A stretch of 64,000 nt of DNA from an uncultured Planctomycetota bacterium (GTDB lineage Bacteria; Planctomycetota; Planctomycetia; Isosphaerales; Isosphaeraceae): positions 64,001 through 128,000 of the forward strand of contig CAWJTV010000015.1 in assembly GCA_963845755.1 (NCBI GenBank). The letters run 5' to 3'. Shown here one piece after another: positions 1-64,000 of this stretch. The position numbers and the translations under genes are program-made. Numbering within the stretch: the first letter of the stretch is position 1; each line of letters starts with the position of its first letter. The notes below the pieces were generated by a model. It ran no database searches. It was not told the DNA's origin and saw nothing but the letters and a program-made list of their open reading frames with translations.

Positions 1-2023
1 GGGATTGATTTCAAGGCGGAGGAGGAATTCCCACCCGACGATACGGGGTATGGGTTCGACAATATCGGCGACGTACTGACAGTTTCTCCACTCCTGCTCG
101 AGAAGTACTTCCAGGCCGCCGAAACCATCGTCAAGACCGCCGTGCCGACGGCCGCGAAGGTTATCCCCGAGCGGACCTATCGCGGCGTCGAATTCCGGGG
201 CGAAGAGCGTGGACTCAACGGCGACCGCCTGGCGTTCGGCAAGGCGGCGAAGGTCTCGCACGCCTTCAGCGCCGATCCATCGGGAGATTACCGGTTTGCG
301 CTCGAAGTCGCCGTTCAGCGCGGTTCCAAGGCCAAGCCCGATCGGTGCACGGTCGTCTTCAGGGCGGGGGATCGTGAACTCCTTCGCGAGAGTTATGGCG
401 CGGCGGAGAATAGGGCGTTCTCCTATACATTCGATCAGAGATTCTCGGGCGACCAACGATTCACATTCGAGGTCATTCCCGAGAAGTCCGAGGCTGGAAA
501 GACGACACAAACTGAGGCGGAGTCCAAATCCAAGACGGCGGCAAGCGATCCGAAAACAGCGGCGGCGGCGTTCCGAGTCGTTTCCCTTCGTGTGCAAGGG
601 CCGACGGATCCGAAGCACTGGACGCGGCCTTCCCGCTATGAACGCTTCTTCCCCAAGGACGAACCTCCTACCGTCGATCCCGAGCGCAGTCAGTATGCCC
701 GCAAGGTTCTCGAACGGTTCGTGAAGCGAGCGTTTCGGCGGCCGGCCGATGAGCGGACAATCCATCGCTTGATCGCCATCGCCGAACGGATTTACCAGCT
801 TCCGGGCAAGCGGTTCGAGGAGGGGATCGCGCAGGCGATGGTGGCCGTTCTGGCCTCGCCGCGGTTCGTCTTTCGCATCGAGTCGGTCGAGCCCGGACAA
901 CGGGCAAAGGCCCCGGCTTTGCTGGATGAATACACGCTTGCTTCACGACTTTCCTATTTTCTCTGGTCAACCATGCCCGATGACGAGCTGTTTGATCTGG
1001 CCGAGCGGGGGAAGCTACGGGCCGACCTGAAGAATCAGGTCAAGCGAATGTTGGGGGATTCGCGTGGCCACGCCTTGACGCAAAATTTTGTCGGCCAGTG
1101 GCTTCAGGTGCGGGACCTGGATGGGATCTATTTCAACGAGCGAGCGATCCTCCGGCGCGAGGGGATCCGGCTGCGGGGCGCCGACACCGAGCGCAACGTG
1201 CTGGTCCGCGAGGTGCGCCAGGCCATGAAGCGGGAAACCGAGATGGCCTTCGAGTCCGTCGCGCGGGAAGACGGCAGCGTGCTGGACTGGATCGACTGCG
1301 ATTACACGTTCCTCAATGCCAGGCTCGCCAAGCATTACGGAATCCCCGGCGTGGAGGGGAGCGAGATGCGAAGGGTGACGCTCCCCAAGGACAGCCCGCG
1401 CGGCGGCGTGCTGACGCACGGGACCGTGCTGGCCGTGACTTCGAATCCGTCACGCACCTCTCCGGTGAAACGGGGCCAGTTCATCCTCGACAACATCCTG
1501 GGGACACCGGCACCTCCTCCTCCGCCAGACATCCCGGCGCTCGAGGCATCGAAGAAGGAGTTCAAAGACCACGACCCGACGACCCGGGAGCTCATGGCGC
1601 ATCCATCGCAGCAAGCCGATGTGCAACGCCTGTCATGCCCGGATGGATCCGCTGGGCCTGGCCCTGGATAATTTCAACCCGCTGGGCCTGTGGCGCGAGG
1701 CCGAGAGCAATCAAAAGATCGATGCCACGGGCCGCTTGATCACGGGTGAGTCGTTCAAGGACATCCGAGACCTGAAGCGGACCCTCAAGGAAAGGCATCG
1801 CCTGGATTTCTACCGGTGCGTGACCGAGAAGCTCCTCACCTATGCCTTGGGGCGGGGCCTTGAGTATTATGATGTCGAAACCGTGGACCAGATCGTTGAG
1901 CGCCTGGATCGCGAGAACGGGCGGTTCTCGGCCCTGCTGATGGGAGTGATCGAATCGGCGCCGTTCCAGAAGCGGCGAAACAATCCCGCTACGACCTCCG
2001 GATCGACGGCGTCTTCCGGCTAA
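1..2023 (+). CDS. DUF1587/DUF1595/DUF1592/DUF1588/DUF1585 (PSD/PSCyt) planctomycete protein; 5'-partial, one frameshift near 1605
   Basis: Frame 1 is open from base 1 (FPPDDTGYGFDNIG). Motifs LASRLSYFLWSTMPD, FVGQWL, RGGVLT..RTSPVKRG, then CNACHARMDPLG and KLLTYALGRGL in ORF 1619..2023. Confidence 0.9.
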
Positions 2024-2037
2024 ATGGTTGACAGGTA

Positions 2038-2098
2038 CGTAGGTCAGGCTTTCCGGCCTGACTCTCCCGAATCCTCAGGCTGGAAAGCCTGACCTACG
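2038..2098. repeat. Inverted pair of GTAG-type REP-like palindromes (REPIN/BIME-like hairpin)
   Basis: cgtaggtcaggctttccggcctga ... tcaggctggaaagcctgacctacg, near-perfect inverted arms in the intergenic gap. Confidence 0.8.
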
Positions 2099-2108
2099 AG
2101 TGTAACCC

Positions 2109-3521
2109 ATGAAACCAGACCATCCGCACGACGAAACGGCCTTGGCCCAACGGTACGCGAGCCTGAGCCGTCGCCATTTCCTCCGAGGGTTGGGTGTTTC
2201 GCTGGCCCTCCCTGCGATGGACTCCCTGCTCTCTCGCGGTGCTGGCACGGCGGCGGCCGCCGAGGCCGCCGGACTGCCGGCGACCACCGCGACGGGGGCT
2301 CCGCTCCGGATGGCCTTCGTCTACGTCCCCAATGGCGTCAACCAGAAGTGCTGGTGGCCGAAAACCGAAGGGAAAGACTTCGAGCTGACCCCCACCCTCC
2401 AGCCGCTGGAACGGCTCAAGAACCAGTTCCAGATCATCGGCGGTCTGGACCAGATCAATGCCACCGGCGGCAAGGACGGGCCGGGCGATCATGCGCGTGC
2501 CTGTGCGACGTTCTTGACCGGCCTCCGGGCCAAGAAGACCGCAGGTGCGGATATCCAAGTGGGCGTCTCGATCGACCAGGTCGCGGCGCGTCGGATCGGT
2601 CACCTCACCCGGTTCCCCTCGCTCGAGCTGGCTTGCGACGCCGCGCGGAAGTCCGGGAACTGCGACTCCGGCTACTCGTGCGCCTACCAGTTCAACCTGT
2701 CGTGGGCGGCACCGTCACTACCGATGACGCCCGAGCCCAATCCGCGGTTCGCATTCGAGCGCCTCTTCGGCGCCGGCTCGCCCGGAGAGCGCGGCAAGAA
2801 CCTGAAGCTCCGCCAGGAGCAGCAACGGTCGATCCTGGATTTCGTCCTCGAAGACACACGGGCCTTGCAGCACGAGCTGGGCTACCGCGATCAGCGGAAG
2901 CTTGACGAGTACCTGAACAGCGTCCGGGAGATCGAGCGCCGCATCCAGGCGGCCGAGCGGTTCCAGGACGTGCCCAATCCCAACGCGGAAGCCCCGGCCG
3001 GGATCCCGGCCAGCTTCCTCGACCACGTCCAGCTCATGTACGACCTGCTCTTCCTGGCCTTCCAGACCGACTCGACGCGAATCGCCACCTTCCTGCTGGC
3101 CTACGAGTCGAGCAACCGCACGTTCCCCGATATCGGCATCACCGACGGACACCACAACCTGTCGCATCACCAGGGCAAGAAAGCCAACCTCGAGAAGATC
3201 GCCCAGATCGACCTGTGGTATATGCAACAGTTCGCGCGGTTCCTCCAGCGGCTGGACGAGGCCAAGGATGTCGATGGGCATTCGATGCTCCACAATTCGA
3301 TGATCGTCTATGGAAGCGGAAACGGCGACGGCAACCGCCACAATCACAACAACCTGCCGTTCATCCTGGCCGGACGCGGTGGCGGCAATCTCTCGTCGGG
3401 CCGCTATCTCAAGCTCAAGGCCCAGCCAATGAGCAACCTGTACCTGGGCATGCTCGATCGCGTGGGAATCCACGACGTCAGCCGCCACGGCGATTCGACC
3501 GGGCGGTTCGAGGGGATTTGA
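2109..3521 (+). CDS. DUF1552 (HXXSHH) protein with Tat-type signal
   Basis: SRRHFLRG Tat motif, SIDQVAA, FPSLEL, DSTRIATF, HHNLSHH; the usual partner of DUF1592 genes. Confidence 0.92.
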   Translation: MKPDHPHDETALAQRYASLSRRHFLRGLGVSLALPAMDSLLSRGAGTAAAAEAAGLPATTATGAPLRMAFVYVPNGVNQKCWWPKTEGKDFELTPTLQPLERLKNQFQIIGGLDQINATGGKDGPGDHARACATFLTGLRAKKTAGADIQVGVSIDQVAARRIGHLTRFPSLELACDAARKSGNCDSGYSCAYQFNLSWAAPSLPMTPEPNPRFAFERLFGAGSPGERGKNLKLRQEQQRSILDFVLEDTRALQHELGYRDQRKLDEYLNSVREIERRIQAAERFQDVPNPNAEAPAGIPASFLDHVQLMYDLLFLAFQTDSTRIATFLLAYESSNRTFPDIGITDGHHNLSHHQGKKANLEKIAQIDLWYMQQFARFLQRLDEAKDVDGHSMLHNSMIVYGSGNGDGNRHNHNNLPFILAGRGGGNLSSGRYLKLKAQPMSNLYLGMLDRVGIHDVSRHGDSTGRFEGI

Positions 3522-3559
3522 ACAGATCTTACTCCACCGGTCGGATCAGGATAGATTTG

Positions 3560-4204
3560 ATGTGGCCGGTGGAGATCCGACATGCCGATATGGCGATCTT
3601 GGAGCGGCCTGCCGGTCGGCCACTTCCGGATGGCGCCGCCCTTCAGGACCGCGAGTCGAAGGACGCAACCGAAAGCGGGATCGCCATTGCTGACACGCCG
3701 CCGACCCCGCGCGTGGTCGCCAGGATCGAGAGTTTCATCTTCGCGAAACGGGCCGACCGCATCGTGATTCGACATGGGCGCAGGGAGGATGTCGCGATCA
3801 TCGAGATCGTCTCTCCGGGCAACAAGGCCAGCCGCCACGCGCTCCGGACGTTCGTCGAGAAAGCCGCCGATATCCTCAATCAAGGCGTAAATCTGCTCGT
3901 CGTCAACCTCTTCCCAGCGACCCCCCGCGACCCCCAGGGCATTCACAAGGCGATCTGGGACGAGCTGGGCGACCAGCCATTCGAGCCGCCGCCCGGCAGG
4001 CCGCTGACCGTCGCGTCCTACCTCGGTGGAGACATCCCGACGGCCTATGTAGAACCCGTCGGGATCGGCGACGTGCTCCCGTCGCTGCCGATCTTCCTCT
4101 CCGAGACGCGCGACATCCCCGCCCCGTTGGAAACGACTTATCAGGAGGCCTGGGCGGTTTTCCCCGACATGCTCAAGGAACTCATCGAGTCGATGGGGAC
4201 GTGA
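3560..4204 (+). CDS. DUF4058-family protein, probably 5'-truncated
   Basis: AIIEIVSPGNK, GIHKAIWDE, YVEPVGIGDVLPSLPIFL, APLETTY; the typical N-terminus is missing. Confidence 0.7.
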   Translation: MWPVEIRHADMAILERPAGRPLPDGAALQDRESKDATESGIAIADTPPTPRVVARIESFIFAKRADRIVIRHGRREDVAIIEIVSPGNKASRHALRTFVEKAADILNQGVNLLVVNLFPATPRDPQGIHKAIWDELGDQPFEPPPGRPLTVASYLGGDIPTAYVEPVGIGDVLPSLPIFLSETRDIPAPLETTYQEAWAVFPDMLKELIESMGT

Positions 4205-4264
4205 GCGCCGATCGAAAGCGGACGGGCCTTCCGATCACTCATGATGTGCGTAGATGCGTCCACG

Positions 4265-4867
4265 TCATGCGATCCAGAGGTTGTGACAGGCTTGCTCGTA
4301 ACTGGATTCCAGGTTGAGAGGGACAACCAACTCCCGGCTTAACCAGAGGGGCCGTGTCGGCAGAGGTTGCCCGATGGTCAGCTCGTGCGACCAGGCTTCG
4401 AGGATCGTTCGATTCTCTTTGATAGTCCAGCGGCATGAGGCGGCGTACAAAGGCGGAGGGAGTTCGCCAAGTGTCGGGTCAGCATGCCCGATGAAGCTCA
4501 TGAACTCGGAGTAAAGGTTGGATTTTCGGACGGTCACGAAATCGATGATGCTCACGGCCACGCCTCTCTGGAGAAGTGCCGCGTACTTTGCGACGAAGAT
4601 ACTGCGGTGTTCCGGTCGGTCCTTGTTCGCAGGGCTGACGATTTCGACGGCGGCCACCAGGTGCCGTCCTCGGTGCGCATCGAAAACCCGGACCTCGTAC
4701 TCATCGTAATCGGCCTGCGAGCCGGAATGGACTCTCGGCTCGGCCACATATCCCGAGGGGAGTTGCTTGCGTAAGTGTTGCACGAGGACTGCGGGCCATT
4801 GCCCATGGAAACCTTCCCAGGAGGCGATTTCGTCCAGTGGCGGCCGATAATGATCGGGTAAAGGCAT
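4265..4867 (-). CDS. DUF4058-family protein, possibly with an internal deletion
   Basis: MPLPDHYRPPL..SWEGFHGQW, LVAAVEIVSPANKDRPEHR, PLWL..VPLNLESSYEQAC. Confidence 0.8.
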   Translation of the reverse strand: MPLPDHYRPPLDEIASWEGFHGQWPAVLVQHLRKQLPSGYVAEPRVHSGSQADYDEYEVRVFDAHRGRHLVAAVEIVSPANKDRPEHRSIFVAKYAALLQRGVAVSIIDFVTVRKSNLYSEFMSFIGHADPTLGELPPPLYAASCRWTIKENRTILEAWSHELTIGQPLPTRPLWLSRELVVPLNLESSYEQACHNLWIA

Positions 4868-5180
4868 CTGCAAGACTCCTTCAATTGCATCTTCGCAGAT
4901 ACTTCCTCGAAATCATGCGCACAAAGAGAATCCAAGGCCGGCCAGCCCTTTGATGTCGCTTGAGCCATCGGGGCGGATTCCGGATATCCTAGTCTACACC
5001 CGACGCGATTCGGCCGGGAATGGGGTCATCGGGGTAGGCACGGCTTGGCATGTCTCCTTGCGTTGACAGGTCTCGAGCGAGTACCGAAAACCTGACTGGG
5101 ATTCGCAATCTTCGGTATCGCCTACTTCCTGGCCTATCAATTGCGCGGCAATCCTGCCCAAGTTGCGCCGATTCCATACT

Positions 5181-5228
5181 CTATTGAATTGATAATATTA
5201 TATTTTATATATATAAATAATATATTGT
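5181..5228. other. Extremely AT-rich tract
   Basis: ctattgaattgataatattatattttatatatataaataatatattgt in an otherwise GC-rich background. Confidence 0.85.
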
Positions 5229-5635
5229 CCTGGTTTCAAGCGACCTTGTACCCGTACGAAATCGTCTACTCGGACGGCACTTTGATCTTCGTCGGCATCG
5301 GCGGGGCCGTGGGCTACCATCTCGACATTCGGCAACGACAGGCGGAAGTGCCGGAGTCCGGCAGCGGTCCGCACAGGGCTGTCCCGACGATGTGATCACA
5401 CGTCGAGGACGGACGGCTCCCATAGTCGAGAATCGATCTCGCCTAGATTCCCGCCATCGGGAAAAAGACGAGCCCAGGCCGCTCCATCGACTGGGCACCT
5501 GAGCGCATGGTTCGTGATGCGAACAGTCCGTCCTGACACGGGTTTCGAAGGTGGTTTGAGGGTTGGAGATTCGAATTGTGGATGCGTGACGTTCATGAAG
5601 AAATCGCTGGATTATCAGTCCGCGGAGGTTGAAAC

Positions 5636-5651
5636 CGGTCCAGGACTTGCT
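5636..5651 (+). promoter_or_regulatory. Possible sigma-54 promoter of the act/cox operon
   Basis: cGGtccaggacttGCt has GG-N10-GC spacing and TTGCT, about 80 bp before actA; the -24 box is imperfect. Confidence 0.35.
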
Positions 5652-5731
5652 AAGGTAGTTGCCAGCTTGTCGGAACCTCGAAGACAGGACGTCCAGACGC
5701 CAGGAGAGCGTTTCGAGCGGAGAACGCGCCC

Positions 5732-6388
5732 GTGCAAGTCTTCCACCCGAGTGCCAATACCCTGTCACGACTGACGATCTATGGGTCGGTCGTGATGTTC
5801 CTGGGGCCCGTGGTCCTCACCTACCTGGTCCTGCGTTCTCCGTATCAGACGAAGGTCGGCGTCATTCAGCCGCAGCCGGTCCCGTTTTCGCACGAGCACC
5901 ATGTGCGCGGACTGGGGATCGATTGCCGGTATTGCCATACCACGGTGGAGTCCTCCGCGTTCGCCGGGTTACCACCAACCCACACGTGCATGAGCTGTCA
6001 CTCGCAGATCTGGTCAACGGCCGAGATGCTCGAACCCGTTCGGACCAGCCTCGCTCAGAAGAAGCCGCTCGTGTGGACCCGCGTCCACAACGTCCCCGAT
6101 TTCGTCTACTTCAACCACAGTATCCACGTAAACAAAGGCGTGGGCTGTGAGAGCTGCCACGGCCGGGTTGACCAGATGCCGATCCTCTGGAAAGCCGAGC
6201 CCATGACCATGGAGTGGTGCCTCAACTGTCATCGGAGCCCGGAACTTCACCTGCGCGAGCAGCGCGATATCTACAACATGGGATACGCCCTCTCGGAGCG
6301 ACAGCAACTCGAGATCGGGCGTGACCTGGTCAAGCGGAATCATATTGAGATCGACCGGTTGATCAATTGCTCGGTGTGCCATCGATGA
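5732..6388 (+). CDS. actA: Alternative complex III pentaheme cytochrome c subunit
   Basis: Five CxxCH motifs (CRYCH, CMSCH, CESCH, CLNCH, CSVCH), QPVPFSHEHH, PDFVYFNHSIH, N-terminal TM helix. Confidence 0.95.
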   Translation: MQVFHPSANTLSRLTIYGSVVMFLGPVVLTYLVLRSPYQTKVGVIQPQPVPFSHEHHVRGLGIDCRYCHTTVESSAFAGLPPTHTCMSCHSQIWSTAEMLEPVRTSLAQKKPLVWTRVHNVPDFVYFNHSIHVNKGVGCESCHGRVDQMPILWKAEPMTMEWCLNCHRSPELHLREQRDIYNMGYALSERQQLEIGRDLVKRNHIEIDRLINCSVCHR

Positions 6389-9300
6389 GCGAACAACCCG
6401 ACCCGTATCCGAAGTCAAAGAACGCCTCCCACGTGGGGGTCGAGCTGCCGATTCTGTCGAGCGGCCCGATCCTCTGGCGAAGCCTGGATGAACTGTCCGA
6501 TGCGGTCGCTAGGCCTGACCCGCATGCGCAGGTTCATGAGGTTGATTCGTATCAACAGCTCGTGGAGCTTTCGAGTCTCGGGGCGGATCCTTCGAGCCGC
6601 CGCGAGTTCCTGCGACTGATGGCGGCTTCGATGGCGCTGGGTGGCCTGGGAGGTCTTAGTGGGTGTGCGATTCAGCCGACCGGGTCGATTGTGCCTTACG
6701 TCGAGGCGCCCGAGCAGATCGTGCCCGGCAAGCCGCTGTTCTTCACCTCGGCCGTCGCGATGGACGGGTTCGCCTGCGGCGTCCTGGTCGAGAGCCACAT
6801 GGGCCGGCCGACCAAGATCGAGGGAAACCCCGATCATCCGGCCAGCCTGGGCGCGACCGACGCGTTCACCCAGGCCACGATCCTCTCATTCTACGACCCG
6901 GACCGCTCGCAAGTCGTGACTCATGACGGGCGCGTCGATACGTGGGAACATGCTCAGGAGATTCTCCTTCAGGTCCGAGATAAACTCAAGGCGACCCGGG
7001 GCACCGGCGTGCGCGTCCTCACCCAGGCGCTGCAGCTCGCCCACGCTGGCCGACCAGCTCCGCCGGCTGCAAGCCGAGTTCCCTCAGGCGAAGTGGCACG
7101 CCTATGAGCCGGTCACACGCGACGCCGTCGGGGCCGGCTGCCGGCTGGCCTTCGGCGAGGAGCTGGAGCCGGCCTACCACCTCGACAAGGCCGACGTCAT
7201 CGTCGCGCTCGATGCCGACTTCCTGACCTGGGGACCGGGCCGGCTCAAGGACTCGCGCGCCTTCGCGGCCCGCCGGGAGACGGAGAAAAACCCGCGGTCT
7301 TACATCACGGGCCGCGCGGAGGAGGACACGGCTCCCGAGTCCGCGACGATGAACCGGCTCTACGCGATCGAGTGCACGCCGACTCTGACGGGGGCCTCGG
7401 CGGACCACCGATTACCCGTCGCGGCGCGGGACATCGCCGCAATCGCGCAGGCCATTGCCGAGGTGCTCGGCGTGGCTGAGTCGCCCGCGACGGCCGTGCG
7501 AACGCTCCCGGCTGGGCTCCAATCGCACGCCCGGTGGATCGAGGCGATGGGGCGCGACCTCAAGGCCGCCGGCGCCAAGGGGCTGGTCATTGCGGGTCAT
7601 GGCCAGCCGAAGGAAGTCCACGCGCTGACGAATAGGATCAACCATGCGCTGGGCGCCGTGGGTCAGACAGTAACCTTCTTCGAACGCGTGGACGTAGGGC
7701 CGACCGATCATTTCGGCTCGATCCGCGAGCTCGCCGCCGACATCCGAGCGGACGCGGTGGACACGCTGATCATCCTGGGAGGCAACCCGGCATACGACGC
7801 CCCCTCAGAGCTGGATTTCGCCAATTTGTTGCTTTCGGGCAAGGCCAATCAATGCATCCATCTCGGCCCGTACGATGATGAGACGGCTCGGCTCTGCCAC
7901 TGGCACATTCCAGAGGCACACGCGTTGGAGTCCTGGGGTGATCTGCGCGCGTTCGACGGGTCGGCGACCATCCAGCAACCGTTGATCGCGCCGCTCTACG
8001 GCGGCAAGTCCGCGATCGAGGTCCTGGCGCTCCTCCTGGGTGAACCGGGGCGCTGGGCCTTGAGATCGTGCGCGACTACTGGCGGCGTCAGAACCTTCCC
8101 GGCGATTTCGAAACCGTGTGGCGGCAAGCGCTCAAGAGAGGGCTCATCGCCGATACGGCTCGGACGCCGAAAACCGTGACGCCCAGGGTCAAGGATGTCC
8201 CAGCCGAGACATCACCGCCAGCCAGCGGACCCGGCCTGGAGCTGGTCTTTCGTCCCGACCCGGCGATCTGGGACGGCCGATTCGCCAATAACGCCTGGCT
8301 CCAGGAATGGCCCAGGCCGCTGACGCGATTGACCTGGGACAACGCCGCCCTGATCAGTCCGGTACTCGCCGGCCGGATGGGGATCAAGGAGGGCGATATT
8401 GTGGAGCTGCGTTATCGCGGCAAGGGTGTGGAGATCCCGGTCTCGATCCTGCCGGGCCAGGCCGAAGAGACGGTCACGGTCACTCTGGGATACGGTCGCC
8501 AGCACGCCGGCCGGGTTGGCAACGGGGTCGGCGTCGATGTTTATCCGCTTCGAACGGCCGACGCTCCGTGGTTCGGACAGGGCCTGGAGGTCGTCAAGAC
8601 GGGGCGGGATTATCGACTCGCGACCACCCAACATCATCACCGGACGGAGGGTCGCGACGTGGTGCGGGTCGCCAACCTCGAGACTTACCGCAAGGACAGC
8701 CATTTCGCCCAGTTGCACGAGCAGGACCGCGAGTTCCACGGGCCGAGCCTCATCGACGATCCTACCCCGCAGGCGGAGCACGAGGCGGGCGAGGGGAACG
8801 CCTGGGGGATGGTGGTCAACCTCAACGCCTGCACCGGCTGCGGGGCCTGCGTGACCGCCTGCCAGGCCGAGAACAACATCGCGGTCGTCGGCCGCGAGGA
8901 AGTCCTGGCCTCGCGCGAGCTGCACTGGATCCGCATCGATCGCTACTTCGAGGGCGAGGATACGCACAATCCCCCGATCGACTTCCAGCCCGTGGCCTGC
9001 GTGCACTGCGAGAAGGCCCCGTGCGAGGTCGTCTGCCCGGTGGGCGCGACGAGCCATAGCGCCGAGGGACTCAACGAGATGACGTACAACCGCTGCGTCG
9101 GCACGCGGTACTGCTCGAACAACTGTCCGTACAAGGTCCGCCGGTTCAACTTCTTCCAGTATTCCGACGAGGAGACACCCAGCCTGAAACTGATGAGGAA
9201 TCCCGAGGTGACCGTGCGGCCGCGCGGTGTGATGGAGAAATGCAGCGTACTGCGTCCAGAGGATCAACCGGGCGCGAATCACCGCGGACATCGAGAATCG

Positions 9301-9538
9301 CGCGGTCGGCGGCGACGAGGTCGTGACGGCCTGTCAGGCCGCCTGCCCGAGTCGGGCGATTATTTTCGGTAATCTCAATGATAAGAATAGCGCGGTGACG
9401 CGGGCCAAGGCCAGCCCGCGCAATTATGGATTGCTGGCCGAGCTGAACACCCGGCCGCGCACGACGTACCTGGCCAGGCTCCGCAATCCCAACCCCGAAA
9501 TCGAGGCGATCTCGCGCGATGGCTCCCCGCGATCCTGA
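6385..9538 (+). CDS. actB: ACIII molybdopterin-oxidoreductase-like/Fe-S subunit; frameshifts near 7030, 8055 and 9245
   Basis: [19 protein letters not shown]at-variant signal, [79 protein letters not shown]. Confidence 0.93.
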
Positions 9539-10961
9539 GACTCCCCGCGAGCCTGCATCGGCCGGTCTGCCGGAGGTCGCCTCGGTCCTTGCACCCGGGC
9601 ACACCTACGCATCGGTGACCGACAAGATCAGCGCGCTGGTACTGGTCCGGCCCTACAACTGGCGATGGTTCCTCGGCATGGGCATCGGGTTCGCCCTGAC
9701 GATGCTGCTGATGTTCGCCATCACCTGGCTGCTGGTCCGCGGCGTCGGGATCTGGGGTATCGACGTCCCGGTCATGTGGGGGTTCGCGATCGTCAACTTC
9801 GTCTGGTGGATCGGGATCGGCCACGCCGGCACCTTGATCTCGGCAATCCTCCTGCTTCTGAAGCAAGACTGGCGGACATCGATCAACCGGTTCGCCGAGG
9901 CGATGACCCTCTTCGCCGTGGCCTGCGCCGGTCTGTTCCCGCTCTTGCACCTGGGCCGGCCCTGGGTCTTCTACTGGCTGATCCCGTATCCCAATACGAT
10001 GAACCTCTGGCCGCAATGGCGAAGTCCCTTGATCTGGGACGTCTTCGCCGTCTCGACCTACGGCACCGTGTCGCTGTTGTTCTGGTATGTTGGGCTGATC
10101 CCCGACCTGGCCACGTTGAGGGATCGGGCGAAGAACCGTTGGGCGCGGTATATCTACGCGTTCCTGGCCATGGGCTGGCGGGGCTCGGCGCGGCACTGGC
10201 ATCGCTATCGGACCGCCTACCTGCTCCTGGCCGGTCTGGCCACACCACTGGTCGTCTCGGTGCACTCGGTGGTGGCCCTGGACTTCACAGTCGCGATCCT
10301 GCCCGGCTGGCACTCCACGATCTTCCCGCCTTTCTTCGTCGCCGGGGCAATCTTCTCCGGGTTCGCCATGGTGGTGACCATCGCCGTCCCGCTCCGCGCC
10401 GCCTACGGTCTCAAGGACTTCATCACGCTCCGGCACCTGGAGAACATGGCCAAAGTCCTCCTGGCCACCGGGATGGTCGTGTCCTACGGCTACCTGATGG
10501 AAGCCTTCACGGCCTGGTACAGCCAGAACCCGTACGAGATGTTCGTCCAGTTGAAGAACCGGACGACAGGACCCTATGCTCACACGTACTGGATGATGAT
10601 TGCCTGTAATGTGATCATTCCGCAGTTTCTCTGGTCCCGCTGGGTCCGGACCCACCCGGTCGTCTTGTGGTTCCTCTCGATCTTCGTGAACATCGGGATG
10701 TGGCTGGAGCGGTACGTGATCATCGTCACCAGCCTGCATCGCGACTTCGTGCCGTCGTCGTGGAGCATGTACCACGGGACATTCTGGGACTACGCGACGT
10801 TCTACGGCACGCTGGGATTGTTCCTGTCGTTGATGTTCCTGTTCATTCGCTTCCTTCCGGTGATCTCGATCACCGAGATGCGCGAGCTGGTCCACGAGAC
10901 GCAGCGGGAGGAACAGGACGGGCACGGGACGGTGTCGCCTTCCGGGGAGGCCTCGCCATGA
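9519..10961 (+). CDS. actC: ACIII NrfD/PsrC-family quinol-binding membrane subunit
   Basis: [61 protein letters not shown]. Confidence 0.96.
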
Positions 10962-11506
10962 AAGTCGCGCACGACCCGACGGGCCCTTACGGGCTCATCG
11001 CCGAGTTCGACCGGCCCGACGACGTGATCGAGGCGACCCAGGGCGCCTACGAACACGGTTACCGGATGATGGAGGCGTACACGCCGTTCCCCGTTGATGG
11101 TCTGGCCGAAGCGCTGGGATTCCAGAAGAATCGGGTCGCGGCGTGCGTCCTGATCGGCGGGGTGACGGGCGGGTTGCTCGGGTTCTTCATGCAATGGTAC
11201 TCGGCCACTCTGAGCTACCCCCTGGACATCGGCGGGCGGCCGCTCAACAGTTGGCCGGCGTTCATCCCGATCACGTTCGAGATGACGATCCTGTTCGCGG
11301 CGCTCGCGGCGGTATTCGGGATGCTCGGGCTCAACGGGCTGCCCCGTCCGCACCATCCAGTGTTCAACGTGCCCAGTTTCGCCCTGGCGTCTCGCAACCG
11401 GTTCTTCCTTTGCCTCCAGGCACGCGACCCGCTGTTCGACGAGGTGGAGTCGCGCCGGTTCCTGGAGAAGTTCCGGCCCAAGTCCATCGACGTGGTCCCA
11501 TTCTGA
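10958..11506 (+). CDS. actD: ACIII subunit D (DUF3341)
   Basis: YTPFPVDGL, IGGRPLNSWPAFIPITFEMTIL; its ATG overlaps the actC stop. Confidence 0.93.
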   Translation: MKVAHDPTGPYGLIAEFDRPDDVIEATQGAYEHGYRMMEAYTPFPVDGLAEALGFQKNRVAACVLIGGVTGGLLGFFMQWYSATLSYPLDIGGRPLNSWPAFIPITFEMTILFAALAAVFGMLGLNGLPRPHHPVFNVPSFALASRNRFFLCLQARDPLFDEVESRRFLEKFRPKSIDVVPF

Positions 11507-11519
11507 TAGGCCTAAGCGA

Positions 11520-12194
11520 ATGAGCGCGAGATCCTTTCCCTTCAACCGGCATTCGGCCACCCTCTCCCTGATGGAGCGAGGGAGGAGATGGCTCGCGTTC
11601 GGCCTCGCCTTATTCGTGCTCGGTGGCTGCCGTAGCGAGATGTATGAACAGCCCCGCTACGAGCCCCTGGAGCCGAGCACGTTCTTCGAGGACGGCGCGT
11701 CGGCGCGACCGCTGGTCGCCGGGACAGTACCTCGCGACGACCCGCGCGGCGGACCGCCGGCCGGGGCCGCGGAGGATGTGTTTTACACGGGGTGGTCGCA
11801 AGGCAAGCTTGCCGAGACGGTGCCGTTCCCCGTCGATCGCGCAGTCCTCGATCGTGGGCAAGATCGCTTCCGGATCTACTGCACTCCCTGCCACGGCGAG
11901 TCGGGCGACGGCCGTGGCATGATCGTCCGAAGGGGTTTCACTCCGCCGCCGCCGTATTCGAGTGAAGAGCTGCGCAAGCAACCCATCGGCCACTACTTCG
12001 ACGTGATGACGCGCGGTTACGGGACCATGTATTCCTACGCGTCCCGGGTCCCGCCCCGCGACCGCTGGGCGATCGCGGCCTACATCCGGGTGCTCCAGTT
12101 GAGCCAGCACGCCGAGGTCGGCAAGCTTCCGGAAGAGGACCGGAACCGGCTCCCCGCGCAGGATGAGAGTACCACCGGGAGGGTTCAGCCATGA
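11520..12194 (+). CDS. actE: ACIII monoheme cytochrome c lipoprotein
   Basis: Lipobox LGGC, MYEQPRYEP, CTPCH, DRWAIAAYIRVLQLSQ. Confidence 0.93.
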   Translation: MSARSFPFNRHSATLSLMERGRRWLAFGLALFVLGGCRSEMYEQPRYEPLEPSTFFEDGASARPLVAGTVPRDDPRGGPPAGAAEDVFYTGWSQGKLAETVPFPVDRAVLDRGQDRFRIYCTPCHGESGDGRGMIVRRGFTPPPPYSSEELRKQPIGHYFDVMTRGYGTMYSYASRVPPRDRWAIAAYIRVLQLSQHAEVGKLPEEDRNRLPAQDESTTGRVQP

Positions 12195-13397
12195 GTACCG
12201 GCCCGGACCGGATTGACGAGGCGCTTTCGGGCCCGGCTGGACGTGATCCAGTCGCGCGCGTGGGTGGCGGCTGGAGTGGGCCTGGCGATCAGCCTCTTCG
12301 GCTGTCTGATCTGGCCGAATCGGCTCCTCCCCTCCTACCTGGTCGCCTTTGTGTTCTGGGTGGGGATCGGCCTGGGCTGCCTGGGCCTGACGATGCTCCA
12401 TCATCTGGTCGGCGGCTCGTGGGGATTGATCGTCCGCCGGCCGATGGAAGCGGGCGGGACGGTGCTGTTGCCCCTGGCCGTGCTGTTCCTGCCGATCGCC
12501 CTGGGCCTGTCCTGGCTCTATCCCTGGGCGCGGACTGGCTTCGTGGCGGATGAGGCGACGCGGATGAAAGCCCATTACCTCAATCCCAGCTTCTTCCTGA
12601 TTCGGACCGCCCTGTACTTCGCGATCTGGGTCGGCTTCGCGTTCGTACTCCGGAGATTCTCAACCGAACAGGACCGGCGGAGCGACCATGCACCGAGCGG
12701 CTGGCTCCAGCGGATCAGCGGGCCTGGCCTGGCCCTCCTGTTCCTGACCGGGACGTTCGCGGCGATCGACTGGATGATGTCGCTGGAGCCGCACTGGTCC
12801 TCGACGGTCTACGGCGCGCTCGTGTGCGTGGCCGAGGCGCTGGCAACACTGGCCATGATGGTCGCCGTGGTGATCGGATTGTCCCACGCGAGGCCGATGG
12901 ACGAGGCCGCGACTTCCGACCGGCTGCACGACCTGGGCAATCTGATGCTGGCGTTCACCATGCTCTGGGCCTACATGTCGTTCGCCCAGTACCTGATCAT
13001 CTGGGCCGGCAATCTCCCCGAGGAGATCCCCTGGTATCTGCGACGGACCCGTGGCGGCTGGCAGTGGGTCGCGCTCAGCCTGGCCCTCTTCCATTTTTTC
13101 CTGCCGTTATTCGTACTACTGTTCCGCGAGACCAAGCGACAATCACGGCTGCTCTTGCGGGTGGCTTTCCTCGTGCTGGGCATGCACTGGCTCGACATGG
13201 TCTGGCTGATCGTTCCGGCTTCGTCCGACCCGGCCAGTCCGCGGTTCCCCTGGGTCGAGCTGCCGATGAGCCTGGTGGCGATGATCGGGATCGGGGGCGT
13301 CTGCGCGGCCAGGTTCGTCGGACAATTGAAGAGCATTCCCCTGATTCCCCTGAATGACCCGAGTCTGAACGAGGCCGTGGAACACGCCGGAGGGTGA
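12191..13397 (+). CDS. actF: ACIII membrane subunit F; frameshift near 12225
   Basis: DWMMSLEPHWSST, HDLGNLMLAF, WAYMSFAQYLIIW.GNLPEE; multiple TM helices. Confidence 0.92.
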
Positions 13398-13899
13398 CGA
13401 CCGTGGAAGACGCTCTGCCACAAGGTGTGCCGGCTTCCGGCGCGCGGCCCGGCCATGAGAGCAATCGGCTCGGGCTGCGAGGCATCATCCTTTCCGTCGT
13501 GGTCCTGGTCGGCTCCGTCGTCCTGGTCGAGGCGGGGCTCGGCCTAGCAATGGGATGGTTCGCACAGAAGGAGAAACCGGCGGATGCGCTCCATCCTGGC
13601 CGGCGTGCGATCGAGGTCGATCAGTTCCCGGACCCCCGGCTCCAGAAGAATCCCTCGGATGACCTGGCTCGGATGAGAGTGGAGGAACAGCGACGGATCA
13701 CGAGCTATGGATGGGTCGATCGCAAGGCCGGCATCGCTCGCATCCCCGTCGATCGGGCGATGGAGATCCTCGCCACCTCCGGCCTTCCCAAGGTTGCCGC
13801 GCCGCGCCCGTACCGGGCGCCCCTCCGAATACCTCGATCCCCCCGGGGACCAAGCGAGACGAACCGCGGCCTGATGCGAAGCAGGGTGAGAAGCCATGA
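13394..13899 (+). CDS. actG: ACIII small subunit G-like protein; frameshift near 13810
   Basis: Single TM helix, then FPDPRLQ..YGWVDRKAGIARIPVDRAM; located after actF. Confidence 0.75.
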
Positions 13900-14807
13900 A
13901 ACCGGCGCGGTCGTTCCTGATGTGGATCGTGCTCGTGTCCGTCCTCAGCGCGGGCTTCCCCGCATTCGTGCGCGCGCAGCAAAGATTGAAAACCCCTGGC
14001 GGCAGCGTCGTGAGCGAAGTCGGCTTCGACCAGAAGCTGGGCATCCGGCTGCCGCTCGACATCCGCTTCCGCGACGATTCCGGCCGCGATCTGGCCCTGG
14101 GCGAGCTTTTCGGTTCTCGTCCCGTGATCCTGGTGCCGGTCTACTATCGATGCCCGCTGCTCTGCAACCAACTCCTGAACGGCCTGACCCGCAGCCTGAA
14201 ACCGTTGTCGCTCGATGCCGGCAAGGATTTCGACGTCGTGGCGTTCAGCATCGATCCGGCAGAAACGCCCGAGCTGGCAGGAAAGAAGAAGGCCAACTAC
14301 CTCGAGCGTTACGACCGCACCGGGAGCGAATCGGGCTGGCACTTCCTCACCGGCGAAGCCTCGTCGATCGAGGCACTCACCCGGACGATCGGGTTCCGAT
14401 ACACCTACAACCCCGAGACCAAGCTGTATGCCCACGCCGCCGGGGTGGTCGTCGTGACGTCCGACGGGCGGATCGCCCGTTATGTCTTCGGCATCGATCT
14501 CCCGGCCAGGGAACTCCAGTACGAGCTCGAACGGGCGAGCAAGGGACAGATCGGCTCGCCGATCGGCCGGTTACTCCTGTTCTGCTACGACTACGACGCG
14601 GCGACCGGCAAGTACACACTTTCGATCGTGCGCCTGACCCGCGTCCTCGGGACTGCGACGGCCCTGGCGCTGGGCACTTACCTGTTCATCATGTTCCGGC
14701 GCGAGCGCCGCGGGATACGGGCCTCGCGTCGAGGGGATCCGGATGGGGACGACGGGCCGGAGCGGGAAGCCGAGGATCCGTTGATTCGCCCCGAATGGGA
14801 CCGCTGA
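13896..14807 (+). CDS. SCO1/SenC-family oxidase assembly protein
   Basis: VGFDQKLG, YYRCPLLC (CxxxC), WHFLTG, YAHAAG, LLFCYDYD. Confidence 0.92.
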   Translation: MKPARSFLMWIVLVSVLSAGFPAFVRAQQRLKTPGGSVVSEVGFDQKLGIRLPLDIRFRDDSGRDLALGELFGSRPVILVPVYYRCPLLCNQLLNGLTRSLKPLSLDAGKDFDVVAFSIDPAETPELAGKKKANYLERYDRTGSESGWHFLTGEASSIEALTRTIGFRYTYNPETKLYAHAAGVVVVTSDGRIARYVFGIDLPARELQYELERASKGQIGSPIGRLLLFCYDYDAATGKYTLSIVRLTRVLGTATALALGTYLFIMFRRERRGIRASRRGDPDGDDGPEREAEDPLIRPEWDR

Positions 14808-14820
14808 GGAATTCCAAGAT

Positions 14821-15770
14821 ATGTGGAATTTTCCCCTATTACCCGATCAGGCGTCGACCGAGGCACAGCAGCTCGATGCGCTGTTCTTGTTCGAATTGGT
14901 GATCGCCGGGTTCTTCACGACGTTGATATTCATCCTGATCGTGTCGTTCGCGGTACGCTACCGCCGAGGGGCTCGGGCGGATCGTTCCAACCCGCCGGTC
15001 GCGAATCGGGGCATGGAAATCGTGTGGGTGGGCGTGCCGCTGCTCATCGGGCTGGTGATGTTCGCCTGGGGGGCGATCCTGTTCTATCGGCTGTACGATC
15101 CTCCTGCCGGGGCGCTTGAGGTTTATGTCGTGGGCAAGCAATGGATGTGGAAGGTGCAGCACTCCGAGGGTCGGGCCGAGATCAACGAGCTGCACGTGCC
15201 GCTCGGGCGGCCGATCAAGCTGACCATGACCTCGGAGGACGTGATCCACAGCTTCTACATCCCCGCATTCCGCGTGAAGCAGGACGTCCTGCCCGGTCGC
15301 CGCACGTCCATGTGGTTCAGGCCGACGCGCGTCGGCGCTATCATCTGTTCTGCGCCGAGTATTGCGGGACGAACCACTCGACCATGGGGGGGTGGGTCAA
15401 CGTCCTGGAACCGACCGACTTTCAGCAGTGGCTCTCCCAGGCGTCGGCCGGCCCATCGATGGCCGATCAGGGCGAACGCCTGTTCGTCCAGTACCATTGC
15501 GCCGGTTGCCATCTAGGCAGTCAGACCGTCCATGCCCCCCGCCTGGAGGGCGTATTCGGGCGGCCGGTTCCGATCCAGCAGGGCAACGACGTCCGGTTCA
15601 CCTTGGCCGACGAGCGCTATGTCCGCGACTCGATCCTCCGCCCCAAGCAGGAAGTCGTGGCCGGGTACCAGCCGCTCATGCCCTCCTTCGAGGGCCAGAT
15701 CAATGAATCCGATCTATTCAAGATTATTGCATATATTAAATCAATCGGGGCAAAGGAGGCGACTCGATGA
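14821..15770 (+). CDS. coxB: caa3-type cytochrome c oxidase subunit II with fused cytochrome c; frameshift near 15337
   Basis: [15 protein letters not shown], CuA motif [13 protein letters not shown]-terminal CAGCH heme and MPSF. Confidence 0.95.
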
Positions 15771-17417
15771 GCGCCGCGGTGGTCGAATTCCAGGAGAGTG
15801 AAGATTATCTCCGGGCGTATACGCTGAAGTCGTGGCTGCTGACGACCGACCACAAGCGGATCGGGCTGCTGTACATGGCCTCGATCACGCTCTTCTTCTT
15901 CATCGGCGGTGCCGCGGCCACGGTGATGCGGCTGGAGTTGATGACGCCCAAGGGCGACGTCTTGTTCTCGCCGGATGCCTACAACCGCCTCTTCACGATG
16001 CACGGCGTGGTGATGATCTTCTTCTTCCTGATCCCGTCGATCCCGGCGGTGCTGGGCAACTTCCTGATCCCGCTCATGATCGGCGCCCGAGACCTCGCCT
16101 TCCCGATCCTGAACTTGATGAGCTGGTACATCTACATGATTGGCGGGTCGATCGCACTGTGGATTCTCATCTTCGGCGGCGTCGATACGGGGTGGACGTT
16201 CTACACGCCGTTCTCGACGATGTTCTCGAATACGATGGTGGTGCCGGCGGCGGCGGCGGTGTTCATCACGGGCTTCTCGTCGATCCTGACGGGCATGAAC
16301 TTCATCGTGACGGTGCACACGATGCGGGCGCCGGGGATGACGTGGTTCCGGCTGCCCTTGTTCGTCTGGGCGTTGTACGCGACCAGCCTGATCATGGTGC
16401 TGGGGACCCCGGTGCTGGCCATCACGGTCGCGCTGGTGGCCGTCGAGCGACTGCTCCACGTGGGGATCTTCGATCCGGGGTTGGGGGGCGACCCGATCCT
16501 GTTCCAGCACCTTTTCTGGTTCTACTCGCACCCGGCCGTCTACATCATGGTGCTGCCGGGCATGGGCGTGGTCGCCGAGATCGTCCCGTGTTTCGCGCGA
16601 CGGCCGATTTTCGGCTATCGCTTCATCGCCTACTCGAGCATCGCCATCGCGGTCCTGAGCTTCCTGGTCTGGGGCCACCACATGTTCGTCACCGGCCAGT
16701 CGATGTACGCCGGGATGATCTTCTCGATCTTCAGCTTCCTGGTGGCGGTCCCCTCGGCGATCAAGGTCTTCAACTGGACGGCGACCATGTACAAGGGCTC
16801 GATCCGGCTGGACACGCCGATGCTCTATGCCCTGGGCTTCATCGGGCTGTTCACCCTGGGCGGGCTTGACCGGCCTGATGCTGGCCACGCTGGCGATCGA
16901 CGTGCACGTGCACGACACATACTTCATCGTGGCCCATTTCCACTACATCATGGTCGGCGGCGCCGTGATGGCGTACATGGGCGGGATCCACTTCTGGTGG
17001 CCCAAGCTGAGCGGGCGGATGTACCCCGAGCTCATGGGCAAGCTCTCGGCACTGCTGGTCTTCATCGGCTTCAACCTGACCTTCTTCCCGCAGTTTGTGC
17101 TGGGCTACCTGGGGATGCCGCGGCGCTATTACGAGTACCCGCCGGAGTATCAGGTCTTGAACGTGATGTCAACGGCCGGTGCATCGATCCTGGCGGTCGG
17201 CTACGTGTTGCCGCTGGCCTACCTGCTGCTCTCGCTACGTAAGCCGCCGAACGCCGGTCCCAACCCGTGGGGCGCGACTGGCCTGGAGTGGCAGACCAGC
17301 TCGCCGCCCCCGGTGCATAACTTCGATGAGCCCGTCGTCGTGACAACGGAACCCTATGCCTATTCTCCTGAAGGAGCCGAGGTCATCGATGGAAACCGTA
17401 GCGACCCATCGCGGTGA
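15767..17417 (+). CDS. coxA: Cytochrome c oxidase subunit I, type A2; frameshift near 16865
   Basis: [50 protein letters not shown]. Confidence 0.96.
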
Positions 17418-18115
17418 GGGCGGCCTCGCGCACTCCTCATCCGACAATGACACGATCCTGGAGGTGCAGTTCGACGATCTCGAGCAGCAGCACGAAGCTT
17501 CGACGATCGGCATGTGGCTGTTCCTGGCGACCGAGGTCATGTTCTTCGGCGGCCTGATCACGGCTTATGCGGTTTACCGGTTCAACTGCCCCCAGAGAAG
17601 TCGCCCTGGCCAGCGAACACATGAAGGTCTGGCTGGGATTTGCCAATACCGTGATCCTCCTGGGTAGTAGCTTGACGATGGCCCTGGCCGTCCGCGCCGC
17701 CCAGTTGCGTGCCCACCGCGATCTGCTGCTCTACCTGGGGCTGACCATGGCCCTGGGCTCGTTATTCCTGGGCGTCAAGGCGTACGAGTACAGCGAGGAG
17801 TATCACGAGAAGCTAATACCCGGCTGGAACTTCGAGGTCCCGGAGAAGAACCGCACCGAGGTCCAGCAGGAGGACTTGAGTCCGAGGAGGATGGAGATGT
17901 TCTTTGTCCTTTACTTCTTCATGACAGGCTTGCACGCCATCCACCTGATCATCGGCATCGGCCTGGTGGGCGTGATGATGTATCTCTCGTGGCGGAGCTG
18001 GTTCTCCGGCGGAGGCGCCACGCAGATCGAGGTGGCCGGGCTGTACTGGCACTTCATCGATATCGTGTGGGTCTTCTTGTATCCGATGCTCTATCTGATT
18101 GATGTACACTCATGA
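17389..18115 (+). CDS. coxC: Cytochrome c oxidase subunit III; frameshift near 17590
   Basis: [40 protein letters not shown]. Confidence 0.93.
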
Positions 18116-18411
18116 GCCAGCATATCACGTCCGTCCGGACCTACTTCACGGTGTTCATCGCACTCAACGTCCTCCTGGTCACCACGGTCGCGGCGGCGTA
18201 TCTCCCGCTGGGCGACTGGCATTTCCCGATCGCCATGATATTTGCCGTGGCCAAGGCCGTGCTGATCGTGCTGTTCTTCATGCACGTCCTGCACAGTCAC
18301 CGCCTCACGATGATCATCGCGGTCGCCGGGTTCCTCTGGCTGGGGATCATGCTCGCGCTGACCTTGAGCGATTACCTTTCCCGGGACGCGCTCCGTATCC
18401 CGGGCAAGTGA
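18112..18411 (+). CDS. coxD: caa3 oxidase subunit IV
   Basis: Three TM helices, KAVLIVLFFMHV, DYLSR. Confidence 0.88.
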   Translation: MSQHITSVRTYFTVFIALNVLLVTTVAAAYLPLGDWHFPIAMIFAVAKAVLIVLFFMHVLHSHRLTMIIAVAGFLWLGIMLALTLSDYLSRDALRIPGK

Positions 18412-18576
18412 GCGGCCGGCCCCCCTGGGTTCCTCGCGGCGTTGCAAGTTCGCCGCGTGGATGTCAGACTCGGAGATGACGGCGAGGTCTCCTCCTGGCA
18501 TCAGAGAACGTGGAGATACGATGCGCCACACGATCTCGCTCATGACGATCGTCGTGTTGTCGGCGGTCCCGGTGTA

Positions 18577-19838
18577 TGAGGTGGACCCCAAAAACTGGAC
18601 CACTCGGGATGTTAAACTGATCAGAGATCACTGTTCCATCCCGAGGAGCATCATGACAGGCACACGAACGCGACATCCGGCAGCCTTCCGGGCTCGGGTC
18701 GCTCTGGAGGCCGCCAAGCCGACCAAGACCCTGGCCGAGCTGTCCACGACCTTTCACGTCCACTCGGTCCAGATCAGCCAGTGGAAGAAGCAACTCCTGG
18801 ACGGGATCGAGTCCCTCTTCCAGGACGGACGCCGCCGCGACCACGACGAGAGCCAGGCGATCCAGGCCGAGCTGTACGAGCAGATCGGCCGGCTCAAGAT
18901 GGAGGTCGAGTGGTTGAAAAAAAAAGCTGCCCGCGGCGGCTGACCTCAAGCGGCCCCTGATCGATCCATCCGATAGTCATCTGAGCATCCGTAGACAATG
19001 CGAACTGCTGGGTCTCAACCGATCGAGCTACTATCTCCCACCGGCTGTCGAGTCGGAGGAGAACCTGCGCGTGATGCGGCTGATCGACGAGCAGTTCCTC
19101 AAAACCCCGTTCTACGGCAGCCGGCGGATGACGGCGATTTTGGAGCGTTCTGGGGAGACGGTCAATCGCAAGCGGGTCCAGCGACTCATGGCTTTGATGG
19201 GCCTGGAGGCGCTCTTCCCCAGGCCGCGGACCACCACCATCGCATCGGACGCGCGGGTCTACCCGTACTTGCTCCGCGATCGGGTGCTGACCCACGTCAA
19301 CGAGGTCTGGAGTTCAGACATCACATATATTCCGATGCGTCATGGTTTCATGTACCTGACGGCGGTGATCGACTGGTTCAGCCGGTATGTGCTCTCGTGG
19401 CGGCTGTCGAATACACTGGAGGGGCGATTCTGCCTGGAGGCCCTCGACGAGGCGTTGTCGCTGGGCCGGCCGGAGATCTTCAACACCGACCAGGGGTCCC
19501 AGTTCACGGCGCAGGAGTACACCAGCCGCCTGGAGGAGGCCGGGATCGCGGTGAGCCGGGACGGTCGGGGGCGGGCGTTGGACAACGTGTTCGTGGAGCG
19601 GCTGTGGAGGAGTGTAAAATACGAAGACATATACATCAAAGAGTATGAACGAGTTCCAGAGCTAGAGTCGGGCTTGAGGTCCTACTTCTGGTTCTACGAT
19701 GAGGAGCGTCCCCATCAATCACTCGATTACCGGACCCCAGGCGAGGTCCATCGGGCCGGGTTAAACGGAGGGCTGAAGGGGGAAAAGCCTTAACAAATGC
19801 AGGTGGCCTGAGTGGTCCACCTTTTGGGGTCCACTATA
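18577..19838 (+). mobile_element. IS3-family insertion sequence, 1262 bp
   Basis: IRL TGAGGTGGACCCCAAAAACTGGACCACTC versus reverse-complemented IRR TATAGTGGACCCCAAAAGGTGGACCACTC; GTA duplication at 18574-76 and 19839-41. Confidence 0.95.
18653..19793 (+). CDS. IS3 transposase OrfA/OrfB with programmed -1 frameshift
   Basis: OrfA HTH (QISQWKKQLL..LYEQIGRLKME), A9G slippery run at 18917-18926, OrfB DDE motifs WSSDITY, NTDQGSQF, DNVFVERLW. Confidence 0.95.
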
Positions 19839-20732
19839 GTATGCCCAATCTTCGCAGAAGCCGGTGGCCGGCGGCCGGGTCAATCAGTTGAAGGTGTTCT
19901 CCGATAAGATCGACGACGTGACGACTGTCGAGAACATCGTCAAGTCGTTCGTCACGCCCCGGATGAGCGAACAGGATCGGAGCAAGGCACTCTGGACGGC
20001 GATCGTCAAGTACCGGCATCAGACGACACCGCCCAACGAGCACATCGCGGGCGACTGGGAAGCCCACGACCCCGTGAAGATCTTCAACGTCTACGGCTAT
20101 TGCATGTGCTGCTGCTGTTCGGCGATGGTCGAGGCCCTCAATCGAGAGGACGGCCGCGAGACCCGCGGGCGGATACTGAACGGTCACAGCGTTCCCGAGG
20201 TTCAGTATCGCAACGGCTGGCACATGTTCGACACGTCGCTGATCACGTTCTTCCCCCGGCCGGAAGATGGCATGATCGCCTCGGTCGACGAGATCTCCGC
20301 GTCGATCGCCGACTGGTACACCAAGCACCCGGGTTATCGGAAGAACGGCGACAAGTTCCTCCAGTTGATGCGCAAGGACGGATGGATGGGTTGGAAGGCG
20401 GAGGGGCCGCGACTCCTGGCGCACTGCCCGTACTACCGCATGGGCTACCTTCCCGCCCGGACCCACGGCTGGGACGCGACGATGTCCGAATATGATCGCC
20501 AGTGCGAGGTCTACGAGTACGGCTACCACGTCGGTCACAAGGCGTTGTTCTCCTTGCGGCCAGGCGAGTCGTTCGTCCGCGAGGCGGGCAACCGCGGTCT
20601 GCACATCAACATGGAGGTCGATCCGAACTGGGACGGTCTGAAGGCCAGGGCACCCGAGAACGACCTGGTCTACCTCAAGGAGTTCTTCCCCGGCTATCGC
20701 GGCGGCGTGGCGGCCAACGGCTTCTCCGAAAC

Positions 20733-21630
20733 TCAAGGGGCGCTGCCGATCGGCCAAGTCAGGAGACGTCTCGTTGTTGGACCGGCATAGAACAGGGATT
20801 CGTCGTCGTACCACCTATCCAGCTCCCACCGCTGGTTCGAGAGATTTCGGTTGAGTACATAACCATGGTCGAGACCCCCGGGAAGCTCGATTCTCAGGCA
20901 GTTCTCGGAGACTCTAACTTGGCTCGTGCGGAGTCGTCGCATCGCTGGCGTGTTTAACAATGGTTCCGGGACGTTCCCACTAAGACGCCCGGCTGGAGAC
21001 TCAAGGAGGCTCACGCATTCCACACCGAGACGAGTGAGGCCGATCTCGCTTTCGAGTTGTCTCCATCCGACATCGACAGCCGTCCAGAAGGAAAAGCTGC
21101 AGGGGATGGCCAGAAGGAGTAGTCCGAACGACGCCACAGATCGATAGGAACGCCTGGATCTCCTGATGCTTTGGTCGATCATGTCCACGAAGGAGACCAG
21201 GACCAAGGCCAAGCTCAACAGAAACAAGACGAGGAAGATGAGTTGCGAATATCGGCGCAAGAAACCCCCGACAGCCGACATCCCATCCGGCCACTGGCAC
21301 GACGACTGCGTAGCATGGTCCGAACAGCAGTAAAGCACGGCTAATCCCTTCTTCCGTCGAATCACGATCGTCCAAGCCAGGCACCGGTCGAGGGGCACGC
21401 TGGCGGGTGAGTAACCGTCCGATTCCCGGATTGATGATCAGCCATAGGAAGGCTTCGACTTCAACGCAATGGGCGGCGAGCGATCCGAGGAGAAGGACGA
21501 TGTACGGTCGCCGCTCGGGAATCTCCCGCAACTCCGTCCCATAGAGGGCCATCGGGAAGGCGAGGATCGCGATCGAAACCAACAACTGAGTCAGCGTCAC
21601 CCGTGGCCACAGCCAATGTCGGTGAGGCAT
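20733..21630 (-). CDS. Hypothetical membrane protein, frameshifted
   Basis: Starts MPHRHWLWPRVTLTQLLVSIAILA and continues in ORF 20733..21398 with TM segments. Confidence 0.5.
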
Positions 21631-21638
21631 GCAACTTG

Positions 21639-22471
21639 TCACTCCTTCAACGGCAGGATCTCCACCTTGCGGAACTCGATCGGGTGGCTCTCGGCCTGAA
21701 GTGAGATGCTGCCTCCGCTGAGCATTTTGTCGCCGTTCTTGATCAGCCGGCGGCCGTCGGCCTCGCTGATCGTCGAGCTGGGCCTTCTCGTATTCGATGA
21801 CGGTCTCGCCGTTGACGATGTGCTTGATGACGCCGTTGCCGTGGACCTCCGCTTCCACCGTGACCCACTGGTCGCCGTGATAGGTCTTCGCCTTCGAGTC
21901 GGTGCAGTGCTCCGTGATCAGCTTGCCGCCCATCACGATGTTCGTGCCGGGCGTGCAGACGTTCGCCGTCGATCGCTTGTTGCGGCCGTTGCCTCCGAGG
22001 AACTGGACCTCGATCGAGACCGGGAATTCCTGGTCTTTTCGCATGCTCTCGGGTGGCTGTCCGTGGATCATCACACCACTGTTTCGCAAGGCCCAGCCCG
22101 GACCGCCGCGGCACTGGTCGCCGACGAACCGATACTCGATGCGCAGCCGGTAGTGGGAGAACGGCGTCTTGTAGAAGAGATGGCCGAACTTGCCGTCGAA
22201 CTTGGGGTACTTGTCATAGGCGACCTTCAAGACCCCGTTCTCCACGCGGAACGTGTCGGCGTAGTTCTCGCCGAGCGGATAGCCCGTGATCTTGGGCGTC
22301 CAGCCGTCGAGGTCCTTGCCGTTGAACAGCGCGATCCAGCCCGCTTCGGAAGACTTGTCCTGTCCCCGCGCGTCGATCGCGGCCAGTCCGAAGATGCCGA
22401 GAATCGCAGACAGGGCTGAGCGTGAAACCCAGCATCCGAGGAGCGGGTCGATTCGGGTTCGTGGCGATCAT
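21639..22471 (-). CDS. DUF1080 (3-keto-disaccharide hydrolase-like) secreted protein, frameshifted
   Basis: LFNGKDLDGW, FGHLFY, NSGVMIH, SIEVQFL, SLQAESHPIEFRKVEI across frames. Confidence 0.88.
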
Positions 22472-22493
22472 GTTGGCGTCCTCCTTCTTCGGG

Positions 22494-24242
22494 TCACAAC
22501 CGGGGTGTTGGGGGCTTGATCGGGGCCTGGTAGGCGTTCGCGCCTTGGACCTTCACCTTGCGCTTGTAGACGCGATCGCCACAGGTGGCGTACAGGATGT
22601 TGAACTCGGGGCCGCCGAAGCAGAGGTTGGCGATCCGGCCGTTGGGCGTGGGGATGATCGCGTTGACCCGGCCAGGCTGGTCGCAGACCTGGATGCCCAT
22701 CTGAGTCGTCACGTAGAGCCGGCCGGCGCGGTCTACACGAATCCCATCGGCGCCGGCGTAGTCCGCGGTATCGGGCACGTGGAGGTGGTAGTATCTTCTG
22801 CTTGTGGGCCAGCGACCCATCCGGCTGGACCTGGTAGCTGTAGACCCAGTGCGAGCGGCTGTCGGCGACGATAGAGCAGCGTCTGGTCGGGCGAGAGGGC
22901 GATGCCGTTGGGGAACGCGGGATTGTTCCATCCCTTGTCGTCCACAACCCGTTTTTCTCCGGTTGGGCTGATGTACCAGATCTTGCTCGGCTCGTTGCCA
23001 CGGATGGGGTTCGTCGCGTAAATCCCGCCCTGATGGTTGACCACCAGGTCGTTACCATGAAATCCATCCGCAATCACGGTGGGATTGCCGTCGGTGTTGT
23101 ACGCGAGCACCTTATCCTCGGTGACCGCGTAGAGCCGGCCATCCGGCCCGAACGCCTGGCCGTTGGCGTGCTTCGAGTCGGCGACGAACGGAGCTGACCT
23201 TGCCATCCAGGCCGATCTTGTAGGTCTTGCTGTTGGGGATATCGTTGAAATACACCTCGCCCTGGGCGTTGGCGGCCGGTCCTTCGGTGAACCGGTAGCC
23301 GTCGGCCACGAGCGACCAGCCCTCCCCCGGCACGAGGATCTCCTGGAGCTGTTGAGACCCCGCGCCAGCCTTCACCGGCGTCGGCCAGTCTTTCCACAGC
23401 CATCGCATGGCGTCCGGGAAGATCCGCGTTGCGTGCTGCCCGCTGTGTCCACCGGTGCCCCAGTCGTGGTTCACCTCGTAACCGGCGAAGATGAAGGCAC
23501 GCTCCATCTCCTGGTTGGCCATCCACCAATCGCCGCCGTAGATGTTCAGGTCCGAGCTGCCGTCCTGGAGGAAGATCCGGATCGGCTTCGGCTCATACTT
23601 GCGGATGAGCGTCGGATACACGTTGCCTCCGCGTAACCCCACATACGTCCCGATCGCGCTGAAGACGCGGCGGAACGAATCGGGACGCTCCCACGCCGCC
23701 GTGAACGCACAGATCGCCCCGCTGCTGGCGCCCGCGATGGCGCGGTCGTTGCCGTCCTTCGACAGCCGGATCGCCCGGCCGTCGGGCGCGGTCTTGGTTT
23801 CGACCTCGGGCAACAGCTCCTCGAGCAGGAACCGGACGTAGTTGTCGCCAAGTCCGTCGTATTCGAAGCTGCGATTGAAACGGTCCATCGCCTGATTTGT
23901 GGGTGCCTTCACGCGTCCGGGCGTGACGAACACACCGATCACGACCGGCATCTCCTTCTTATGGATCAGCTCATCGAAGACTTTGGGTGCGTTGTACTGG
24001 ATGCCGTCCTGGCAGACGTAGAGGCACGCGGGCTTGGCCGGGTCGTATTGCTTCGGCACGTAGATCCAGTAATCCCGGCCCGTGCCCGGGAAGATCTTGC
24101 TGTGGTCGAACGTGTACTTGGTGACATCGCCCTTCGGCGGGGCGGTCGTCGACTTCGGTTCGTCTCCGTGCAGGAAGCCCCCGTGCAGGAATCCGGAAAG
24201 GGCTAATAGCACGAAGACATTTCGAAGTGTAGCTCGTCGCAT
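22494..24242 (-). CDS. Esterase plus SMP-30/gluconolactonase fusion protein, frameshifted
   Basis: YWIYVP, NRSFEYD, GASSG nucleophile elbow, then FTEGPAAN, PNGIALSPD, ADGIRVD..GRLYV. Confidence 0.9.
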
Positions 24243-24365
24243 GATGAAGTCCCTGGCGAGTCGTCTCGGGCATGGATCATCCGGCAGTGGAGGAAACGAT
24301 TCTAGCCGAGGCGAACCGCGACCGACAGATTGCACCGCCCGATCCGCGCTCGCTTCGATGAGCGT

Positions 24366-26237
24366 TTAATCGGATAGGTACCACGGCACGTTGACGACGA
24401 TGACGCGCCGGAGGCCGCTGAAGAGCAGATATGCCTTGATGACGGCCGCCGTCTGGTTGTGCAGGATGTAATGATACCACTTGGTCCGCGACCAGCTCGG
24501 GGACGATCACGGCGAGATCGCGACCGGGGTGTGCGCGTTGGAGGTCCGCGACCACCTGCATGAGCGGTCCGTAGAGCTGTCGGAACGGAGAGAAGATGAC
24601 GATCAGCCGGGGGGCGGGGACGCCGGCCTCCTGGGCCGGCTGTCGGACGCGCCGGGACCAGGTGTCCTCCAGGTCGAGGACCGTCTGCTCGTCGCCGGCA
24701 ATGTGCAGCACATAGACCTCGGGCGAGATCTTCATCGCGACCCGAAGCGCCTTCCGGGTAATCGCACTCCACCCGCGGATGGGCAACAGTGCGATGGGCG
24801 GTTGCAAGCCCGAGGCATCCAGCGGGGCGTCAGAGACGACCTCGCGGGCCACCGCCGATAATGAACGTGGACTCCGACGAACATCAAGAGCAGTGCGGGG
24901 ACCAGTAAGACGGTGATCCAGGCCCCTTCGGCGAACTTTGAGACCAGCACGACGACCAGGGTCACTGCCGTGCACGCCGCACCAAGACCGTTGATCGCCA
25001 TCGAACGGCCGGAACCCGGACCGCCGACTCTGCGCCAGTGCTCGACCATCCCGGCCTGCGAGAGCGTGAAGGCGAGAAATGCCCCGACGGCGAACAGGGG
25101 GATCAGGCTGTCGGTGATCCCGCGGAAGAGGACGAGCAGGGCACCCGAGAGGCCCGCCAGCACGAGGATGCCTTGCGAGTAGACCAGCCGTCGGCCCCGA
25201 TGGGCGAACCCGTTGGGCAGGTAGCCGTCCTGGGCGATCACCCGGCAGAGCCGCGGGAAATCGGCAAAGCCGGTATTGGCCGAGAGGGCCAGCACCGCCA
25301 GGATCGACGCCGATCGTGACGTAGTAGACCACACCCTTGCCGACGACGGCGGCCACGAGCTGCGACAGGACGCTCTCATACCCATCTGGCCGGGCTCGGT
25401 GGCACCGATGCCGTAGGCCCGGCACAGGTAGGCGATGCCGGCTAACAGGACGCCCAGAAGCGCGATGATCGCCGCCAGGGTGCGCCGGGCGTGGTCAACT
25501 GCCGGCTCGCGGAACGCGCTGACGCCATTGCTGACGGCCTCGACGCCGGTCATGGCCGTGCAGCCACTGGCGAAGGATCGCATCAGGAGCCACAAGGTCG
25601 CCCCCACCGGGACCGAAGGGAGCGCCGGCGGCGGGTCCACCGGCGCCGGATGTCCGCCCGCCGCGACCGATTTGACGAGCCCGTAGGCCAGCACACCCAG
25701 AAGCGATACGACGAACAGGTACGTCGGTGCCACAAATGCGATGCCCGACTCCCGCACACCGCGCAGGTTCACGATCGTGATCATCGCCAGGATGGCCAGA
25801 CACAGCGCGAGCGTGTACTGCTGAAGCGACGGAACGGCCGAGACCAGGGCGCCCACGCCCGCCGAAACGCCGACGGCCACCACCAGGACGTAATCCAGCA
25901 AGAGCGCCGCCGCGGCCAGCAGGCCGGGGCCGATGCCGAGGTTCTCCTTGGCTACGGTGTACGAGCCGCCGCCGTGCGGATAGGCGGCGATCGTCTGCCG
26001 GTAAGAGAAATACACCACTGCGAGCAACACGATGATCAGCGTGGTGATCGGACCGATGTGCGACACGCCGCCTATCCCCAGCGGGATCAACAACGTCAGT
26101 GCGGCCTCGGGCCCATAGGCCGCCGAGGCCAGCGCATCGAGGCCCAGCATCGGAATGCCGGCCAGCACACCCACGCGCTGTTGCTCTTCCTCGAGAGTCG
26201 CCAGCCTGCGGCCGAAAAGCCAGTCGGATAGTCCCAT
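24366..26237 (-). CDS. APC-family permease, KimA/YdaO-like K+ transporter, frameshifted
   Basis: DALASAAYGPE, YPHGGGSYTVAKENLG, MTGVEAVSNG, ANTGFADFPRL, LIPLFAVG, C-terminal cytoplasmic domain (SPFRQL..LHNQ). Confidence 0.85.
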
Positions 26238-26436
26238 GGGATCTCCTCGATCTTCAAAGATCCACCATCTTAACCACCGCCCGGCCAACGCATCCATGGC
26301 CATGACGGACAGTGGCCGGCCAGACCCAACTCGGTGAACTGGCTGGTGGCTGAGACGCTCGATTGTCAGACCGGGATCCAAACACTAGGATCATGATCTG
26401 TCTGGAGCCCTCGATCTACCGACCGGAGCACCGTCG

Positions 26437-27622
26437 ATGGACTTCGCCATCCCCGAACGCATGCAAGATGTCCTGGCGACGATCCGGGAGCTTCTGGAAC
26501 GCGAGGTTTATCCACTCGAATCGGCGCTGATCTCCCGGCCGTTCGCGGAGCTGGTGCCGGCCCTGGCGGCGGTTCGTCGAGAAGTCCAATCGCGCGGTCT
26601 CTGGGCGCCGCAGCTCCCGAAATCGTGCGGCGGGATGGGACTGAGTCTGCTGGAATTCGCCCTGGTCGGTGAGGAGCTGGGCAGGAGCCCGCTGGGGCAT
26701 TACGTCTTCAACTGCCAGGCACCGGACGCCGGCAACATGGAGCTCCTCCGGGAGTTCGGCACGGAGGCCCAGAATACGCAGCTGGTTGATGCCCCTGGCA
26801 CGTGGCGAGTTGAGGAGCTGCTTCGCCATGACCGAGCCGGACTTCCCCGGTTCCAACCCGGTCTGGATGGGAACGCGGGCCGTCCGCGACGCTGACAGCT
26901 ACGTCATCGACGGCCGTAAATGGTTCGCGTCGGCTGCTGACGGTGCGGCCTTCGCGATCGTGATGGCGGTGACCGACCCCGAGGCCGAGCCGCACCGTCG
27001 GGCCAGCATGATCGTTGTCCCGACCGAGACACCGGGGTTTCGTCGCGTTCGCAACATCTCGTGCATGGGACACGCCGGGGACGACTGGGCAAGCCACGCC
27101 GAGCTGGCCTTCGAGGGGTGCCGTGTCCCGTGCGAGAACCGCCTCGGCGAGGAAGGCGCAGGATTCGCCATGGCGCAGGCGCGGCTCGGTCCCGGGCGGA
27201 TCCATCATGCGATGCGCTGGATCGGAGTCTGCCGCCGCGCCTTCGACCTGATGTGCCGCCGAGCGGCGGCACGCCCCCTTGGCCCGGGAGACCGGCTCGG
27301 CAGCCGCCAGGCCGTGCAAGGCTGGATCGCCGAAAGCCTCGCCGAAATCGAGGCCGGCCGACTCCTGGTCCTGCACGCCGCCTGGACGATCGACGCCCGC
27401 GGCATGGACGCCGCTCGCGAGGCCATCTCGCTCGTCAAGTTCCACGTCGCCGGGATCATGCAGCAGGTCGTCGACCGCGCGATCCAGGTCCATGGCGCGC
27501 TGGGAATCAGCGACGATACGGTACTGTCGTGGTTCTATCGTCAGGAACGTGCGGCGCGAATTTACGATGGTCCCGATGAGGTCCACAAGACTGTCGTGGC
27601 CAAACGCATCTTGAAACGCTGA
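26437..27622 (+). CDS. Acyl-CoA dehydrogenase (ACAD10/11- or LvaC-like); frameshift near 26775
   Basis: FNCQAPDAGNME, CFAMTEP, AQARLGPGRIHHAMR, IQVHG, RIYDGPDEVH. Confidence 0.92.
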
Positions 27623-27646
27623 GCCCCCGTCCTCAGGAGGCCGACG

Positions 27647-28714
27647 ATGAGCTTCGCGATCGATGAGGCCGGCCCGGTCCGGGACGGCGAGCAACTGGAT
27701 GTCGAACGCCTCGGTGCCTACCTGACGGCCCACCTACCGGACGCCAGCGGCCCGATCGTCGTGGAACAATTTCCCCATGGGCATTCGAACCTCACCTACT
27801 TGATCCGCCTGGGCGATCGGGAGCTAGTCCTGCGCCGGCCGCCGTTCGCCAATCGGGTCAAGACGGCGCACGACATGGGGCGCGAGTACCGCATTCTTTC
27901 CCGCCTCTGTCGGGTGTACGAGCCGGCTCCATGCCCCGTGCTCTCCTGCGAGGACGAGAGCATTCTGGGCGCACCGTTCTACCTGATGGAGCGAAAGCGG
28001 GGGATCATTCTCCGCCGTCCGCCCTCATCCGATCCAGCGCTAACCCCCGAGACGGTGGGCCGGCTGGGAGCGGCGCTGGTGGACAACCTGGCCCGGCTGC
28101 ATTCGCTCGATTACGAAGCGACCGGCCTGGGGCATATCGGCAAGCCCATTGGCTACGTCGAGCGCCAGGTGACCGGTTGGACCCGACGTTACCGGGATGC
28201 GCAAACCGGTGACCTCGGTGGCCTGGAACGAGCCATGGCCTGGCTGGACGAGAACCGACCGGGTGAGTCGGGATCGGCGCTGGTCCACAACGATTACAAA
28301 TTCGACAACCTGGTGCTCGATCCCGGCGACCTGACGCGGATCGTCGCCGTCCTCGACTGGGAGATGGCCACGATCGGCGACCCGCTGATGGACCTGGGAA
28401 CGACGCTGGGCTACTGGATCGAGCCGGACGACCTGGAGCCGCTTCGCCGCTTCCTGGTCGGACCGACGACGTTGCCCGGCAGCCTGACCCGACGCGAGGT
28501 CGCCGAGCGCTACGGAGTTCAATCAGGCCGCGACGTCTCGAACCTCCTCTTCTACTACGTCTTCGGCCTGTTCAAGATCGCCGTGATCGCCCAGCAGATC
28601 TATGCGCGATACGTTCGGGGAGCGACCCGGGACGCGCGGTTCGCCGTGCTCGGGACGGTCGTCGAAGCGCTGGGGGAACAAGCCACTCGGTCGATCAACT
28701 CGGGGCGATATTGA
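27647..28714 (+). CDS. APH-family phosphotransferase (ACAD10/11 kinase-like)
   Basis: QFPHGHSNLTY, LRRPP..AHDMGREY, HNDYKFDN, VLDWEMATIGDPLMDLG. Confidence 0.92.
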   Translation: MSFAIDEAGPVRDGEQLDVERLGAYLTAHLPDASGPIVVEQFPHGHSNLTYLIRLGDRELVLRRPPFANRVKTAHDMGREYRILSRLCRVYEPAPCPVLSCEDESILGAPFYLMERKRGIILRRPPSSDPALTPETVGRLGAALVDNLARLHSLDYEATGLGHIGKPIGYVERQVTGWTRRYRDAQTGDLGGLERAMAWLDENRPGESGSALVHNDYKFDNLVLDPGDLTRIVAVLDWEMATIGDPLMDLGTTLGYWIEPDDLEPLRRFLVGPTTLPGSLTRREVAERYGVQSGRDVSNLLFYYVFGLFKIAVIAQQIYARYVRGATRDARFAVLGTVVEALGEQATRSINSGRY

Positions 28715-28748
28715 GCCAATCCGGAACATCGTTCTGAATGGAGGCCCG

Positions 28749-30158
28749 ATGCAAGACAACCGGGTGGACACGCATCAAAAAGCGGTACAGGTCAACCTCG
28801 ATAACACGAAGTACGGCACCTTCGCAGAGATCGGCGCGGGTCAGGAGGTGACGCGCTGGTTCTTCCGGGTCGGGGGAGCTGCGGGCACGATTGCCAAAAG
28901 CATCTCGGCTTACGATATGACCGTCTCGGACGCCATCTACGGCGCATCGGGCCGATATGTCAGCCGTCAGCGACTCGAAACGATGCTCGACCACGAATAC
29001 AGCCTCATGACCGAACGCCTCGCCGAGAAGCGCGGCGACAAGACCCGGTTCTTCGTCTTCGCCGACACCATCGCCGCCAAGAGTTATACCCGCAAGGACA
29101 ACTGGCACGGTTGGATGGGGATCCGGTTCCAGAATTACCCCGGTGCAGCGCCGTCTCAGATCCTCCTGCACGTCAGCCTGCTGGATCGCGAGACGACCTT
29201 GCAACAGGAGGCCGTGGGCATCCTGGGCGTCAACCTGATCCATGCGGCACTCTACGAGGCAGACCCGGTGGCCCTGGTGAAGCACCTGCTCGACGGCCTG
29301 TCCGCCGAGCGCATCGAGGTCAACCTGATCGAGTTCTCGGGACCAGCCTTCGCGCGGGTGGACAACCGTCTGATGAGCCTCGAGCTGGTGCACTGCGGCC
29401 TGACTGATGCGGCGATGTTCACGGCCGAGGGGAAGGTGGTCCAGCCGGCGGAGGCATTCTACAAGCGGCCGATCCTGGTCCTCCGCGGACGGTTTCGGCC
29501 AGTGACGAACCACACGGTGGACATGCTCCAATGCGCCCTGGGCCAATTCCGGCAGGAGCCGGCCAATCAGGGCGAGGACATCCTGGTCGTCGCCGAGATG
29601 ACCCTCCGCCACCTCCAACAAGGGGACGCCATCGACGACCAGGACTACCTCGATCGCGTCAACTTGCTCCGGACGCTTGGCCGCGACGTGATGGTCACCA
29701 GCTTCGGCCAATTCTACCGGCTGGCCAACTACCTTCAGCGCCATACCACCAAGCTCATCGGCCTGGTGCTGGGCGTGCCCACTCTCCGCGAAATCTTCGA
29801 GGAGAAGTATTATACGCACCTGGCCGGCGGCATCCTCGAATCGTTCGGGAGAATGTTCAAGAATGACTTGAAGCTTTACATCTATCCGCTTCTGGACCCG
29901 AACGCTGGACTGGCGGCGACCGTTGCGGATTTCCGCGTGGCGCCGAAACTCCAGCACCTCTACAACTTCCTGCTCGAAAACGGCCACATCCAGCCCATCG
30001 ACTGCTACAGGCCCGAATTCCTGGGTATCTCCTCGCGCGACGTCTACCGCAAGCTCAAGGAGGGAGACCCGACCTGGGTCGACGACGTTCCGCCCAACGT
30101 GGCTCTCTTGATCTGTCAGCGCCATCTTCTAGGCTACGATCCCGAGAAGTTCGACTGA
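28749..30158 (+). CDS. Conserved uncharacterised protein with a probable C-terminal HIGH-type nucleotidyltransferase-like domain
   Basis: YGTFAEIGAGQEV, SAYDM..SD.IYG, LRGRFRPVT, ISSRDV...W...VP; soluble, no signal peptide. Confidence 0.7.
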   Translation: MQDNRVDTHQKAVQVNLDNTKYGTFAEIGAGQEVTRWFFRVGGAAGTIAKSISAYDMTVSDAIYGASGRYVSRQRLETMLDHEYSLMTERLAEKRGDKTRFFVFADTIAAKSYTRKDNWHGWMGIRFQNYPGAAPSQILLHVSLLDRETTLQQEAVGILGVNLIHAALYEADPVALVKHLLDGLSAERIEVNLIEFSGPAFARVDNRLMSLELVHCGLTDAAMFTAEGKVVQPAEAFYKRPILVLRGRFRPVTNHTVDMLQCALGQFRQEPANQGEDILVVAEMTLRHLQQGDAIDDQDYLDRVNLLRTLGRDVMVTSFGQFYRLANYLQRHTTKLIGLVLGVPTLREIFEEKYYTHLAGGILESFGRMFKNDLKLYIYPLLDPNAGLAATVADFRVAPKLQHLYNFLLENGHIQPIDCYRPEFLGISSRDVYRKLKEGDPTWVDDVPPNVALLICQRHLLGYDPEKFD

Positions 30159-30203
30159 TGACCTCCGGGCGATGCCCACCCTATTGGAAAGAGAGTTGAA
30201 CTC

Positions 30204-32108
30204 GTGACGATGATGACGACGATGTTGCGAAGATCCGCGACGGCCGCCTGGACGATCGCCGTGGTATGGTTCTCGATTCAGGGAGTTGCCGCGGCACCCG
30301 TCGAGGTTCCGGGTTTCGAAACGACCGAGGCGATGGTCCCGATGCGCGACGGAGTCAAGCTGCACACCCTGGTCTTCACGCCCAGGAACGCGCGAGGCGC
30401 CCTGCCGATCCTGTTCCTGCGAACTCCTTATGGCATCGACAACCGCACTTCGATGTTCCAGACGAGTCTCAAGGAACTGGCCGACGACGGCTATCTGTTC
30501 GCCTTCCAGGATATCCGGGGGAAGTTCCGGTCGGATGGGGAATTCGCCATGATCCGTGCCCCCCGCGACCCGGCCGACCCGAAGGCGATCGATGAGGGGA
30601 GCGACGCCTTCGACACGATCGACTGGCTGATCGGGAACGTCCGGGGTCACAACGGCCGCGTCGGTATGCTGGGCGTCTCATACGACGGTTGGCTGACCGT
30701 CATGGCCTTGCTCGATCCCCACCCCGCGCTCAAGGCGGCATCGCCCCAGGCATCGCCGGCCGATATGTACCTCGGAGACGACTTCCACCACAACGGAGCC
30801 TTCCGGTTCAGCTACGGGTTCGAGTACGTCGCCCGGATGGAGAGCGTCCGCGGCATGAAATTCTTCGAGTTCGATCGGCACGATACGTATGAGTGGTTCT
30901 TGAACCTGGGGCCGCTCTCCGCCGCCAATAGCCGATACTTCCACGAAAAACTGCCGACGTGGAACGACTTCGCCCACCACCCGAACTACGATTCCTTCTG
31001 GAAGAAACAGGCTGTGGCACGCTTTCTGACACGGCCGAAGGTGCCGACTCTCAACGTCGCAGGCTGGTGGGACCAGGAGGATTTCTACGGCCCGCTCAAG
31101 ATCTACGAGACCTGGGAGAAGCAGGACTCCGGTCGCCTGAGCACGGTGGTCGTCGGCCCCTGGAACCATGGCGGTTGGAGCAACGGGATCGGCGATCACC
31201 TCGGTCCGATCAAGTTCGGCGCACCCACGGCCTGGCAGTATCGCGAGAAGATCCAGGTCCCCTTCTTTGCGCACTACCTCAAGGATCGGCCGATCGTTCT
31301 CGACAAGGATCTCGCTGGTAAAAAGTCGGCGGAAAATGGCGATGGCGCCGCGCCGATGTTTTCCCCGAGGTGATCAGCTTCCGGACTGGGGACAATGCCT
31401 GGAAGTCGTACGACCAGTGGCCGCCCCGAGAGGCCTCGACGCGCCGGCTCTACCTCCGGGAAGGAGGCCGGCTGGCTTTCGAGGCTCCGCCAGACGCAGA
31501 GCTGAAATTCGATGAGTACGTCTCCGACCCCGCTCGGCCCGTGCCCTACTATCCCCGACCGATCTCGCCGCTGTATGCGAATCGCCAGTGGACTGAGTGG
31601 CTGGTGCAGGACCAGCGGTTCGTCCACCTTCGCCCCGACGTGCTCAGCTACGAGACCGAGCCGCTAGCGAACGACGTCGACGTCGTCGGCCCGGTCGTGG
31701 CGCAGCTCTTCGCGTTCGACCACCGGGACCGATGTCGACTGGATCGTCAAACTGATCGACGTCTATCCCGAAGACCGCAACGAGCCACTGGCCGGTTACC
31801 AGCTCATGATCGCAAACGAGGTCTTCCGCGCGCGGTTCCGCAAGAGCTTCGAGCAGCCCAAACCCCTTGTTTCCGGAGAGGTCGAGCATTATCCCATCGA
31901 CCTCCACTGGACCGATCACCGCTTCAAGAAGGGGCACAAGATCATGGTTCAAATTCAGAGTACCTGGTTCCCCTTGATCGATCGCAATCCTCAGAAGTTC
32001 GTCGCCAATATCTTCGAGGCCATCGCGTCGGACTACATCGCCGCGACCCAGCGCGTCTATCGGACTGCCGAACGCGCGACGCACATCGAGCTGCGGATCG
32101 TACCTTGA
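30204..32108 (+). CDS. CocE/NonD-family (alpha-amino acid ester hydrolase-like) serine hydrolase, frameshifted
   Basis: MRDGVKL, RTPY, QDIRG, GVSYDG, GDDFHHNGAF, WDQED, GPWNHG, VQIQSTWFPLIDRNPQ. Confidence 0.92.
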
Positions 32109-32268
32109 TTCGACCGATCCGGAATCGGTTGCGGTCTCGGGACCCATTCGAGAATTGCCGGAGGAGCACGTTGACCCTCGACGGGGGCGGAGTTACAATC
32201 GGGACAGCGATAGACATCTTGAATGCACCGATGAACTTTTCGCCACTGAGATTCAAGGGGGGCTCGAT

Positions 32269-33951
32269 ATGCGGTCCCGAATCAGGTTACCCGAGTGCAG
32301 TGTCAGAGGTTGGTTGCTGGTGGGTCTGGCGGCCTGCGTGACCTGGAGCGGTGCGACAGCCGCGGCCGAACCAGACGTTCCCGAAGGGATGCTTGCTCAG
32401 GGCCGCGACCTGTTCACCCGGGAATGGCTGCCCGGCGATCCGGGGAGCCATTCGGGCGATGGCCTCGGACCGGTTTACAACGATACTTCCTGCGCGGCCT
32501 GCCATAATCAGGGTGGGGTCGGAGGGGCCGGGTCGAGAAGTAAAAACGTGGACTTCCTTGCGGCAATCGTGACCCCCGTCGAGGGCGAGTCCAGGTTCCG
32601 GAACGACGAGATTTCGCGGATGGTTCGGCAGATGAGCGCCCTCCAGTCCCAATCGAAAGGGGCCCAGCCCGTCAAGCCGCGGGCCAAAGGCGAAGATCCC
32701 GACCGTGGTCCGCTCCTGAAGCTGCATCGCGGGTTTCGTGACGCGTCGAGCTTGGTCCTGCATCGCTTCGGACCAGGCACCAACTACCAGGCATGGCGGG
32801 TGGGGATTCTGAACCCGATGATGAACGATATACTCCAGCCGGCGTTCTCGCTCATCGGTCCATCGATCGAGGAAAGCGCGATCGTGTTCAGTGTGGATCG
32901 ACACCTGGCTTCGTTGCCGATGGAGCACGGACATTTCACTCTGGTCCAGTCGCAGCTCAATCCGCCTCCCCTCTTCGGCGCGGGCCTGATCGACAAGGTG
33001 CCTGATGCCGACCTGGAAGCCGCGGCGGCGTCACCGGACCCCAGGTTCTTTGGGATCCAGGGCCGGGTCTCGCGCCTGGCGGACGGACGGATCGGGCGGT
33101 TCGGCTGGAAGGCCGAGCATGCGTCCCTCCACGGGTTCGTGCTCACGGCCTGTGCGGTGGAACTCGGCCTGGAAGTGCCCGGCCGGCATCAAGGCATCAA
33201 GCCCGATGATCCCGACTATCATTCGCCGGGGCTGGACTTATCTCAGGAGGAATGTAACGCGCTGGCCGCCTTCATCAGGAATCTCCCCGCGCCGGTCCAG
33301 CGGCGGCCGGCGACCCAGCGCGAGATGGAGGCGATCCAATCCGGCCGAGCGTCCTTCGACCAGATCGGCTGCGCGGCATGCCATCGGCCGAAGCTCGGTC
33401 CGATCGATGGCATTTACAGCGATCTCTTGCTGCACGACATGGGCGAGTCGCTCAGCAACAGTGCCTCGTACAGCTCGGTCCTTCCCGATCCTGCCGAGGA
33501 GCAGGGGCCCCTGGCCGACGCCGATTTCCCGGCCGGCCCTGATGCGTTCGCCGGAGAGCCGCAACGGGCCCGATTGCCGTTGAGGCGGGAATGGCGTACG
33601 CCGCCATTGTGGGGCCTCCGCGACTCTGCGCCCTACATGCACGATGGCCGCGCCGAGACATTGGAGCAGGCAATCGTCCTCCACGGCGGACAGGCAGAAT
33701 CGGTCAAGAGCCGCTATTTCAGACTCCGACCCGAGCAGCGGCTCGCTATGCTACTCTTCCTGAAGTCCCTCCTCGCTCCTTCGACCGAGGCGCAGCGCCG
33801 TGCGTCCTCCTCTTCCAGACATACCAGTCCATGGACCGATCTTCAGTGCCGAGTAGATCCGCAGAAGCAAGGTCCGGCGCGGACCTCAGGTTATCCGAAT
33901 TGTCGTCTCCGTCCGCCGAAACACCGTCCTATCCTCAGGTTGGCAGTTTAA
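32269..33951 (+). CDS. Di-heme oxidoredictase (DHOR)-family secreted protein
   Basis: GDGLGPVYNDTSCAACH, PPLFGAGLI, GRFGWKA, CAACH, YSDLLLHDMG, WRTPPLWG, YMHDGRA. Confidence 0.9.
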   Translation: MRSRIRLPECSVRGWLLVGLAACVTWSGATAAAEPDVPEGMLAQGRDLFTREWLPGDPGSHSGDGLGPVYNDTSCAACHNQGGVGGAGSRSKNVDFLAAIVTPVEGESRFRNDEISRMVRQMSALQSQSKGAQPVKPRAKGEDPDRGPLLKLHRGFRDASSLVLHRFGPGTNYQAWRVGILNPMMNDILQPAFSLIGPSIEESAIVFSVDRHLASLPMEHGHFTLVQSQLNPPPLFGAGLIDKVPDADLEAAAASPDPRFFGIQGRVSRLADGRIGRFGWKAEHASLHGFVLTACAVELGLEVPGRHQGIKPDDPDYHSPGLDLSQEECNALAAFIRNLPAPVQRRPATQREMEAIQSGRASFDQIGCAACHRPKLGPIDGIYSDLLLHDMGESLSNSASYSSVLPDPAEEQGPLADADFPAGPDAFAGEPQRARLPLRREWRTPPLWGLRDSAPYMHDGRAETLEQAIVLHGGQAESVKSRYFRLRPEQRLAMLLFLKSLLAPSTEAQRRASSSSRHTSPWTDLQCRVDPQKQGPARTSGYPNCRLRPPKHRPILRLAV

Positions 33952-34005
33952 GGATCTTCGGTCGGCCCAGCGGCAAGGTCAGGAGACCCTGTCTCACCGT
34001 CCTGG

Positions 34006-34800
34006 GTGCACTATTATCAAGCCGCAGCGAGGCGATCCATGAGACGGCTCGGGATACTCGAGATCTCGGTCCTGCTCAACGTGGAAATGACCGGCGATTA
34101 CCGATTCGGCAATGGATTCGTCTACGAGCATCTTCTGGTCAGCTTACCGGGACGGTATCAATATGGCTGGCACAGCGACGTGCACCATCCTGACGATCCG
34201 CACGACCGGGACTGATACCAGAGTCAGGGCACATGCTCGGAGGTGGACGGCGTGCTGCGGCTGGTGCCCGAGGGGCCGATCTCCTCGGACCTGCGGCACT
34301 CGATCGGACACGACTTCCTCCCGATCCGGTGGGAGAAGCGGTGTTACTTGATTCCCGAGAAGGAACAGCTGGTCTTCTGTAGCCTCGTCAACCAGGGAGT
34401 CTTTCCGCACTATATGCGGAGAGGTCCGTTTTCCATGGGCGATTCTGAACGCCCGAAAGGCGTCCCGGAGGTCCCCCCCGAGTGGGCTCCGTTCCTGCTC
34501 CAGAAGCCGGTGAATGGGACGATCACCAAGATCCTGTCCGATTCCAACGCGATCATGAACCTCGGCGCCAGGGACGGAGTCCGGTCGGGAATGGAGTTCT
34601 TGCGGAAAAAATGGCATCCCTGGACTGTGAAGGTTCTCTTCACGGAGACCGATCGATGCATCATCCGGATCAAGACAGGTAAACCAGGGACGATTCCTGA
34701 CGCTACGTTCGAACCGGGCCACATGTACCCCGGGTTGCGGCCACTCGAGGTGGGAGAGATCATCTCGTCCCGATCCTCGGACCAGAAGTCGAATCGCTAA
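34006..34800 (+). pseudogene. Hypothetical protein with an in-frame TGA at 34213-34215
   Basis: ORFs 34006..34215 and 34243..34800 share a frame and are separated by one stop codon; the true start is uncertain. Confidence 0.5.
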
Positions 34801-34892
34801 GCGAAGCATTTGGCAGGTCCTACCGAGCTCTCTCACAACAAGGTCAACGGCAGCCAGGCGTGCCCCGGCAGAGTCGTCGCGGTCCAATCGAC

Positions 34893-36693
34893 TCATGGGA
34901 CAGTCGCATTCGCTGCCGGTGGGTTGCGGGGCCTATAACCTGGGCCGCGAACGATCTGGCCCGGTTTCGCTCCGGTGTGCCGGCTCTCGCGGACCACGGC
35001 CACGCCGTTGACAATAACTTGGCGGACGCCGATCGAGACCTGATGAGGCTTCTCGAACGTGGCCCGGTCGGCGATCGTCTCGGGATCGAAGACGACGACA
35101 TCCGCGTGGAAGCCTTCGCGCAACAAGCCACGATCGCGGATCGAGAGCCGCGCGGCGACCGCCGAGGTCATCTTGCGAATCGCGTCCTCAAGAGGGATGA
35201 CTCGCTCCTCGCGGACGTACTTGCCCAGGATGCGCGGGAATGTCCCGTAGGAGCGGGGGTGAGTCAGAGTCTTAGCGTTCTCGGGGTCGGCGCCTTCGGC
35301 GTCGGTGCCGAACTTGATCCAAGGCTGACGCAACTGGAGCTTGACATTGTCCTCGTTCATCATGAAGTAAACTGTGCCGAGGCTCTGGCGTTCGGAGAGG
35401 ATCAGGTCCATCGCGGCATCGAGCCAGTGCTTGCCCTCGGCCTGGGCGATCGCGGAGAGCCGCTTGCCGGCATACTTGGCGTTCTCGGGCTTCTTGAGCT
35501 CGAGGACCAGGATGCCTTCCGGTGAGGCGAGGATCCCCATGTTCTCCCAGTCGGTCTTCTGGTCGAGGACTTCCGACCGGATCCGGGCGCGTTCGACCGG
35601 ATCGGCAAGGCGGTCGAAGAGCTTTCCACCTGCGGAGGCCGAAGGCGGAAGGACCGCGGTCAATCCGGTCGAACCGGCGATATAGGGATACATATCGGCG
35701 CCAACGTCCTGGCCCCGAGCGCGGGCGGCCGCAATCCTCGCAATGGCAGCCTCGGCCTTCGACCAGTTCCGCCGGCCCGCTGCCTTGAGGTGGTAGATCT
35801 CGACCGGCACAGCTCCGCCGCGACCGATCGCGATGGCTTCGTCGATCGCTTCGAGCAGGTGATCGGCCTCGGATCGAATGTGGGAAATATACACTCCGCC
35901 ATACGGTGACATGACTTTCGCAAGCTCGATCAAATCCGCAGTGCCGACGAAATTGTCTGGCGGGTAGATCAGGGCCGAAGCGATCCCGAAGGCTCCGTCT
36001 TCCATCGCTTCACGAACGGCCCGGCGCATGGTGTCCAGCTCCTGAGGCGTCGGCGCGCCCTGATCCATCCCCTTGACAAAGGCCCGGATCGTCGCCGACC
36101 CCACGAACGAGCCGAAGTTGACCGAGGACCCGCGGCGCTTCATGGCCTGGAGCCACTTGTCAAAGCCGTGCGGACCCATGAGCTCCCGGGCGTGCTCGGT
36201 GGCATCGGGATCGAGCACCTTGATGACGGCGAGGGTGCGATCGCTGACCGGGGCATTCGTCCAGCCCTCGCCCATGATCTCGGTGGTGACGCCCTGAGTG
36301 ACCTTGCTGACGACCCGGCCATCACCGGAGAGCAGGGCATCGCGGGAGTGGCTCTGGATATCGATAAACCCCGGACAAACGACCAACCCCTTGGCGTCGA
36401 TCCGTTCCTTGGCGGATGCGTCTCCGAGCATGCCAGCCGGTGCGACCCGTGCGATCCGGTCACCCCGAATGGCGAGGTCGCCACGGAACCAGGCGTTGCC
36501 CGAACCGTCGACCACCCGGCCGCCCAGGATCACGACGTCGTATGGGCCGGCATCTGCGGCTCTGGATACGGGCGCGTACCGGCTCGTCGTGGGACCTCTC
36601 TGGTGAGTCGGCGGCGTGGCCGATCGGCGCGAGTAGGACGCTGATGAGGAGCAGTCCGTAGCGAGCCAGCCGGGGGCGAGTCAGGGTCTTCAT
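34893..36693 (-). CDS. N-acyl-D-amino-acid deacylase (D-aminoacylase) with signal peptide; frameshift near the 5' end
   Basis: GGRVVDGSG, PGFIDIQSH, YISHIRSE, HPRSYGTFPRILG, ADVVVFDP. Confidence 0.92.
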
Positions 36694-36844
36694 GGGCAGC
36701 GAGGCTCCGTGAGTGAAACACGAGGTGAGCGTCGTAGGGCGGTGTCGAACGATCCTTGGCATCGTGAAGGCCCACCTATGACCACGGCACTCCGGTGGGC
36801 CTTCGCCGCGAGAACGCGCGGCTCGACACCACCCTACTACGGCT

Positions 36845-39470
36845 TCATGGCCTCTCGCCAGCCCGCAGAATCAGGCGATCGACGTCGGCCCAGAGGGCCT
36901 GCCAGGTTTTCCGCTTGGCCCCGGGGAGCTTGATCAACGCATCGGGATCGCGGACGCCGGCTAGGTCGCTGTCGGCGTTCCAGTGTTGGAGGGCCTGTGC
37001 AACGCTCGCCCGCTGCTTCGGATTGCCCCCATCGAGGATTCGGCCCCAGGCCGCCAGTTCGGTCCTGAGCCAGTCGAGAGCCTGGCCGCGGAGTTTGGCA
37101 CGCGCGGGCTCGTCGGGCGCGGGATCATCCTTGCCTTTACCGCAGCCGGCCAGCGCCGCAGTGCAAGCGGCGTTGTAGGCGTGCTGAGCACGGCGATCAT
37201 CGCCGAGTTTCGGGTCGGCCGTCAGGGCTTCGGTGTACAGCAGGGCGGAGGCCGCGCGCTGTCCCTGGTTGTAGAAGAGAACGGCGAACTCGATGCCTTC
37301 AGCCGGGGTGGCGGGGTGGTCTTGGCCCTTGAGGATGGCAGGGAGGCGACCAGCGTGGGCGACCAGCCACTCGGCCTGGCGCACCCACTCGGCCGAAAGC
37401 GCACGCCATCCGGGCTGCTTCAAACCGAGTTCGGGTCCCGTCTTGTACTCGCGGAGCGATTCTTCATAAAGCCCTTGGGCGCGCAAGGCTTCACCGAGAT
37501 TGGTGTGGGCCGTGACGTTGTTGGGCGTGAGTCGGACAATGGTGAGGAATTCGTCGGTCGCCTCATCGAGTTTACCTTGATCGCTCAGGGCGACGCCGAG
37601 ATTATGATGGGCCAAGACGTCGTCGGGCTTCAGTCGGATGGCGGAGCGATATTCGGCGAAACCCTCGTCGTGCATTCCCTGAGGCGCAGGGCGTTGTCGA
37701 GGTTCCTGTGGGCCGTGGCGTTGCTGGGCGTGAGTCGGACGATGGTGCGGAATTCGGCGATCGCCTCATCGTCCTTCCCCTGAGCGAGGAGGGCGAGACC
37801 GAGGTTGTGATGGGCTGCGGCGAGGTCGGGCTGGAGTCGGGTGGCGGTACGATATGCGGCAATCGCCGCCTCGTGCTTCCCCTGAGTGCGAAGGGCGTTG
37901 CCGAGGTTGTGGTGGGCCAGGACGTAGCCGGGGTGGAGTCGGATGGCGGTGCGATACTCGGCGATCGCCTCATCGTGCTTCCTCTGGGCAGACAGGGTGT
38001 TGCCGAGGTACGTCTGGGCCGGATTGCTACCGGGCCGGATCGCAATCGCGGCCGTCAGGTGCCGCACCGCCTCCTCCGGTTGCACCGCATAGGCCAGGTC
38101 GTAGTTCACCCAGAAGTCGTCCGGACGCAATCGCCAGGCCTGGCACAGAGCCGCGCCGCACCGTCCCGATCGCCGACCGCCTTCAGCCGCAGGGCGAGTA
38201 GCCGCAGGCTCTCGGCGGGCTGAGCGTCCAGTGCCTTCTCATCACCGGCCAGCTTGTGGAGGGCCTCGACCGGCGCGGCGTCCCTGGCACTGGAGCCGGT
38301 GCGCAGGGCATCGCGCAGGGATCGGGGTCGGCGGCGCGGGCCGCCGCTATCAGCCGAGCCGAGGCTTTCTCATCGGCGCGGGCCGCACGGCGGACCATGG
38401 TCCAGTCGTCCAGGAAGGAGGCCAGCTCAATCGGCGCGCTGCGGCCGGCGATCCAGGCGCCGGCCTGCTTGGGGTCGGTGGCATCCTGGTCAAGTCCGGC
38501 CTTGCGGAAGGCGGCGGCATACTCGGCGTTGGACCGCTTTGGATCGTTTTGGTCGGCGCGATCGCCACGGGCCGCTTCCAAGTCGGCCAGGAGTTTGCGA
38601 TCGGTCTCGAGCCGCTCAGCCTGGAGCAAGGCTTCCTGGCGGCCTCGCTCCCGTTCGGCGATGACGCGGACGATCTGGTCCTTGCGCTCCAGGTCGGCCA
38701 GTTCCGGCATCTGGTCGGCGGCGCGGTTGGCCTCGGCCATCGCTTCGTCCCAGGGACTGACCGTGCCGGCCGGGGCGGCGTGGGCCCCTGGCTTTCAAGA
38801 CGATGACGTGGTCCAGGATCCCGGCGATCTCGTGGGCAACCACGGCACGGCGGGCGTTGCGGTCGGAGACCATCCAGGCCGCCCCGCCACCGCCCAGGAT
38901 CAAGGTGGCGACGATGGCCGCGGCCAAACCGGCGGTCATACGCCGCGCCCGTAGCTCGGCCCGGGCCTTGCGCTCGGCCTCAACGGCGCGGGCGGTCTCA
39001 TCCGCCCGGGCCAGTTCGGCGGTACGCAACCGCTCCTGGACGCCGGCCTGGTAATCGGTCAGTCGGTCGACCACGATCCGCGGGCGGTCGAGTAGCTCGG
39101 CGCCAGGCAGGACCTGGCCAGCTCGATCAGTTCAGACTCGGCATCGCTGGCGTCAACCCGGGCGAAGGCGTCGGACAGGTCGTCGCGGAGGGCTTTGCGG
39201 AAGACGGAGCTGCCGTCCGGGCCGGTGTAGGGCGGAGAACCGGTCAGGATTTCGCAAAGGATCGCGCCCAGGCCGAATACGTCGGCCCGCCCGTCAAGCG
39301 CCTCGATGTCGCCGTGGCCTGCTCGGGGGGCATGTAGGCCGGCGTTCCCATCACGCTGCCGGCCTGCGAGGCGTCGGCATCGGAGCCGGTCCGTAGCGTG
39401 CGGATGACGCTCACCTGCTCACGCCGCTCGACGGCCCGAGTTTCGTCGGCCACCCCGCCCGAGGCCTGCA
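36845..39470 (-). pseudogene. Ser/Thr kinase (C-lobe only)-TM-TPR protein, multiply frameshifted
   Basis: GSVMGTPAYMPPEQA, a TM helix, PDDFWVN, repeated AHHNLG..L..QGK.DEAIAEY TPR units, YNAAC.AALAGCG and QALDWLRTEL tail. Confidence 0.8.
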
Positions 39471-39981
39471 CCTCGGCCAGCAGGGTGAGCGCCCAGTCGC
39501 GCTCGAAGAGCCGTTCCGGAGTCAGGTCGTGGCCTTGGTCGGCGCCGGAACGCCCTTCCGCCGCGCCCGAGTCGATCGACACGAATGTCCGACCACCGCC
39601 GCGTGTGAACGCGACTGCTCGATCATGTGCGTTGGCCAGGACGTGTATGCAATCCGTGAGCAGGAACGCGCGGAACCGCCCCTTATGGCGGTCGGCACTG
39701 GCGAGCACGGGTTTCTCCAACAGGCGGACGAAGTAGTCCTGGGTCAGGTCGAGTGCAGTGCTGGGATCGTGCCCCTTACGCCGAATCAGCGCATAGACCG
39801 GGAACCAATACGTGGCGCACAGCTCTGCCAGGGCGTCGCGCGCGTCGGGATGCCCTGGGTCGGCGGCGGCGACGCGGCTCCAGCACGTCGAAGGGAAGCG
39901 GGCATCCGAAGGTCTCTCGGATATGGTCCGTTCCGTGCAATGGGGAGCGATTGGGTGACACGCGCAAGTGCGAACCGTCAC
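39470..39981 (-). pseudogene. Kinase-associated ECF sigma-70 factor lacking region 4, fused to the kinase fragment
   Basis: FPSTCWSRV..ALAELCATYWFPVYALIRRKG..DLTQDYF..GRFRAFL..RGGG..PERLFERDWA. Confidence 0.82.
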
Positions 39982-40478
39982 GCCAACTCACCGACCTTCG
40001 CCTTGACGAGGCGCTCGATTTCCTCGACGGCAAAGTCGGTCGCTTCTTGCACCCGGCGTTGCGAGCCGCGCCCGGAGGACTCGATCTGCTTGCGAGCCTG
40101 CTGCCGTATCGACCGAATGGCGACCTTGGCATCCTCGCCGAGCTTCTTGACGTACCGGGCGATCTCCTGTCGCTGCTCGATGCTGATCGGTGGTACGCTG
40201 ACGCTGACCGTCGTCGGGTTGAGCGCGTACGCGCTGAGCCGCGACTCGTTCAGCGCCTTGACCATCGCCGGGACGTTGACCCGATCGAAGGGGATGATCA
40301 GGATCCGGTCCCCTCGTGCCTGGACAGCCCCGAGGCGTTTGATGGCGACCAGGTTCCCCTGGCACGAGACCCGGACAGTCTCGATCATTCCGATGCTGAT
40401 CGTGCCCGTCCGGATCCCGCGGAGCTGATCGGCAAAGTGCCGGACCATTTTCTCAATCCTGGGCTGCCAGTCGTTCAT
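39978..40478 (-). CDS. Divergent ribosome recycling factor paralogue (frr-like), 166 aa
   Basis: IRTG, IIPFD, VPPISIEQRQEI, EDAKVAIRSIR, VQEATD..VEEIE..K..EL follow the RRF pattern; not in a tsf-pyrH context. Confidence 0.82.
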   Translation of the reverse strand: MNDWQPRIEKMVRHFADQLRGIRTGTISIGMIETVRVSCQGNLVAIKRLGAVQARGDRILIIPFDRVNVPAMVKALNESRLSAYALNPTTVSVSVPPISIEQRQEIARYVKKLGEDAKVAIRSIRQQARKQIESSGRGSQRRVQEATDFAVEEIERLVKAKVGELA

Positions 40479-40576
40479 GTGCAGTCCTGTGTTGATCGAT
40501 GATCCCGAACCCGTGCAGAATCCGGCGCATCTGCCTCGTGATCGGATTCCGATAAAGCTTGGAGGGATCAGCCGCC

Positions 40577-41479
40577 ATGAGCACCTTGCAACGACTGACC
40601 GACCGCGGCCTGATCAAACCTCCACGATGGCTGCCGGGCGGTGTCCAGTACGAGACGATTATGGGCTCGGTCGCCTACGGCGTCTCGTCCGACACCAGCG
40701 ATCTGGACCTCTACGGCTGGGCGATCCCTCCCCGAGACGACGTCTTCCCCCACCTCAGGGGGGAGATTCCCGGCTTCGGCACTCCGAAACCCCGGTTTCA
40801 ACGATATCAGGAGCACTACGTCGTTGACCACGATGCCCTCGGTGGCCGTGGGCGAACTTACGACCTGCAGATCTACGGAATCGTCAAGTTCTTCAACCTG
40901 GCGATGCAGAATAACCTTAATATCATCGACTCGCTCTTTACACCGGTGAACTGCGTCCTGCACAGCACGCGTGTGGGGGATCTCGTGCGCGAGAACCGGA
41001 AACTGTTCCTGCACAGAGGCTCCTGGTCGCGATTCAAGAACTATGCGTACTCGCAATTGCACAAGCTGTCCACGAAGAGCGCCCAGGGGAAGCGGGCCGA
41101 CATCGTGGCCGAGCACGGTCTCGACACGAAGTTCGCCTACCATGTCGTTCGCCTCATCCTCGAAGTCGAGCAGATCATAGTCGAGGGCGACATCGACCTT
41201 CAGCGGAACCACGAACAGCTCAAGGCCATCCGTCGGGGAGATTGGACCGAAGCGCACCTCCGGGACTGGTTCTCAGCCAAGGAGTCGGAGCTCGAAAAGG
41301 TCTACTCCGAGAGCAAGCTCCCGTCCGCACCCGATGAAGATCAGATTCGATTGCTGCTGCTGAACTGCCTGGAACACCATTACGGCCTCATGGAGGACTG
41401 CGTCGTCGATCCGGACCGCGCCGTGGCCGCCTTGCGGAACGTCCAGTCGGAATTGGAGAAGGTGAGAGATCTTCTATGA
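40577..41479 (+). CDS. Pol-beta-superfamily nucleotidyltransferase (PF10127/RlaP-like)
   Basis: MGSVAYG..SDLDLYG, KFF.LA..NN.NIIDSLF, YAYSQL, DTKFAYHVVRL, LKAIRRG. Confidence 0.88.
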   Translation: MSTLQRLTDRGLIKPPRWLPGGVQYETIMGSVAYGVSSDTSDLDLYGWAIPPRDDVFPHLRGEIPGFGTPKPRFQRYQEHYVVDHDALGGRGRTYDLQIYGIVKFFNLAMQNNLNIIDSLFTPVNCVLHSTRVGDLVRENRKLFLHRGSWSRFKNYAYSQLHKLSTKSAQGKRADIVAEHGLDTKFAYHVVRLILEVEQIIVEGDIDLQRNHEQLKAIRRGDWTEAHLRDWFSAKESELEKVYSESKLPSAPDEDQIRLLLLNCLEHHYGLMEDCVVDPDRAVAALRNVQSELEKVRDLL

Positions 41480-42266
41480 GTCATCCCGACGAGAACGATC
41501 CGGCCGCCCCCGATCGGTTGCAGGCCGTCGTGTCCCGGCAGTCGTATCCTCTGATTATCGTGACGATCAGCGGCGCGCACCTCTAAGGCTTTCCCTCGCC
41601 AGATTCGGACCACGACCTGCGAGGCTGCCAATTCCTGCCCATCGAGGAAGCCGCCGGGCTCGATGCGGGACGAGAGACCATCGAGTCTTCGACGGACGAA
41701 TCAGGCGTCGAGGTCAACTTGGTGACCCACGATGCCAGGAAGTTCTTCAAGCTGCTGCTCGCGAAGAACGGCTACCTCCTGGAGCAGTTGTATTCGCCGC
41801 TGGTCGTCCTCACAACGCCCGAACATGAGGATCTGAAATCCATTGCACGCGGATGCATCACTCGGCATCATAACCACCATTACCGTGGTTTCGCGAGGCC
41901 CTGTGGCGGCTATTCGCCCGGGACATCCCGTCGCGAATCAAGCCGCTGCTGTATGTGTATCGCGTACTGCTGACGGGTATCCACCTCCTGCGAACGGGTG
42001 AGGTCGAAGCGATCCTCCTGCGTCTCAACGAGAACGCCCGACTTCTCCAACTCGGTGACCTGATCGTTCGCAAGCTCGAAAGGACGGAGGGAGTCCGCTT
42101 GGACGATGGCGACCTGGAGTTCCATGGGCGCGAGTACGAACGACTCCAGGGCGAACTGGAACAGGCCCACCGCGATAGCCGGATGCCGGAAGGACCGACT
42201 GCCCGACAGGCGCTCAACGATCTACTGGTCCGACTCAGGTTCGCGACCAACCGTCAAGGCCACTGA
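41476..42266 (+). pseudogene. Second PF10127/YcgL-like nucleotidyltransferase; in-frame TAA at 41584 and frameshift near 41900
   Basis: ISGAHL*GFPSPDSDHDLRG, HDARKFFKLLL.KNGYLLEQL, HHYRGFA, KPLLYVYRVLLTGIHL; ATGA overlap with the upstream NTase. Confidence 0.85.
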
Positions 42267-42308
42267 TTCCGTGATCCCCCATCGGGTGGCCAAGGACCGG
42301 TTTCCCGT

Positions 42309-42701
42309 TCAATCGGTCTTGCCAAGCCGCTTGAGTGCTTTCGCCGCCAGGTCGCGAGCGCGGGAGTCCTTGTCGGTCTTGCTCAGCGTGTCGAGCTGGT
42401 CCTTGATCGCATCACCGGGCTGTTTCAACTTGACCACCGCCAGGACCGCGTCACGACGGACCAGCGGGTCGGTATCGTGGAGCGCCTCCGCCAGGGCGTC
42501 CGCCACCGTGGGGTCGGAGTCGCCGACATTGCCGAGCTTGAGCACCGCTTGCCGTCGCACCTGCGGCTTGGGGTCATGCAGCTCGGCGATCCAGGATTTC
42601 ACCTCGCGGCCGCCCGCCAGTAGCGGCCCAGGCGCCTCGCCGCTGCAGCCAGCCAGCACGATCGCGAACAGCAAACTTGACAGAACTTGGGTCCGTTGCA
42701 T
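42309..42701 (-). CDS. HEAT-repeat lipoprotein
   Basis: Lipobox LAGC; LHDPKPQVRRQAV and LHDTDPLVRRDAV repeats. Confidence 0.85.
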   Translation of the reverse strand: MQRTQVLSSLLFAIVLAGCSGEAPGPLLAGGREVKSWIAELHDPKPQVRRQAVLKLGNVGDSDPTVADALAEALHDTDPLVRRDAVLAVVKLKQPGDAIKDQLDTLSKTDKDSRARDLAAKALKRLGKTD

Positions 42702-42713
42702 GCGCCATCACTT

Positions 42714-43694
42714 TCAATACGAGTCCGAGCTGATGACCTCGCCGCCGGCCCGCGTACCGAGCGCCTGGAGGACCAAACTCGAAGGGGTATAACGGGTCGA
42801 GCCGTCGGGGTTGACGCCCGCGTCGTTCGTAACGTTCCTGAGGAAGTGTACCGACCCGTCGGCGAAGAGGGCGTTCGCGCCTCCAGGATGGAAGCTCGAC
42901 GGATCGTCCAGGCCGCTGTCGGTGTCGGCATTGGTGTTGAGCAAGTGGCAATGCGCCAGGACCAAACACGGGGCGAGATAAGTCGCATACGCCGATCCAG
43001 GACACGGGTTATATGGCCCGCGTAGAACGACGCCACCCGGAACCGCCCCGCACCAGGTCCCCTCCGTGTCTCCCCAGGCGCGCTCCAGGAGTAAGATCGT
43101 CTGGCTCGTGCCGTCGACGATCGCCGCCATGCGCACCCCGCTATTTCGGTAGAATGGGCCGTTGCCCGAGCCATCGTTGTTCAGACCCAGGGCGACGTCG
43201 GCAGCGTCGCTGCCCGTGCTGGCCGCATAGGAGCTCGCCGCGACCGTCGCGACCGTCGTTCCCAGCCCGTCAGTGACCGGGTACGTCCCGCCCATGGTAA
43301 GCTGATCGGATGGGCAGAGGAATGCGCTCAGGATTGTCCGGGTGCCGGTCGTATTCGCCGGGGTCTGGATGGGGAGCCAGACGTTGATCGACGAATACAA
43401 AGGTGCCTGGTCGAGTTGCGGCAGGATCATCGCCGCCCAACTCCAGCCCGGCGACGTGTCGGTCTCACCATCGATGAATCGGCTCGCAGCGATGTAACCC
43501 GGCGGGAAGATCAACAAGGCATCATGATAGTTGTGCAGGGCCAAGCCCATTTGTTTCAGGTTGTTCACGCACTGAGTTCGCCGCGCCGCCTCGCGCGCCG
43601 CCTGCACCGCAGGGAGCAGCAAGGCGATCAGGACGGCGATGATCGCGATCACCACTAAGAGCTCAATCAGAGTGAATCCACGCTGCCGCTTCAT
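42714..43694 (-). CDS. DUF1559 prepilin-type N-terminal cleavage protein (H-X9-DG C-terminus)
   Basis: GFTLIELLVVIAIIAVLIALLLPAVQAAREAARR.QC.NNLKQ; SFHPGGANALFADGSV. Confidence 0.96.
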   Translation of the reverse strand: MKRQRGFTLIELLVVIAIIAVLIALLLPAVQAAREAARRTQCVNNLKQMGLALHNYHDALLIFPPGYIAASRFIDGETDTSPGWSWAAMILPQLDQAPLYSSINVWLPIQTPANTTGTRTILSAFLCPSDQLTMGGTYPVTDGLGTTVATVAASSYAASTGSDAADVALGLNNDGSGNGPFYRNSGVRMAAIVDGTSQTILLLERAWGDTEGTWCGAVPGGVVLRGPYNPCPGSAYATYLAPCLVLAHCHLLNTNADTDSGLDDPSSFHPGGANALFADGSVHFLRNVTNDAGVNPDGSTRYTPSSLVLQALGTRAGGEVISSDSY

Positions 43695-43747
43695 GGAGGA
43701 GTTTCTCCCAGACAGATATCCAACGACAGGGAAGCTCCGCCTCAATT

Positions 43748-43763
43748 AGCAAAGGGCATACCA
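43748..43763 (-). promoter_or_regulatory. Sigma-54 (-24/-12) promoter of the DUF1559/HEAT operon
   Basis: Minus strand TGGTATGCCCTTTGCT (GG-N10-GC, TTGCT) about 55 bp before the ATG, with an AT-rich upstream region. Confidence 0.6.
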
Positions 43764-43984
43764 AGATTCAAGAATGATTTATCTGCTGTGTAGATCAAGA
43801 GTTATAGCAAATAGTCCAGATGTAACTGTCTGGTAGCGAAGGCGAACAGATCGCCGATCAGTGGCCAAGGACTGTCCAGCGCGATTCAACCTCGGATCGA
43901 TTCCAACTCAACAAAAAGGGCGAGTGGACTCGCTGGAGTCCACTCGCCTCTCATCGAAATCCGTCGCGCTCCTGGTCGTTGGCC

Positions 43985-46900
43985 TCAGGGTTCGTTTACG
44001 TTGAGATTCGCGTTCAAGACTTTGCTGATCCGGAACTGGATCTCCTTGAGGTGGGCCAGGGTGGTGTCCTCCATCTTGAGGTCCTTCTTGCCCACGAGGG
44101 TCTCGATCTTCCGGCCGACTTCGTCGAGGTGCAGCCGGGCGAGGTTCTTGGCGTCCGGCGGGGGCGAGGACTGGCCGCCGTAAAAGAGGATATACCGGTA
44201 GCCGCCAAGTGAGTAGTCGTTCTTGGGCCCGAGGACCATGTCGCTGAGCCGCTTGACGTATTCGCGCTGAAGGTTGCGGCGAATTGTCGAGATCGTGAAC
44301 GGCGAGCTGCCCGAAGGTGGCGCGCCCAGCTCGGTGAAGATCCCGTCGCTCAAGGAGCGGAAGACCTCGGCGATCTTCAGCGGGTTGCTGCCGGCCTCGC
44401 TCTGCGTCTCCTGGTTCTGGATCCGCTGGAGCACGCTGGAATCGAGGCACTGATCCAGTGCGATTTCCTGGAGGTTGAGGATCATCCGGTAGATGGGGTA
44501 ATCCATGCCGCCGTAGAAAGAGTAGCGACTGTCCTGCCACGACTCGGTCATGAGCTTGCGCAGCAGGCCGGGCGAGAACTGAAACGCCTTGTCGCTGAGG
44601 ATCTGGTCCACCAGCAGTTTGAGGGCGTCGCGCTGGCGGGCGCCCACGATAGGCGTGATGGGATCGCGCGCCTTGTCGGTCCCCTTGAAGTCGCGGTTGA
44701 CCGACTGACCGCCGATGTATTCGGCCGCGAGATAAGCCCCATTGCCGAACTGGCTGATGCAGGAGGAGAACGCGCTGCGGAGCCGCGCCGAGGATTCCCC
44801 GTCCTTGACGACCTTCTTGTCCAGGTCCTTGAGCAACTCGCCGGCCAGGGTCATCCGCATCTTGCCATAGGCCAGGGTGTCGGAGGTCAGGTCGTACGTG
44901 TTGACCTGGGGATCGTTGTTCATGAAGTCATCGTCGGTGGCGAAGGCCAGGTCCGGCTCGGGCGATCGGGAGGCGAGCTTCTTCAGCTCGGATTCGTCCG
45001 TCGTGTAGGCATACGCGATCGCCCAGTAGTCGTAAGGCCCGATCGTAGTCGAACGCGTAGTCCCCCTGCTTCTGGCCCTTGGGAGCCACGTTGATAGGGT
45101 TGTAGTCCATCACGCTGCCGGCCATCCCCTTGACCCGGGTGATCGCAGTATCGTTGACCTCCTCGGGCTTGAGCATGATGCTGGCCTTGAAGTTGTGCCG
45201 CAGACCCAGCGAGTGGCCGACCTCGTGCATGACGACTTCCTTGATCGCCTGGCCGAGGAACTCATCCGGGAGCTTGACTTCTTTCTCCTTTTCCTTGTCC
45301 TTCTTGTCCTTGTCGGCGTCCTTCTTGTCCTTGTCGGCGTCCTTCTTCTTGTCCTTGTCGGCGTCCTTCTTCTTGTCCTTGTCGGCGTCCGCGTCCTCCG
45401 AAGCGGCCATGGCCAGGGCCAGGCTGGCGAACCGCATCTCGTGGGACTTGGCCGCCGCGTAGTTGCAGGTGGCCAACCGGCCGTTGGTCAATCGCTGGCG
45501 GAGCTGGACCTGGATCGGATCCCATCCTGCGGGCACCACGTCGAGCGCGACGGGGATGTTCCCGTTCGCTGGCGCGACCGAGCCGGGCAGGCCGTTATGG
45601 CCGAGCAGCGCCGCATTCAGGGCCGCGGCGCGTCGGGTGCCCGGCGGGGGCACGGGCAGCCCATAGCCTTGTTTCATCGCCATGATCGGGCTGATGATCT
45701 CCCCCATGGCCAGGGGGACCATGCCGGCGGAGAGATCGGCCCGGGTTCCCGTGGCCGTTGGGGTCGGTACGCCGACCAGGAACGCGTACTCTTCCTTCCA
45801 CGTCTTGATCCAGCTCGCGTCGAAGATCACGTCGCCATCGATCATTTCGCCAGTAATCGGATTGCTACGGAGTCCCGACATCGCGAAGGTCGAGCCCGTG
45901 GTAATCCAGCGCAGGGTGCAGTAGTTGATGTCCTCCGGTTCGAAGTCATCGCGCTCGTTCTGCCAGCGCACGGCGATGGCGTCCTTGAAGCCGATCTTCT
46001 CGAAGGCCTTGTTCCACTCGAGGATCCCCTCCTGGACATAGGGCCGATATTCATCGGGCACGTTGTCTTCGATGTACCAGACGATCTGCTTCTTGGGGGG
46101 AGAGCTTGGCGCCGTGGTTGGCCTTCTCGAGCCGCCACCGATTGATCATTCGCTTGGCGTTGGTGTCCGGATTGGGGTTGGCGAAGTCGGTGACCGCGTT
46201 GAGGAAGTGGCCGACGCGGTAGTCCGCCATCCGGGAGTGATATCCGGGATCCGGCGTCTTGCACAGGCTGTAATGCAACACCAGGGTGATGCCGCGCGGG
46301 TCGACCACGGGCGATTCACCTCCGAAGTAGTACCTTCCGAATCGGCCGCCGCTGAAGGTCGCCTCCACCTGGATCTCGACATTCTCGGGATAGGCGCGGA
46401 TCTTGAACCATCGCGAGCGGTTGCGGTCCAGGAACCCGTAACCGATCTCGGCGAAATCGGTCATGAAGATGTCGGCGAAGTCGATGACCAGCCCGCCGCC
46501 CCTGGGGCTGATGCTCAGGATCGGCAAGGCCATGAGGATCGAGTCGGTGTAGTTCTGCTTGACCGCCTTGTCCAGCGGGGTTCCCGACGGCGCGGTGAAG
46601 TGGATGTTCTTGCGGATGAGCTGGAGCTTGTCTCCGACCCGGTGGAACATCAGCACCCACTCATCGCCGAAATTGAGGGGCGTCCCCGCGCTGGCGGAGC
46701 CCCGGGCGATGACCATCGGAGCCAGGATCGGATGATCGAGCAGTTGCGGCTTGATCTCGGCGTAGAGGTGCTGGTCCTTCTCATGGAGCGTGATATAACC
46801 TTCGTAGGTCTTCGCGCCCTGGGTCAACTGGTTGAAGTCCTGAAACTGCCGTCCTGGCGTCGGGCGGCCGAACTGTCGGGCCGTCGACCGGACCTCGACC

Positions 46901-47004
46901 GCGACAGGGGGGTCTTCGAACTCCTGGGCGTACGTTGACTGCGCGATGCCCCCAGTCGCTAACAAACCCCCGGAGAGCGCCATCAGAAGCACTCGCTTTA
47001 TCAT
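43985..47004 (-). CDS. Secreted zinc metalloprotease (DUF5117/EcxA-like); frameshifts near 46095 and 45050
   Basis: DYRVGHF, INRWRLEK, GILEWNKAFEKIG, HEVGHSLGLRHN, SVMDY, IRRNLQREY. Confidence 0.9.
45297..45390 (-). repeat. Intragenic 21/24-bp tandem repeat encoding DADKDKK(K), four copies
   Basis: Repeated ttcttgtccttgtcggcgtcc units. Confidence 0.85.
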
Positions 47005-47218
47005 CGCTTCGTCCCCCAATCAAGGTTGCTCGTGAAATGGTGTCGTGATCGACATGATCAATCCGAAAAGTCAGCCTCGGCCTTGCGGTTTCGCCATGCG
47101 TCAAAGACGATGTACCTAGAATACACCTCGCCTCGGACGATAGTAAATGTTCTAGTGAATTCGGTCGGCGGGTCTTCGATCCTTAGTCCATGGTCTTTCG
47201 TCCTTTGTGATCAGACGC

Positions 47219-47858
47219 ATGACACGACATTTTGCAAGCGGGCTCGGCTTCGCGAGGGGTTTGCCACATTTGATACGGTTCATCGTGTGCCTCGCCCTTC
47301 TGGCGGCCCCGGGCTGCTGGCACGGGGAGCCAGTCCCCGCGGACGATCCGAGCCGGCTGACGATCACGCTCGGTAGCCGGGCTTTCTCCGACGGCGGGAT
47401 AATCCCCAAGGAGTACACGTGTGATGGTGCGGATCGCTCGCCGCCCCTGGAATGGTCGGGAGTGCCGCACTCGACTCGATCCCTGGCTTTGATCTGCGAC
47501 GATCCGGATGCACCCATGGGGACCTGGTCGCACTGGGTCCTCGTCCATCTGCCGCCCGGGGTGAAGGCACTGAAGGAGGGGATCCCGCCCGAGAAGGAAC
47601 TGCCGCACTCGGCCATGGAGATGACCGAGAACTCGCAGCCCCAGGCGCCGGCAGCTCCAGGGGAAGAACGACTTCGGCAAGTTCGGCTATGGGGGACCAT
47701 GCCCTCCCGGTGGGACCCACCGGTATGTCTTCCGGCTCTATGCGCTGGATCAACAAATCGAGCTGGCCTCGTCTCCACCGACGCGTTCCGACGTCCTCAA
47801 GGCGATCCAAGGTCACATCCTGGCCGAAGGGCGCCTGGTCGGAAAGTACGCGCGATGA
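47219..47858 (+). CDS. YbhB/YbcL (PEBP) family protein, probable lipoprotein; frameshift near 47665
   Basis: YTCDG.DRSPPLEW, DDPDAP.GTWSHWV, GYGGPCPP.GTHRY.F.LYALD. Confidence 0.9.
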
Positions 47859-47863
47859 AGCGT

Positions 47864-49427
47864 GAGGTTTGACTGGTTGAAATCGACCAGGTGGATCTTC
47901 CTCATTCGGTTGTGCGGAGCTCATCGGAAGGTCGTTCGGATCGACGATCGCCGACCGAGGAAGGGCCGGGATGGCTTCGTTTTGCGATGTCTCGTGATCG
48001 ACCGCCGGAGCCTTGGGTTCGATTCGCGAATCACCATGAGTTCGGACTGCGTACACGAGGATGACGATGAGCATCATCGCGGAGATCAGGGCCGGTACCA
48101 GCGGCACCCGGCGATGCGAGATCGCCGCGAACTTCGGCGAGGTGGGTTGGTTCGGCGGATTCTCGCGATCGAGCGGCGGGGACGCGGATTCGAGTTGCGG
48201 ATTCCGCACCTCGCTCGTCCCGGTCGTCGATTCAGGCTCGGACATCATCGCGACGACTCCGCTCGCCCGCTCGATCCCATCAACTTCCCTCGCTCCGTCA
48301 TCGCTTTGCCCGACTTTGATCTCCGCGACGTATCCGTTCCCGTGTTCTGTCCTCTCGGTTTTTGTCTCAGCGTGCTCTGCGATCGCTGGGAGGACGGTGT
48401 CCACTTCACTCGAGGCGGTCACGCCGGATCGTCGGAGTTTGAGGAACGTATCGAGGCTGCGGAGCAGCGACCGACTGCACGAGAACTGGTAGCGACGCAG
48501 CCGCTCGCCCTCGGTGCTGGTGTCGAACGACAGGAGGGCCGCTTGCCGGGCCACATCGGCCTCGGCGCGACGGCGATGCTCGGCGGTCAGCGGCTCCAGC
48601 CGCGCGATCGCCCGGTCCGCGACGCTCCGCAGCTCCTCGATCGTCGCCGCCTGGTCCTGCGCCAGTCCCTCGACCAACTGTCGGTCCAGCTTGCGCGCCA
48701 GGTACCCGTCGATCTCCGGGTGCGGGTTGGCCCGCCGGCGCTCGCAGTGGTTCTCCCACTCCTCGGCCGTCAGGTTCAGCGGCGGTTTCCCCAGCAGGCG
48801 GATCGCCCTGGACTTCTCGATCGATGGCCAGGGCTGGCCCTGGTCGAGGAGGGTGCGGAGCTCGATCCAGCGGTCGAGCATCCACTGGCAGCCGGGACCG
48901 GTGGATTCGAGCCGGCGGACGATGGCCCCGGCGTGATCGAGGACGTCGAGGGGCCGGGAGGTCTGGGACTTGCGGCCCGGGAGTAGGGCTTCGAGGATCT
49001 GGCTCTGAAGCTTGATGCTTCCCGATCCATTGCGATCGCTGAAGAGCCGACGGCCCAGCGCGGCGGCCTCTTCCTGCTGACGGTTCGCTTCCAGGACCGG
49101 CAGCGTTTCGATGATGTGGGACAATCGGGCGACCTCGGCGCGATCGGCCCGATCTAATTTCCAGGAGGACTGCACGGCCTGCTCGACCAGGAACTGCTCG
49201 ACGTCGTTTTGAGGCTGGAGGTTGCCGATCCAGGAGTCGAGTCGCTCTTGAAGCGCGTCGGGATCCTCGCCGGGCAAGACGAGGGTCCTGGCGGTCATGC
49301 CGTGCTTGACGGCGTTGAACCGGGAGCGGTTCTTGCCCTCGGGTGTCCGGGGTCCGGTGCTCTTCTGGGCATTGCGGCGGTTGATCTCGGCCCGATCGGG
49401 CCTGGACAGAGTCGCGGTCGCGGTCAT
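47864..49427 (-). CDS. Hypothetical protein with NRRNAQKSTGPRT motif; 3' end uncertain
   Basis: NRRNAQKSTGPRTPEGK..SRFNAVKHG, FDTSTEGERLRRYQ, low-complexity tail. Confidence 0.7.
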
Positions 49428-50057
49428 GAGGTAGGCCCCTGGTGCGGATTCCTCGGCAGTCGTCCTTAGCGTCAGATCGTGTCGCCTGGCTCGACGGCGC
49501 CGCGCCGCCGTTTACCCATACGATCCGCACGAGCGCGCTCCCAGTTGCATAAAAATTGTTGCATGTCGGGGTTTTCCGATGGCGGAGCGCCGGGATTGTG
49601 TCTACAACCCATTATCGAGTCAACAGTTACACCGAAAGGTGAGCCGTGTGATATTTCCTGGAAAAACCGAAAGTGGTCATGCGCCCGGATCGGGAAACGA
49701 TCGTGAGGTTTCCCGGGGCCGAGAGTCAACGTTGCGGTCGCCGGAGCAACCCGAAAGTGAGTGGTATGAATTCGTCAGTCCCTGTTGAGGCCCCCGGGAC
49801 CGATGCCTCGCCTCACGAGGGTTTGACGCTGGTGCAACGAACCTGTGCCGCGGTATCCTTAACAGAGGCCATGGTCCGTGTTGTGAACGTATGACAACTG
49901 CGAGAGAGGTGCGGTTTACAAATATCCGCTGTATAAACGGTGAATATCCCCATCCTATCAACGGAATCCGTGACGTCGCGAAAGGAGATAGGTCAAGACT
50001 GCGGTGTCAAGCCTCGACTAGTATCCACCCTTGCCAGTTGGTCAGGGAGGATTAAGC

Positions 50058-50270
50058 ATGCGATTACCGAGGATGACGATGCGCCGGTGGATGATCACTG
50101 TGGCTCTCCTCGGGATCGGCATGGCAGTCTGCTCCCATTGGAGGGCATTACGCGCACAGCAGCCACGAATCCGCATAGACCTCTTCCCGATTGACCCGCC
50201 ACCTTTGCCAGAGGGAGTCGATCCTTACGACCAAGATCGCCCGCCCTATCCATCGTCGCTCGACCTGTAA
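50058..50270 (+). CDS. Small protein with MRLPRMT.RRWM N-terminal hydrophobic leader
   Basis: GGAGG RBS; MRLPRMTMRRWMITVALLG. Confidence 0.55.
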   Translation: MRLPRMTMRRWMITVALLGIGMAVCSHWRALRAQQPRIRIDLFPIDPPPLPEGVDPYDQDRPPYPSSLDL

Positions 50271-50300
50271 GCGATCATTCATACTTGAGCCGGACAGGCG

Positions 50301-50350
50301 GGCGCGGGACGACGGCCGGACGTGCAAGGGGTGATCCAGAGATCAGACTT
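50301..50350 (+). repeat. Dispersed 50-bp intergenic motif, copy 1
   Basis: GGCGCGGGACGA..TG(C/T)AA.GGGTGATCCAGAGATCAGACTT; recurs at 56859-56908 and partially at 56802-56839. Confidence 0.75.
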
Positions 50351-50364
50351 GCCAGGAGGGACCC

Positions 50365-50792
50365 ATGCGAGTGCCCAGGATGACGACGCGACGATGGATG
50401 ATGTTCGTCTTGGTCGTTGCGCTGTTGATGGGCATGATCGTTGGCGGAGTCCGGCTCAGGCAACGACGTGAGGACCTCGCAATCCACGCCATTCACCACG
50501 CGATGCAGAAGGCTCAGTGCGAGCCCTCAAGGTTAACGCAGAGGAAATGCTCATCTTCCGTTCTCTTCGTCTTCAGATATTGGGGCCAGAGCGAAACGGG
50601 GGATCACCTGATCCCCCATCAACTGACAAAGCGCGCATGGATAGAGCGAAAGCTGCCAAGCCAGATTGGCAACACGAAGTGAGCCGGATGGAGCGAGCGA
50701 TCGCTTACCATGCCGCGATGCGACGCAAGTATGAGGATGCTGCCCGGCGCCCGTGGTTCCCTGTCGCACCCGATCCGCCGGAGCCGAACTGA
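50365..50792 (+). CDS. Small membrane protein of the MRxPRMTTRRWM...YHAAM.RKYE.AA..PW..V.PDPPEP type, frameshifted
   Basis: ORFs 50365..50682 and 50517..50792 supply the N- and C-terminal motifs. Confidence 0.65.
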
Positions 50793-50825
50793 AGACTCCG
50801 GGTGCATCGCGTGATCGATAACTGA

Positions 50826-51759
50826 GAACGGGCGCGGGAATCCTAGGCAACCCGAATTCCCGCCGTCTCCTGGGTCAGGCGCCGCAACATCAAGCGAATC
50901 ATCGCCACCTGAACCATCGCTTCACCGGTCTCGTTCCAGTACTCGTAGTGCTTGCTCAAACGGCGGCAACTCGACAACCAGGAGAAGGTCCGTTCTACCA
51001 CCCAACGCTTCGGCAAGAGTTTAAATCCCTTGACATCATCATTTCGCTTGACGATCTCCAGGATCCACTCACAGAAGGAGCTCACCCAACGGATCAACTT
51101 TCCCGCATAGCCACCGTCGGCCCAGACCCGCTGCAACCGCGGCCACGATCCCAAGAGTTGGGCCTTGGCGAAGACCAGTTTGGCGCCATCGCGGTCCTGG
51201 ATGTTCGCCGGGTGTACCACCACGGCCAGCAACAACCCCAGCGTATCCACCAAGATATGCCGCTTGACTCCGTTGATCTTCTTGCCCGCATCATAACCCC
51301 GCTGACCACTGGTTCGAGTCGCTTTGACGGTTTGACTGTCGATGCTGCCGGCGCTGGGTTCGGCGTCTCTCCCAGCGGCTTGCCGGACTTGACTGCGGAG
51401 CGTGTCGTGAATCCGCTGCCACAGCCCGTTACGACGCCATTGGTGAAAATAGTCCCGGACTGTCCCCTCGGGAGTGAGAAAATCATGAGGCAAAGCCTTC
51501 CAGGCACAGCCCGTGGTCAGGACGTAGTAAATGGCATTGATCACCTCGCGAAATGGCGTCTTCCGCGGAGCACCCGCCGGCAGAGGCGGCGGCAACAACG
51601 GTTCGATGATGGCCCATTCGGCGTCGGTCAGGTCACTGGGATAGGGCTTGCGGGGGGTGGTGGCCATGCGAGACTCCCGGGGTTGAGACAACAGTTGCCA
51701 GCCGTAGTTGACCCAAACCCCTGATCCCTGTCCAGACCCTCAAGATTCCCGCCCCGTTC
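50826..51759 (-). mobile_element. IS5-family (IS1031-like) insertion sequence, 934 bp
   Basis: IRs GAACGGGCGCGGGAATC and GATTCCCGCCCCGTTC, flanked by a TGA duplication (50823-25, 51760-62). Confidence 0.88.
50843..51667 (-). CDS. IS5-family transposase
   Basis: YPSDLTDAEW, TGCAWKALPHDF, IDSQTVK, GYDAGKKINGVKRHILVDTLG, WADGGY, RWVVERTFSWL. Confidence 0.95.
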   Translation of the reverse strand: MATTPRKPYPSDLTDAEWAIIEPLLPPPLPAGAPRKTPFREVINAIYYVLTTGCAWKALPHDFLTPEGTVRDYFHQWRRNGLWQRIHDTLRSQVRQAAGRDAEPSAGSIDSQTVKATRTSGQRGYDAGKKINGVKRHILVDTLGLLLAVVVHPANIQDRDGAKLVFAKAQLLGSWPRLQRVWADGGYAGKLIRWVSSFCEWILEIVKRNDDVKGFKLLPKRWVVERTFSWLSSCRRLSKHYEYWNETGEAMVQVAMIRLMLRRLTQETAGIRVA

Positions 51760-51909
51760 TGAGACGTGACACGCGGACATCGGCTCGGCCGGAAGGTGTA
51801 AAGTGTGGTCCGGTATCGAGACCTGCCAGGGTAGAGCCATGCGTCATCCGCCTGCGGCGTTCTACGGCGGACTTTGCCGGGGTGCCTTGCTCGCTCTTGG
51901 CGTCGAGAT

Positions 51910-52045
51910 CGCCTCCCCGCCACCACGCAAGACTCGCTTCCGGCTGCTGGCCAGGCTCTGCCGGCCGGGATTCGTTCACCCGCAGGGTCGCGACGAAAGG
52001 TCTCCGAGTTCGAGCCTCTTCCTCTCTCGAGCTTGCCTGACGCTA
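51910..52045 (-). mobile_element. Group II intron 5' (domain I) remnant
   Basis: Minus strand TAGCGTCAGGCAAGCTCGAGAGAGG..ACCTTTCG..ACCCTGCGGGTG..AATCCCG.CCGGCAGAGCCTGGCCAGCAGCCGGAAGCGAGTCTTGCGTGG resembles bacterial group II intron 5' ends; no RT ORF or domain V seen. Confidence 0.65.
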
Positions 52046-52078
52046 CGACACCGATTTCCCGCCCCCGGGGGATGCTCA

Positions 52079-55000
52079 TCATTTCCTCTTGGAGGCGATC
52101 TCGGCCAGTGTGCCTAGCACTTCGCTGATGACAACGGAGTCGATCTTGCGGAGCGGGATGCGCTCCTTGCCCCTGGGGTGCCCTTTCGTAGGGTTGTAGA
52201 TCCCCTGAAAGAAGAAGCATCTCTGGACCTCTTGATCCTCCGATTCCCTCTCGTGGCCGATCCATACGCCATCATATTGAATGACGGCGGTGACGTCCGC
52301 GGCTTCGAATGGCTTGGAGTGCTCGCAATAACCGCCGCCGCCGAGCTCGGTGCTGCCCCGGGTCCAGCCGTCCCGCTCGAGGGTCCCGACCAGGCTGATC
52401 GCCGGCACCTTGAACCCCTCGTTGCGGACGATCTCCTTGGCCTTCACCTCCTCGGGATCGAGCCGGTGGATCGCGCGTCCGAGCTGCGGGAACGGCGGGA
52501 TGATCTCGTAGTCGCCGAAGATCTGGCCCCAGGCCGACCGCTGCGCGTCGCTCAGGTGCAGCGGGTGGACGACCCCCACCCGGGCCAGGCCCTCCAGGCG
52601 ATGGGTCGAACTCGTTGACGTCGGCGTAGTCGCGCTCCTCGGTGACGCGGAAGGTCGAGACCAGCTTCCCGGTCTCGTCATAGCCGCCCCAGAGGAGGAG
52701 GCGCACCAGGTGGATCATGAGCGGATGGCGGACCAGCAGCGCCTCGAAGTCGGCCGGGCTCCAGCGCCGGCCGGTGACCATCGCCTGCTCCAGCCGTTCG
52801 GCCTGCACCTTGGCCACCTCCCGCACCTGCTTCTTCAACTGCTTCCACACCTCGACGGCGGCACCGGCCAGCGCCGCGTCGTCCTTGGCGGCCGGCCTGG
52901 GCAGATCGTCCTTGAACTTGCCCTCCTCGTCGCGGACCATCGGCTTCATCTCTGGCCCGAGTGCGAACCCGAACCGGCGCGGGCCGAAGTCGAAGACGCG
53001 GCCGCCGCGCTCGTCGAGGTCGCAATCGGGGACGATCCGGTCCTCCAGCTCGGGGCGTGACAGGCCCCGATCCCGGGCGATCGCCTCCATCATCTCCGCC
53101 GCCTTGGCCTTGAGCGCCTTGAACGACAGCTTCTGGGCGATCCCGTTGAGCTGCATCAACGCGGCATCGGTCCCGATCGCCCGCAGGCACTCCAGGCCGA
53201 GGACGGCGCGCTGATGCTGGTTCTCGCCGGGCCAGGCCCGGACCAGCGGGCTCAGCTTCAGCGCCGCGGCGTCGGAGCCGAGCAGGCCCAGGCGGCCCAT
53301 GGCCCACTTCTCCTTCGGCGGACCACCATCGGCCAGCCAGCGGTCGAACAGGGACAGGACGAAGGCATCCAGCGATCGGCGATCGGCGTGCGCCTTGAGT
53401 GCGGCGACCAGCGGATGGGGCGAGTCGAGCGTGCTCCGAGCCAGTGCCGCGAGGGCCGTCTTCACTTGCTCCGGATTCAGCCTCTTCCCCGCCACGAGGA
53501 TCGGCTGGAGCTGGTCGGGATCCACCCAGCCCGGCGGCCTGAGCGGCTTCGCCCCGGCGAGAGCCGTCCGGAGCCAGTCGGGCGTCGTGTCGTCATCGAG
53601 TGCCGGGATGGCCTGGTCGGCCCGCTCCAGTACCTCACGCCGGAGCTTCTCAACCGTCTCCGGGGGGGCCGCGGCCAGGCACTCGCGGATGAATCCCTCA
53701 CGGCCCTTGCCGCTCTGGGCGCGGAGGTAGTCCACGGCGGCGTCGGCCAATTTCCCCCTGGCGGCAGCCACCGGAATCAGGCCGGGGATGGCATGGCCGG
53801 GATGCTGGTCCAGCCACTTCCGGCGCCGCCGGGGGCCCTCGATGCCAACCTCAGCTCGAGCATCGGCACGGCCGCCCTGGGCGATTTGACCAGCGCCAGG
53901 ACGTCGATCAGCTCCGCGCAATGCTCCTTGTTGGCCGCGGCCAGGATGCTGTCCCGGATGAGGTCCAGCGAGTGATCCTCGGTATGGGCGAGCCAGCCGC
54001 GGATCTCGTCAGGACTCTTGAGTAGGAGTTTCAGCCGGCGCAGTCTCCGAATCGACGGCCGCCGGGCTCTCGAGTCCCAGGACGAGGAGCTGCGGCCGCT
54101 GACGTTGATCGCCATATGGCTCCGAAACATAGAAATCATCGGGGATACTCTCGACGAGGCGGCGGACTTCCTCGTGGAGTCCCAGTGCGGCGGCCAGGTA
54201 GTGTGCCAGTGGGAGGCGGCCATAGTGGTAGAATGGGGGGGGCGAAGTCTTGCGCAGGCTGGCCCGCACTTCATCCTGCATGGTGCGGTGTTCCAGGTCG
54301 TCGAGATAGGGCAAGACGTGTCGGTGGAACCAGGCGAGCACCTCGTCGTCCCCGCCCTCTTCCGGGGTCTCCTCCAGGCCCCAGATCTCCCGCGCCACGG
54401 CGAGAAAGTTGCCTGGGGTCAAGAGACCGAAGGCGACGTGGCCCACATAGCCCTGCCCGATTAGCTCCGCCGTTTCCTCGGTGGTGACGGGTTTGCTGAA
54501 GGCCTCGCTCTGGGAACGGACGGCGTCCATGAGCTTCGTTGGGGGGCGATCTTTCAACCTGACCGAGTTGGCCACGGACATGGCGACGATCCAGAAGCGG
54601 GCTTCCTCGCGGCTCATGATCGTCGCGCGCAGTGCCTTGCTCCAATCGTCGACATAAAAGGCCCCGGCACTTCGCCTCACTCCGGCCAGACGATCCAGGC
54701 AATCCTCCAGGTCGAATGGCGGCGGCTCGGGCCGTGGCCTCGGCGAGCGGGGCCGCCAGGTCGCCCAGAGCCAGTCGTCGGGATCGAGCTCGATGACGCG
54801 GGCCGCCGAGCCGGCGGCCGGCGCCGCCTCGGCGGCTGGGGGCGCCGACGCGGGCTCGGGAGGTGATGCGGCCTCGGCCTGAGCGGGCCCGGGCGGGGCC
54901 GTCGCGCCGTCCGACGGCCCGGCAGAGCTGGCGGTGGCACCGACCATCTCCGAGTAGCCCTTCTTGAGCTTCTCGGCGATCAGCTTGTCATGCGACGTCT

Positions 55001-55151
55001 TCGCCTCGTCCGTGGTGGCGAACTCCTTGGTTTGAGACTGCCCGGCCGTGCCGATCCGGCCGAACCGGACCGTGTGCGCCGTGCCGTCCAGCTCGATGCA
55101 CCAGAACTTCCGGATCGCGCCCTCGATGAGCTGGAACTCGCGCCGACTCAT
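52079..55151 (-). CDS. WGR plus DUF4132 domain protein, several frameshifts
   Basis: KFW.I..VRFGRIGTAGQSQTKEF..LIAEKLKKGY (WGR); LNGIAQK..LEDRIVPDCDLD, RLEQAMVTGRRW, PFPQLGR, SEVL. Confidence 0.88.
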
Positions 55152-55268
55152 GGATCGCCTCCAGTCCTTCGTCGGATGTCGTTGCTGGATGCGTGATAAC
55201 CATCGACAGCGTATCGCCAACGAGCCGCGTTGGAAAGCGGCCGGCGCCTCCCCGACCGACCGGGCGAC

Positions 55269-55451
55269 TCATGTTCCTTTCGATTCCAGGACACCCAGGG
55301 TCGCCAGCACCTCGCTCGAGCGCCACCGGGTCCACTGCGCCCAGCGGCAAGACATCCTCGCTCTCGGAGCCCCACCTGGGCGTATAGAGCCCCGGCACGA
55401 AGAAGCACTTCTCGAGCTCCTGGTCCTCCCAGCCTTCCATGAAGGGATCAC
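55269..55451 (-). pseudogene. 3' remnant of a second DUF4132 gene
   Basis: EDQELEKCFF.PGLY..LPLGAVDPVA..SEVLATLGVLESKGT parallels the C-terminus of the downstream gene (EDQEVQRCFF..SEVLGTLAEIASKRK). Confidence 0.7.
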
Positions 55452-55631
55452 TTCAGAAGTTGCACACTATCGTACGCTAAGGCCGTCTCTATATGATTCG
55501 TTTTAGGGACGCTGCCGACCTTGGCCCTGAGAATCGGGTAAAAGCCGTCCCAATAATCCATCCATTTATTACGGGGCGTCTCGAATGACGTTCGGCCTCG
55601 GGACCGCCGATCACCCCGTCGGAACGCGACG

Positions 55632-55774
55632 ACTCGTTCCCACGCTCGGCGTGGGAACGAGTTAAATTGAAAGATTGAAAATCATAGAAATTTTGACACG
55701 TTAGCGAGGTCTCCGGGTGATCTCGATCCGACGCGGGATTGTGACTCGTTCCCAGGCGGAGCGTGGGAACGAGT
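55632..55774. repeat. Two REP-like palindromes
   Basis: actcgttcccacgctcggcgtgggaacgagt (55632-55662) and actcgttcccaggcggagcgtgggaacgagt (55744-55774). Confidence 0.8.
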
Positions 55775-55869
55775 TATGACCTCGAACAATTGTCAACCGA
55801 GGTGTGAACGCATACCTCTGTGACTCTGTGGTGAGTCTCTTTTGATTGGTTGGTTGCGGCTCGGCCACG

Positions 55870-56100
55870 CTGTGTGTACTTCATGGCGTTGTTAGTGGAG
55901 TCGCTGCTGGAGCGAGAATTGAGGCGAGCGATGGAGAGCGAGGGGATGGAGAGCCTGCCGTTGTACCCAGAGGGTCGGGCGTGTCGCCGACCGACCGCTC
56001 GGAAGGTGATCGACCTGTTCGAGGACGTGCAACGGTACGAACTGTCAGCGGGCCACCGGCCGGCCGTGGTCTTCAACACGAAACTTATATCCATGCTCAT
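55870..56100 (+). pseudogene. IS1634-like transposase C-terminal fragment
   Basis: CVYFMALLVESLLERELRRAM..LPLYPEGR.C..PTARKVIDLF. Confidence 0.65.
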
Positions 56101-56308
56101 CAATACCCCATCCCATAGGCGAGCCCACGTGAGGTGTCAGGCTGATGCGACTTGAAGAGCGACCGACCGTTTGCCCACGATGCGGGTCGTCTCGTACGGT
56201 TCGCCTGATCTGGAACTGCGTCTACTCGTTCGGGGAAGACGAGAAGGACGTGGATGCGGGAACGGCGTTCGTCGTCAACCCAGCGGATAGGGATTCCTGG
56301 GGACGGTC

Positions 56309-56767
56309 GTGGTCGGTCTCGTGATGATCGCCGGACCGGCCGTCGCCGGGTGCCTCCTGCTCGCCGTCGCCGCACTCGTGGCTGCCGATGCCCTCTTCTA
56401 CCGGCGATGGCCGTGGCTCTCGGTCCCGGCGGCCGTTGCCGGTGGTGCATTCGTCCTCTGGGCGATCGTCCTCAACGCCAGGGCGAGGCGTCGGATGATC
56501 GCGGCGATCAAGGGCCGGGTCCTGGATTGCCCCTCCTGCGACGCACCCCTGCCGCGCTGGGACGGCTCCTTCGCATGGTTCCCGCCCGAGCCCGGCGAGA
56601 TCGACTGGATCGGGCCCCCCCGAAGGGAGCGTCCGATTGCGTTGCGACCGCTGCCTTCGCGATGCCTGGTTCTATGCCCACATCGACGGGAGCGTCAATC
56701 CGTACTGGAGCCCCGATCGGCCCGACGGCATCGCAGTCAACCTTGGTGGCATCGTCGTCAACCTTGA
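56309..56767 (+). CDS. Hypothetical membrane protein with CxxC motif
   Basis: Two hydrophobic segments followed by CPSCD; boundaries uncertain. Confidence 0.45.
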   Translation: MVGLVMIAGPAVAGCLLLAVAALVAADALFYRRWPWLSVPAAVAGGAFVLWAIVLNARARRRMIAAIKGRVLDCPSCDAPLPRWDGSFAWFPPEPGEIDWIGPPRRERPIALRPLPSRCLVLCPHRRERQSVLEPRSARRHRSQPWWHRRQP

Positions 56768-56801
56768 TGAATCTGAAGCATGAGGAATCTCGGTCACGGG
56801 T

Positions 56802-56908
56802 GGCGCGGGACGATGCAGGAGCCTGTAAGCGGTGATCCATAGTTGGCGCGGACACCCAGGCGCGGGACGATGCGGGAACCTGTAACGGGTGATCCAGAGA
56901 TCAGACTT
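56802..56908 (+). repeat. Tandem copies 2 (partial) and 3 of the 50-bp intergenic motif, 57-bp period
   Basis: ggcgcgggacgatgcaggagcctgtaagcggtgatcca and ggcgcgggacgatgcgggaacctgtaacgggtgatccagagatcagactt. Confidence 0.8.
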
Positions 56909-56989
56909 TGCAATCTTCTCGCCCGGCCAGGTCGAGCGCCGTGTCCTGCTCTCGGGACGGCTTCTACGATCTTGATCGGAGGACGAATC

Positions 56990-57934
56990 ATGAGAATCCC
57001 GCAGCGATCAGGTCACCTTGGGGCCGGGCGGGCGATCCTCCTGGCCGTCGTCCTGGCCGCGCCGCGCCGGGTCTGCGGCGCGGAACCCCTGGAGACGATT
57101 TGCGCCGCGTTCCACGCCACGTCGCAAGGACTCACTTCCGGCATCGGGAAGGGGACCTATCGCCATTATGAGGCGGTCACCGGGGGCGACTGGCAGCTCA
57201 AGCAAGATGCGGATCTGACGACCTACTTCGACGGCAAGAAGTACCACATCGAACTCAAGTATCATCGCGATGAACTCCCGACGGTGCATGTGGATTCCCG
57301 CCGGATCATCTTCGACGGTAAAACGATCACGGAGGCCATGTTTTCGCCGAGGATCCACCCTACGGGAGCCCAGGGCCGCGTCCTCCAGCCACAAGACTTC
57401 GGCAGCGGCGTGTCCAAACCCTCGGAGGTCGACTTCCCGTGGGACGTCGCCCTGCTCGTTGGCAATGTCTGGCATCCCGAACGACTGATCGAGAATGTGA
57501 CTCCACAGCGGATCGAGATCAGGCAGACCCCCGGAGGGGACCTGGTGGGGAGCTATCCGCTCGCGAATACCGATCGCGTCCGAGTGCGGTTCGAGTGTCC
57601 TCGGGATTCCGGATTCAATCTCGCCCGGCTGCAGGTCTTCAACGTCGGCCAGGCGGAACCGGCCGAGGACGTGCGCATCGAATGGAAGCAGAGTCCAACC
57701 GGCTTGTGGTACGTCCGGTCGGTCGATAAAACGGACGTGTTGCGCGACCCGAGGATTCCGGTCGCGAGGATCCGTCATGTCCTGAAATACACCGAGTTCC
57801 AGCCGAACGCGAAGGTCGCTCCGAAGCTCTTCACGCAAGCCGCGCTCGGGCTCCCTTCTGGGAGCCCGATTTTGGACTGCGCCCCGAGGCCAAGGATCCC
57901 ATTCGCCGTGTGCCCTGATCCGTTCTCTCCGTAG
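56990..57934 (+). CDS. Hypothetical secreted protein
   Basis: GGAGG RBS, N-terminal hydrophobic leader, beta-rich body ending YTEFQPNAKVAPKLFT. Confidence 0.65.
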   Translation: MRIPQRSGHLGAGRAILLAVVLAAPRRVCGAEPLETICAAFHATSQGLTSGIGKGTYRHYEAVTGGDWQLKQDADLTTYFDGKKYHIELKYHRDELPTVHVDSRRIIFDGKTITEAMFSPRIHPTGAQGRVLQPQDFGSGVSKPSEVDFPWDVALLVGNVWHPERLIENVTPQRIEIRQTPGGDLVGSYPLANTDRVRVRFECPRDSGFNLARLQVFNVGQAEPAEDVRIEWKQSPTGLWYVRSVDKTDVLRDPRIPVARIRHVLKYTEFQPNAKVAPKLFTQAALGLPSGSPILDCAPRPRIPFAVCPDPFSP

Positions 57935-58158
57935 TGCGATGGTCCCGCCCGGCGAAGTCGGGTCAAAGCCCATGATCGTCGGACGATCCCGCAGGCTGCT
58001 TAGTTCGAAGGGTGGGGGGAATAAGTCTCAGCCCGGCTCCGACGTGAAGCTCATGCGGTGGATCATCATTTTTCCTCGGAGAACAATGAAGGGAGGTCGG
58101 GGTAACGGCGACGCAGCTCGTTTTCTCTCTTCCCGTTTCTATTCCCAAGGCAGATGCG

Positions 58159-58650
58159 ATGGCCACGGTGCTGTTCCTGCACGGTTGGAATTCGAATCCG
58201 GGCGGCGTCAAACCGACCTACCTGGCCGGGCACGGCCATGTGGTGATCAACCCGGCGCTGCCCGACGAGGACTTCGACGAGGCCGTCCGGATCGCCCAGG
58301 AGTCGTTCGACCAGCATCGGCCGGATGTGGTCGTTGGGTCATCGCGGGGCGGGGCCGTGGCGATGAACATCGATTCGAGCGGCGCGACACTCATTCTCCT
58401 CTGCCCGGCCTGGAAGAAATGGGGAGCGGCCAGGACCGTCAAACCGGACACCGTGATCCTGCACTCCGAGGCCGACGATGTGATCCCGATCGCGGATAGC
58501 CGCGAGCTCGTCGCTCGCAGCGGTCTGGCGGATTCGGCGCTGATCATCGTCGGAAACGACCATCGACTGGCCGACCCGGGGCCGCTGGCCGCGATGGCCT
58601 TCGCCATCGGTCAACTGTGCCCCAGACGCATGGGACACGAGAGCGCTTAA
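58159..58650 (+). CDS. Small alpha/beta hydrolase (YqiA/UPF0227-like)
   Basis: VLFLHGW.S, VVGSSRGG, ILHS..DDVIP, DHRL. Confidence 0.88.
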   Translation: MATVLFLHGWNSNPGGVKPTYLAGHGHVVINPALPDEDFDEAVRIAQESFDQHRPDVVVGSSRGGAVAMNIDSSGATLILLCPAWKKWGAARTVKPDTVILHSEADDVIPIADSRELVARSGLADSALIIVGNDHRLADPGPLAAMAFAIGQLCPRRMGHESA

Positions 58651-58724
58651 CGGTTGGCTTTCACACGCTCGGAGTCCTCGACCGAAGCAACGCCCCGAAC
58701 GCGGCCTTCGGCCGCAACCCAACC

Positions 58725-58932
58725 GGGATTCGAGATTCGAGATTCGGGATTCGAGATTCGAGATTCGAGATTCGGGATTCGGGATTCGAGATTCGAGATT
58801 CGGGATTCGAGATTCGAGATTCGAGATTCGGGATTCGAGATTCGAGATTCGAGATTCGGGATTCGAGATTCGAGATTCGGGATTCGAGATTCCGGATTCC
58901 GGATTGCCGATCCCGGATTGCCGATCCCGGAT
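58725..58932. repeat. Heptanucleotide tandem repeat (GRGATTC)n, about 24 copies plus a degenerate tail
   Basis: Mixed gagattc/gggattc units, intergenic. Confidence 0.95.
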
Positions 58933-59276
58933 GAAGAAGGATTGGGGAATCGGGCATTCGGAATGAAGGATCCCCCGGATGCGCGCATGCGGCAGGGGGC
59001 CTATGGAGGTCGACTCTAACGCGGCCAAAGCCTGCCTCAGGCACTCTTCCGTGACGGGGCTCCAGGGCGGCACGGGCTGCGCGGTTCGACATGATGCACC
59101 GATGACCATCGATCGGCGGCCAATTCCTCTGGTCAGTGCGGCCGGTTGCGGGTAGAACTCCGTCCGGTTTCTTCGTTGGCGAGTTGTCCCGGCAAGGGCT
59201 GGTCCTTCCGATGGCGGAGACTTCCTTGAGTCGCCCCCGTGGCGACCGACGGACTGACTCGGGAGGATCACGGCCG

Positions 59277-60311
59277 ATGTCAGGGTCGCGAGCATGGATG
59301 GTCCTCGGCGTCCTGGTTGGTGCATCGCTGGTGGCCGGTCGCGCGGTGGAAGCCGCGGCGGATGTCCGGTTCGACAAGGATTTCCTGGCCGGGATCATCG
59401 AAAAACTACCGCCGGTCGCCTTCCAGACGCCGGGGCAGCTTCGCGGGATGGTCCACGATTTCCGCCTCATCGCGATCGAGGCTCGTGCGCGGCAACTCGT
59501 GGTCACCTGCCGGATCGACGGCGCGTTTCGCGCTCCGGTCAACGGCCCGATCACGGACCGGGTCGCGAGGAGCCCTCAGACGCCGGAGGGGTGGCGGAAG
59601 TTCAGTTTCGACGTGCGGTCGCGGGTCAACGTCGAGCCGGGCGGCGACGCGGCGCCGCGGTTCCGGATCGTCATCGATGAGGTCAAGCGGCGGGAGCTCG
59701 ATGGCTTCAGCGGGATCATCGCCAAGGTCCTGGGCCAGTTCTTCGATGAGCTGGTCACGCAGCTCGCCAATGGCCGGGCCTCGCGGCTGAGCGAAGAGCT
59801 CAACGCCGAGATCGTCCGCCGCGTCGCCCTGTTCAAGGAGTACGGCGTCTTCTACGGGATCGAGTACTCCCCGGGCGAGCTGGTCCTCCATTTCGACCTG
59901 ACCCGGCTCCGATCCGAGGGGATCGCCGGTTACGTCTTCACCAAGCCGCAACCGGGAAGCGTCCCACTCTACCGATGGCTTCACCCGGGCGATCACTCGC
60001 ATTATTACACGCTCCGGCCCGGCGCACCCGATCGGCCCCGTGCGGTCCTCGAGGGTGTCGCCTGCTACGTGCTGGACCATCGCGAACCCGACACCGTCCC
60101 GTTCTATCGCTGGTCGAACCCACGCGACCACTTGTATACCACCGCGCCCGACGGCGAGCACGTCAGCCGCCTCGGTTATCGGCCCCGAGGGATCACCTGC
60201 TACATCTACCACGATCCCAAGCCGGGAACTGTCCCTCTCTACCGCTTCTTCGACCCGAGCCGTCGCCAGCATTTCTACACGACGCATGCCTTCGCCGAGT
60301 TCCTGAAGTGA
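59277..60311 (+). CDS. Secreted protein with C-terminal DUF5648-like (VPLYR..H.YT) repeats
   Basis: Signal peptide; VPLYRW..HYYT, VPFYRW..DHLYT, VPLYRF..HFYT. Confidence 0.75.
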   Translation: MSGSRAWMVLGVLVGASLVAGRAVEAAADVRFDKDFLAGIIEKLPPVAFQTPGQLRGMVHDFRLIAIEARARQLVVTCRIDGAFRAPVNGPITDRVARSPQTPEGWRKFSFDVRSRVNVEPGGDAAPRFRIVIDEVKRRELDGFSGIIAKVLGQFFDELVTQLANGRASRLSEELNAEIVRRVALFKEYGVFYGIEYSPGELVLHFDLTRLRSEGIAGYVFTKPQPGSVPLYRWLHPGDHSHYYTLRPGAPDRPRAVLEGVACYVLDHREPDTVPFYRWSNPRDHLYTTAPDGEHVSRLGYRPRGITCYIYHDPKPGTVPLYRFFDPSRRQHFYTTHAFAEFLK

Positions 60312-60351
60312 TGAAAGACGAAGGATGAGTCCGAACTCCGCCGGTCTTGAT

Positions 60352-62091
60352 TCAGCTTTCCGGCTTCCTCCTTCCCTGTCGTCCGTCGCCACCAAGGGGA
60401 GGTTGTGCCTCCTCGGCCCATTCGACCACGGAATTGACGGGCACATTCACGCGGCTCTCGACCCGCCCCGAGGGCCAGCGGATCTCCAGGCGGTTGACGA
60501 CCTCGGCGACGCCCAGCCCGAAGTGGACGCGCGGGTCGCTGGCGGAAATGTAGCTGCCGCCGCCGTCGTGCGTGCGGACGATCGTTCGACGACCGACCTG
60601 CGCGATCAGCCGTGCCGCCGATCGCGTCTCGATGGGGAGATCGGCCGCTCAGCTTCACGATCAGCCAGTTGCCGCGGCGGGGTGACTCGTTCCAGAGGAC
60701 GACGCTCGGGGCGTGGTGGTGGACGATGACGAGATCCAGGTCGCCATCCTCGTCGAGGTCGCCACAGGCGAGCCCGCGCCCCATGTGGAGGGCCCGGAAA
60801 TAGTCGCCGGCCCCGGCGGTGACGTTCTGAAAACGGCCGGCGCCGATGTTGCGCCAGAGGATCGGCGGATTCTCGTAGGGATATCTGCTGGCCGGGTTCG
60901 CGGCGGATGTGGCCGTTGGTGGCGACCAGGTCGAGCCGGCCGTCGAGATCGAAGTCGGCGAAGCCGGTTCCCCAGCCCGTCAAGGGGCGCGAGTCCACGC
61001 GCCAGGCCCGCCTCGTTGGTCTGGTCCTGATAATACAGGTCCTTGCCGGGAACCCCGAAGGCCCGCCAGAGCGTGTCGTGCTCGCCCCAAAAATGCGTGA
61101 TCAGGATGTCGGGCAGGGCGTCGTCGTTGCTGTCGCCGAAGGCGATCCCCATGTTCGCCTCGGCCTGCCCGTCGCCGTTGACCGCGACGCCGAGCACCTC
61201 CGCCCGGTCCTCGAACGTACCATCGCCGCGATTCCGCCACAGCGCATTGCTCATCGCATCGTTGGCGACCAGGAAGTCGATCCGGCCGTCGCCGTCGAAG
61301 TCGGAGGCGACGACGCCCATCCCCCGGCCGCTACCTGCCACGCCCGCCCGGGCGGTCACGTCGGTGAAGTGGCCGTTCCCCTCGTTGCGATAAAGGACAT
61401 CCGGCTGACCCGGGAAGTCGGCAGGCATGCCATAGTCGGCCGCTCCGGTCGCCGGATCCCGGCGAAACGGCGCCTTGGCCTGATCGAAGGTGAAGTAGGT
61501 CGCGACGAACAGGTCCAGATCGCCATCGCCGTCGTAATCGGCGAAGGCCGCGCCCAGACTCCAGAGCCCGCAGCCGACGCCGGCCTCGTCCGTCACATCG
61601 GTGACTCGGCCCCGATCATTGCGCCAGAGGGTATTGCGGCCGTAGCGGGTGACGTAGACGTCGGGGTCACCGTCGCCGTCGAAGTCGGCCACGGCCACAC
61701 CCTGACCGTAGCCCTTGGGGCTCAGTCCGGCCTGGGACGAGACGTCTTCGAATCGACCGCTGCCCAGGTTCCTGAGCAACACGTCGGCCCGGGCCGGCTT
61801 GCCTGGCCGCAGAGGACCGCCCTGTGCGAAGAAGAGGTCGAGCCGGCCGTCGCCGTCGAAATCGAGGATGCCCACGCCGCCGCCGGTGGTCTCGACGGGC
61901 CACGCCGCGCCCGTCTCGCCCCGCTCGTAGAGAAAGGGGAGCTCCTGGGCGCGGAACCGAAGCGGAGCGGCCTCGTTCCCGGCCTTCACAGAAGCCGAGC
62001 GATCCGGCTCCTTGCGACAACCGATGGGGAATGCCAGCAACGCCAGCCCCAGTGCGGCCAACCGAGCGCGAATCGGACGTTTCCACCCCAT
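60352..62091 (-). CDS. CRTAC1/ASPIC-UnbV-family FG-GAP repeat lipoprotein, frameshifted
   Basis: ETTGGGVGILDFDGDG, repeated D.DGDG..D, ANMGIA, RGLACGDLDEDGDLD, GGSY.S..HFGLG. Confidence 0.92.
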
Positions 62092-62270
62092 CAATATCAC
62101 GAAGACCACCTCCACACTCGCTCGCCGCTTTACCTCGATTCGACGTCGACCCGCCACCTTATGACAAACCTTCGTGTTGCCTCAAGCCCTCCTTGACGCG
62201 ACAATCCGGTTGGCCGAGTGGAACCGGTGATCTTGCGATCGGATCCCGCTCATCGAGAAGGGAGTTCGTC

Positions 62271-62606
62271 ATGAGACGAGGAATCATCGTCGCGTGTTTG
62301 ACTCTGATGGTGCCGGCGTTGTTGCTGTTCCTGGCCGACCGAAGCAGGACGACCGCCCAGGAGGCGGCCCGGGTCGCTCAGCGCCAACTCGTGGAGGTTG
62401 GCAAGACCTACAACTTCTGGACAACATCGAGGTGGATGCACTGTAAAGTCGTCGAGTGCGCCCCTTGGCAGATGGGTCAGGGTGGAGTACCTCGATTTCG
62501 ACAAGCCGAAACGCGGTTGGATCAATCTGGATATGATCGGGGCCATCACGGACGAGGAGTAGCCAGACGTTCGCCCGAGGGGCCGGCGAAGCATCGATCG
62601 AGCTGA
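62271..62606 (+). CDS. Small hypothetical exported protein, probably frameshifted
   Basis: GGGAG RBS; MRRGIIVACLTLMVPALLLFLA leader. Confidence 0.45.
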   Translation: MRRGIIVACLTLMVPALLLFLADRSRTTAQEAARVAQRQLVEVGKTYNFWTTSRWMHCKVVECAPWQMGQGGVPRFRQAETRLDQSGYDRGHHGRGVARRSPEGPAKHRSS

Positions 62607-62622
62607 AGAGAGGCGCGGGGGC

Positions 62623-64000
62623 ATGTCAGAATCATCGGCCGGTGTGTTGCAAGGGGCGAGGGCCTTGCTGGGAAGCGGCCGGCTCCTCAACATGACCTGT
62701 CTCTCGGTTCTCCTTGTCGCCTGTTACGGGGGAGTACTCTTTGGCGGCCGGCAGTTCGGGTTCCGGGACGCAGCGCATTTCTACTATCCCCTTTACTGGC
62801 GGGTGCAGCAGGAATGGTCGGCGGGGCGGCTACCGCTCTGGGAGCCGGGCGAGAACGGCGGGACTCCGCTGCTCGGAAGCCCGATGGCGGCGGTCCTCTA
62901 TCCCGGCAAGATCCTCTTCGCCCTGATGCCGTACGCCTGGGCGTTCCGGCTCTACACGATCGGGCACGTGGTGCTGGCCTTCGGGGCGATGGTGGTGCTA
63001 TTGCGGTCGTGGGGCGTGAGCGGGACCGGCTCCGCGATCGCCGGCCTGTCCTATGCGTTCGGCGGGGTCGTACTCTCGGACTACTTCAACATCATCTACC
63101 TGGTGGGAGCCGCGTGGCTGCCGCTGGGCTTCCGGGCCGCCGACCGATGGCTTCGGCTGGGCCTTCGGTCCGGCCTGGTGGAGCTGGCGGTGGTCCTGGC
63201 GATGCAGGTCCTGGGGGGCGACCCGGAAGCGGCTTACCTCACCGTGCTCTGCGCATTCGGTTATGCCCTGGGCCTGGCGAGGTCTCCGGGCGGTTCGCCA
63301 GCCCGGCCATGGAGGTGGGGGTTGATCCTGATCGGCGCGACTGCCGGATGGATCTGGGCGGGACCGAGGATCGTTCCGGGGATCCACCGCTCCGGTGGAG
63401 CGTGGGGTCAGGCGATCCTTACGGCGGTCTGGGGACTGGGGCTCGCCATCTACCTGGTAACCCGTCGCCGCGGTCGTCGGGCCCGAGTGTCGACGATGCT
63501 CCTGGGACTGGCGGCGTCTTGCACCCTGGCGCTGAGCTTGTCGGCGGTCCAGCTCCTGCCGGTCCTCGAGCACATCGCGGCGAGCGTCCGGTGGGAGGGG
63601 GCCGGACTGGAAGACCTCTATGATTCCAGCCTGCTGCCGTACCGGGTCGTCGAGTGGATCTGGCCGAATGTCTTCGGCACCTTCACGGCGGGAAACCATT
63701 ACTGGATGCCGTTGCTGCCTCCGGTTGGCGGAGCGCGGCCCTCGCCAATGTCCTTGTACTGCGGCGCCTTGCCGATCGTGCTGGCCCTCGGTGCGTCGGG
63801 ATTCCGCGCGGGCCCGCCGTGGCGGGCCTGGATGACCGCGGTCGCTCTCCTGAGTTTCTGGGCGGCCCTCGGCGAGTTCGCGGGCGTTGCGCGCTGGTCG
63901 GTCGTGCCGCCGTCTCCCACGACGGGCGACGATAGCTTCTACGGCCTGATCGCGGCGTTCCTGCCGGGCTTCCGGCTGTTCCGCCTGCCGTTCAAACTGC
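62623..64000 (+). CDS. YfhO-like polytopic membrane (GT-C-like) protein, 3'-partial
   Basis: FRDAAHFYYP..W.AGRLPLW.P.ENGG.PLL..P..AVLYP, YAFGG, AAWLP, AVQLLP; the frame stays open to the window end. Confidence 0.8.
   Translation, partial: MSESSAGVLQGARALLGSGRLLNMTCLSVLLVACYGGVLFGGRQFGFRDAAHFYYPLYWRVQQEWSAGRLPLWEPGENGGTPLLGSPMAAVLYPGKILFALMPYAWAFRLYTIGHVVLAFGAMVVLLRSWGVSGTGSAIAGLSYAFGGVVLSDYFNIIYLVGAAWLPLGFRAADRWLRLGLRSGLVELAVVLAMQVLGGDPEAAYLTVLCAFGYALGLARSPGGSPARPWRWGLILIGATAGWIWAGPRIVPGIHRSGGAWGQAILTAVWGLGLAIYLVTRRRGRRARVSTMLLGLAASCTLALSLSAVQLLPVLEHIAASVRWEGAGLEDLYDSSLLPYRVVEWIWPNVFGTFTAGNHYWMPLLPPVGGARPSPMSLYCGALPIVLALGASGFRAGPPWRAWMTAVALLSFWAALGEFAGVARWSVVPPSPTTGDDSFYGLIAAFLPGFRLFRLPFKL

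Follow-up and report, generated by a model that had tools for sequence, protein, structure and literature searches.

Introduction

The gene for ribosome recycling factor (RRF; frr) is commonly regarded as an essential bacterial housekeeping gene with one copy per genome, and the tip of the canonical protein points to the acceptor end of the P-site tRNA. The RlaP nucleotidyltransferases (PF10127) take their family name from a gene neighbourhood with RNA ligase. As described in the portions of a preprint on which we draw (PMC12776372), PfRlaP and PaRlaP come from rtcB-rtcA operons, damaged RNA 3′ ends are the target of RlaP, and the family adds one or two NMPs to RNA 3′-OH ends, an activity shown for Pseudomonas enzymes only. 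The PrfH-RtcB pair, in those parts of its description that we use here (PMC6514570), joins a release-factor paralogue to an RNA ligase for rescue and repair.

The locus reported here resembles PrfH-RtcB as a concept, in that a paralogue of a core ribosome factor adjoins a putative RNA-end-repair enzyme. Set against those same parts of the PrfH-RtcB account, it differs in that the paralogue is of RRF and not of a release factor, the partner is a nucleotidyltransferase and not a ligase, the genes are divergent and not operonic, and the linkage is found in only 8 of 51 loci. It lies in the window (the whole stretch of DNA analysed, 64,000 nucleotides), whose host is a soil planctomycete, and comprises the following features:

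39978..40478, minus strand: RRF2, a 166-aa RRF paralogue in which the three-helix domain is shortened and the SGRGS tip conserved
40479..40576, no strand: intergenic spacer of 98 bp, divergent, between the RRF2 and NT1 starts
40577..41479, plus strand: NT1, a divergent RlaP/PF10127 Pol-beta nucleotidyltransferase, 300 aa from ATG 40577
41476..41586, plus strand: NT2 piece 1, whose start ATG overlaps the NT1 stop (ATGA, 41476-41479) and which ends at an in-frame TAA (41584-41586)
41587..41895, plus strand: NT2 piece 2, in the frame of piece 1 up to a frameshift (PF10127, 78.3 bits, profile 32-134)
41896..42266, plus strand: NT2 piece 3, whose frame differs through the loss of 1 base (PF10127, 34 bits, profile 136-249)

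A literature phrase search, partly swamped by unrelated ‘frr2’ matches, found no description of bacterial RRF paralogues. A second RRF in about 40% of one family, with the tip towards the ribosome’s catalytic region restructured, would be a natural experiment and would illustrate specialisation of the recycling step; if RRF2 were tied to enzymes that extend RNA 3′ ends, the theme of a ribosome-factor paralogue joined with RNA repair would reach beyond release factors. We give a probability of roughly 0.55 to the reading that RRF2 is an accessory, specialised, lineage-specific RRF paralogue, whose pairing with the nucleotidyltransferase cassette is probably ancestral and dispensable.

A second, shortened RRF

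A sequence-only reading of this DNA had proposed a 166-aa RRF-like gene, and RRF2 is indeed a real open reading frame of PF01765: in a Pfam profile search it scored 97.8 bits (E 7.8e-28; gathering cut-off 29.7 bits) and spanned profile positions 2-163 of 164. Its start, ATG 40478 (MNDW...), is the same in nearly all orthologues. The AF2 model (pLDDT 90.4) places helices at residues 4-20, 100-135 and 140-165 around a beta-rich insert, as a predicted two-domain, L-shaped RRF fold (a three-helix bundle with an inserted alpha/beta domain), and all 27 Foldseek PDB matches to the model at E <= 0.001 are RRFs.

With canonical RRF (frr; PF01765, TIGR00496) the protein shares its Pfam family, this predicted fold, and three arginines: R103, R122 and R125, which do not vary among 59 RRF2 sequences, line up with R110, R129 and R132 of E. 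coli RRF, important conserved residues of the ribosome-binding helices; R132G and R109A mutants are named in the titles of PDB RRF entries. It differs in being a second copy outside the tsf-pyrH-frr context, with neighbours that differ from that context and vary between loci; in its 39% identity to the canonical RRF of its own genome; in missing the TIGR00496 frr equivalog cut-off (82.7 versus 149.1 bits, NCBIfam); and in being dispensable, as it occurs in 49 of the 121 family (Isosphaeraceae-like) genomes. It is also some 19-21 residues shorter than canonical RRF, at the N-terminus, the helix hairpin and the C-terminus: against E. coli RRF it is without about 5 N-terminal residues and has a 10-residue gap at the hairpin joining the last two helices. 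The S-G-R-G-S hairpin, in which G136, G138 and S139 are invariant, is among the most conserved parts of RRF2.

That RRF2 might be a decaying or functionless duplicate of frr, a view already disfavoured, seems to us scarcely credible. Its score under the equivalog cut-off, a dN/dS above expectation for a core factor and its absence from 72 of the 121 family genomes would all suit decay, but the protein keeps to a constant 165-168 aa across the best 120 database clusters, apart from a few gene calls that are longer or truncated, and 24 alignment columns are invariant, including those of the ribosome-binding arginines and the tip motif. The fold is predicted confidently, and 48 of the 51 loci have an unbroken frame; L071 and L083 have a split one and L082 a partial one. 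The dN/dS of 0.14-0.29 (7 pairs) is far under 1, and RRF2 is under purifying selection.

Three PF01765 matches are present in the genome. Besides RRF2, at 97.1 bits in this genome-wide comparison, these are the canonical frr, which follows tsf-pyrH on another contig (200.5 bits), and a near-identical, frameshifted partial duplicate of that gene at a contig end. The window therefore does not hold the genome’s only frr, the circumstance that the earlier reading had named as fatal to its own proposal, and RRF2 is a true paralogue. The separate clade that it had envisaged for the short RRF is likewise borne out: RRF2 orthologues are mutually 50-85% identical, whereas canonical RRFs are 31-40% identical to RRF2, and by these sequence comparisons RRF2 is a distinct, conserved paralogue clade.

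Outside the family, RRF2 was found in none of 400 Planctomycetota genomes at E <= 1e-33, and none of 120 other sampled Planctomycetota genomes had two PF01765 matches (exactly one in 119, none in 1). The most likely origin of RRF2 would be an frr duplication in the ancestor of the family. However, metagenomes contain short RRF-like proteins (155-170 aa, 29-40% identity), and in one Planctomycetaceae MAG a short RRF accompanies the canonical one; the origin of RRF2 may therefore predate a single in-family duplication or be more complex than one. A narrower-alignment scan of the genome collection for this wider short-RRF class added one further genome only.

Some observations on RRF2 may be recorded alongside these. 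For a translation factor, a dN/dS of 0.14-0.29 is a relaxed value, which tells against the reading that we favour. PADLOC returned nothing for RRF2 but a chance-level ZorA match (E 0.0025). RRF acts with EF-G in splitting ribosomes after termination, and a dedicated EF-G partner for RRF2 was considered and rejected: the genome has three EF-G-like genes, occurring in 107, 109 and 90 of the 121 family genomes, and these are all near-universal in the family, so that none tracks RRF2.

The nucleotidyltransferase cassette

The open frame of NT1 runs over 40559..41479 (plus strand), with TTG 40559 as a possible start; ATG 40577 is the likely start because the N-terminus that follows it, MSTLQRL, is conserved. 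NT1 matches PF10127 at 56.7 bits, above the gathering score, over profile positions 20-179 of 249. The matching pieces of NT2 (78.3 and 34 bits) jointly cover positions 32-134 and 136-249, and an intact NT2 orthologue (L034:5224-6003, 260 aa) scores 182.2 bits over the full profile. The neighbours of RRF2 are therefore PF10127/RlaP nucleotidyltransferases, as had been claimed from the sequence, and the motifs then cited, GS/GA..YG..SD.D, are present and conserved in both families. In NT1 the residues G36 S37 ... S47 D48. D50 (numbered from TTG 40559) are near-invariant in 28 orthologues, and across these and 19 NT2 orthologues the Pol-beta motif G[SA]-x(n)-D-x-D is near-invariant.

Likeness to the RlaP of rtcB-rtcA operons consists in this Pol-beta G[SA]...D.D motif in both proteins, known here from sequence, and in the PF10127 match, which is full-length for NT2 orthologues (182 bits) and partial for NT1. 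Unlike that RlaP, the genes here form a translationally coupled pair of distant paralogues (24% identical) and have neither RtcB nor another RNA ligase beside them. A search for PDB sequence matches gave no solved structure for NT1 or NT2.

The coupling of two ATGA-overlapping nucleotidyltransferases, as the sequence-only reading had it, holds for the overlap itself, at 41476-41479, but NT2 in this genome is broken twice. The TAA at 41584-41586 cuts the Pol-beta motif, standing in place of the near-invariant Tyr37 (19 orthologues) of the ...SGAHLYGFPSPDSD.D motif, and one base is lost at about 41895/41896, where GCGAG stands against the GCGGAG expected from the orthologue protein (...GFAEAQW...). 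NT2 orthologues are one continuous frame, and piece 2 aligns colinearly with the orthologues as far as residue 140. One low-depth short-read contig (41580-41730) read through the TAA, which lies near the end of that contig, without mismatch; this read check drew on low-depth contigs from four related runs of one study, and its coverage reached the TAA and not the frameshift site. Other genes of this assembly are also split, and the frameshift may therefore be an assembly error. NT2 appears, from its sequence, to be inactivated in this genome.

Away from RRF2, NT2 follows NT1 in 13 of 20 loci, being partial in 1 and missing in 6, and at those 20 loci no conserved third gene was seen beside the pair. 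NT1-NT2 is a self-contained two-gene RlaP-type cassette. This raises the question of whether it is a mobile or conflict-related element of two genes, such as a defence nucleotidyltransferase pair or one akin to toxin-antitoxin systems, whose adjacency to RRF2 is an inherited insertion accident. The NT1 tree would suit this, being star-like and not following genus labels (G069 and G070, both g37, fall in different lineages), as would the occurrence of the cassette in many contexts, with NT1 at times solo, and the patchy presence of NT1 in 52 of 121 genomes. However, a PADLOC defence-system search gave no match for NT1 or NT2, no recurrent transposase or integrase cluster lies beside the cassette, and NT1 is highly conserved (68-92% identity across the family). 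Chance insertion beside RRF2 with an identical orientation in three deep lineages would, moreover, be very unlikely unless the arrangement were ancestral, and we consider an origin of this kind decidedly improbable.

Linkage of RRF2 with the cassette

By tblastn, on which all adjacency counts rest, a nucleotidyltransferase adjoins RRF2 in 8 of 51 RRF2 loci, that is, in 8 of the 32 genomes with both genes, across six genera; the same holds for 3 of 5 informative metagenome contigs. These adjacent cases fall in three deep RRF2 lineages and are divergent every time. In the remaining 24 two-gene genomes the genes are apart, at same-contig distances from 13 kb to megabases. Across the 121 family genomes 32 have both genes, 17 RRF2 only, 20 NT1 only and 52 neither, giving an odds ratio of 4.9 (p 7e-5, uncorrected, and taking no account of relatedness or genome size).

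Gene calling in the 51 loci followed a GC1>GC2 rule, which missed RRF2 in 13 of them. Among the 99 immediate neighbours, RlaP was found in 7 loci, peptidase M61 in 5 and YqeY in 4; DUF4058, thioredoxin, STAS, HEAT and DUF1501 followed with 3 loci each, and an ABC-F-type ATPase, catalase and OsmC with 1 each. RRF2 aside, no gene cluster occurred in more than 12 of the 51 loci. The nucleotidyltransferase is the most frequent neighbour of RRF2 and the sole one common to the deep lineages, yet it is a minority neighbour. The RRF-nucleotidyltransferase association proposed from the sequence does therefore recur in three deep lineages, with its odds ratio of 4.9, but as adjacency it is confined to 8 of 51 loci, and the neighbour enrichment by which the proposal was to be judged comes out mixed. 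The RNA ligase that it also looked for near RRF2 is absent: there is none among the 99 immediate neighbours, and RtcB lies within ±6-7 kb in 0 of 51 RRF2 loci and 0 of 20 nucleotidyltransferase loci, the RtcB of this genome being on another contig.

The distance between the divergent genes, given earlier as about 100 bp, measures 98 bp between the two starts set by conserved N-termini (MNDW for RRF2, MSTLQRL for NT1). Six other genome loci with adjacent genes have spacers of 74-163 bp, the gap in L054 is about 1 kb, and three metagenome contigs have one of about 79 bp. No sigma-70-like promoter was found in the 98 bp, and visual inspection of 51 regions upstream of RRF2 showed no common motif. 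Over 39000-43000 no Rfam family reached threshold; the sole match at E <= 0.1 lies inside the RRF2 gene (26.2 bits, with 40 needed).

Discussion

The reading that we favour, of an accessory and specialised RRF, would work as follows. RRF2 would dock in the 50S A/P-site cleft as RRF does, and its remodelled tip, judged against ribosome-RRF structures, may suit it to ribosomes in a state with which canonical RRF copes badly, for instance ones that are stalled, hibernating or carrying damaged tRNA. RRF2 would then be a dispensable, condition-specific recycling or rescue factor and not a housekeeping one. The back-to-back order of RRF2 and NT1-NT2 is probably ancestral and retained in a minority of lineages; the common spacer (98 bp here) may permit co-regulation of RRF2 with the cassette, neither partner requiring the other. 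A point against this reading is that the divergent order in three deep RRF2 lineages, with the cassette as their sole common neighbour, and the co-occurrence odds ratio of 4.9 (uncorrected) speak for more than a neutral relic.

A closer bond between the genes is a possible but unproven alternative: a repair/rescue module, modelled on PrfH-RtcB, in which RRF2 would clear ribosomes stalled on damaged or 3′-truncated tRNA or mRNA, and the RlaP enzymes would rebuild the 3′ ends, the genes being co-regulated via their shared divergent spacer. We entertain this tentatively, as rather doubtful overall. The divergent adjacency in 8 of 51 loci from six genera and in three of five metagenome contigs (with the spacer of about 79 bp) is consistent with it, as are the spread of adjacent cases over three separate deep RRF2 lineages, with the nucleotidyltransferase pair as their only common neighbour, and the co-occurrence of RRF2 and NT1 in genomes. 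Hints of tRNA, translation and stress functions among the RRF2 neighbours (YqeY in 4 loci, thioredoxin in 3, the ABC-F-type ATPase, catalase and OsmC in 1 each) also point this way, and, in those portions of the RlaP preprint on which we draw, RlaP works on damaged RNA 3′ ends (PMC12776372). However, the genes are apart in 24 of 32 two-gene genomes, 17 genomes have RRF2 but no NT1 and 20 the reverse, and the co-occurrence test corrects neither for relatedness nor for genome size. Being divergent, the genes are not co-transcribed; NT2 in this genome is broken, no RNA ligase lies near RRF2 or the nucleotidyltransferases, and RtcB is on another contig. One genus, furthermore, has lost the nucleotidyltransferase pair exactly from the interval between a HEAT gene and RRF2, and carries a different NT1 lineage elsewhere. 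A complex prediction for RRF2, NT1 and NT2 (the trio of one relative, with alignments) scored 0.00, which counts neither way.

A related view, which we think unlikely, is that RRF2 and the RlaP pair might be the partly eroded form of an ancient unit for rescue and repair, the equivalent of PrfH-RtcB with RRF as its ribosome factor. Here the shortened bundle and the invariant Gly-rich SGRGS tip would admit RRF2 where canonical RRF is sterically excluded, namely to ribosomes with a P-site tRNA that lacks its 3′ end, has that end damaged or remains attached to a peptide. RRF2 would split or clear such ribosomes, after which NT1-NT2 would restore the RNA 3′ end.

For the accessory, specialised RRF that we prefer, a cultured relative is available in Singulisphaera sp. 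Ch08, whose complete genome (locus L195) contains an RRF2 at 59% identity, and bench tests are therefore feasible.

A second, shortened ribosome recycling factor

Features of the window:

39978..40478, minus strand: RRF2, a 166-aa ORF whose match to the Pfam RRF domain spans its full length
40577 (start ATG) to 41479, plus strand: NT1, an ORF with a PF10127/RlaP match
41476-41479, plus strand: ATGA at which the NT1 stop overlaps the start of NT2, the second PF10127 gene
43985-47019, minus strand: DUF5117/DUF5118 and DUF4953 Met-zincin protease, three consecutive ORFs of 322, 377 and 312 aa

The identification of RRF2 as a PF01765 protein was borne out (97.8 bits against a cut-off of 29.7), and its start ATG (MNDW...) is kept in nearly all orthologues. 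Nor is it the only frr of this genome (14.3 Mb, 87.9% complete): a canonical frr lies after tsf and pyrH on another contig (C40, L001) and scores 200.5 bits. RRF2 is 39% identical to that protein and, at 82.7 bits, misses the NCBI frr equivalog cut-off of 149.1 bits. A near-identical second tsf-pyrH-frr copy, frameshifted and partial at a contig end (C44:113163-114935, L002), is probably an assembly duplicate or haplotig, not a third frr.

An RRF2 orthologue at 50-85% identity was present in 48 of the 121 genomes of our family sample, with a split copy in one more; the record and source names of close orthologues read Isosphaeraceae and Singulisphaera, and the canonical RRFs of RRF2-bearing genomes are 31-40% identical to RRF2. 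A further 400 Planctomycetota genomes, searched at E <= 1e-33, gave no RRF2-type match, and among 120 sampled Planctomycetota genomes from outside the family, each at least 85% complete, 119 had exactly one PF01765 match, one had zero and none had two. Nearly all of the best 120 database clusters have a length of 165-168 aa, the exceptions being a few longer or truncated gene calls, and every named one is annotated plainly as ‘ribosome recycling factor’. Among canonical RRFs, those of the family itself come closest to RRF2, at up to 40% identity; PDB RRFs reach 18-30% and canonical RRFs from metagenomes 25-36%. RRF2 thus probably arose by duplication within the lineage. Short RRF-like proteins also form a broader, sparsely sampled group in metagenomes (P0135-P0185; 155-170 aa, 29-40% identical), with the N-terminus and helix hairpin shortened as in RRF2 and an AYxFSK motif; one Planctomycetaceae MAG (L192/G521) carries a canonical RRF (196.6 bits) together with a short one (83.2 bits), the latter with no NTase neighbour.

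The AlphaFold2 model of RRF2 (59 sequences, mean pLDDT 90.4) has helices 4-20, 100-135 and 140-165 surrounding a beta-rich inserted domain, and all 27 Foldseek PDB matches at E <= 0.001 are RRFs (best query TM-score 0.78). Relative to E. coli RRF, RRF2 is shorter by about 5 residues at the N-terminus, 10 at the hairpin joining the last two helices and 3 at the C-terminal end, and the pattern against its own canonical RRF is similar. In the topology of the model, two of the missing stretches share one end of the bundle; by analogy with published RRF-ribosome structures, this end would face the peptidyl-transferase region and the acceptor end of the P-site tRNA. Three invariant arginines, R103, R122 and R125, correspond in the alignment to E. 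coli R110, R129 and R132; G136, G138 and S139 of the new hairpin are invariant too, and R137 nearly so. That this shortened second copy is a decaying duplicate is very improbable, with a pairwise dN/dS of 0.14-0.29 in seven comparisons (an eighth was saturated). EF-G-like genes are near-universal in the family at three per genome (here on C21, C49 and C36, L104-L106, the C36 copy being frameshifted in this assembly); among these three, none tracks RRF2.

The nucleotidyltransferase pair and its integrity

NT1 scores 56.7 bits against PF10127/RlaP, the match covering positions 20-179 of the 249-position profile, and we place its start at ATG 40577 because the N-terminus MSTLQRL is conserved; with the starts so set, RRF2 and NT1 are divergent genes 98 bp apart. 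The sequence-only reading, of a recycling factor about 100 bp from two coupled nucleotidyltransferases, therefore stands for the spacing and for the ATGA overlap. In this sequence NT2 is not intact and carries two lesions. A TAA at 41584-41586 replaces a Tyr that is invariant in 19 orthologues, within the SGAHLYGFPSPDSD.D motif, and the last 123 codons are out of frame because one base is missing at about 41895/41896. The intact orthologue of a same-genus genome (L034:5224-6003, 260 aa) matches the full PF10127 profile at 182 bits.

Independent support for the nonsense codon is weak: one short-read contig from a related soil-metagenome run (depth about 2) spans the TAA without mismatch and leaves the frameshift site uncovered. 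Base 41716 is A in the window and G in all three runs covering it, so that strains differ here or the assembly is wrong. Splits also affect other genes of the assembly (the metalloprotease lies in three pieces, and one EF-G, RtcB and the duplicated tsf-pyrH-frr fragment are broken as well), and the NT2 frameshift may therefore itself be an assembly error. The protease is a single 991-aa ORF in a relative (L039), which points to frameshifts in the assembly or genome. Directly downstream of RRF2, at 36845-39981 on the minus strand (local GC 0.70), about five overlapping ORFs have the look of a single large sigma/kinase/TPR gene that frameshifts have broken up; they include TPR repeats, a kinase-like remnant and a weak match to ECF-sigma region 2.

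Is the pairing more than synteny?

By tblastn on 7 kb to either side, NT1-NT2 adjoin RRF2 in 8 of 51 loci, divergently every time (the window, L034, L036, L037, L039, L044, L063 and, with a 1-kb gap, L054); one further locus, where the sequence ends 400 bp upstream of RRF2, was uninformative. NT1 is essentially full length in 52 of the 121 genomes (58 matched at E <= 1e-10, of which 6 were excluded as fragments). RRF2 and NT1 occur together in 32 genomes, RRF2 without NT1 in 17, NT1 without RRF2 in 20 and neither in 52, giving an odds ratio of 4.9 (Fisher p 7e-5) with kinship, genome size and completeness uncontrolled. In 24 of the 32 the two genes lie apart, by 13 kb to megabases when on one contig. 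Nine metagenome contigs carry RRF2-type genes, five of them with at least 900 nt upstream; in three of these five, all from the RRF2 lineage that includes L053, L054 and L057, NT1 is divergent across a spacer of about 79 bp. The arrangement is thus seen in three deep RRF2 lineages and is the only neighbourhood feature common to all three, which points to an ancestral arrangement, repeatedly broken. In one genus the NTase pair is gone precisely from between a HEAT gene and RRF2, with a different NT1 lineage elsewhere in the genome. In the closest clade, DUF4058, HEAT, DUF1559 and metalloprotease neighbours are kept to similar depth as the NTases, so that ordinary synteny accounts for some of the adjacency. 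Although the NTase is the most frequent neighbour of RRF2, it adjoins a minority of the loci, and the outcome on the expected enrichment of neighbouring NTases is mixed.

On the RRF2 tree adjacency is scattered, with 7 changes, a number equally low in 204 of 500 label shuffles. On the NT1 tree it needs 3 changes (0 of 500 shuffles as low), six adjacent copies forming one clade (support 100/99) and two falling in an unresolved polytomy. That tree (L034-L103) is star-like, and its branching does not match the genus labels; two same-genus genomes have NT1 copies from separate lineages, and a solo copy is almost identical to a paired one, a pattern that suggests relocation or transfer of the cassette. 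A mobile cassette that lies beside RRF2 purely by accident would fit such movement and is set against the three deep lineages; we consider it improbable.

NT1 and NT2 are 24% identical, and both families keep the Pol-beta motif, which the TAA interrupts in the window's NT2; the two window genes are the only PF10127 genes of the genome. Where NT1 lies apart from RRF2 (20 loci), 13 loci have NT2 behind it, one has a partial NT2 and six have none; no RtcB lies within these loci, and no third gene recurs. A preprint (PMC12776372) describes Pseudomonas RlaP as extending RNA 3'-OH ends by one or two NMPs and as preferring damaged RNA. A module in which RRF2 and the NTases together rescue ribosomes and repair RNA draws on such activity and on the co-occurrence, and is set against the many genomes with the genes apart; we hold it as a doubtful possibility, and its strong mechanistic form as distinctly unlikely. 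An RNA-ligase neighbourhood was not seen: no ligase family occurs among 99 immediate RRF2 neighbours, and the genome's RtcB is on a contig other than the window's. PADLOC returned nothing for NT1 or NT2.

We favour, at a probability of roughly 0.55, RRF2 as an accessory, specialised RRF paralogue that needs no obligate help from the NTases, the back-to-back layout being ancestral and dispensable and possibly providing shared regulation. The RRF and RlaP families are known already, and annotation pipelines name the RRF2 gene ‘ribosome recycling factor’; what appears undescribed so far is that a bacterial family conserves a second RRF of reduced length, recurrently paired with RlaP genes. Phrase searches of a paper library on bacterial RRF paralogues gave nothing relevant, one of them being swamped by noise; a description may exist in print.

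Other neighbours of RRF2 include a divergent YqeY-like (PF09424) gene in four loci of two genera (L059, L065, L070, L074), thioredoxin in three loci (same strand and directly upstream in two) and, once each, an ABC-F-type ATPase, catalase and OsmC; they hint weakly at a role in translation or stress. At three loci from two genera (L034, L038, L044), RRF2 is followed on its own strand by a DUF4058 gene.
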